From: an uncultured archaeon
Lineage (GTDB): Archaea; Micrarchaeota; Micrarchaeia; Micrarchaeales; CABMGC01
DNA: 38,374 nt
Reading direction: 5' to 3'
Assembly: GCA_963787445.1 (NCBI GenBank)
Contig: CAWBCT010000014.1
Span: 1 to 38,374, forward strand
The position numbers were made by a program, and so were the translations under genes. Positions 1 to 38,374 of this stretch are shown here, in pieces (position 1 is the first letter of the stretch; each line of letters begins with the position of its first letter). The notes beneath the pieces are model-generated. The model was not told the DNA's origin, ran no database searches, and saw nothing but the letters and a program-made list of their open reading frames with translations.

Positions 1-23
1 AGACGCAGGCAAGCCATATATAT

Positions 24-1007
24 GTGAAAAATAAGATTGTTTGTGATAACCGTGGCCGAACCAGTCTCATTCAAAAAAGAAAGCTTCGGATGCGGGCGGG
101 CAGCTCGCCGAAGCCGAGGAGAGCCGAGGCGCAACCCACGCTGAAGACAAAAAGCATACTTCTCGTTGAAGATGAGAGGGCAACCCGGAGCACCATCTCA
201 ACCCTCCTGATCCGGAGGCTAAGCAGGCTTCAAGGCCTGGAGGTCGACGTTGACGCGCCAAAGAGCCCCGAAGAGATAGAAAAATTTATCTCTTCCAGGA
301 AGTACGACCTGATACTGCTGGACGGAAACCTGGGGCTGTTCGCTTTTAATGAAGAGACTGACGGCCCGAAGGTAGCCCGAAAGATAAGGGACGGGACCTA
401 CGCGGGCTTAATACAAAAACCGAGATCTGCACAATCACAACGGATGAAGCTGGCAAAAGAGTTTGGCAGCACCGTTACTGCGCTGGCCAAAACCACAATC
501 AGCGAGCCCGGGCAGCTTGCCCTCCTAAAGGACATGCTCACGCTTGATAACGACCTGCAGCGGTTCAGGAGCGGGTACCTGGAAGACGCCATTTCCGGGC
601 TTTCGGCGGAGCAGAAAGCAGGTTTCATCGCCATCCTGAAAAAGATAAGGTCGCTCAGTTTTGATTCTCCGAACACGGTGCCATTGCCTTCCTGGAAGGT
701 CTACCAGACGACCTCATTTGAAAATGTGAAGAGCATTGTCAAAGAGGTGAGGTTCGGAAACGACAAGCATCAGGAGGCGGAGCGCGCTGAGAGGAATGTG
801 GCGCTTTACTCAAGGCACGACATGTACTGGAACAAAAGGCGGTTTGCACAACGGGCCCTTGTCCAGGAGGTAGCCAGAAAAACGCTCGAGGGCGGAATCC
901 TTCCCGGCACGATAGTTGATTACGTATGCGAAGTGGTTGCAATCGGAGCGCGTTTCTACCTGACCAGGATACCGGCGAAAAGGAGTTCAAAAATAAGGCG
1001 GTGCTGA
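24..1007 (+). CDS. Orphan protein with an N-terminal response-regulator receiver-like domain; true start uncertain, may continue via frameshift into 926-1177
   Basis: ILLVEDE ... YDLILLDGNLG ... DGPKVARKIR matches the receiver-domain acidic pocket and phospho-Asp pattern. Confidence 0.5.
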   Translation: MKNKIVCDNRGRTSLIQKRKLRMRAGSSPKPRRAEAQPTLKTKSILLVEDERATRSTISTLLIRRLSRLQGLEVDVDAPKSPEEIEKFISSRKYDLILLDGNLGLFAFNEETDGPKVARKIRDGTYAGLIQKPRSAQSQRMKLAKEFGSTVTALAKTTISEPGQLALLKDMLTLDNDLQRFRSGYLEDAISGLSAEQKAGFIAILKKIRSLSFDSPNTVPLPSWKVYQTTSFENVKSIVKEVRFGNDKHQEAERAERNVALYSRHDMYWNKRRFAQRALVQEVARKTLEGGILPGTIVDYVCEVVAIGARFYLTRIPAKRSSKIRRC

Positions 1008-1476
1008 CCAGGTATGTCAACGAGTGCATGACTGCACTGGATGCGGGATACATACCTCTCGGATACGAACCGGATGGAAAATTTGGAGTTTACGCCCTCT
1101 CCGATACCTCTTTGCAATCGCAGCACATTGAACTTCCGAACGCCCCAGGAACTTTAACTGAGGAAAAAAGGGATTGATAAAATGGGTCCGACAAAAAGAA
1201 AACAGATAAGACCGGCGATAGGCAAAAACCCAGAGGCACTCCAACAACTGCTCAGGCGCGAATCGGACAGGGATAATGAAAGCGGTGCAACAAAGTGGTC
1301 CCTAAACGGCTACGAGCTGACCCCTGGCCTGTTCTTTGCAGGAAAGTTTTACCTCGAAAACAACGGCACGCGTCCCAGCCCGTTTTCATCCGAATAGCGG
1401 ACAGGAAAGCGTCATAAAACTGTCCGCTAATTAGCAAACTTTTTAAATGCGCCTATCCTAGTAGCATTCGGCGACC

Positions 1477-1731
1477 ATGGAGAGGCAAGCACAGCGTAGT
1501 GCAGCGATGCTAAAGCCCTTAGTTAGAACTCTGAAATATGCAGCCATATCATCCGTGATCGCCTTCACCCCTTTGCTGAGAGGCCAGGGTGCTGAGATCA
1601 AGAGCGTGGTAAACAACGAGCCATCGGCGGCGATGAGCATCATCGGAACGGTTTTCCTAGTTGCTGGAACTATAGGCGTCACGCGCCAGCTCAGCAAGGG
1701 AAAGAGGATCGAGAGCGAGACCTTCGGCTAA
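1477..1731 (+). CDS. Small membrane protein (signal-like helix plus C-terminal TM helix)
   Basis: ATG start downstream of TTTTAAA box; two hydrophobic segments. Confidence 0.5.
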   Translation: MERQAQRSAAMLKPLVRTLKYAAISSVIAFTPLLRGQGAEIKSVVNNEPSAAMSIIGTVFLVAGTIGVTRQLSKGKRIESETFG

Positions 1732-1777
1732 TCCGAAAGCCATTTTAATTATAATACCCAGTTATAACTGTGATATT

Positions 1778-2251
1778 ATGGTAGAGATTGGCGAGAGCCT
1801 TCCTGAGATGCAGTTTGTCGACACTGAGCTGAAGCCCGTGTCGTTGTCTTCGCTGAAGGGCAAGCCCGCGCTGGTCGCTTTCTATCCCGGCGCCTTCACC
1901 GGCGTCTGCACCAAGGAGATGTGCACGTTCAGGGACAGCATGGCAAAGCTCTCGGCGCTCAACGCGGCGATAGTTGGAATAAGCGTGGATTCGCCGTTCT
2001 CCAACGGCGAGTTCAAGAAGCAGAACGGGATAGGCTTTCCCCTCCTGAGCGACTACGACCGCGCAGGAGTCAGGAGGTTCGGCATAGAGCTCAACAACTT
2101 CGCAGGCCTGCAGGGCTTCACCGCGGCAAAGCGCGCAGTCTTCATAACCGATAGGAGCGGGGTGGTCAGGTTCAAGTGGGTCTCAGATGACCCGACAAAG
2201 GAGCCGGACTATGCGGTCCTGATGGCCGAGCTTCAGAAGGCTTCTGGCTAG
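1778..2251 (+). CDS. Peroxiredoxin (Bcp/PrxQ-AhpE type)
   Basis: FYPGAFTGVCTKEMC (PxxxTxxC plus second Cys), GISVDS, FPLLSD, KRAVF motifs. Confidence 0.93.
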   Translation: MVEIGESLPEMQFVDTELKPVSLSSLKGKPALVAFYPGAFTGVCTKEMCTFRDSMAKLSALNAAIVGISVDSPFSNGEFKKQNGIGFPLLSDYDRAGVRRFGIELNNFAGLQGFTAAKRAVFITDRSGVVRFKWVSDDPTKEPDYAVLMAELQKASG

Positions 2252-2900
2252 AGCTGCGCGTGCGCGGCCTACGGACAGGCCTTTCGGGTTTCCCAAACGG
2301 CCATCGGTCTCTTTCGTATTGTTTCAGAAGCTCTTCGGGTGCCGCGTCTATGTTTTCAAGCGCGACGAGCTCGACGAGAGCGGGGTGCTCGTTTCCGTAT
2401 TTAGACACCAGGATGCCAGAGTTGGCGGCAAATTTTTGGAAGAGCTGTTCGCTGTCGCCGGTGCAGATGATCGCCAGCCTTTGGAGCATGTAGTCGGAGC
2501 TCTTCCGATGGGCAGCCTTCAGCTCAAGGAATCTTGCCCTGACTTCGTTCAGCCTGCCCTGCAGGTCGGCGGGTTTTTCCAGCACTATCCGCTCCCTCAT
2601 TAGCCTTGACAGTTCCGGGTGGGTTCTTCCGGAGATTCGTACCTTGCTCAGCACCTCGGGGCTGTTCTTCTCGTAGATGCCCGTGTAGGCAGACCTTGGG
2701 GCCTTTGCCGTTTTTCCGTTGGGCTGTGAACTGAGTTTAAAGTCCCCCTTACGGGTCTTGGGCCCTGACTTCGCCGGGACCTTCTCCCTGCGGATCTGCC
2801 TGAAGGAGCGGAGGATCCCCGCGATTGCCGGATCAGCACCTACGCACTGCGCAGCGCTCCCGGCTCTCTGCCTATGCATTATTGCTGCCATCATGAACAC
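2172..2900 (-). CDS. Hypothetical protein
   Basis: 242-aa ORF with TATA-like motif ~40 bp upstream; 3' end overlaps the peroxiredoxin, so the end may be mis-framed. Confidence 0.45.
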   Translation of the reverse strand: MFMMAAIMHRQRAGSAAQCVGADPAIAGILRSFRQIRREKVPAKSGPKTRKGDFKLSSQPNGKTAKAPRSAYTGIYEKNSPEVLSKVRISGRTHPELSRLMRERIVLEKPADLQGRLNEVRARFLELKAAHRKSSDYMLQRLAIICTGDSEQLFQKFAANSGILVSKYGNEHPALVELVALENIDAAPEELLKQYERDRWPFGKPERPVRRPRTRSSSQKPSEARPSGPHSPAPLSGHLRPT

Positions 2901-3024
2901 GGTCTTCTAGCGGTTGAATTGCAGGTTCACCTTTGTTTTTCCTGATTTATAAGCTATGCGGTTTCATTTTTCCAACGACAGCCTAGACAGTACGCTTAAA
3001 TATCTTATTCAAAAATAGGGTTAC

Positions 3025-3324
3025 GTGATCGGGATGAAGGAACTCGTTGTGCATCAGTCAAACCATGTGAAGCTGCGTTTGAGGACGCGCGAACATTACT
3101 TTGCGCCAAACCCTGACGATATCCGCGCAAGGCGCATGACCCGGGAGTTTGTCGACCAGCTCCGGGAAGCGGGAGGGGACATCAGGCCTTCCACATCCAA
3201 TCCCCTCATCGGAAAGGTGGACTCGCGAAATTTTGCGCATGACTTGCGAAGAATGGCGAAGAGCGGACTTAGGGACATCGTTAAGCTGGTCCAGTCGGAC
3301 ACCCTGGACCTGCTCACGGAATAA
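3025..3324 (+). CDS. Hypothetical protein
   Basis: ORF preceded by CTTAAATATCT promoter motif at ~2995-3005. Confidence 0.5.
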   Translation: MIGMKELVVHQSNHVKLRLRTREHYFAPNPDDIRARRMTREFVDQLREAGGDIRPSTSNPLIGKVDSRNFAHDLRRMAKSGLRDIVKLVQSDTLDLLTE

Positions 3325-3401
3325 TCTGGCCTGCACGTTCTCGGATGGCAAAGCCTAACGTTTAAATATAGATACGTCTTAAGGTAATTCGGGAAGATTA
3401 T

Positions 3402-3635
3402 ATGGCAAAGAAAAAGAACACGAAAAAGAGTGTGAATCTTAGACAGGAGGAGCAGAAGATCGACAAGGAGCTCAAGAAGTCGGGATTCACCCATAGCAAG
3501 ATAGTCGGCATAATAATAGCCGTGATAGGCATCCTGTTGGTGCTCTTCAACCTGGCTGGAATACTTATGGCGATAGTCGGCATAGTCCTGATCTACTTCG
3601 GGCTGAAGATGCTCGGCTTCAATGTCAAGCTTTAA
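3402..3635 (+). CDS. Small membrane protein (2 TM)
   Basis: Basic N-terminus followed by a hydrophobic hairpin; TTTAAATA box upstream. Confidence 0.7.
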   Translation: MAKKKNTKKSVNLRQEEQKIDKELKKSGFTHSKIVGIIIAVIGILLVLFNLAGILMAIVGIVLIYFGLKMLGFNVKL

Positions 3636-3646
3636 TTGGTAATAGT

Positions 3647-3907
3647 ATGAACGCATGGGAAACAATAACTGGAATACTGGTCTTTCTAATTGGAATAGCG
3701 CTCTTCTGGCAGAGCTACAACACGTCTGTGTCGTGCAACTCTATCGGAGGGCAGATCTCCATGTTCTTCACCTCGCTGGTTGGAGGCACTGGAGCACAGA
3801 TGTGCTACAACTCCGTCATAATCGAGGTCGGGAGCGTAATAGCCGCGATAATCGGCGTTGTAGTCATCTACGCCTCATTCAGGAAGACGCCGGCAAAGAG
3901 AAGATAA
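3647..3907 (+). CDS. Small membrane protein (2 TM, paired Cys in loop)
   Basis: Hydrophobic N- and C-terminal helices, basic tail; co-oriented 11 bp after previous gene. Confidence 0.7.
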   Translation: MNAWETITGILVFLIGIALFWQSYNTSVSCNSIGGQISMFFTSLVGGTGAQMCYNSVIIEVGSVIAAIIGVVVIYASFRKTPAKRR

Positions 3908-3938
3908 ATGATTGTAATGGACCGCCACATGGGCCTCT

Positions 3939-4172
3939 GTGGAGGCCCCCAAGGTCCATACCTGTGATATGATGTCAAAGAAGTGCATTGTCTGCGGCAA
4001 GAGTCCGAAGAAAATGACTGCTAATCCTGCCTATCCCAACAAGTACATCTGCCTGGAGTGCCTCAACGGTTTCATGGTAAACATGACAACCCTAGAGGAG
4101 GAGCTCGATCCACTCGAGAACGCGCTGGCAAAGGGCGCGGCGGCGCTGAAGAAGGCCCTGGACAAGAGTTAG
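3939..4172 (+). CDS. Small C4 zinc-finger protein (start probably near 3969)
   Basis: CIVC...ICLEC motif. Confidence 0.6.
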   Translation: MEAPKVHTCDMMSKKCIVCGKSPKKMTANPAYPNKYICLECLNGFMVNMTTLEEELDPLENALAKGAAALKKALDKS

Positions 4173-4297
4173 GAAAGAGTTTCTCCCTCGACAGAATTCG
4201 CATCCATGGGTATGGAAAAACATCCTTTTTAAGCCCGGGTCCGGCTTCAGCAAGCCTTTTAAAGGTGTAAGTTTACGATTATTATCGGGTAGAGAAG

Positions 4298-4894
4298 ATG
4301 TCTACAAAAACAGCTCAAAAAGGCAATCAGGTGCTGAAGAACGCACTCAGAGCGGGTGTCGCCACAACCACTTTCGCGGTTGCGGCCATGATGGCAGGAT
4401 GCAGCCAGTCGTCAGGAAGCTCGCAGCAGGTTGCCCGGGACTCCCCGTCCGCGCAGGCTAGCCAGGAAGAGGTCAGGGGCGTAATCGTAATAAACGAGTC
4501 GAACTACATGAGCATTTTCAGCTCTCTAAAGCTGATGGTTGCAGATGATAATAAGTGTGAGGTTGCCTACCGGCTTGAACAGCCAGCCAGAATGATGGAT
4601 CCCAAGCTTGATCCGGGCATCAAGGAACCGTTTGTAAAGCCTATCGTAGAGGGCAAGGTAATCGGCGTGATAAGCACGCAGCCAGGACAGGATTGGCAAC
4701 ACCGCAAAGTGATAACCTACATGTTTGATCTGAAGAGGGATCCCCTTGTACAGAAGTTTTCTCGCTGGCAAGAGGTACAGGAGGGAAAACTGGAGAGGTC
4801 AGTCATAGACACTTGCACCGGCTACATAAACAACAAAGTTAAGGAAAAGAATGGGGACCTGGTCAACGGTCAGGTTCTTGCAGACGCAAACTAG
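4298..4894 (+). CDS. Putative lipoprotein
   Basis: Basic N-region, hydrophobic stretch and lipobox-like MAGC followed by Ser/Gln-rich linker. Confidence 0.65.
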   Translation: MSTKTAQKGNQVLKNALRAGVATTTFAVAAMMAGCSQSSGSSQQVARDSPSAQASQEEVRGVIVINESNYMSIFSSLKLMVADDNKCEVAYRLEQPARMMDPKLDPGIKEPFVKPIVEGKVIGVISTQPGQDWQHRKVITYMFDLKRDPLVQKFSRWQEVQEGKLERSVIDTCTGYINNKVKEKNGDLVNGQVLADAN

Positions 4895-4992
4895 CCCGTT
4901 GCAAAAATCAACATATTTTAGGTTAGTGGCAACCGGTGCCGTCCGGGATAAGTACGCTTAAATATCTGGCAAAATACAGGCTAAACGATGCA

Positions 4993-5484
4993 ATGCAAGC
5001 GGTAACAGCACCCCATAAAAGTAAGGCAGTGGCACAGCAGAGGATACTGATTGACGGACCCGGAAGTGCTGGGAGCCTGGTCGAATTTGCACGGAGACAC
5101 AACTCCCGGATACCATCCATCAAGGAGGTCATCTTCGCAATAAGGGATCCGAACGGACGCAAGGGATTTGTCGGTTCGAAGTTCTGGGCAAGCTGGGGAA
5201 CAAACGAGAAGTTCACGAAGTTTGAGTACTGCATGATAGAGCCGTCTGAGGGCAGGATCGTAACGACCTCGCTGGAAACCTGGTCCATGCTTCGCCCAGG
5301 GCAAAAGGCGTTTGTCCGCGGCGTCATGGAGCTCAAAAAAGGAGACCTGGTTTTTATAGAGCTTGACAGCGGCGAGATGGGCTATTTCGGTCTCTCCGTC
5401 TCTTCCGGGCCCGGCAACACAACGATAACCTTCTACACCCTGCTCGAAAAGATCGGCAGGGATCTCAAACTTCTGAGGAGATAA
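4993..5484 (+). CDS. Orphan paralog of 5955-6404, distantly similar to the DGR target (possible C-type lectin-like fold)
   Basis: RIPSIKEVIFAI..FW..EGRIVTTSLETWSMLRPGQKAFV aligns with RLPSVREFILAI..FW..EGTVVEVTQEEWRALPFEQRAYA; start chosen from promoter position. Confidence 0.6.
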   Translation: MQAVTAPHKSKAVAQQRILIDGPGSAGSLVEFARRHNSRIPSIKEVIFAIRDPNGRKGFVGSKFWASWGTNEKFTKFEYCMIEPSEGRIVTTSLETWSMLRPGQKAFVRGVMELKKGDLVFIELDSGEMGYFGLSVSSGPGNTTITFYTLLEKIGRDLKLLRR

Positions 5485-5523
5485 ATCAGCAGGCTTAAAT
5501 ATCTGGGAAATTAACGTTTTGTC

Positions 5524-5796
5524 ATGGACAACGCCAGTTTGTTTGTACGAACTAAAGATAACAAGACCCTCGAGTTCAGGATCGATCCGGTGAGGATTGG
5601 GCTGAGGGGTGCGCAGCGTGCCCTGGAGTATCAGGACAAGGCAGCAGCAACTAGCGTTCTTATTACGGCGTTCAGGGGAGTGAAGCGCGGATCGAGGAGG
5701 CTGACCCTAAAGGAAACCACCTCGATGATGCAGTCAAGCAAGGAGGTCTCAATGGTCATCAAGCCATCCCACGTTAGACATAGGGCAAACCACTGA
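5524..5796 (+). CDS. Hypothetical protein
   Basis: ATG about 25 bp downstream of CTTAAATATCTGGGAAA motif. Confidence 0.55.
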   Translation: MDNASLFVRTKDNKTLEFRIDPVRIGLRGAQRALEYQDKAAATSVLITAFRGVKRGSRRLTLKETTSMMQSSKEVSMVIKPSHVRHRANH

Positions 5797-5954
5797 TCGC
5801 ACGGAGGTACTGGTCTCTCAAAGCAGAAGGTGAGCGTGAAGAGACCTGGCAAATTGGACAAGACTAAGAACCAGTTAGCAACTCCCGAACATTGTTGGAA
5901 TATTTCCTAAAGCACGCATATATATCAGAAAATACAATGTCTATGTGTGGTGAA

Positions 5955-6404
5955 ATGCCTTCAACAAAATCAACTCCTCAAAGCGACCCAAAAAATAACA
6001 AGAGACCCATAATAACCATATTACAGCAGTACGCAAGCAGGTCGGAAACAAAGCAAATTGCGACGACAAATGGGGGGAGGCTGCCTTCGGTAAGGGAGTT
6101 CATCCTCGCAATAAAGGGAAAGGAGCAGAACAAGCAGCTGAAGGAGCAGTGGTTCTGGACCTCGGACGACGGGCTGATGATCTCAAAGGAGTCAAAGATA
6201 GATTACAAGGAGGGCACGGTCGTTGAAGTGACGCAGGAGGAGTGGAGAGCTCTTCCATTTGAGCAAAGGGCCTACGCGTTGAGCGGGACCGGGCCGGTGG
6301 CAGTATACTTCTACCAAAACAGCAGGGAGGACCACTCGAGCACGCTGACCATGGACTCAAACAGGGGCGCGCTTGCAGCCAAGGTAGCTTACATCGAAAT
6401 CTAA
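5955..6404 (+). CDS. Paralog of the DGR target protein (possible C-type lectin-like fold)
   Basis: NKQLKEQWFW vs KQQLKGKWFY and RAYALSGTGPVAVYFY vs TVYLYKGTQPLSLDVY in 35779-36426; GGTGA RBS before ATG. Confidence 0.65.
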   Translation: MPSTKSTPQSDPKNNKRPIITILQQYASRSETKQIATTNGGRLPSVREFILAIKGKEQNKQLKEQWFWTSDDGLMISKESKIDYKEGTVVEVTQEEWRALPFEQRAYALSGTGPVAVYFYQNSREDHSSTLTMDSNRGALAAKVAYIEI

Positions 6405-6501
6405 GTGATGGTTAGCAACTCTTGAATATTGTTGGGATGATGAGAGATTTCTGAATGGACACACATAAATATCTGAAAAATATTTGTTTATTAGTGAGAA
6501 G

Positions 6502-7116
6502 ATGGCAAAAAGAATACGGAATTCGAATGCAGTTATGCTTAAGAGCCAATATGATGCAGTACCTTTATTCGAGGCACTTAGACTCGTCCCGAAAAATAAA
6601 TTGCTGATAGATGTAAAACGCGCATCGGACTTGGTTGATAGATTGATGCTTATTGCAACGGGAACCGTCGTTGGTTTCGCGGAGGTGGATAAGCCTCTAG
6701 GCGCTCAGATCACATTCCACACATTTACTTTAGAGATCCCAAAGGAATATCAAGATGTGACTAATAAGGCAATACTTTTCGACCCCGGTCAGTATACCCT
6801 TGAGAAGTTAGGAGAAGGAGTGATAGCTAAAGGTGCAGAGCCGAAACTGATAGTGTTACCCAGGATGAAAGGGCAATACAAGCCCGATCCGGAGACCGGC
6901 ATGCCAACAATCACACTAAGTGAAAAAGGTGACTGGCCAAGCCTATATCTAGACATTGATGCCGGTGCGTACGCGGGTCCGGTGGTTTGCGGAAGTGCTC
7001 CGGCAGTTACTGGGTTCGGTGCTTGGGGTACGACTATCTTCCTCCATGTATTTCATTCAGAGGGATTTGGAGCAACAGTCGTTGTCCCAAAAAGGCAAAA
7101 GGTTCCATCCAAATGA
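6502..7116 (+). CDS. Hypothetical protein, C-terminus reminiscent of DPANN DGR variable proteins
   Basis: Long ORF after TAAATATCTGAAAAA motif; ends YAGPVVCG...FGATVVV (family resemblance from memory, unverified). Confidence 0.6.
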   Translation: MAKRIRNSNAVMLKSQYDAVPLFEALRLVPKNKLLIDVKRASDLVDRLMLIATGTVVGFAEVDKPLGAQITFHTFTLEIPKEYQDVTNKAILFDPGQYTLEKLGEGVIAKGAEPKLIVLPRMKGQYKPDPETGMPTITLSEKGDWPSLYLDIDAGAYAGPVVCGSAPAVTGFGAWGTTIFLHVFHSEGFGATVVVPKRQKVPSK

Positions 7117-7559
7117 GAATATGGAGTTATGATGCAATAACATCATGTATTTCATTTTCCTGAAACAAAAACAGAACCACTTAAAGCATCTCATTTCGGA
7201 ATTATGGAAAACAAGGCCTATTGGTGAGCCCATCCCTATTGCCAGCCAAAACAGGATGGTTTGACAGCCTTTTCCTCGTGCGGCATTTTTTCTATCATCA
7301 GCATGGAAGTGCCACCGATTTTATCAGCAGTATGGAATCCCAAAAATGACTTGGACAGAAAGCAAGAAGTAGTGGACAAAAGGCTGCACGACGACAAATA
7401 CATGCCCTAAATAAGCCCTAATTAAGCGTTCTTTTTCCTTTCAGTAGATTTGTGTGCATAGACTAAAGATGCACTACAGCTCAAATGCAAGCAGAATAGA
7501 AAAATGGAGAAATAGTCTGGGTAAAACTAGAAGGATATTAGTATGTCTTATTTGAATCC

Positions 7560-7985
7560 TTATTTGTTCACTGATGCTTGCGATTGATAGATCGCAGACC
7601 CGACAGCCACAGCTTCTACGAAACTATCGCCCGAAGCTGATTTGATTTTAATCTCATTGCGCTTTGCAGCTACAAATGCCAAAGCCGCTTTACTTCCAGA
7701 TGCTCTTGCACACTGTTCAGCATCATCAAGATAATAGTACTGCACCATCTCACTTATGCATTGATCTCGAGCATGATCGTCGTGTCTTGCAATTGCAGAT
7801 TTGCATGCCTCTACTCTCTGTGCCTCATCTCTCTTGTCTAGCTGTGAAGCGACACCGGATAGTGCAATAATGCCAGTCGCCGCTGAAATGGAGAGGAGTA
7901 AGCCTGCCTCTTCACGGGCTGATCTCAAAAGACTACGGATCGTCGGGTTCTTTTTAGGCTGGACTTGAATTATGTTGTTTGCCAT
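7560..7985 (-). CDS. Membrane-anchored hypothetical protein
   Basis: Single hydrophobic helix followed by Cys-containing helical region; promoter motif at 8007-8021. Confidence 0.6.
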   Translation of the reverse strand: MANNIIQVQPKKNPTIRSLLRSAREEAGLLLSISAATGIIALSGVASQLDKRDEAQRVEACKSAIARHDDHARDQCISEMVQYYYLDDAEQCARASGSKAALAFVAAKRNEIKIKSASGDSFVEAVAVGSAIYQSQASVNK

Positions 7986-8108
7986 TTTCCCACAAATAAT
8001 CTTGTCTTTTTCAGATATATACAAATATCGGCGACTTACCCTAATATGCTAGTGCATAGTAGAGCGTTTAGCCAAGATAAAGCTAGCAAAACTAGAATAG
8101 TCTTAGAG

Positions 8109-8372
8109 CTACTCTCGTTTGCACATCTTTTCTCCGTATATGTTTGAAACGCGTCCCTCTTTTCTTAACGTCTCGCTATGCCTTAGGTAGGCTCCGGTCG
8201 TCCCGCCAACACTAACAGCAAAAATCATTGCGCCAGTCAACTCTACGCCATTCTTTCTGAGTAGATGGCCTAGGGCTCCAACGCCTATGCCAAGAGCCAG
8301 AGAGCCCACATAAAACTTTGCTGCATCGTTCTTTAGGAAGCTCCCCGAAACATCGACTGATTTTAGTGCCAT
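8109..8372 (-). CDS. Small membrane protein (2 TM)
   Basis: Gly-rich hydrophobic helices; promoter motif at 8393-8408. Confidence 0.6.
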   Translation of the reverse strand: MALKSVDVSGSFLKNDAAKFYVGSLALGIGVGALGHLLRKNGVELTGAMIFAVSVGGTTGAYLRHSETLRKEGRVSNIYGEKMCKRE

Positions 8373-8436
8373 TTTCTCACAATTATTATTTCTTTTTAGA
8401 TATATAAGGGCACTCAGATATGACTGATTTTGATTA

Positions 8437-8682
8437 TTAGTCCCTCCTTGAAAACTTTACTGCCTCCCAGACAACGGCCGTGACGGCGAGCGTGGCCGCG
8501 GATGTCTTTATTGGATGCTCTTTGAAATCCTTCCTTGCGTCCGGATGTATCGCAACGCAGTAGAGAAGTATGCCGGCAGCTCCGATCACTGGCGGAAGCG
8601 CAGCCATCCCCGCTTTCCTGAGGAGCGGAGCAAGAGCTGTGCTCCCGTCCTTTCTTTTTGAGGCCTTGGATTTAACGTCCAT
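8437..8682 (-). CDS. Small membrane protein
   Basis: GGTGG RBS, two hydrophobic segments. Confidence 0.55.
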   Translation of the reverse strand: MDVKSKASKRKDGSTALAPLLRKAGMAALPPVIGAAGILLYCVAIHPDARKDFKEHPIKTSAATLAVTAVVWEAVKFSRRD

Positions 8683-8690
8683 TTTTCCAC

Positions 8691-9180
8691 CTAACCCCTG
8701 GCGCTGTCCCTCTGCGCCTTTTTCAGCAGCTCCTCCTGCCTCTCCACATCAACGGCCGCGACGCCGAAGTCTATCGCAGCAATCATCCTGTGGATGGGGT
8801 CGCTGTTCTCGAGCGAGAGGTCCCTTTTTTCCTGCTCGATCAGGCTGTAGAACATCGAGAACCGTCCGTCCCTCAGGTTCTCCCGGTCGAGCTTTTTCAG
8901 CAGCCTGAGCGCCATCTCCGCGTCCTCGCTCTCGTTGATCATGAAAAGGAGGGGCCTGAACAACGGACATGGTCGTGCCGTAGTCGTGGGATCCGGTGTT
9001 GAGGAGCATTACGCACCGGAAAATCTCCTCGGACTCCTTCGGGTACTTCCTGGCCACATCCTCGATGAGGAAGCGCGTGACCGTGGAGGTGTTGCCGAGG
9101 CCCTCGACGGACCTGACCAGCTGTTTAAAATTGCTGCCCGGGTTGCCTCTTTCCACATTGCCCAGTGACCTGGTCGCCAT
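8691..9180 (-). CDS. Hypothetical helical protein, apparently frameshifted near 8965
   Basis: ORFs 8749-9180 and 8691-8963 read as two halves of one protein. Confidence 0.45.
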
Positions 9181-9218
9181 CGTCCCACATTAGTTATCTG
9201 CAACTGCCGGCTGCGCGG

Positions 9219-9526
9219 TTATACCCTAAGCTCTCCGCTCAAGGTTTCAACAGTATCCGTGGCGCCGGCGAGGGTGAATAGCCTGCTCAGCTCTCCGCTG
9301 TCGTAGACATAGTGCTTGTTCGCACGGTCGCCCTCGAACGGGACCGTGTGCTGCGCGACAAAGTAGCCTGCGCGCGTGGGCTTCTCGCCCTCGTTGACCA
9401 CGGTGTCCTGCCTAAGGCGTGTCACCCATGCCCCTCCCTCGCCTACCCTAGACTTGTAAAGCGTAACGCCATCCATCTTCGACAGGTCCTTACCGGAGAT
9501 GCCGCTGTTTTCCTAATTATTGCCAT
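9219..9526 (-). CDS. Hypothetical protein, apparently frameshifted near its 5' end
   Basis: Promoter motif at 9550-9564 points to ATG 9526, which is out of frame with ORF 9219-9476. Confidence 0.4.
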
Positions 9527-9669
9527 TATCTCACAATTATTAATATGACTTTTCAGATATATACGGATGTCGACTTAGTACGCCTAGCGTGCTATGATGT
9601 GAAAGGATGTTTAGCTAAGAGACAGGATCGGTATCTCTTTTAGCAAAAAACATCCTCTACTTTTGTTTT

Positions 9670-10179
9670 TTACCTTGATGATATTTTTCTCATCATGTGT
9701 TTAGCAAATTCCATATAAACGTTGTTATCGGATTGGAGTACTTCCGGAGCATTTGTGAAAACCACTCCCTCGTTCCATTCAACTTTCCAAAAAACCCGGT
9801 AGCTTCTGCAACCATTAGCAGAGGTGTCTTTCTTGGCGAAGAGGGAGAGATAGTCAACATTTCCTACATACACACCAGCCACCTTTTGAAGGGCGTAATG
9901 GTAATTATTTGCATATACTTCGCCCTCCAGTGCCTGGAACGATCTGCACGATCTAGGCGCAATATAGCATTGCTGACCGGTATAAGCACGCACAAGCGCG
10001 ACCCCGTTGTCTTTCTGCCGTTTAGGGTCCCGCATCAATATCGAGAAGGGATTGGTCTTCCTCAAAAACTCAGAGAATTTAGCAGGATTCTGGCTTTCAA
10101 AGAGGCTCCTGGCATGGATTCTGAGTTCAAAGCCGTAAAGCCTGCTTGCCGGAGATTTGCCCTCGAGTAACCTGGTCAT
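9670..10179 (-). CDS. Hypothetical protein
   Basis: 169-aa ORF with promoter motif at 10205-10220. Confidence 0.6.
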   Translation of the reverse strand: MTRLLEGKSPASRLYGFELRIHARSLFESQNPAKFSEFLRKTNPFSILMRDPKRQKDNGVALVRAYTGQQCYIAPRSCRSFQALEGEVYANNYHYALQKVAGVYVGNVDYLSLFAKKDTSANGCRSYRVFWKVEWNEGVVFTNAPEVLQSDNNVYMEFAKHMMRKISSR

Positions 10180-10305
10180 CCTACCACAACCATTACCTGT
10201 TGGGTTTTCAGATATTTAAGGCTATTTATCTTTTTACGTCGTAGAACCTGCTTTCAGATGATAGTTATTCAGACTCTCAATTAATATTTTGTTTTGCACA
10301 GGAAT

Positions 10306-10862
10306 TTATCGTCTATTTTCTCCTGACTTTTGCCAGGAATTCCTCAATCGCGATGGTGGATTCGTATCCGAACGAGGACCTGACCTCGGAAGCCCCGGGA
10401 TGGAAGGTGGGATCGTAGCCGTTTTCGGGAACAAAAACCTCTCCCGTCAGGCTGTCGATGCCCACCCGCCTGGGTTCCTTAAGGTAGGGTGCATCCTTGG
10501 CGGAAGGTCCTGGTTAGCAGCGTAAACCCCTCTGTCGCAGTAGTGCCCCTCAGCAGGTCGCTAATCAGCTTCTTATTGACCCAGTCGCACGAACCTCCGT
10601 ACAGGGTTATCTCCCGCGTACCCCAGAATTTTGCCTTTGACAAGACCCTGTCCACGTATTTTGAGGGTTCGACGTGGGCCAGGAAAGCGAGCCTTTCCTG
10701 CCGGTTGTAGCCAAGCACTGCAACACAGCCGGAGAGCTCGCTCGTGATAAGATATCGTGAGCTGGGAATCTCTGCTGAACCAATGGCGTAGGCAGCCTGG
10801 GGCACGTATATGGTTTGCGTTGGCTCTATCCGTCTGGATTTGGCCTCGAGCATTCTGATCAT
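10306..10862 (-). CDS. CheD/YfiH-like Cys-His hydrolase (deamidase-like), frameshifted near 10500
   Basis: LITSELSGCVAVLGYN...AFLAHV and LYGG motifs; RRVGIDSLTGEVFV appears in another frame after the stop at 10479. Confidence 0.5.
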
Positions 10863-10943
10863 CTTCCCACACCGCTACCAGTGAGGATTTTCAGATATTT
10901 AAGTCTTAAAGTGACTAAAAAAAGGACAAGGATAAAAATAAGG

Positions 10944-10961
10944 GGCTGGATTGCTCCAGCC
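10944..10961 (-). terminator. Hairpin terminator candidate downstream of the zinc-ribbon gene
   Basis: GGCTGGA-GCAA-TCCAGCC 7-bp stem followed by T-rich tract on the minus strand. Confidence 0.6.
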
Positions 10962-10971
10962 AAAGTGAAAA

Positions 10972-11112
10972 TTACTTTCCGCCTATCTTGAACATCTTGG
11001 TTCCGCACTTGGGGCAGGTACCGGTCATAGCCTTTCGGCCATTCTTCATGGTAACTTCCTTCGCGCCCTTCATCTCCTGCTTCGCCTTGCATTTAACACA
11101 ATATGCTTCCAT
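10972..11112 (-). CDS. 46-aa zinc-ribbon protein (DUF5679-like); absent from the ORF track
   Basis: MEAYCVKCKAKQEMKGAKEVTMKNGRKAMTGTCPKCGTKMFKIGGK; GGAG RBS and TTTATAAA box upstream. Confidence 0.85.
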   Translation of the reverse strand: MEAYCVKCKAKQEMKGAKEVTMKNGRKAMTGTCPKCGTKMFKIGGK

Positions 11113-11194
11113 GTTATCTCCAAATATACATTAATCATGCCTATTTATAAAGTCTTGGTAGGATCAGGGGAGTAGACGTCGGAACAGAGACGGT

Positions 11195-11554
11195 TTATTT
11201 GGAACCGCCATCGGTCTTCTTTCGGACATAATACAACATAGCCAAAGATCCGCCCAACCCCACAACAGCCAAACTGGCCGCATAGGGGGCTTCCTTGTCA
11301 AATTCGCCGGACGCCATGCCTTTTCCGTCTGCCTTGGCAGATGGTGCAAGAGTGAGAAATGCGGCTGCGACTAGCGGAACCCCTGCCTGTCTTAGGCCCC
11401 GTCCTACCGTCTTCAGCCAGTCCCTTCTCGTTAGTCTCTCCCCGAGCTTCTGGGCAGGCGTACTGGCCGCGCTGGCCCTGGCCCTTCCGGCCCTTAGCAA
11501 CCTGATAAACTGTGAAGGTTGTTCTGTCCTTGTGTTCTTTGTTGCTGTTTCCAT
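11195..11554 (-). CDS. Small exported/membrane protein
   Basis: TRRDWLK twin-arginine-like motif, AxA cleavage-like site (SAKA-D), C-terminal TM helix plus RKK. Confidence 0.55.
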   Translation of the reverse strand: METATKNTRTEQPSQFIRLLRAGRARASAASTPAQKLGERLTRRDWLKTVGRGLRQAGVPLVAAAFLTLAPSAKADGKGMASGEFDKEAPYAASLAVVGLGGSLAMLYYVRKKTDGGSK

Positions 11555-11623
11555 AAATTCATCTCCTTGATGGGATTAGGCTTTACAGATATATAGCGGT
11601 TCCTACGGCTATCCTAGGATTAC

Positions 11624-12040
11624 TCATCTACGGAGCAGGGACCTGTGGTTTTCCGGGACCCTCCTTGAAGAGGTGGTTACGCCTGCGTAGGCCTTCTCCA
11701 GAAGGGCCTGCGCCTTTGCTGTGCCGTCCCCGTAATGCTCCAGGCGCATCTCACCCTTGTTGTATAAGACAGCGCCCTGCTCAGGCGAGTGCATCCTAAG
11801 ACTAGGAATCAGGGAAAGCTCATCGCGGACCCTGTGGCAGATGTCCGTATGCGAGTCTCTTGAGCCGTTTGGACCGAATCTTATTATCTCCCTGGCTTCG
11901 TTCCTGTCCTGCAACAGCAAGACAATGAACATCATCGAGGTTCCGGGCCTGAGCGCGTACTCACCATCGGCCGGCACGCTCTGTACCTGGCCCAATGAGG
12001 TTGGCTTAATGCCATTAAAAAGTTGCTTGTGGCTTATCAT
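11624..12040 (-). CDS. Hypothetical protein
   Basis: 138-aa ORF co-oriented with neighbours. Confidence 0.45.
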   Translation of the reverse strand: MISHKQLFNGIKPTSLGQVQSVPADGEYALRPGTSMMFIVLLLQDRNEAREIIRFGPNGSRDSHTDICHRVRDELSLIPSLRMHSPEQGAVLYNKGEMRLEHYGDGTAKAQALLEKAYAGVTTSSRRVPENHRSLLRR

Positions 12041-12066
12041 GACTATCGGCCTGCCTGGAGTCTTGG

Positions 12067-12441
12067 CTAGCCCCGCTTTGCCCTTTCGAACACTGCGGAA
12101 TCAAGTTTCTTCTCTCCGTGTTGTCGCAGCGCCGCCTTGACGAACATGGCAGGAGGCTCTATTGCTATCGCCGCAAGCGCAAAGTAAAAGCTATTCACAG
12201 CGGCATCCGGATTCCCGCAGGCAGCCTCGCCAGCCGAGCGGCCCAGGGCATAGAGCCCGAAACCGACGCTGGTCCAGTTGATGGCTTTTTCAGCCGCAGT
12301 AAACGTGACGGCCCCGTAACCCCTGGTTATCCCCTCCCAGTGCCCCTGAGCAGCTCTTCGCAGCGCACCGGTGAGTGCGGCAAAGGAGAGGCTGACCTTT
12401 GGTTCGGCGGTTTCAAGCGGCACTATGGTTCTCGATCTCAT
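12067..12441 (-). CDS. Hypothetical membrane protein
   Basis: Start at MRSRTIV inferred from promoter motif at 12464-12479; hydrophobic segments. Confidence 0.55.
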   Translation of the reverse strand: MRSRTIVPLETAEPKVSLSFAALTGALRRAAQGHWEGITRGYGAVTFTAAEKAINWTSVGFGLYALGRSAGEAACGNPDAAVNSFYFALAAIAIEPPAMFVKAALRQHGEKKLDSAVFERAKRG

Positions 12442-12523
12442 TTCAATACCAGTATTATTGCCTGTTTTCAGATATATACGCATTCCCCTAGCTGTTGGAT
12501 GGATAACGAACCGATGCCAGGGC

Positions 12524-13003
12524 TCAGGCTTCCGGGAGATCCACCGGCTTCCACTCCTCGTCCCTGACCCAGCGCTCCAGTGCCAGCTCGGAGATCTTGC
12601 GCTCCCTCCGCAGCTCCTTGAGCTGGCAGACCAGCCCCGACGACCCGAGCAGCCCCATCCCGGCCAGGTAGGCAACGCCGGTAAGGACCACTGTTTCAGC
12701 ATTTATCGGCTCCGTGAGAAAAAGTTTTGCCGCCAGGTGGCCGGTCATGCAGACGGAGGCGCCGATCATGGTCCAGCCAGAACTGAGAAATCCAAGTCTT
12801 ATCACGTCCTGGGTGTGGCCGAAGGTCGAGTCGAAGGGCAGGTTAAACTGCCTGATTATCTCTTCGCGCGCGAGCCCCGTCCTTTTGACGGTTGCCCTGT
12901 AATGATCCACCATCAGGAGGTGATCGACCGGATTATCCAGCTGGCGGTACATGATGAGGTTGCCCGCCACGGACAAGGCGGTCCTCTTAATTTTCTGCTT
13001 CAC
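12524..13003 (-). CDS. Hypothetical membrane protein (2 TM)
   Basis: GTGA start/stop overlap with upstream gene; hydrophobic hairpin then charged tail. Confidence 0.55.
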   Translation of the reverse strand: MKQKIKRTALSVAGNLIMYRQLDNPVDHLLMVDHYRATVKRTGLAREEIIRQFNLPFDSTFGHTQDVIRLGFLSSGWTMIGASVCMTGHLAAKLFLTEPINAETVVLTGVAYLAGMGLLGSSGLVCQLKELRRERKISELALERWVRDEEWKPVDLPEA

Positions 13004-13362
13004 CCTCTTCCCCTCAGAGTCTCCGCCACGGTTTTCTCCAGCGCTTTCTGGAACCGGATGGACCTCTGCTCATCGCCGCTCCTCTCCCGGTCGGCAATGT
13101 ACTGCTCGGTCTGCCGGTTGCGCGCAAGCTCCTTGAAGTGTATCATCGCATGGCCGGAGAGGAGGGCTACAAAACTGGCGCCGGCGAAGTAGGCTGCATG
13201 CTTAGGATCGTGCCTTAGCAGGTTGGCAACTCCGATCGCGCCGCCCGATGCAAAAAGCGCGTAGGTGGTCAGCTGCACCACCAGCCTCCCGCTGCTGTGC
13301 TCGTTGTCGGTTACGCCGGTGGCCTCAAACCTGTTCTGCGGGGTGTATCTTGTCTTTGCCAT
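13000..13362 (-). CDS. Hypothetical membrane protein (2 TM)
   Basis: AGGT RBS; hydrophobic hairpin then charged tail. Confidence 0.6.
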   Translation of the reverse strand: MAKTRYTPQNRFEATGVTDNEHSSGRLVVQLTTYALFASGGAIGVANLLRHDPKHAAYFAGASFVALLSGHAMIHFKELARNRQTEQYIADRERSGDEQRSIRFQKALEKTVAETLRGRG

Positions 13363-13376
13363 GAGGGATTACCTAA

Positions 13377-13793
13377 CTAATTGTGAGCACCATACTGGTT
13401 GGGAGGTGCACTCCTGACCAGTTCAGCGAACTCATCAGCTGCAAGATCTGATATTTCCAATACTTGCCTCCTGGTGAAGAGTGCTTCGCCTGTTGGTGCT
13501 GTTTTTATAGCACCGCCTGCTACAATATTAAAGTTCTTTTCAGCTAGCATGAGCTTTTCCTCTAGGCTAGCTACGTATTCCGGGTTGTCGTTTCTGAGTA
13601 ATATCTCAAGTTGGAGTGCGAATTTTATTCTGAAATGATACTTTAGCTTGACAGCCCACATTGCGGAAACTTCCTTCCTGGTTAACGCTCCGTTTGCGAC
13701 ATAAGTTGAACTGAATATGCTTGCACCTAGAATGTCTCCTTGCTTGAAGCATTCATGTATGTCCTTCCTAAGCGATTGTTTTTTTATTTGCAT
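13377..13793 (-). CDS. Hypothetical protein
   Basis: First gene of a three-gene run; promoter motif at 13822-13837. Confidence 0.55.
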   Translation of the reverse strand: MQIKKQSLRKDIHECFKQGDILGASIFSSTYVANGALTRKEVSAMWAVKLKYHFRIKFALQLEILLRNDNPEYVASLEEKLMLAEKNFNIVAGGAIKTAPTGEALFTRRQVLEISDLAADEFAELVRSAPPNQYGAHN

Positions 13794-13939
13794 AGCCCAG
13801 CAACTGAACTAATTGCTGTCGTATCAGATATTTATGCATATTGTGTGGCGGGTTTGACGCAGGCGGGATAGGGTCAAAATGCAGCCATCAACAAGGAATT
13901 TATAGACAAGGTTCCAAAGGAATTCAGAAAGTGTGTGCG

Positions 13940-14635
13940 ATGCCGGCAATATACAAGGGCAAAAACCCGTACGTCTCGGTGGTGATACCGACCCTGAACG
14001 AGGAGGGAAACATAGGCATGGTGATAAAGGGCGTCAGGCAGGCGATGGACTCGTTCAGCTACGAGATCATCGTTGTTGACGGCTACTCGGAGGACAGGAC
14101 GGCGGAGCTGGCGGCAAAGATGGGGGCGAGGATAGTTTATGATAGGAAAGGAAAGGGATCGGCGCTCCGGAAGGGGTTCAAGGCGGCGCGCGGAAAGATA
14201 ATCATCTCGATGGACGCAGACCTCTCCAATGAGCCGAGGGAGCTGAGGCTGCTCATAGACAGCATCGAGATAGGGTATGACATAGCGATGGGGTCGCGGT
14301 TCATAACCGGCGGGGGGACAGAGGACATGCCGTTCCTGAGGAGAGTCGGCAACAAGTTCTTCGTCTTCCTGGTCAATGTTCTTTTCTCGGCCAACTACAG
14401 CGACATGTGCTACGGCTATCGCAGCTTCAGGAGGAACATAATCGGGAGCCTGGGCCTGGTGGAGGATGGTTTCGGGATAGAGACGGAGATAAACGTCAAG
14501 GCGGCAAAGCGCAGGCTGAAGGTCATCGAGATTCCGAGCAACGAGAAGAGGAGGGAGTATGGAAGCGGAAAGCTGCGCACGTTCAGCGACGGATACGTGA
14601 TATTGAGCACGATACTCAGGAACGCTGTAGGATAG
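13940..14635 (+). CDS. Glycosyltransferase family 2 (polyprenol-phosphate mannosyltransferase-like)
   Basis: SVVIPTLNEE, IIVVDGYSEDRT, GKGSALRKG, MDADL, GSRF motifs. Confidence 0.93.
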   Translation: MPAIYKGKNPYVSVVIPTLNEEGNIGMVIKGVRQAMDSFSYEIIVVDGYSEDRTAELAAKMGARIVYDRKGKGSALRKGFKAARGKIIISMDADLSNEPRELRLLIDSIEIGYDIAMGSRFITGGGTEDMPFLRRVGNKFFVFLVNVLFSANYSDMCYGYRSFRRNIIGSLGLVEDGFGIETEINVKAAKRRLKVIEIPSNEKRREYGSGKLRTFSDGYVILSTILRNAVG

Positions 14636-15368
14636 GGATGCTGAGCTCCTCGCCCTTCTTCCTCGCCTCTTCCAAAAGCACTGCAACAACCTCATCAATG
14701 CGCCTGTTCTTCTCCTTCATCAGCGCCGCCATTCCAGAGTTTTTTGAGCTGAAGTGGTTAACGGTAAGGCTGAGCGTTAACTCTCCCCTGTCTTCAGAGT
14801 ATACAAACTCTATCTGCTTTGCAAAGCTCGGGAAGTTATCCAACTTCAGGCGGGCGAGATGATTATTTAGCGCCTTCAGGCTCACCCTCTCGCTGCCGTT
14901 TACAGAGCAGATCACTCTTGTATTAGAATTTGTCTCCACCGGAATTTTGCTAGGCCATATCGAGCCCTTACTTCTAGGAGAGTCCGTAGGTGTTTGGGCA
15001 GAATCGGATGCCTTGGTTCCATTGCCTATTCCTCGAGAAGCGTTCATTTCGGATCTCCTTCTTGCATCCACAACCTGCGCCGAATTGCCCAGGCTCTCAG
15101 CTGTTCTCACCGTTTTCGTGACTATCTCCCTCGACACCTGGATGGAAGCGGAGGCGGAGCTTTGGACGGGAGCGGTGACCGCCATTGAGTTTGTAATCAC
15201 AGTCCTAATTGTGCTTAGTGCAAAGCCGGACCTTTCAAGGCTGATGTTGTTTATTTTATGTTTGCCGTGAAGATCGTGAAGAAGGGCAGAAAGATCCTTC
15301 AGCGCGGAGAGTCCCTGTTCTGCCGTGATGGTTTTGGGCACTGTGATTCCTTTCGTTCGGGTTTGCAT
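14616..15368 (-). CDS. Hypothetical protein
   Basis: 250-aa ORF with promoter motif at 15396-15408. Confidence 0.55.
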   Translation of the reverse strand: MQTRTKGITVPKTITAEQGLSALKDLSALLHDLHGKHKINNISLERSGFALSTIRTVITNSMAVTAPVQSSASASIQVSREIVTKTVRTAESLGNSAQVVDARRRSEMNASRGIGNGTKASDSAQTPTDSPRSKGSIWPSKIPVETNSNTRVICSVNGSERVSLKALNNHLARLKLDNFPSFAKQIEFVYSEDRGELTLSLTVNHFSSKNSGMAALMKEKNRRIDEVVAVLLEEARKKGEELSIPILQRS

Positions 15369-15709
15369 GAATATTACTCATAAAGACATTCCATGCCAGA
15401 TATATATGCAAAGCGGTGGCCGGAATTGTTACTGTCGACGCAATTTAAGCCCACAACTCTTAAATATCAGTAAATTTATCGTTATCACGATTGGATGCAA
15501 AAGATACCAGGGGTTAGAGCCCAAAGAGAAGGTGCGAGGCGCGCAATTTATGCTCTCGAAAAGAATACAGATAGATTGGGTACTATTTTAAGATACGGGA
15601 CTAATGGAGTTTTTCGGGATCCTGAATTGGCAAGAATCATTAAAACTTCAAGGAGACTAGAGAGAGTTGGGAAAAGGGCGGAGAACCTTGCTGTCCAGAA
15701 TGCCAGAAG

Positions 15710-16933
15710 TTAATCGTCCTGGATGCACATCTGGGCAAAGACCTTTGTGTCGTCGAACAAATTCTTGAGTATGCAGTACTCGTTCGGCTCGTGGGCGACC
15801 TCCACATGGGTTGACCAGACTGCGGCCTGGAATCCCTTCTTTCGGAACAGGGCTGCGCAGGTGCCGCCGCCTATTCCCACAATCATTGGTTTTATGTCCC
15901 TGCACGTTTTAAGCACGGATGAAAGGACGGTTACGACTTCTGAATCAGACCTGGTGTAGGGCGCAGAATCCTCCCTGTTGAAGACTTCCACATCTATCTT
16001 TACGTCCTTGTATGCGCTGCCGCTTGCGACCTTCTTTATGTCATTAAGAACTTCATCAAGCGTGTACTGGGGCAGGACCCGGCAGTCGAAGTAAAGGACC
16101 TCTGTGCCCGGCATGATGTTGACGCTGTCGACGTTCTTCTCGTGCCTGGTCATCTCAAAGGTTGATTTTTGCACTTCGAAGAGGGAGTTTTTCTCGGAGT
16201 ATCTTCGGTGCAGGTACTCATCTATGTCTAAAACCAGTCTTGATGCGTAGCGATAGGCATTTACGCCATGGTCTGGAACGCTTGCATGCACCTGCTTCCC
16301 TTTCACGGTTATCTTAACCCAGAGAATCCCCTTTTCAGCAACCTCAATCACATCCCCTTTCTTGTTTCCAGAGTCTGGGACCAGGAGCAGATCCTCTTTT
16401 GAGAAAATATCCTCATTCAGTACTTTGCAGATCCCGTATCTGCTTCCCAACTCCTCATCGGCCACAAGTGCGATGCCAATGTTGTACTTTAACCTAAGCC
16501 CTGACTCCTTCAGTGCCTTCATGGCATAAATTGCAGAAATTACTCCCTGGCCGTTGTCCGAGCTCCCACGCCCATAGATCCTGTCTTCCTTGACCACGGC
16601 TTTGTACGGATCGGTCTTCCAAAGCGACAGGTCGCCTTCAGAAACCGTGTCGGTGTGGGCGATTATCCAGACGGTCTTCTTGCACTCCCCGTACTTTGCC
16701 ACCAGGTTGGGGCGGACAAAGCCATTCGAGTCCCTATAGTCATAACGCTTCACATCCTTTGTAATCTTGCTTACCACAGACTCCAGGTACTCGACGCGCT
16801 TGAGCTCGCCTTCGCCGCCCGATTCAGGAGAGACGGATTTTATTCCTATCATCCTTGAAAAGGTCTCCAGGGCCTCTGGTTCGAGGCGGCCTATCTTCTC
16901 GTCTAAAATTGGGTTAACTGCCATTAAACGCAC
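15710..16933 (-). CDS. M20 family metallopeptidase (DapE/ArgE-like)
   Basis: AHTDTV, YGRGSSDNG, ADEELGS, GKQVHAS, GGGT, AHEPNE motifs. Confidence 0.92.
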   Translation of the reverse strand: MRLMAVNPILDEKIGRLEPEALETFSRMIGIKSVSPESGGEGELKRVEYLESVVSKITKDVKRYDYRDSNGFVRPNLVAKYGECKKTVWIIAHTDTVSEGDLSLWKTDPYKAVVKEDRIYGRGSSDNGQGVISAIYAMKALKESGLRLKYNIGIALVADEELGSRYGICKVLNEDIFSKEDLLLVPDSGNKKGDVIEVAEKGILWVKITVKGKQVHASVPDHGVNAYRYASRLVLDIDEYLHRRYSEKNSLFEVQKSTFEMTRHEKNVDSVNIMPGTEVLYFDCRVLPQYTLDEVLNDIKKVASGSAYKDVKIDVEVFNREDSAPYTRSDSEVVTVLSSVLKTCRDIKPMIVGIGGGTCAALFRKKGFQAAVWSTHVEVAHEPNEYCILKNLFDDTKVFAQMCIQDD

Positions 16934-17007
16934 ATCCCTTCAGGAGGATAAGTCTATTATTTGTGCCTATTATTTATTAGTATTGTGCAAGAAAGTAGTG
17001 CGTTTAC

Positions 17008-18870
17008 ATGAACCCTGCAAAAGAGGAGTTTATCCTTCTGCTCAAGGAGGCGATAGCCAAAAGCCTCACCACCATCACTGTCGAAGAGGACGAGCTGGCC
17101 TACTCCGTTTCACTCTCCTACGGCGCCGAGTGGGACATAAGCTCCTCCATCGCCCTGAGGCTCGCCCGGAAGGCGGGCGCGCAGCCGGCGGCCCTCGCAG
17201 ATGCGATCGCAAAGCAGATGAGGGCGGGAGAGCTGGTCTCCGGTGTGAGAACGGTAAACGGCTACATAAATGCGGTGATAGACGAGAAGGGCCTCGCATC
17301 CTCGGTTATAGGGCAGGTCATAGATCGGAAGGTGTTTTACGGAGCTTCCAAAGTGGGGGCAGGCAGGAAGGTGATAATAGAGTTCCCGAGCGTGAACCCG
17401 AACAAGCCTTGGCACATCGGCCACCTTCGAAACGCTCTGCTCGGGGACTCGATCTCGAAAATTTACTCATCCTGCGGGTATGCGGTAGAGAAGGAGGACT
17501 ACATAGACGACCTGGGCCTGCAGATGGCCGAGATACTCTGGGGCATAAACAACCTGGACCGGAAGCCCGACAAGAAGTACGATCAGTTTCTGGGGGAACT
17601 TTACGTTGAGATTAACAAAAAACTCAAGGAGCCGGGCGTCGAGGACTCGATAAATGCGACGCTTAAGCAGATGGAGGACCCGGCCAGCCCCGAACTTAAA
17701 AGCGTGCGCGCGATAGCGCAGAAGAGCGTCCTTGCGCAGTACCAGACCGCGTTCGAGTACGGGGTATACCATGATGTGCTGATCTGGGAGAGCGACATCG
17801 TCCGGGTGCACCTCCTCGAGCGCGCAATGAAGATGCTTGCGGAGGGCAACATAACCTCCAGGCCGGCCAACGGGAAGTATGCGGGCTGCATAGTGTTCAA
17901 CCTCAAGGAGTCGGACTCGGAGGAGGAGCAGGAGGCGAAGGTGCTGATAAGGAGCAACGGGGTGGCGACGTACCTGGCAAAGGACATCGCCTTCCACCTG
18001 TGGAAGCTCGGGCTGATCGACTCAGCCTTCAGGTACAGCAAGTTCGTGGAGCAGCCGGATCACAGCCTGGCCTACACCTCCTCAATCGACGGCGAGGAGA
18101 GACCGTTCGGAGGAGCGGCGATCGCAATAAACGTGATCGGGGCGGCGCAGGCAGCGCCGCAGGCGATGCTCAAGAGCATACTCACCTTAGTGGCAGGGAT
18201 CAAGCAGGACTCGCTTATCCATCTTTCCTACGGGGAGGTGGGGCTTGCGTCGGGCTCGCTCAGCGGGAGGGGCGGAGGGTGGATGGGAGAGGCCAGGAAC
18301 TACACGGCGGATGACCTGCTGAGGGAGCTCCAGTCGGCTGCGCTGAGGATCGTGACGGAAAGCAAGAAGGCGGAATCCGGTCAGGATGCCGAAGAGATAG
18401 CGAAGAAGGTCGCGATCGCAGCGATAAAGTTCGAGTTCCTGAAGATAGAGCCGATAAAGAAGGTCACGTTCGACTGGGAGAGGGCGCTTGACTTCAACGC
18501 GAACAGCGGGCCCTACTGCATGTACATGTACGCAAGGGCGTCAAGGATACTTGAGAGGAGCGAAGCGACAGCCATAGCCATAAGCGACTCCGACATCTCC
18601 CACATGGGGAGGGCGCAGGACCTCACGCTGATAAAGAAACTTTCTGAGTGCCCTGACATGATCGAGAAGGCGTGCAGGGAGCTAAAGCCGAACGTCATAG
18701 CCGACTACGCGCTCGACCTGGCAATCTCGTTCGGCAAGTTCTACGAGCACATGGACGTGATAAAGTCGGGTGATGCGGTAAACCTCAGGCTGGCAATTGT
18801 TTGGGCCACGCGACAAGCAATATATAACATGTTGAACCTATTAGGTATCGAAACTTCTGAAAGAATGTGA
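17008..18870 (+). CDS. argS: Arginine--tRNA ligase
   Basis: EFPSVNPNKPWHIGHLRN (HIGH), DDLGLQ, GPYCMYMYARA, DALR-type C-terminus ending ERM. Confidence 0.97.
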   Translation: MNPAKEEFILLLKEAIAKSLTTITVEEDELAYSVSLSYGAEWDISSSIALRLARKAGAQPAALADAIAKQMRAGELVSGVRTVNGYINAVIDEKGLASSVIGQVIDRKVFYGASKVGAGRKVIIEFPSVNPNKPWHIGHLRNALLGDSISKIYSSCGYAVEKEDYIDDLGLQMAEILWGINNLDRKPDKKYDQFLGELYVEINKKLKEPGVEDSINATLKQMEDPASPELKSVRAIAQKSVLAQYQTAFEYGVYHDVLIWESDIVRVHLLERAMKMLAEGNITSRPANGKYAGCIVFNLKESDSEEEQEAKVLIRSNGVATYLAKDIAFHLWKLGLIDSAFRYSKFVEQPDHSLAYTSSIDGEERPFGGAAIAINVIGAAQAAPQAMLKSILTLVAGIKQDSLIHLSYGEVGLASGSLSGRGGGWMGEARNYTADDLLRELQSAALRIVTESKKAESGQDAEEIAKKVAIAAIKFEFLKIEPIKKVTFDWERALDFNANSGPYCMYMYARASRILERSEATAIAISDSDISHMGRAQDLTLIKKLSECPDMIEKACRELKPNVIADYALDLAISFGKFYEHMDVIKSGDAVNLRLAIVWATRQAIYNMLNLLGIETSERM

Positions 18871-18871
18871 T

Positions 18872-18946
18872 GGGTCCGTAGCTCAGCTTGGATAGAGCGA
18901 TGCCGTCCTAAGGCAAAGGCCGCGGGTTCAAATCCCGCCGGACCCG
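18872..18946 (+). tRNA. tRNA-Arg(CCT)
   Basis: Acceptor GGGTCCG/CGGACCC, D arm GCTC/GAGC, anticodon loop GTCCTAA, T arm GCGGG-TTCAAAT-CCCGC. Confidence 0.92.
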
Positions 18947-18970
18947 TAATTATTCTGTAATTTTTACGTT

Positions 18971-19237
18971 TTAGCAACTTTTGTCCCAGGCCCTGAACAA
19001 CTTGCAGGCCACACGCCATGCTTTTCTGTGCACGAGTCTGTTTTTTGCCTTGCACGCCTTGCATTCGTCCTGCATCTTGAATATCTCCTGTTCGGTGCTT
19101 GGTTTTCCAGTTTTAACATTCCATGTCATGGCATTGTGTTTTTTACAAAGAGTCCAAACCATCAACGAGTCTTCAAGCGCCAAGAGCTCGCTGTCGCTCA
19201 CGGTTACTGTGATTTTATGATCTTTCTGCGTCCCCAT
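18971..19237 (-). CDS. Small hypothetical protein, possible metal binding (CxxH, CxxC)
   Basis: 88-aa ORF 5 bp downstream of the DUF2283-like gene. Confidence 0.55.
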   Translation of the reverse strand: MGTQKDHKITVTVSDSELLALEDSLMVWTLCKKHNAMTWNVKTGKPSTEQEIFKMQDECKACKAKNRLVHRKAWRVACKLFRAWDKSC

Positions 19238-19242
19238 TTAAC

Positions 19243-19458
19243 TTAATTAGTCGCAATGGCAAGCTGCTTTTTCTTTCCGGTTATGGCACCGACGATTTTC
19301 ATGGCGGTTTTACGGGCGTCAAGTATTTCGATCTCAAGAGGTTTGCCTTTCTTGTCATAGTGCGTTATGATATTCTGCTTTTGCTCACCAAAGTCGAGTT
19401 TGCCTCTCCCTAGGACTAGCACAAGTATGTCAGTTTTCCTGTCGTATTTATATATCAT
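19243..19458 (-). CDS. DUF2283-like protein (putative antitoxin partner)
   Basis: YKYDRKTDILVL...IITHYDKKGKPLEIEILDA pattern. Confidence 0.8.
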   Translation of the reverse strand: MIYKYDRKTDILVLVLGRGKLDFGEQKQNIITHYDKKGKPLEIEILDARKTAMKIVGAITGKKKQLAIATN

Positions 19459-19684
19459 ATCTTACACTTCTTGCCTTATATGTAGTAATTACTACGATAA
19501 GATTTTTATGCTCTTCTACAATAACTCGCAACACGTGGCCATTAAGCCTTTTCTGGTAAATCCGTCGCTCACTATAACCTTTGGTTACGTTATCGGGCTT
19601 TACAATGGCATCATCAACCATTCTCCTGTCAATTTGGTACTTCCTCATCCGCTCCAGAGCATGACCGGTAAATTCTAACTGCAT
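19448..19684 (-). CDS. DUF4258-like protein (RelE-like putative toxin)
   Basis: FTGHALERM...LRVIVE...VVITTY pattern; overlaps partner gene. Confidence 0.8.
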   Translation of the reverse strand: MQLEFTGHALERMRKYQIDRRMVDDAIVKPDNVTKGYSERRIYQKRLNGHVLRVIVEEHKNLIVVITTYKARSVRYDI

Positions 19685-19734
19685 GCCTTTATAACGCGGT
19701 CAAAACTTAAAAACTGAGCGGTGCTATGTTTTTT

Positions 19735-19797
19735 AGCTTTGGTAGGGCGATGCCGTCCTAGGGCAAAGGCCGCGGGTTCAAATCCCGCCGGACCCGT
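19735..19797 (+). repeat. att-like duplicate of tRNA-Arg 3' part
   Basis: 59/63 identical to 18885-18947; lacks the 5' acceptor strand. Confidence 0.92.
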
Positions 19798-20336
19798 TAA
19801 CCTAACTCGTCCCTGGAAAAAATAGCTATGTCGAGCCTTAGCTTGTGCTTGCCCCTGTCCGAATCGTCCTGGGATTTTGCTGACTCGGCACTGATCGTAA
19901 AATCTCTTGATGGCGAGGTCCGGCTTAGGTAGTACCACTCCCCGTCTTCGCACCCCTCATTTATCCTGTGGTGGACCAGCTCTCCGCTGTTTCTCAGAAA
20001 ATCCACAAGCATAAGGCTGAGCCCGTTCAACGGGTCCAGGTTGGTGGTGTTGTTCTTGACTATCCGGTAGGTGTGAACGCCGCGGAGGGCGAGCTTGAGA
20101 GGCTCGTCGGTCCCGCTGGACACCCCAAGCTGCTCGAAGCACGCACCCATAACCCTCGGGACAAAGCGCAGTGACTCGCTTGGCTGCCCTTCGATGACTC
20201 TTAGCGTCGCGCCCTCCAGGCTCCTGGGATTCGCTTCCGCAAACCGCTCAATCACGGAGATGAAAGTGGCGACGGGACTGGGCCTGCCTGAATCGACTGC
20301 AGCGGGTGCCTTTAGTTGCTTGTTCATTTGCATCAA
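19797..20336 (-). CDS. Hypothetical protein
   Basis: 179-aa ORF with AT-rich TATA-like region upstream. Confidence 0.5.
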   Translation of the reverse strand: MMQMNKQLKAPAAVDSGRPSPVATFISVIERFAEANPRSLEGATLRVIEGQPSESLRFVPRVMGACFEQLGVSSGTDEPLKLALRGVHTYRIVKNNTTNLDPLNGLSLMLVDFLRNSGELVHHRINEGCEDGEWYYLSRTSPSRDFTISAESAKSQDDSDRGKHKLRLDIAIFSRDELG

Positions 20337-20400
20337 GACCGTTTAAGGATAGGCAGGCTCTGTTGGTTTTTAAACATATAAATGTTTTACGAAAGAGCAG

Positions 20401-20946
20401 TCAATAGCTGAAGTACTCGTCAAGAGAGCCGATGAGGACGCGCAGATCCTTTGTCTCTTCGCGAAGGAGCCCCTCCCGGTTTATGTTCCAGACGTCCTGG
20501 TGCAAACGCGAACCCACGCTCAGGACGGGCGTGTAGCGGTTCAGCGGGCCGAACTTGCCGTTCATCAGGTTCATCACAATGGTCTCCCCCTCGCTCCTGT
20601 TCCCCTCCACCAGGTCAAGGTCCTTTTCCACTATGAGCTCCACAGCCCTGGTGCGCCTTAGCCCGTCGGAGATCCTCTCCAGGGATCTCAGCGCCCTCTC
20701 CGCCTCGGTCGCGTCGAGGTTCTTCAGCATGTGCCCCTTCCATTCGGCAGGGCTTATGACCGGGGCGAGCAGCTCGGCATCGACCCGCTGCTTCCTGAGC
20801 ACGCGCCCGATCGCAGCGGTGAGAACGTCGTCCCTGGCGATCACTATTATTACCTTCGGCTCCCTTACCCTTAAGGACTCGATGCCTAACGCTCTCGATT
20901 GGGGCGATCCGGCCGCGGTTCTCTCGTTTGCCCTTGAAACAAACAT
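20401..20946 (-). CDS. Hypothetical protein, possible degenerate receiver-like fold
   Basis: Promoter motif at 20968-20984; VIIVIARDD ... ELIVEKDLDL ... EGETIV ... TPVLSV spacing. Confidence 0.55.
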   Translation of the reverse strand: MFVSRANERTAAGSPQSRALGIESLRVREPKVIIVIARDDVLTAAIGRVLRKQRVDAELLAPVISPAEWKGHMLKNLDATEAERALRSLERISDGLRRTRAVELIVEKDLDLVEGNRSEGETIVMNLMNGKFGPLNRYTPVLSVGSRLHQDVWNINREGLLREETKDLRVLIGSLDEYFSY

Positions 20947-21015
20947 CAGTACCGCAGAATTACGTGCTTTTTCAGATATTTATAAATTGTTATGCATCAA
21001 TTATAGTGTGATTTC

Positions 21016-22063
21016 ATGGTGGGGACGGAGAAGCAGGAAAAGAGGGTGAAGGAGCCGAGCGTCATAGTCAAGCCTCTGGGCTGGCTTGGCGGCCTCGACG
21101 GGATACACCTCTCGCTGATGGTCCTTGTCGTGATACTGATCGCACTGCTGCTCGCGGTCTCAGCATCGGGCAGGCAGCTGGGCAGCGGCCAGCTGAACTG
21201 CACCTACGGGAGCGTGAACGGAACCTGCATCGCGCCGCTGCACAACCAGTCGCAGGTGCTGCTTGCCGCGGGGAGGTTCATCGCCGGGTACACTTCCGTG
21301 AACTCCTCGCTCTCCCTGCTGCCCTACATCTCGGACATGGCGAACGCCAGCGTCTCCTACGGCCTGGAGAGCGGCGCCTGGAACGTGAAGGTGCCCGAGA
21401 AGAACCCGTACAGCCAGACAACCTTCTATCTCCAGCTCTCGGTCAATGACACGAACCTCTCGGTCCTGCCGTTCATCCAGTCCGCTTCGCCCTCCGGCAG
21501 CGACGGACAATTACGTTTCAGCCTACGGGACGGTGAAGCTCGCGGGCAAGAGCGCGTGCTCGGTCACCAGCCCGACCCAGGTGTACTGGTTCATCGACCC
21601 CTACGCCTCGGGCAGCATAGGCAGCCTTGCAAGCCTTCTAAGCCTGGAAAGCGCCCAGGGCAGCAGGATCGCGCCGCATCTGGAGATACTCTACACCCAG
21701 GCCTCGCAGGGGATGGCGGGCACCTACGGGCTCAACAACACGCATCCTCTTCGGCCAGTACCTCTTCTGCGCCTCCCAGCAGCCCAACTTCAGCGTCTTC
21801 GCGAGGACGGTGAACAGCACCTACAGCGGGCTGTACATGAGCCCTGGAACACTGCAGACCCTGGCTAACGACTCGAGCCTCAACCAGGGCGAGCTCTCAT
21901 CCTGCATAACCGGCGCGGGCACTTTCATAAATAGGCAGGCGGTGCTGGCCCAGTACTACAACATAACCTCCACGCCGCTGGTGATCACAAACTGCCAGTA
22001 CCAGTCCATCCCGCAGACAACGTCTCCAGCGCGCTCTGCGTGGCTAACACGACGCTGTGCTGA
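21016..22063 (+). CDS. Membrane-anchored extracellular protein with degenerate DsbA/thioredoxin-like fold; split by about three frameshifts
   Basis: N-terminal TM, many NxS/T sequons, WFIDPY and YNITSTPLVITN motifs spread over ORFs 21016-21813, 21446-21868, 21810-22148. Confidence 0.6.
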
Positions 22064-22190
22064 TCGGGAAAGGCAGGCTGCACAGGAAAACGGCATGATA
22101 CTCCTATGTGCAAAGTTGTGTAACCTATATAAACATGTCCGTTCATAATTAAGCGATTTTCTGCCGACGGGCAGCAACTACGATGACAAC

Positions 22191-22520
22191 ATGAAAACTT
22201 CAACCACTTCAGATTCCATAAAGGAGGTGCAGGACGCGGAGATAGAGGCCGTAAGGATGCTGGAAAGGGCCGCATCCTGGAGGGAGGGGCTGCTCGCCAA
22301 GGCGCACGCCGACGCGCAGAAGCTGCTCGCAGGCACGGAGGAGGAGATAAAGAGCCTCAGGGCCGAGTCCTCAAAGGTGATAGACAAGGAGGCGGGCGCG
22401 GTGAGGAAGGCGCTCATCGCCAAGGCTGAGAGGGAGGCCGCAGCCGCCTCGAAGAAGAAGCTCAACAAGCAGAAGGAGAAGAAGGCGATAGAGGAAGCGG
22501 TCTGGATGGCGCTTGAATAG
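22191..22520 (+). CDS. atpH: A-type ATP synthase subunit H
   Basis: Charged coiled-coil (SIKEVQDAEIEA) immediately upstream of subunit I. Confidence 0.75.
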   Translation: MKTSTTSDSIKEVQDAEIEAVRMLERAASWREGLLAKAHADAQKLLAGTEEEIKSLRAESSKVIDKEAGAVRKALIAKAEREAAAASKKKLNKQKEKKAIEEAVWMALE

Positions 22521-22566
22521 TGCTGCCCGGAGTTCCCAGTCCAGATAAAGGTAAAAGGTAAAACTG

Positions 22567-24441
22567 ATGTTCAAAACCGAGCCCATGAAGAAAGTGAGGA
22601 TGATCTGCCTAGAGAAGCAGCGCGCGCAGGTCATCACCGCGATGCACAGGCTCGGGATGATAGACCTCAGGAAGAGCAAGGCGGCCGTGGGAGACGCGGG
22701 CGTGGACGCAGACCAGCTCAACATCCTGAACGAGAGGCTCGTCAGGATAAACGGCGCCATGGCGGTCCTGAGCAAGAGGCCGCCGAAGAAGGTGAGCCAC
22801 CAGGACCTCAGTAGGATAATACACAGCGCGGCCTACACCAAGGCGCTGGATGAGATTTACAATGACAGCGACCGGCTGAAGCAGGTCGCGGAGAGGAAGG
22901 CTGAGCTCGCCGAGGCAAGGAGGGTGGCCCAGAGCCTCATAGGAATACACATAGACCTCTCCAAGCTGGAGAGCGAGAGGCTGGCCATAAGGGGCTTTGA
23001 GGCAGAGGCGGAGATACTAGGCAAGGTGATGGACGGATTCAGGAAGGCGGGAAGCGGGATCCGAGTAGCGCACAGCCCGGTGCGCAACAAGATGGCGCTG
23101 GTGGTCGTGGCCTGCGAGAAGGGCACGAACGCAGAGGAAGTGATAAAGGAGCACAAGCTGAAGGAGGTGGAGCTCAGGTCGAAGTATTTCAAGGGCAGCC
23201 CGGAGGAGTCGGTGCACACCATAGACGTCCTGATAAGCGGGAACGCGGAGGAGCACGCGGCGGCGAAGGCGAGGAAGGAGCAGCTGAGCGACAGGCACTA
23301 CGCCCATCTCCTTGCGGCGAGCGAGGCGCTGCAGATAGAGATCACCAGGCTGAACGCGGCGCTCATCTTCAAGAAGACCGATTCGACGATCATAATAGAG
23401 GGGTGGATCCCCGAAAAGAACGTGCAAGAGTTCAAGAGCACGATGCAGAACGAGACCAGGGGGATGATGTACCTTGAGGAGATCGACGGGCATGACGAGC
23501 TTGCCCCGACCTTGACCAAGAGGCCCAAGTTCCTCAGGTCCTACGACTACCTGGTGGAGTTCCTCTCGGTCCCGAGGAGCGACGAGCTCGATCCCACCTG
23601 GATCTTCATCATAACCTTCCCGATCTTCTACGGCTTCATGGTCTCGGACGTCGGCTACGGGATCCTCTCCATGATACTCGCAACCTACATAAAGAGGATA
23701 ACGGATCCGGAGGGGCTTGTCTACAACGCCTCCACCCTGTGGCAGCTGAACGGCGCTGCGGCGATAGTGTTCGGGTTCATAACCAACCAGTACTTCGGAC
23801 TTCAGTTCAACCAGTACTTCACCACCTTCTCGGGCATCGACTGGTTCAAGAGCATCCCGACCCTGATGGTCATCGCGGTGCTGTTCGGAGTGGTGCAGAT
23901 AGTACTTGGACTGGCCTTCGGGTTCTATAACAAGATGCACCACCATGAGAAGAAGCTCGCCATAAGCAAGCTCACCTCAATAGTCCTCATAATTGCTGGA
24001 ACCATCGCAATCTGCGGCGGCCTGTTCGGCACGTTCAGCTACACGGTAAGCCTTGCGGCGGCGATCCTCGCCCTGCTGATGCTCGTGGCGACCATGGTGC
24101 TGGCAGGCCAGGAAGCGGGAGAGGTGCCCACGCTCATAGCCCACATCCTGAGCTACAGCAGGCTGATGGGCTTCGGCCTGGTGAGCATAATCATCGCCTT
24201 CCTGATAGACCTGGCCTTCACCCCCACGTTCGGAAGCGGGGGGATCTGGGGAATAATCACTTTCATACTTTACCTAGTAATCTTTTTAGTCTTGCACGTC
24301 ATGAATATGATAGTCTCGATGTTCGAGGCGATGGTGCAGGCGGTAAGGCTGAACTTCGTGGAGTTCTTCACCAAGTTCTACCAGGGCGGCGGAGTGAAGT
24401 TCAAGCCGTTTTCATACAAGAGGGTTTATACTAAAGAATAA
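22567..24441 (+). CDS. atpI: A-type ATP synthase subunit I
   Basis: IEGWIP, ELDPT, FYGFMVSDVGYG, LSYSRLM, RLNFVEFFTKFY motifs. Confidence 0.96.
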   Translation: MFKTEPMKKVRMICLEKQRAQVITAMHRLGMIDLRKSKAAVGDAGVDADQLNILNERLVRINGAMAVLSKRPPKKVSHQDLSRIIHSAAYTKALDEIYNDSDRLKQVAERKAELAEARRVAQSLIGIHIDLSKLESERLAIRGFEAEAEILGKVMDGFRKAGSGIRVAHSPVRNKMALVVVACEKGTNAEEVIKEHKLKEVELRSKYFKGSPEESVHTIDVLISGNAEEHAAAKARKEQLSDRHYAHLLAASEALQIEITRLNAALIFKKTDSTIIIEGWIPEKNVQEFKSTMQNETRGMMYLEEIDGHDELAPTLTKRPKFLRSYDYLVEFLSVPRSDELDPTWIFIITFPIFYGFMVSDVGYGILSMILATYIKRITDPEGLVYNASTLWQLNGAAAIVFGFITNQYFGLQFNQYFTTFSGIDWFKSIPTLMVIAVLFGVVQIVLGLAFGFYNKMHHHEKKLAISKLTSIVLIIAGTIAICGGLFGTFSYTVSLAAAILALLMLVATMVLAGQEAGEVPTLIAHILSYSRLMGFGLVSIIIAFLIDLAFTPTFGSGGIWGIITFILYLVIFLVLHVMNMIVSMFEAMVQAVRLNFVEFFTKFYQGGGVKFKPFSYKRVYTKE

Positions 24442-24452
24442 AAGTTGATAGA

Positions 24453-24689
24453 ATGGCAATAACAATGGAAGCTGCGGTTGCAGCGATTGGAGCCGCAATA
24501 GCGATAGGAGTTAGCGCAGTAGCAACAGGATACGCGCAGGCAGCGATCGGAAGCTCGGGAATGGGCTTGCTAGCAGAGAGGCCGGAGGAGATGGGACGGG
24601 TGCTTCTGTTCATGGTGCTGCCGGAGACTCTGGTAATCTTCGGCTTCGTAATAGCTATCCTGATTGCCCTCGGTGCAGGCCTTATCTAA
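24453..24689 (+). CDS. atpK: A-type ATP synthase subunit K (c)
   Basis: Single hairpin proteolipid with AERPE loop and LPETLVIFG. Confidence 0.95.
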   Translation: MAITMEAAVAAIGAAIAIGVSAVATGYAQAAIGSSGMGLLAERPEEMGRVLLFMVLPETLVIFGFVIAILIALGAGLI

Positions 24690-24706
24690 GGGTGCTGGTG
24701 CAAATC

Positions 24707-25264
24707 ATGGCGCTAAACGACCTGAAGAAAGGGATAACCGACGAGGCCAGGGAGAAGGCGGCCAGGGCCGAAGCGGATGCGCGGACGGAGGCGAAGCGCA
24801 TCCTCGATGAGGCCAGGGCCCAGGCCAAGCAGAGCATCGCGGAGGTCAAGGAGTCGCTGAAGGCGGCGGAGAAGTCCACCCTGGAACAGTCCCAGGGAGA
24901 CGCGCAGTCCGAGGCGGCGGAGAGGGTCCAGAAGGCGGCCGACGAGGCGGTCGAGGCCGAGCTCAACCGGATAAAGAAGCAGATAGTCAAGGAGCTCGCG
25001 ACCAGGCACATGGACGAACTCCTCAAGAACGCGCTCAAGCGGTTCAAGGACGTCGCGCCGGGAGAGGGCTTCACGGTGGAGATAACCAAGAAGTACGCGC
25101 CCCTGGTCAAGGGAGCGGCGAAGGTCGTCCCGGTCAAGGACGACGGGCACATCGTGCTCTACACCAGCGACCGGAAGGTCGTGCTTGACAGCAGCGCCGA
25201 CACTGTGGTCGAGTCGAACATCCCAGGGATAAAGTCGATGCTCATCAAGAGCATGGAGCTGTAG
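24707..25264 (+). CDS. atpE: A-type ATP synthase subunit E
   Basis: MALNDLKKGITDEAREKA coiled coil; operon position. Confidence 0.85.
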   Translation: MALNDLKKGITDEAREKAARAEADARTEAKRILDEARAQAKQSIAEVKESLKAAEKSTLEQSQGDAQSEAAERVQKAADEAVEAELNRIKKQIVKELATRHMDELLKNALKRFKDVAPGEGFTVEITKKYAPLVKGAAKVVPVKDDGHIVLYTSDRKVVLDSSADTVVESNIPGIKSMLIKSMEL

Positions 25265-25272
25265 GTGCAAGA

Positions 25273-26331
25273 GTGTTCGGCGGGAATCCACTGAAGTACG
25301 GCTACTCCAATACGAGGGTCAAGGCGATGGAGGCGAAGCTCCTGAGCGGAGAGACCATGCAGACAATAATCAACGCAAAGGACGTGGGCACGATCCTAAC
25401 CAATCTTGTCCAGACGGATTACAACAAGGCGCTCCTGGGATTCGGCGGGGTGCAGATGAAGCAGTCGATGATAGACTTCGCCATGAGCCAGAACCTCGCC
25501 GAGCGGATGACCACGCTGGTAAAGGTAACGCCGAAATCCGACAGGGAGATAATAAGGACCCTGGTCAGAAGGTTTGGATTGTCGAACGTGAAGCTGGCGA
25601 TTGAGGCGAAGAGCAGGGGCCTCGCCTACGAGGACGTCTCGAAATACGTGCTCAACTACGGCTCCTACGACCAGCACATAGTGAAGGAGGCGTTCAAGGA
25701 GGACAGCGTGGCGCACATGCTGGACAGGTTCCTGAAGGTTAGGAGCGCCTCGCACATAATAAGGGCGGGAGTGGCAGCCTACGCAAAGAAGAAGGACGTG
25801 TTCGAGGCGATAGCGGCGATAGACTCGGCCTATTATGAATCCTACTCAAAGCTCATCGAAGAAGTTGGCGACAGGAGCAAGCCCGCGGTGGAGATACTTA
25901 AGATGGAGATAGACGCGAAGAACATAATCACGCTCATAAGGGCCAAGGGAAGGAGGCTCCCATTCAAGGACGTCTCCGAGTACCTGATACAGAACGGAGG
26001 AACCTCGGAGAGCACGTTCAAGAAGAGCTATGAAGGCGCGGCGAGCGTGGAGGCCTTCGCGAAGGAGGTAAAGGCGCCGGGGATGAAGGAGGCGCTCGAG
26101 TCCTACAAGGCAAGCAAGCAGCTCATCGCCTTCGAGATTGGACTAAGGAACGCGATACTCATCAAGAGCATGAAAACCCTGAGGCACAGCGTGCTCTCGT
26201 TCGGGACAATCATCTCCTACGTATACTCAAAGGAGATTGAGGTTCTCACCCTGCGCATACTCGTCAAGAGCAAGGCCTACGGGCTGAGCAAGGACGAGGT
26301 TTCAAAACTGATAACATGGAAGCTAAACTGA
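25273..26331 (+). CDS. atpC: A-type ATP synthase subunit C
   Basis: YGYSNTRVKAMEAKLL, EIDAKNI, KEIEVLTLR motifs. Confidence 0.93.
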   Translation: MFGGNPLKYGYSNTRVKAMEAKLLSGETMQTIINAKDVGTILTNLVQTDYNKALLGFGGVQMKQSMIDFAMSQNLAERMTTLVKVTPKSDREIIRTLVRRFGLSNVKLAIEAKSRGLAYEDVSKYVLNYGSYDQHIVKEAFKEDSVAHMLDRFLKVRSASHIIRAGVAAYAKKKDVFEAIAAIDSAYYESYSKLIEEVGDRSKPAVEILKMEIDAKNIITLIRAKGRRLPFKDVSEYLIQNGGTSESTFKKSYEGAASVEAFAKEVKAPGMKEALESYKASKQLIAFEIGLRNAILIKSMKTLRHSVLSFGTIISYVYSKEIEVLTLRILVKSKAYGLSKDEVSKLITWKLN

Positions 26332-26666
26332 AGAACAAGTACAAGATCGCGCTGGTAGGCGGGGAGCAGCTAGCCCTCGGCTTCCAGATCGCGGGAGTGA
26401 AGGACTCGTTCATAGTGGAGAGCGGCGCCGACTCAGAGCACGCCATAAGGGAGCTACTCAAGAGGGACGACATCGGACTGATAGTCATCACCACGACGGT
26501 CACCAGAAGCATAAAGGACAGGAAGATACTCAATGCAATAGACACGAGCCTCATGCCAATGTTCATAGAGGTTCCGGAGTACAAGGAGGAGTTCAAGCAG
26601 GACATGCTTAGAAAACTCATACTCAGGGCTATCGGCATAGACATAACAAAAATGAAAGGTAGTTGA
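26316..26666 (+). CDS. atpF: A-type ATP synthase subunit F
   Basis: [31 protein letters not shown] motifs. Confidence 0.93.
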
Positions 26667-26667
26667 T

Positions 26668-28461
26668 ATGGGAGCGATAAAAAGAATTTCAGGACCACTG
26701 GTAATAGCGAAGGAGATGCTTGGAAGCAACATGTACGACGTAGTGCACGTTGGGAAGTCCAAGCTGGTAGGGGAGATAATCCAGCTGCGCAAGAGCGACG
26801 CAGTCATCCAGGTTTATGAGGATACAACTGGACTCAAGCCGGGAGAGCCAGTCGAAAGTCACAGGTTCGCAGCTTTCAGTGGAACTCGGACCAGGCTTAC
26901 TTGGAGGAATCTACGACGGAATCCAGAGGCCACTTTCAGTGATAGAGAAGAAGAGCGGGAGCTTCATCGGAAAGGGAATCACGGCAGACGCGCTGGACAG
27001 GAAGAAAAAGTGGAAGTTCAGTGCGACGCTGAAGAAGGGCGCGCACGTGGAAGAGGGAACGATACTCGGACACGTTCAGGAGACGGAGATCACAAAACAC
27101 TACATCATGGTGCCGAAGGGCGTTGAAGGAAAGCTCACAATGATAAAGAGCGGCAACTTCACGGTCGACGACGTTGTGGCAAAGGTAGACAGCAAGAAGA
27201 AGTCGGTCAACATCACCATGGCGCAGAAGAGATCGGTTCGAGTTTCAGGAAAGTTCAAGAACAAGTTCGGAACAAACGAGCCGCTCATGACGGGAATGCG
27301 CGTAATCGACACGCTCTTCCCAGTCGCGAAGGGCGGAACAGCAGCAATTCCAGGGCCGTTCGGCGCAGGCAAAACCGTGGCTCAGCAGTCATTGGCAAAG
27401 TACTCGGACAGCGACATCGTAGTCTACATCGGATGCGGAGAGCGAGGAAACGAGATGACGGAAATTCTCACGGAGTTCCCTCACCTGAAGGACCCGAAGA
27501 CAGGAAAGCCGCTTATGGAACGAACCGTGCTGATCGCAAACACGAGCAACATGCCGGTAGCAGCAAGAGAGGCAAGCATCTACACAGGAGTCACGATCGC
27601 AGAGTACTACAGGGACATGGGCTACAACGTGGCGGTCATGGCAGACTCAACATCCAGATGGGCAGAGGCCATGAGGGAAATCTCGGCAAGGCTTGAAGAG
27701 ATGCCTGGAGAGGAAGGATATCCGGCTTACCTTTCAAAGAGGATTGCGGAGTACTACGAAAGGGGCGGAAAGGTGGAGAGCCTGAATGGCTCGCACGGCT
27801 CCATAACATTGGTAGGGGCGGTATCTCCTGCAGGAGGAGACATTTCAGAGCCGGTTTCGCAGGGTACGCTTAGAGTGGTAAAGACCTACTGGGCGCTAGA
27901 CGCAGGGCTTGCGAACTCCAGGCACTTCCCGTCAATCAACTGGCTCAACAGCTACTCGCTCTACCTTGACGCGCTCGAACCGTGGTACATCAAGAACGTG
28001 GGAGAGGAGTACGTGAAGGACAAGAAGGAGGCGATGAAGCTGCTCCAGAGGGAGGCTGAACTGAAGGACATAGTCCAACTCGTAGGAGAGGACGCATTCC
28101 GGATGCAGAAAGAGTCCTTCTTACAATAGGAAGGATGCTCAGGGAGGACTTCCTGAGGCAGAGCGCCTTTGATGACACGGACGCCTACACCAGCATGAAG
28201 AAGCAGGCGGGAATGCTTGGCACGATACTTCACTTCTCAAGGGCTGCAAGCAACGCGGTCCAGAAGGGAGTGCAGCTGGACAAGGTCTCGAACGTCCCGG
28301 TAAGGGCGGAGATCTCAAGGATGAAGGGAATCTCTGAGAAGGAGTTCGAAGCGCACGAGAAGAAGCTCAAAGCGGGCATCACGAAGGCGTTCAACGACCT
28401 GATCGCGGAGGAGAGCCAGACGGCTTCCACTGCGGTGGTCGAGGCAAAGAAGAAGAGTTGA
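26668..28461 (+). CDS. atpA: A-type ATP synthase subunit A, with two apparent frameshifts (about 26857 and 28098; probably sequence errors)
   Basis: [24 protein letters not shown] (Walker A), [24 protein letters not shown] spread over three ORFs. Confidence 0.95.
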
Positions 28462-28465
28462 TCAC

Positions 28466-29902
28466 ATGGCACTAGAAATAGAGTATAAAACAATAGAAAG
28501 GGTAGCGGGACCGCTGGTGGTTGTAGGGAAGGTAGGCAACGCCTCCTACAACGAGATAGTGAAGATAAAGCTGAAGAGCGGGGAGTTCAGGTTGGGCCAG
28601 GTGCTCGACACGAGCGACACCCAGGCAATAGTACAGGTGTTCGGGCCGACGAACGGGATCAACGTGGAGAACAGCTCGGTCAGCTTCCTTGGAGACACGT
28701 TCAGCGTAAGGGTTAGCGAGAAGATGCTCGGACGAATATTCGACGGCCAGGGAAGGCCAAAGGACAAAGGACCGGCGATAGTCAGCAACGAGAAGAGGGA
28801 CATCAACGGCGCCCCAATCAACCCGGTATCGAGAGTCTACCCAAGCGACTTCATCCAGACAGGAATCTCAACCATAGACGGGCTCAACACCCTGGCAAGG
28901 GGCCAGAAGCTGCCAATCTTCTCCAGCTCCGGACTTCAGCACAACCAGCTGATGGCCCAGATCACCAGGCAGGCGAAGGTAAAGGGCAAGAACGAGTCGT
29001 TCGCAGTGGTGTTCGCAGGAATAGGAGTCACCTACGACGATGCAGACTACTTCATCAGGGAGTTCAGGAGGACGGGCGCAATAAAGAGGACGGTGGCTTT
29101 CATCAACCTTGCTGACGATCCAAGCATCGAGAGAATAATCACCCCTAGATTGGCTCTAACTACGGCAGAGTACCTTGCCTACGAGAAGGGAATGCACGTG
29201 CTGGTCATCCTAAACGACATGACCAACTATGCAGAGGCCCTGAGAGAGCTCGCAAGCGCAAGGGAGGAAGTTCCTGGAAGAAGAGGATACCCCGGATACA
29301 TGTACACCGACTTCGCAAGCATCTACGAGAGGGCGGGAATCATCAAGGGCAAGAAAGGCAGCATAACGCAGCTCAACGTGGTTACGATGCCTAGCGACGA
29401 CGTAACTCACCCGATTCCGGACCTGACAGGATACATCACAGAGGGACAGATCTTCATGAGCAGGGCGCTCAACAACAAGGGCATCTACCCGTCAGTCAAC
29501 CCATTGGGATCCCTATCCAGGCTTATGAACAACGCCATAGGTAAGGACAAGACCAGAGAGGACCACAGGGGCTTCGCAGACCAGCTGTTCGGAGCCTACG
29601 CAAGGGCGCAGGACGCAAAGAGCCTGAGCTCCATAGTAGGTGCGGAGGCCCTGAGCGAGATAGACAGGAAGTACCTCAATTTCGGAGACGCGTTTGAGGA
29701 CAGGTTCATAAGGCAGGGATTCGACGAGGACAGGAGCATAGAGAGGACCCTGGAGATAGGATGGGAACTCCTATCGATGCTTCCTGAGACCGAGCTCTCA
29801 AGAATCAAGGAGGAGTACGTGAAGAAGTACTACAAGAAGGCTGCGCCTTCCCATGAAAAGGAGCAGAAGGAAGAGGCTCCTGAGAAGAAGGCAAAGAAGT
29901 AA
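28466..29902 (+). CDS. atpB: A-type ATP synthase subunit B
   Basis: [36 protein letters not shown] motifs. Confidence 0.97.
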
Positions 29903-29914
29903 TTGGATGGATAA

Positions 29915-30538
29915 ATGGTAGAGAAGCTGAATCCGACGAGGATGAATCTGATAGAGACCAAGCGCAGGACGCGCACGGCCACTAGAGGATACGGCATCCT
30001 GAAGAGGAAGAGGGAGGCATTGGTCCTTGAGTTCCTCAAGCTGCTTAAGGAGTCTGGAAAGGGAAGGAGCAATCTCTACGATGAACTTCAGAAGGCTTAT
30101 GGTACGGTAAGGACAGCCTCATCCTACGTTGGAAACTTCGAGCTAGAGACAGCCGCACAGCAAGTTAAGGCGGCAGAGGAGATTGGAATTTCGGTCAGCA
30201 ACATCATGGGAGTAAAAATCCCAGAGACCATAAAGGGTGAGAAAGGAAATGGAATGGGACTTAACCTGCTTTCCACAAGCGTTGCGGTGGATGACATCAA
30301 TAACAGCTTCAACGATGTGATAGACACGGTTATAGACGTTGCTCAGAGGGAGCAAGGGTTGAAGAGACTTGTAATCGAGGTCGAAAAGACAAAGAGGAGA
30401 GTTAATGCTCTTGACTACATAGTTATACCCAACCTGAAGTCCCAGTCGAAATATATCTCCCAAAGACTGGAGGAACTTGACCGCGATATGTTCTCCGCTT
30501 TGAAGCACGTAAAGAAGAAGCTGGATAAGGGATCTTGA
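29915..30538 (+). CDS. atpD: A-type ATP synthase subunit D
   Basis: PTRMNL, LKRKREAL, NIMGVKIP, KTKRRVNAL motifs. Confidence 0.96.
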   Translation: MVEKLNPTRMNLIETKRRTRTATRGYGILKRKREALVLEFLKLLKESGKGRSNLYDELQKAYGTVRTASSYVGNFELETAAQQVKAAEEIGISVSNIMGVKIPETIKGEKGNGMGLNLLSTSVAVDDINNSFNDVIDTVIDVAQREQGLKRLVIEVEKTKRRVNALDYIVIPNLKSQSKYISQRLEELDRDMFSALKHVKKKLDKGS

Positions 30539-30548
30539 AGGCCATCCT

Positions 30549-31172
30549 ATGTTAATAATTTTTGTTAGGCATGGAGAAAGCGAACTGAATAAAAAAGGGA
30601 AACACCAGTTTTCAGATACCAAATTGTCAAAAGTTGGAATTAAACAGGCAGAATTAGTATCAAAGCGCCTTTTTGGAATAAAGGCAGATTTAATAATTTC
30701 AAGCAAATACCAGAGGGCAAAGCAAACTGCCCAGATAATAAATCGGAGACTAAAGAAGAAGGTTGTTTATACGGATTTATTTATTGAAAAGAAAGGTCCC
30801 ACAGAGATAATAGGGCATCAACACGGCGGACCTGAAGAGATCAAATACCTATTAGAACGTGAAAAACATCTGAATGATCCAAAATGGCATTACTCTGACG
30901 AAGAAAATTTTTTCGATGTGAAGAAAAGGGCGCGCAAGGCCATCAACTACTTGTTGAAAACAGGGAAAAAATCAGTGATTGTGGTCAGTCATGGAACATT
31001 CATGAGAACATTGATGGCTGTAGGAATTTTTGGGGATGAGATATCCATAAAGGATTTGAAGAAGTTTGTCAGGGCGTACCCTATAGAAAATACTGCCATC
31101 ACCGAATTTGAAATAAGTAAAGATGAAGGTTTGAAAGTGTTAACATTTAATGACTTTTTACACTTGAAGTAA
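30549..31172 (+). CDS. Histidine phosphatase family protein
   Basis: FVRHGES, SSKYQRAKQTA, VVSHG, NTAIT, NDFLHL motifs. Confidence 0.92.
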   Translation: MLIIFVRHGESELNKKGKHQFSDTKLSKVGIKQAELVSKRLFGIKADLIISSKYQRAKQTAQIINRRLKKKVVYTDLFIEKKGPTEIIGHQHGGPEEIKYLLEREKHLNDPKWHYSDEENFFDVKKRARKAINYLLKTGKKSVIVVSHGTFMRTLMAVGIFGDEISIKDLKKFVRAYPIENTAITEFEISKDEGLKVLTFNDFLHLK

Positions 31173-31233
31173 TTAGTTCTTTGTCTGTCCTGCGGAAAGG
31201 TTATATTTGTAGATATTAGTAATATTTACTCGC

Positions 31234-31304
31234 GGAGGTATTGTCTAATGGTAGGACGTCACCCTTACACGGTGAAGGCCTGGGTTCGATTCCCTGTACC
31301 TCCA
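31234..31304 (+). tRNA. tRNA-Val(TAC)
   Basis: Acceptor GGAGGTA/TACCTCC, anticodon arm TCACC-CTTACAC-GGTGA, T loop TTCGATT (one T-T mismatch in T stem). Confidence 0.88.
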
Positions 31305-31341
31305 TTCTAGCTATCTAAAGAAAAGATGAATATAAGATTTA

Positions 31342-32439
31342 GTGAGTAGAATTTTGTATATGCCTGATTACAATAATTCATTTGATACTGAACAATGGAG
31401 AGACTTTGGGACCTTTAGCAGAGAATTTGATGTATATTTTAAACAGTTGACTGATCTACTCGGGTCAGAGTTCATAAGTTACTTGCAATCTTATGCACAA
31501 ATGTCACCATTATCGGGTACAAGAAAGGTCTCAATTTCGTTTTCAGTAGATGCAAATATAGTATATGGAGAAGTACTTGCTATAATGAATAATAAACCAT
31601 CTTTTCTATCAAGCTTTATTGGAAACCCAATACTTGAATTATATGCTTCTAATATGATAGAAGAGGAAGTACTAAGAGCCATAGACAGAGATTTGCCAAC
31701 AGGATTAGATAAAAACAGAGCAAAAGGAGTGGCCTTAAACTTATTGATAAAGATTAGGAAAATAAATCTAGACAAAAATTTGGATGACATATATTATAAA
31801 CATGCATATGATTTAATAGGAAATAAAGCAAAAAGTGGACCTACTGATGCCCAGTATCTTGGAGTTGCATTTTTACTCAAAACACATGGCGTGATAAGCA
31901 AGGATAAAATATTCAATAAACAATCTGAAGTAAAAGTGTGGAAACTTGGGACTGTTGGTCGTGTGTTAAGTGAGTTAACTAGCGGATCTTTATCAATATT
32001 TATTCTTGAAAATAGTGCTAATTTTATCTTTAATATTTTGTATTACATTCTTGGGGCTATAATAAAATTTATATCGTGGCTACTAGAGGGGTTAATTACA
32101 TTTACAATTTCTTTGATATCAAGCGGAGCTGAATTTATACTAGACTTGCCAGACGAAATGAAACAAGCCATAGGAATAGGTGTTATTGCTATTGGATTTT
32201 TATACCTAATTTCTGAGGGTTTTAGAGGATTTGTTGATAGTGGAATAGAATATGTAAAAACTAAAGTTATTAGTCTGGTTGAAACAATTAAAAAAGAGCT
32301 AATAGTATTGATCACTGCAATAAAACAAATTTTTACGTGTTTATTTCCATTTGTTGAATTTACTTTAGAAGGTATAGGTTATATGTTTTATTCAGTAAAT
32401 CAACTTAATCAGAGACTCACTGAATTAGAAAATATTTAG
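31342..32439 (+). CDS. PIN-domain-like protein with hydrophobic C-terminal region
   Basis: VDANIV ... EEEV ... PTDAQYLGVA ... VISKDK acidic tetrad; long hydrophobic helices in C-terminal third. Confidence 0.7.
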   Translation: MSRILYMPDYNNSFDTEQWRDFGTFSREFDVYFKQLTDLLGSEFISYLQSYAQMSPLSGTRKVSISFSVDANIVYGEVLAIMNNKPSFLSSFIGNPILELYASNMIEEEVLRAIDRDLPTGLDKNRAKGVALNLLIKIRKINLDKNLDDIYYKHAYDLIGNKAKSGPTDAQYLGVAFLLKTHGVISKDKIFNKQSEVKVWKLGTVGRVLSELTSGSLSIFILENSANFIFNILYYILGAIIKFISWLLEGLITFTISLISSGAEFILDLPDEMKQAIGIGVIAIGFLYLISEGFRGFVDSGIEYVKTKVISLVETIKKELIVLITAIKQIFTCLFPFVEFTLEGIGYMFYSVNQLNQRLTELENI

Positions 32440-32483
32440 CAGGTTTAAATTTTATTTACTTTGGACTAGAAATATCCTATATT

Positions 32484-33317
32484 CTAAGAAAACGCTTTCT
32501 CAATCTGTGAGTAAAGCTCGTTTTTATCTGTGTAAATATACGTCTGCGTCGTCCCTATCTCACTGTGCCTTGCAAATTTGCTCGTCAGAACAACATTTCC
32601 ATTAGTCGCCCTGGCGAAGTGAGTTATTGCATAATGGCGTAGACTGTGAGTAGTAAGCCTATGTAAACGTCTCACACGCCTTCCTTGAACTGATTCCTCA
32701 CTTGTATCATAGACCTTGTCGAATCCGCATCTTGATAGGTAGTACCTAAAGCGATTCCGTGCATAATTCACGTCTATGTATAGCCTCTTGCTATGGTGAC
32801 TTTTTACAGGATCAGTATAGAATAGATAGCCTTGGGCTTTATTTATTTGTTCAGTGTTGACCCTCATGTATTCCTGTAGCCTTAGGAGCAGTCCGGAGGG
32901 TATCCTTAACGTATTCATGGTTCTGGCCTTCTCAGTCTTAATTAGAAGCTCCCTTTTCTCAAAGCTTATGTCAGTCATATTGACCTTTATCGCCTCGCCT
33001 ATCCTAAGTCCTAGCTGACCCTGGAACTCGAAAAGCAGGCGGAACTTCTCCTCTGTTATGGAGTTCAAGAATACGACAAGCTCTTCCTCCTCAAAGCCCT
33101 TGTTTATTGAGCCGTAGCGTGGATTCTTAAGTTTGCCTGCGAATCTCTTGGCAAAATGCTTTCCTATTACCTTCTGCAAGCTCTCTATCTTATGTTTTGA
33201 TAGATAGGGCAAAAGTTCGTCTACTTCTTTTTTTAAGCGTTCAAGCTCCTTCTTGCTGGCAAATTTATCAAATGGGGTCTGTTTTCCCTGTTGCAAAAGT
33301 TGTTGTGTTTGTTGCAT
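32484..33317 (-). CDS. Tyrosine recombinase/integrase
   Basis: GLRIGEA (R), KTEKA (K), HSLRH, ARHSEIGTTQTY (H, Y). Confidence 0.93.
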   Translation of the reverse strand: MQQTQQLLQQGKQTPFDKFASKKELERLKKEVDELLPYLSKHKIESLQKVIGKHFAKRFAGKLKNPRYGSINKGFEEEELVVFLNSITEEKFRLLFEFQGQLGLRIGEAIKVNMTDISFEKRELLIKTEKARTMNTLRIPSGLLLRLQEYMRVNTEQINKAQGYLFYTDPVKSHHSKRLYIDVNYARNRFRYYLSRCGFDKVYDTSEESVQGRRVRRLHRLTTHSLRHYAITHFARATNGNVVLTSKFARHSEIGTTQTYIYTDKNELYSQIEKAFS

Positions 33318-33327
33318 ACAATCACTT

Positions 33328-33422
33328 TTCTACGTAGAATATATCTACATGAAGGTATTTAAATGTTTCTACGTAGAAATTAAAGGATGAGGTTTATATG
33401 TTTATATATTTATCTACGTAGA
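33328..33422. promoter_or_regulatory. Three palindromic operator-like sites between divergent genes
   Basis: TTCTACGTAGAA at 33328-33339 and 33367-33378, TCTACGTAGA at 33413-33422. Confidence 0.75.
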
Positions 33423-33448
33423 ATTAGTTGTATTGAAAGTGACTAAGT

Positions 33449-33670
33449 ATGGTGGAAACAATAGGGACTTATGAAATAAGAGTAAGTTCAACAACCTACA
33501 AAAAGAAATTGAAGACAGAGATTAGAAAGTATGAATATGGAAGCATTAGTATAAAGAATCCTGAATTAGCAGGATACATAGGCCAAACTGTAATTGTTAA
33601 AATTCAAAAATCCATGAAAGATGATAAAAAGATTAGGGTTTATGGTAAGGCTTTAGATAAAATTACATAG
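33449..33670 (+). CDS. Small basic protein, possible AbrB/DUF2080-like DNA binder
   Basis: YGSISIKNPELAGYIGQTVIVKI beta-rich pattern; divergent from integrase. Confidence 0.5.
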   Translation: MVETIGTYEIRVSSTTYKKKLKTEIRKYEYGSISIKNPELAGYIGQTVIVKIQKSMKDDKKIRVYGKALDKIT

Positions 33671-33678
33671 TGCTATTT

Positions 33679-33981
33679 ATGGACAAAGAACATGTTAAAA
33701 TAGAGATAACAAAGCTTATTGATAAATATAACCGAGAAAAAGACAAAAAGTATAATGAAGAAGCCACAAAAAACGATTTTATATTGCCGCTATTTAGGAT
33801 ATTGGGTTGGAATGTAGAAGATTCTAATGAAGTCTCAAAAGAAGAGAATATATCGGGTAAAAGAGTCGATTATGGATTTAGGATAGATGGTATACCAAAA
33901 TTCTTTTTGGAGGCTAAAAGTCTAGATGAAGGTCATAGACCTCATACACAGCAGAGGGAACTATGCTTTTGTGCCGAGTGA
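33679..33981 (+). pseudogene. Truncated restriction endonuclease N-terminal domain (HsdR_N / type IIG-like)
   Basis: NEEATKNDFILPLFRILGW ... RVDYGF ... FLEAK; similarity stops abruptly near 33930. Confidence 0.8.
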
Positions 33982-34231
33982 GAAAGACAGCTTTGATGTT
34001 GGGGAGATACAACCAGACAAGAAGATTAAGGGTTGGTGGGATTACAAAGCGCTGCGAATTTATGAGATACAGACGGATGCGGACAAGGCGCATTTAGATA
34101 GATCCGTTGAAAAGGCAAGAAGGTTCAAGGCAGCACTTACAATAGTCACGAATAACTCAAAGGTAGAGGAGGAGATAATCAAACATGTAAATGGGAAGTT
34201 TGACTGCCTAAATATAGGAAAGGAAAACTAA
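33926..34231 (+). pseudogene. Probable C-terminal fragment of another gene, PD-(D/E)xK-like
   Basis: SFDVGEI ... IYEIQT; begins at the point where the HsdR_N similarity ends. Confidence 0.45.
34171..34231 (+). repeat. Left copy of a 61-bp imperfect direct repeat flanking the DGR
   Basis: 50/61 identical to 36574-36634; encodes EIIKHVNGKFDCLNIGKEN-stop. Confidence 0.85.
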
Positions 34232-34298
34232 GTTTCTAGCAGCTTTACGATGCCTAAGAAGTCCACACTCCCCAAAATAGCTATTTCTGGCTAGCTAT

Positions 34299-35400
34299 TT
34301 AAGGCTTGTTCGCACGCTCCTCTTTGAATAAGCAGTTGAACCTCTCAAGAACTCTGTTTCTAAGGTTATAGGTGTTGGCAAACTCGGCGTAGGCGAACCA
34401 TCCTTCAAGACTTTTTGCCGCATCTTGCAAAGCGATCTCTCCATAATCATATTTCTTCTTTAGCCTATCCATTCGTTTCCATATCCTTCTAGCGTTGCTC
34501 TTCTTAAGAAGCTTGTAATTACGAAAAACTCTGAAACCAAGCAGAGTAACTCCTTTTTCGAGTAGTATAATCCTTGATTTTTCGGGATGCAACTCTACCT
34601 TAAGGTTGGATTTCAAAAAGTTGTCGATTTTGCTTTTCCAATTTTCTATGGTTTTTCTATCTTTATGCAAGATTAAGAAATCATCCACATACCTGATGTA
34701 ATACTTCACTTTCAGCTCGTGTTTCACGAATTGGTCAAGCTCGTTAAGATAAACGTTTGCCAAAAATTGAGAAGTCAGGTTGCCGATTGGCATTCCTCTG
34801 CCCACAACATCTGTCTTGTGATTTCCGAGTATAACTTCCATAAGCCAAATGACATCTTTGTCTTTTATCCGCCGCTTTATTATGCTAATCAGAACTTCAT
34901 GATCAACTGTATCAAAATAATGTCGAATGTCTGCCTTTAACGCATATCCAGTGATGTTTGGCCTATCAAAAAGTTTACGTTGCCCCCCCCCCCACTGAAA
35001 TCTCGCGAGGCGGGCATATTTTTCTCACAAACTTCTCAAATCTTCTTATGGCTATGTGGGTTCCCTTCCTTTTCTGGTTTGCGAAGGAATCGTATATGAA
35101 ATGTCTTTCGAAGATGGGTGCTATGACATTACATAAAGCATGGTGAACTACTCTGTCTCTGAAGTGCGATGCACTTATCTTTCTAGTCTTAGGGTCTTTT
35201 ATTATAAAAGTAGTTAGAGGACTCGGCGCGTATGTAAAAGTTCTTAACTCGTCTTGTAGTTTCATTAGGTTGTTCTCTAAATCTTCCTCAAACTCGATAA
35301 CATAATCCTTAAGTGTTTTGCCCTTTCTTGCTTTTCTCCAAGCAAGTTGCAGATTCTCGTACGAATAGATTGTATTGTACAAGTTCGTATAGGTTATCAA
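34299..35400 (-). CDS. DGR reverse transcriptase, frameshifted at a G11 tract (34983-34993)
   Basis: TYTNLY..ENL..AW.KARKGK, KTRKI..FRDRVVHHA, KGTH, LKADIRHYFDTVDH, GMPIGNLTSQFLAN, YIRYVDDF, LGF; TTG start after AGGT. Confidence 0.93.
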
Positions 35401-35436
35401 GAGATTACCTTGTATATGCTTAGGTTGCAAGCAAGA

Positions 35437-35538
35437 ACCATTGGAGCAACATTGGATGGATCGTTGTTCGCGTTGAGGTTGAACCGCCTCTCGTTGTTCC
35501 GCGCGTTGTTGTCCTCGTACACGTTGAGCGACAACGGC
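35437..35538 (-). repeat. DGR template repeat (TR)
   Basis: 102 bp, 9 AAC plus 1 AAT codons in the target frame; differs from VR only at adenines. Confidence 0.96.
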
Positions 35539-35778
35539 ACAATGTTAACCCGTCTACTAAACGCCACTTTCGTGGCTGCACCGCGGCTTTACGGTTTCGG
35601 TTTCCACGTACTCTGTATCGCCGTTGAATTTCATGTCCAGCATGTCTTAAGACTACTGGCACTGTAGACGGATGTGTGGTTCCTAGGCTTGCACCCGTGA
35701 ACGTGGGTTAGTCGTCCACGGTCCGGCAGGCATATCCACTGGATTGCCAACCAAACCTAGGCAAAGAGAATTAGACAT
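35539..35778 (-). ncRNA. Putative structured 5' part of the DGR RNA
   Basis: Nested inverted repeats and a GAAA-tetraloop hairpin; no convincing ORF. Confidence 0.5.
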
Positions 35779-36426
35779 TCACTCTTTTATCCTTAGCGCA
35801 TCGACTAGCTTCCTAGTTATGGAAAAGTTTCCCGGGCCGAACAACACGCCTTCCGCTGCCTTAAGCTCCTCTGTAGAGCCACGCTTAAGCTCCATGAGTG
35901 CTTCGGCAGAAATCCCCGTAATCGTAACACTTTCAGACGTTGTTGAAGCTACTGCAATTTCCGGCGCGGCCCCTTCGGGGACCTTCCTAACCCCTACCAC
36001 CACCGGAGCAACAACGGACGGACCGTCGTCCGCGACGAGGTAGAACCGCCTCTCGTCGTTCCGCGCGCCGTCGTCCTCGTACACGTCGAGCGACAACGGC
36101 TGTGTTCCTTTATAAAGATAAACTGTCTTCTCGATCTCGCCCTTGCCCTCCTTGAGGTTGCCCTTTTCATCGAATGTATGATAGCCGCCCTCTTCCAAGC
36201 ACTTTCCGGCCAGATAGAACCACTTTCCCTTTAGTTGCTGTTTAAGCTCAGGGTTCTGGTCGACTATAACAAGCACTTCCTGTTTGGTGAACGGGCGCAG
36301 ACCGTTGTCCTCCAAGATTCGCATTGATTTGGAGTGGTCAGCCTTTACGTTTGCGATAAAGACAGGTATTGTTGATGTCTTTACCTCTTTGAAAGTTGTC
36401 TGTGTCCTTTGTAGAGTGGCAGTCAT
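35779..36426 (-). CDS. DGR target (variable) protein
   Basis: Contains the VR in frame at about residues 110-143. Confidence 0.92.
   Translation of the reverse strand: MTATLQRTQTTFKEVKTSTIPVFIANVKADHSKSMRILEDNGLRPFTKQEVLVIVDQNPELKQQLKGKWFYLAGKCLEEGGYHTFDEKGNLKEGKGEIEKTVYLYKGTQPLSLDVYEDDGARNDERRFYLVADDGPSVVAPVVVGVRKVPEGAAPEIAVASTTSESVTITGISAEALMELKRGSTEELKAAEGVLFGPGNFSITRKLVDALRIKE
35968..35983 (-). promoter_or_regulatory. Candidate cis-acting DGR hairpin downstream of VR
   Basis: GG-T-CCCC-GAA-GGGG-CC, 15 nt 3' of VR; short stem. Confidence 0.45.
35999..36100 (-). repeat. DGR variable repeat (VR)
   Basis: 86/102 identical to TR, ungapped; all 16 mismatches at TR adenines. Confidence 0.96.
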
Positions 36427-36573
36427 TTTATCACTGTGATTTATTATGATTTTTCACCTATAAATAGCTTACTAGAAGAGTTGTCGTCGTAAGACACTCT
36501 GTCCTTTAAGCTCATCTCTATCGCCTTCGCTTCACTCAGACCCATGGGGACACGCACTACAGGCTTTAAAGGC

Positions 36574-36634
36574 GGAGATAATCAAGTATGCAAATGGAAA
36601 GTTTGATTGTATAAACATAACTAAGGAAAACTAA
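36574..36634 (+). repeat. Right copy of the 61-bp imperfect direct repeat flanking the DGR
   Basis: Encodes EIIKYANGKFDCINITKEN-stop with no upstream ORF. Confidence 0.85.
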
Positions 36635-36680
36635 AATGCTTCTTAATCATAATCTATTCTGAAAAACAGACGTTTTTATT

Positions 36681-37832
36681 TCAAGTTGTGCTTATACCCA
36701 TCTCTTTTAATGCATTTTCATACTCTGCTGCTTTTGTTTTCAATAGGGTAGAATATTCTAAGGCTTTGGGTGCATCAAAGCTCTCTTGAAATATCTTTGT
36801 TATGTCACCAACAGAACGAACAGTGTAATCTATAAAACTGTTAATTTTTAGTTCATGTTTCAACTTGGCTTCTAGCTTATTGAGCTTTCTTAGATCATCC
36901 TTTGGTATCTCTGCAAAGAACAGTTGGAAAGACGACTCAAATATGAATTTCTTTACTTCTATCTTCTTCCCCTCTTCTATTTCCAATTTCCCTGGCTTTA
37001 AGTCAGTACCCACTAGCTTACTGAACTCAGCAGGCAGTATATTTTTGTTGATTATGCCGATGTTTCCACTACCTAACTTGGTCTTAAAGATAAGCAAATC
37101 CATGCTTAGAAACTTAGAGAAATCAGTATCTTTGTGCCTTTCATAAAGTATGCTCCCTTTGGCTTTTAACTTCTCTAATTGTGCTTTCCAGTCTGCTTCT
37201 AGCTGAACTTTAAGCTCAGTAAGCAGCCACCGTTTTAATGTGTTTGGATTCTGCAGTTTTTTAGTCAGTCTATTTGCAGTTGTTATAAAGAATGTGCTGC
37301 GTGTTCCCATCCTAACGAAGCCAGCTTCCTGTAAGAATACAGGATAAGACCTCTTGATTACATCTTTTCCAGAAGCAATTGGTGGAGGATTTGCATAGCA
37401 GTATAAAAGGTAGGCATCCATTCCTTCAAGATGTTTGACTACATCTGATTCGCTGATTAGACCACGTTCTATAAGACGTGCGACTAGATTCATCCTAATT
37501 TTTTGGCTCTCGCCCATCATGCTATTCATATTTTTTACAAGCTGTAACTGTTCGTCACTTGTTTTCTTCTGCTCCTGATTTTGTTTGCTTAAATCCCCAA
37601 CTTTTTGATTTAGCTCACCAATACTTGTTGCAGCACTTGTTACAGCTGAGCTAAATTGTTGATCTGATGCCTGTTTATCAAGGAATTGGAGGATGCCAGC
37701 TATGACTATAATCAGACCTATAATCCACAACGGAACTACTGTGGCGATAAAGGTAAGAAATGTTAATACACAACCCAATACGATTAGGAGTATGCTTACC
37801 GCGTGCTTACTGATGAAGTCTTTCGCACCCAT
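36681..37832 (-). CDS. Membrane-anchored coiled-coil protein of unknown function
   Basis: Two N-terminal TM helices, Q/E/K heptad region, ~250-aa globular C-terminus. Confidence 0.8.
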   Translation of the reverse strand: MGAKDFISKHAVSILLIVLGCVLTFLTFIATVVPLWIIGLIIVIAGILQFLDKQASDQQFSSAVTSAATSIGELNQKVGDLSKQNQEQKKTSDEQLQLVKNMNSMMGESQKIRMNLVARLIERGLISESDVVKHLEGMDAYLLYCYANPPPIASGKDVIKRSYPVFLQEAGFVRMGTRSTFFITTANRLTKKLQNPNTLKRWLLTELKVQLEADWKAQLEKLKAKGSILYERHKDTDFSKFLSMDLLIFKTKLGSGNIGIINKNILPAEFSKLVGTDLKPGKLEIEEGKKIEVKKFIFESSFQLFFAEIPKDDLRKLNKLEAKLKHELKINSFIDYTVRSVGDITKIFQESFDAPKALEYSTLLKTKAAEYENALKEMGISTT

Positions 37833-38374
37833 TCTATCTTGCCTTGATTATTTTAAGTATGGTGAAGGCAGCAAAGTTTCTTTTTCTCTCCTCCATGACT
37901 ATATTTTATCGTAAGTTATTATGTCTTCCTTTAAACCTGAACCTGCACTCTTGCTTCGGTCGGACTCGGGAATGCTCCCTACGACTTGACTATTAGATAA
38001 CGATCAATGCGGAGTACTAAGGAATCAGTAAGAATATTGACTAAAACTATGGAAAACAGAAACATAAAGCCGACAAATATAAAACCAAACAAAGAGACTA
38101 CTTGATACCCTAAACCCCTTCAATATTATCGACGTAGGAACTGAAAAGAATAACAAAAACACAAAGAAGACAACAAAGAAACACCAACAACATATTAGAA
38201 TAAGGTACGAACCCCCTCCCACTTGCTGCGTACCTTGTCAGGCTTTCCCCGAGGGAAGTAGGAAGGTACGAAGGGGGTAGTAGAAGGGAATAGGTTCGTA
38301 CCATCCGGCACGAAAAAGCATTAAAATTGCAGAATATGGATTAAAATTGCAAAACCGATTAAAAATGCAAAGCC

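Follow-up and report, generated by a model that had tools for sequence, protein, structure and literature searches.

In prokaryotes, no natural system other than diversity-generating retroelements (DGRs) is known to hypermutate proteins in a targeted way, and how a cell halts mutation once a useful variant has been gained is an open problem. SSR contingency loci, which bring about phase variation, are familiar from bacteria such as Campylobacter, Neisseria and Haemophilus. Not every DGR includes Avd. The described systems closest to the locus reported here are the DGR of Bordetella phage BPP-1 (mtd-avd-TR-Sp-brt), whose RNP has been described (bioRxiv 10.1101/2023.10.23.563531), and the DGRs of Nanoarchaeota and other DPANN archaea, which, in the accessible text of the two reports, likewise reside in small-genome archaeal hosts (Paul et al. 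2015, PMC4372165; Wu et al. 2018, PMC5758913). In the accessible part of a further report, the RNA motifs RT-1 to RT-19 were placed near RT genes, and some of these may serve DGRs (Weinberg et al. 2017, PMC5737381).

The window analyzed here, by which the whole 38,374-nt stretch of DNA is meant, contains a genuine DGR at positions 34299-36426. With the BPP-1 element it shares adenine-specific TR-to-VR mutagenesis with an AAC-rich TR, an RT that carries IGxLTSQ and YxDD motifs and aligns over both halves, a target of C-type-lectin fold, and a GC-rich element and candidate hairpin after the VR. Partner segments upstream and downstream of the template RNA are also common to both, the pairing being a predicted one here and that of BPP-1 being taken from the accessible part of its description. 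The two elements differ, however, in several respects. Avd (PF05635) was not found in this 82%-complete genome, and no ORF lies between the target gene and the TR. A large structured RNA, RT-16, is located 5' of the TR, whereas in the same part of the BPP-1 description Sp/RT-10 is located 3' of it. Furthermore, 36 nt separate the end of the TR from the start of the RT, the VR lies in the middle of the target protein and is followed by a helical tail, and the RT, which is out of frame as assembled, carries an insertion of about 25 aa with a poly-G tract in it. The archaeal host proposed from the sequence alone was upheld by the presence of A-type ATP synthase genes and by the closest RT and target homologs, which carry the name Candidatus Micrarchaeota. 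The reading favored here, which is considered somewhat probable, is that of a complete, Avd-less DGR of the DPANN/Micrarchaeota type with a poly-G on/off switch in its RT gene.

Anatomy and past activity of the element

The TR (35437-35538, minus strand) and the VR (35999-36100, minus strand) were aligned without gaps over 102 nt, with 16 mismatches, every one of which fell at a TR adenine (16/16). For all 16 differences to fall on the 29 adenine positions by chance, the hypergeometric probability was 3.6e-11. The substitutions in the VR affected 16 of the 29 TR adenines (13 A>G and 3 A>T), and the homology between the two repeats ended abruptly on both sides. The TR contained nine AAC codons and one AAT codon, with 27 of its 29 adenines at codon positions 1-2, and the VR lay in frame within the target ORF, at codons about 109-142. 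Realignment reproduced the repeat pair exactly as it had been set out in the sequence-only reading, the translations of TR and VR matched those given there, and the placement of target, TR and RT on the minus strand was borne out by the ORF list and the repeat alignment. The search for remote VRs that had been proposed was run with the TR against the whole 1.05-Mb, 82%-complete genome and recovered the TR and VR only, with no third copy. The final two mismatches, at the 3' end of the repeats (AA in the TR, GG in the VR), were present in every relative examined, suggesting that this terminal pair is probably a fixed IMH*/IMH difference rather than a product of mutagenesis. The putative IMH, ending in GG, and IMH*, ending in AA, at the repeat 3' end, together with the candidate GRA-triloop hairpin inside the target gene, resemble those given for DPANN DGRs in the accessible text of PMC4372165.

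The target gene (35779-36426, minus strand) encodes a protein of 215 aa for which no Pfam or NCBIfam family match was obtained. In an AF2 model (mean pLDDT 79.4), residues about 13-150 were predicted to adopt a C-type-lectin-like fold, and the C-terminal tail after it to be helical. When this model was compared with known structures by VIA-align, the best 50 rows were all C-type-lectin-like domains (Z 7.2-9.6), and the best Foldseek rows were also CTLDs (E 4e-3 and weaker). L31 matches of the target family, seen in a sequence search against the PDB, were at chance level (E 0.03 and weaker) and were rejected. The 69 homologs of the target, some of them from Micrarchaeota, were all unnamed or annotated as 'hypothetical'; they were hypervariable precisely at the positions matching TR adenines, within a conserved frame (PLSLxVxxDxxARxxxRRFxLxAxxxPxxVAPVVVGV). 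A small C-type-lectin target without family assignment, widespread in Micrarchaeota, a group thought to rely on contact with host cells, is defined by this locus. Neither this target family nor an RT-16 assignment is described in the accessible text of PMC4372165 and PMC5758913.

A GC-rich hairpin with a GAA triloop (GGTCCCC GAA GGGGCC; 35968-35983, minus strand) was located 16 nt downstream of the VR, followed by GCGCCGGAAA, and is a candidate target-recognition hairpin. A similar post-VR hairpin with a CGCGCCGAAA-like tail was seen in four relatives (L007, L016, L017 and L085). The hairpin fits the archaeal DGR hairpin as described in the accessible text of PMC4372165, namely a GRA triloop inside the target gene, and the MFE of its 61-nt context was no better than that of shuffles (z 0.43).

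Past activity of the element had been proposed from the sequence alone, and was confirmed by a comparison of the VR between samples, made with contigs rather than reads. A contig of run X2, which belongs to a different study, spanned positions 35995-36484 and showed 12 differences from the window; the 8 that were listed were all at TR-adenine positions (p 2e-5), 4 of them at positions where the window's own VR is unchanged from the TR. The difference at position 36035 was seen in two of the three X2 contigs, and the flanking pieces of the same run were identical to the window. With the X2 VR differing at TR adenines in all 8 listed cases, it was therefore determined that the element has been active, and the locus shows natural turnover of the VR between two environments.

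RT-16 and the proposed template RNA

The full-length RT-16 model of Rfam (RF03019, positions 1-158 of 158) was matched at 35540-35701 on the minus strand with 64.5 bits (gathering score 50). At its 3' end the RNA borders on the 5' edge of the TR, and it was present in one copy in the genome. Among relatives, RT-16 was found in 17 of 20 loci, ending at the TR start in all ten in which the TR was also located. A full-length, above-gathering match beside an RT gene agrees with the accessible account of RT-16 in Weinberg et al. (2017); whereas that account gives a general proximity to RT genes, the RNA is here placed exactly, with its 3' end against the TR. Elsewhere in the literature, RT-16 was met with in list entries only (PMC11701678, PMC13085918). 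The locus provides this orphan Rfam RNA with a functional placement.

The 3' end of the TR and the following 30 nt (35407-35446, minus strand) were complementary to about the first 45 nt of RT-16 (35662-35706), with a duplex energy of -25.0 kcal/mol that was equaled by none of 300 shuffles. The same pairing was formed by different sequences in relatives: in 5 of 11 loci no more than 1 of 300 shuffles was as good, and in 6 of 11 no more than 2 of 300. Partner duplexes in relatives averaged -25.4 kcal/mol when matched, versus -17.5 kcal/mol when mismatched. These values apply to paired segments that were narrowed post hoc, after a first look; the pairing of whole 175-nt and 70-nt segments was no better than that of shuffles. 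The two segments may pair as a long-range helix, or as kissing hairpins, enclosing RT-16 and the TR; this pairing is offered as a lead.

Taken together with the anatomy described above, an RNA transcript consisting of RT-16, the TR and a short 3' segment would be copied by the RT, the TR giving rise to a cDNA with misincorporation opposite adenines. This cDNA would then replace the VR within the small C-type-lectin-fold protein, guided by the GG/AA difference of the IMH and by the GAA-loop hairpin just past the VR. The roles given to the RT-16-TR RNA and to the hairpin in this scheme are presumed ones.

The poly-G tract and the reading frame of the reverse transcriptase

The RT was not encoded by a single ORF. 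An N-terminal ORF of 151 aa (34975-35430, minus strand; NTE and fingers) and a C-terminal open frame of 241 aa (34299-35024, minus strand; fingers, palm and thumb) lie in different frames and are joined only across a G11 homopolymer (34983-34993, minus strand; C11 on the plus strand). The likely start is a TTG at 35400, placed by homology to M-x-T-Y-x-N-L-Y, and the N-terminal ORF stops at a TAA two codons past the G run. Both frames are open across the run, and a tract of G10 or G13 would give one continuous RT frame.

The solved 328-aa RT 8ub7_A, which we take to be the bRT of Bordetella phage BPP-1, was the reference for both half-alignments. Residues 14-136 of the N-terminal half were aligned to its residues 5-127 with an E-value of 3.4e-22 (next retron-type/group II chain, 3.9e-5), and the C-terminal half to its residues 133-323 with an E-value of 1.7e-22 (next retron-type/group II chain, 1.4e-15). 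The IGNLTSQ and YVDD motifs noted previously were both found in the C-terminal frame, the former aligned opposite IGSLTSQ of 8ub7_A, and this half also matched Pfam RVT_1 with 66.6 bits. The best NCBIfam match was a group II model, scoring 113.7 against a cut-off of 300 in a collection that contains no DGR RT model. With 8ub7_A a far better match for both halves than any group II or retron-type chain, and with adenine-only TR/VR mismatches, the identification of the element as a DGR held. It is the only RT found in the genome, and its relatives extend across Micr-, Woese-, Nano-, Pace- and Aenigmarchaeota. In a scan of viral contigs, just 2 of 80 loci exceeded 50% identity, leaving the view that the clade is viral without support.

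One explanation of the split gene would be that the RT gene is decaying as a pseudogene within a dead DGR, with the TR/VR differences and the VR differences between samples as relics. The gene is out of frame as assembled, the related copies L264, L265 and L266 are truncated or have extra stops, and the neighboring HSDR_N gene is broken. However, the tract is the sole lesion in the RT, both halves of which align end to end with intact homologs; no damage is seen in RT-16, the TR, the IMH pair or the candidate hairpin; and the VR differences separate otherwise identical sequences of two studies. Decay of the element is regarded as very improbable.

The favored reading, a switch at the poly-G tract, draws on the tract itself and on its counterparts in relatives. 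G11 is the longest homopolymer of the 1.05-Mb genome, in which G/C runs of length 5, 6, 7, 8, 9 and 11 number 665, 99, 8, 1, 1 and 1, respectively. The next longest of these are a G9 (C5:78415) and a C8 (C13:99906), and an A10 is found at C19:4917. In a modeled in-frame homolog, the tract glycines lie in a loop predicted with low confidence (pLDDT under 50 for residues 135-137), and this loop is the insertion of about 25 aa relative to residues 127-133 of 8ub7. Among 144 related loci with both anchors, a G/C run of at least 8 was present in the RT linker of 14, and 12 of these 14 were frameshifted there, compared with 4 of the 130 loci without a long run (Fisher p 1.5e-12, kin not being independent). 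The tract recurs in relatives and is associated there with loss of frame. Its type at the same site varies by lineage, being G, C or (AG)n, and at least 11 changes of tract state are required on a 157-tip tree. Length differences were seen between L264 (G10) and L265 (G8), which have the same flanks, and in L006, where a scaffold gap separates G9 (in frame) from G11, the two having near-identical flanks. Alleles that remain in frame also occur: L060 has G11 and L111 has G8, and the linker of 11 of 36 full-length homologs contains GGG or more. When shifted loci were checked (15 of 16, L006 being aligned and left out of this count), no internal stop was found in either half save one in L086, and the frameshifted relatives retained adenine-only TR/VR divergence. 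The relatives with tracts are not independent of each other, and some of their assemblies are of unknown read type.

It was also possible that the RT is intact and constitutively made, the G11 being an assembly or base-calling error in a tract that merely encodes a glycine-rich loop, and the shifted relatives being errors likewise. On the same contig, two single-base frameshifts at short A/T runs, near 26860 and 28100, break the conserved atpA gene into three pieces in different frames, and the HSDR_N gene is split by one; indel errors in the assembly are therefore possible, and the true tract could be a G10 miscalled as G11. A 659-kb contig in this genome suggests a long-read assembly, no contig from four runs spans the tract (the nearest piece starts at 34984, and depth over the tract is near zero), and the scaffold gap of L006 lies exactly at the tract. 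Against this, a frame loss in 12 of 14 tract-bearing loci is far above the expected consensus error, and (AG)n tracts, which are not homopolymers, occur at the same site, one of them shifted (L004). Moreover, the contig names of many relatives (k141_, NODE_, Ga...), which we take to be in the style of short-read assemblers, suggest that those assemblies were made from short reads, and the pieces of run X4 match the window exactly at every overlap, ending in an adapter-like loose end that is presumably an Illumina transposase adapter. An error of this kind is considered unlikely; were G11 nothing else, the remainder would be a well-documented but ordinary DPANN DGR.

A further possibility was that the out-of-frame state is the normal genotype, and that a low, set level of RT is made when ribosomes shift by +1 on the G run or transcription slips there, so that the tract would act as a recoding throttle and not as a heritable switch. 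The shift was in the same direction in 10 of 12 shifted tract-bearing loci (binomial p 0.04), which would need the same +1 correction, as would L261; this bias is not predicted by simple random slippage and might point to programmed frameshifting. Both frames are also open across the run, and VRs are still diverging in shifted relatives. However, alleles with a +2 shift exist (L086, L157 and L262), as do the in-frame long tracts of L060 and L111. The tract flanks are lineage-specific, with neither a conserved stop nor a conserved flank or stimulator context among relatives, and the (AG)n and C-run variants would require different mechanisms. Counting against the switch, though without significance, 2 of 14 tract-bearing loci are in frame, versus one-third expected (p 0.16). 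Recoding is judged to be rather improbable.

Under the favored switch, the poly-G tract would be hypermutable and would lie in a flexible, insertion-tolerant loop between fingers motifs of the RT. Changes in tract length through slipped-strand mispairing would place the RT in or out of frame, and cells would therefore move back and forth, in a heritable and reversible manner, between diversifying the target and keeping the current VR frozen. The G11 as assembled would correspond to the OFF position. Tract length would be expected to vary in this population, with cells carrying G10 or G13 presumably making active RT. Extended to a clade of DPANN archaeal DGRs, the proposal would be that a G, C or AG repeat in a permissive RT loop is a contingency locus toggling hypermutation heritably, and that RT-16 is the template-flanking RNA of these Avd-less DGRs, with a long-range helix that closes it around the TR; this wider proposal is regarded as evenly balanced. 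With heritable toggling, a lineage would pass through bursts in which the receptor is diversified and, between them, would inherit a chosen variant stably.

The tract shares with SSR contingency loci a long G/C homopolymer inside an ORF and, here among relatives, both length differences between near-identical sequences and natural in-frame and out-of-frame alleles. It differs from them in that the gated gene would be a mutator, the DGR RT, rather than a surface or restriction gene, in that the host is a DPANN archaeon, and in that switching is here a prediction from sequences. In the literature covered, including the accessible main text of PMC4372165 and PMC5758913, neither a repeat tract nor a frameshift was found to be reported for a DGR RT gene. 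If true, a slippage tract in the RT would be a simple, heritable and reversible means of stopping mutation, resulting in a two-tier stochastic evolvability and giving DPANN archaea a clear example of phase variation mediated by a repeat.

Genomic setting

The DGR had been proposed to be mobile cargo on an element integrated at a tRNA-Val, and this claim stood in part. The tRNA-Val(TAC) gene (31234-31304, plus strand), the proposed attachment site, is a native gene beside the atp operon, located about 1.9 kb downstream of atpD in three same-genus genomes. A tyrosine recombinase/integrase (32484-33317, minus strand; Pfam Phage_integrase, 50 bits against a cut-off of 27.1) lies 1.2 kb from the tRNA in a low-GC region; its NCBIfam XerA-type match was below cut-off, and a paralog with 46% identity is present on contig C17. 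Mobility is supported by this integrase, by the fall in GC from about 0.55 to about 0.35, by the patchy distribution of the RT (6 of 40 relatives, the best match being in another family) and by the island genes, which were not found downstream of the conserved atpD-tRNA-Val pair in the three same-genus genomes, where, however, synteny was poor overall. Against the claim, the drop in GC begins around position 30400, roughly 800 nt ahead of the tRNA, and no repeat of the tRNA-Val end or its flanks (att) was found in the contig or genome, but the low-GC element runs off the contig end at 38374. The genes downstream of atpD in the nearest relative (G004), tried as a marker for the far junction, matched a three-copy repeat in the present genome (G000), and the junction was not located by this means.

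The DGR cassette itself is flanked by two copies of a 68-nt direct repeat that are 81% identical. The first (34164-34231, plus strand) forms the 3' end of a frameshifted HSDR_N-type gene (33670-34231), in which Pfam HSDR_N was matched on the ORF at 33670-33981, and the second (36567-36634, plus strand) is a gene-end remnant upstream of the target gene.

Divergence of the repeats and the target protein

Alignment reproduced the ungapped 102-bp match between the template repeat (TR, 35437-35538, minus strand) and the variable repeat (VR, 35999-36100, minus strand). All 16 mismatches (16/16) lay on TR adenines, so that 16 of the 29 adenines were used (p = 3.6e-11 for all 16 differences landing on 29 A positions by chance), and the homology stopped abruptly at both ends. 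Read in the frame of the target gene, the TR holds nine AAC codons and one AAT codon, with 27/29 adenines at codon positions 1-2, and retranslation agreed with the TR and VR peptides of the sequence-only reading. The search for remote VRs which that reading had proposed was run with the TR across the source genome (1.05 Mb, 19 contigs, 82% complete, 5.4% contamination; the window is its entire contig C14) and returned no further repeat copy. Parts of the region were also found in four public runs, as contigs and not as reads. The runs of one soil study were exactly identical to the window wherever they overlapped it. X2, a cave metagenome run from a different study, contained pieces identical to the window (e.g., 35449-35660 and 37649-38008), together with a 492-nt contig over 35995-36484 that bears 12 differences. 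Every one of the eight listed fell on a TR adenine (p 2e-5), and at four of these positions the window VR is still identical to the TR. The difference at position 36035 was carried by only two of the three X2 contigs. Judged from these contigs, the VR has been rewritten between natural populations, and probably within them too, in agreement with the earlier claim that the element has been active. The locus is a real, recently active diversity-generating retroelement (DGR) of the DPANN type, and the core of the sequence-only reading, an active archaeal DGR, therefore holds.

The 215-aa target protein matched no Pfam or NCBIfam family, and its homologues (n=69), several of them from Micrarchaeota, were unnamed or annotated as 'hypothetical'. 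Their alignment revealed a conserved frame, PLSLxVxxDxxARxxxRRFxLxAxxxPxxVAPVVVGV, that was hypervariable exactly at the TR-adenine positions. An AlphaFold model of the target (mean pLDDT 79.4, and >85 over residues 11-150) was used for structure searches. In a search independent of Foldseek, the best 50 matches were all C-type-lectin-like domains (Z 7.2-9.6, residues 13-150); such domains also headed the Foldseek results, with weak E-values of 4e-3 and above. These matches point to the usual DGR-target scaffold, modelled here as a minimal version whose C-terminal tail is helical. Some related loci (L009, L014, L016) carry two target genes in tandem; each has a VR of its own, and a single TR serves both. 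In L009 (genes at 1966-2565 and 2645-3121), the A-only mismatches numbered 18/18 and 22/22.

A homopolymeric tract at the reverse transcriptase frame junction

As assembled, the reverse transcriptase (RT) gene is not one ORF but two, with phases one base apart: an N-terminal ORF of 151 aa (34975-35430, minus strand) and a C-terminal open frame of 241 aa (34299-35024, minus strand). The halves overlap solely across a G11 run at their junction (34983-34993, minus strand), and a continuous gene would need G10 or G13. Both halves had their best PDB match in 8ub7_A, a 328-aa RT which we take to be that of a Bordetella phage. The N-terminal half matched its residues 5-127 (E 3.4e-22; next, a retron-type RT at 3.9e-5) and the C-terminal half its residues 133-323 (E 1.7e-22; next, a group II maturase at 1.4e-15), with IGNLTSQ aligned opposite IGSLTSQ. 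As both halves match this chain ahead of retron-type and group II chains, the proposed DGR type of the RT is supported. The NCBIfam group II model scored 113.7 vs a cut-off of 300, in a collection holding no DGR RT model. No other RT and no match to Avd (PF05635) were found in the genome (82% complete).

The G11 run exceeds every other homopolymer of the genome in length; G/C runs of 5, 6, 7, 8, 9 and 11 occur there 665, 99, 8, 1, 1 and 1 times, respectively. None of the contigs of the four public runs spans it. A miscalled tract length, i.e., an assembly error, is an unlikely reading, suggested by two other genes on the same contig: two single-base indels in short A/T runs leave atpA in three frame segments, and one HSDR_N gene has likewise been split. 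The atpA gene (A-type ATP synthase subunit A, 26668-28466, plus strand) has an extra base near 26860 (GTCGAAAGTC) and a missing base near 28100 (GCATTCCGG), with each piece still matching AtpA; these breaks reflect either indel errors of the assembly or a broken atpA.

Related loci, 80 from genomes and 80 from metagenomes, were then compared at the linker that joins two conserved motifs, FANQ/R-KG and KADI; 161 sequences were scored and 17 without an anchor dropped, leaving 144. A homopolymer of at least 8 G or C was present in the linker of 14/144 loci, 12 of which changed frame there (10 by +1, 2 by +2), compared with 4/130 other loci (L004 at (AG)8; L087, L092 and L148 at short runs), giving a Fisher p of 1.5e-12 across loci that are kin and not independent. 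In-frame alleles were seen for both (AG) repeats (L013, (AG)10; L095, (AG)6) and long tracts (L060, G11; L111, G8). One scaffold, L006, bore two tracts separated by an NN gap, G9 (an in-frame read-through) and G11, with near-identical flanks; L264 (G10) and L265 (G8), from two same-genus genomes, also had near-identical flanks. Further relatives L261 (G11) and L262 (G10) were shifted at the tract. Tract presence required at least 11 changes on a 157-tip tree of RT C-terminal halves, in which 12 of the 17 tips nearest the window carried it. Among full-length database homologues, GGG or more occupied the linker in 11/36, others having PPP or ERERE, and several gene calls start M-GGGQ, exactly at the tract. 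The linker forms an insertion of ~25 aa relative to 8ub7, and the glycines encoded by the tract fall, in a model of P0012 (an in-frame homologue), within a loop of low confidence (pLDDT <50 at residues 135-137).

The keeping of different repeat types at one permissive RT site, their strong association with frame loss confined to it, length differences between near-identical copies and the existence of ON and OFF alleles together make up a contingency-locus pattern. We therefore favour, if with some reserve, an on/off switch of the mutator that is heritable and driven by slippage. Recoding through slippage in transcription or on the ribosome, in place of a switch, seems rather improbable; the excess of +1 states (10/12 shifted tract loci, p 0.04) speaks for it. 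Decay of the RT gene is the least likely of the readings, and very doubtful. The halves of the shifted loci (15/16 checked, L006 not counted) contained no internal stop except one in L086, and A-only TR/VR divergence persists in frameshifted relatives. Gating of the RT by a repeat, a new feature, is well supported across the clade, with G11 as the putative tract length in the window. A search of the accessible published literature found no description of a repeat tract in a DGR RT.

Structured RNA and other cis elements

The Rfam structured RNA RT-16 (RF03019) was detected at 35540-35701 (minus strand) over the full model, at 64.5 bits vs a gathering score of 50, its end abutting the TR. It was present in 17/20 relatives' loci searched and ended at the TR start in 10/10 relatives in which the TR was also located. 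The portion available to us of PMC5737381, in which these motifs were defined, places the RT-1 to RT-19 motifs only near RT genes, and RT-10 of phage BPP-1 between TR and RT. The first ~45 nt of RT-16 (35662-35706) are complementary to 35407-35446 (minus strand), comprising the 3' end of the TR plus 30 nt beyond it, with a duplex energy of -25.0 kcal/mol that 0/300 shuffles equalled. Relatives keep this pairing despite different sequences (matched partners, mean -25.4 vs mismatched -17.5 kcal/mol), and a locus's own partner ranked first in 6/11 loci. As the segments were narrowed post hoc, after an uninformative first try, the pairing is only a lead. The two stretches may pair as a helix or as kissing hairpins, with RT-16 and the TR enclosed, resembling the duplex of upstream and downstream segments around the TR of the Bordetella RNP, as far as the accessible part of that account describes it (bioRxiv 10.1101/2023.10.23.563531).

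Downstream of the VR lies a candidate hairpin, GGTCCCC-GAA-GGGGCC, followed by GCGCCGGAAA; it was not significant by folding energy alone, and L007, L016, L017 and L085 have comparable hairpins and tails after the VR. The repeats' 3'-terminal difference, GG in the VR vs AA in the TR, was common to all relatives examined. Both features fit the description of archaeal DGRs in the sections of Paul et al. 2015 (PMC4372165) that were available.

Genomic surroundings of the DGR

The DGR had been proposed as cargo of an element integrated at tRNA-Val(TAC) (31234-31304, plus strand). Horizontal acquisition of the region remains likely: the RT is patchy (6/40 relatives), with its best match (65%) in another family and partial or broken same-genus matches, and the 365-aa ORF, integrase, HSDR_N, DGR and 383-aa membrane protein were not found downstream of atpD-tRNA-Val in three same-genus genomes. 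Integration at the tRNA itself is only putative. No att repeat was found in the window or genome, the low-GC region continuing past the contig end, and the GC drop (~0.55 to ~0.35 at about 30400-30550) lies upstream of the tRNA, with a low-GC histidine-phosphatase gene between them. Run contigs bridge the transition (30265-30996), which is therefore no obvious chimeric join. In the three same-genus genomes the tRNA follows atpD at a distance of ~1.9 kb, so it is native.

Direct repeats of 68 nt, 81% identical to each other, lie on both sides of the cassette. The first is the last 68 nt of the HSDR_N (PD-(D/E)xK-type) gene (33670-34231, plus strand), which is frameshifted into two ORFs, and the second is a gene-end remnant (36567-36634, plus strand); the 2.3-kb cassette thus sits between two gene-end copies. 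An HSDR_N paralogue occurs on contig C13, and in L009 an HSDR_N-like gene is convergent to the RT. The 383-aa protein is encoded just upstream of the target (36681-37832, minus strand); its N-terminal membrane segment matches DUF308 weakly, and it also has a long helical region. A search of the related loci gave no homologue. The contig's last ~350 nt hold 20-nt tandem repeats (GAAxAxGxATTAAAATTGCA, 38312-38351) and, at 38204-38220 and 38286-38302, the arms of an imperfect inverted repeat, which may be a mobile-element edge or the cause of the assembly stop. GC around the atp operon is ~0.30-0.36 in three relatives' genomes (G001-G003) vs ~0.55 in the window, though they are grouped in the same genus. 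A gene of ~1.3 kb present in three copies (C10:2783-4113, C18:18997-20328, C19:7989-9319) is likely an insertion sequence; G004, the closest relative, has a homologue of it immediately after atpD.
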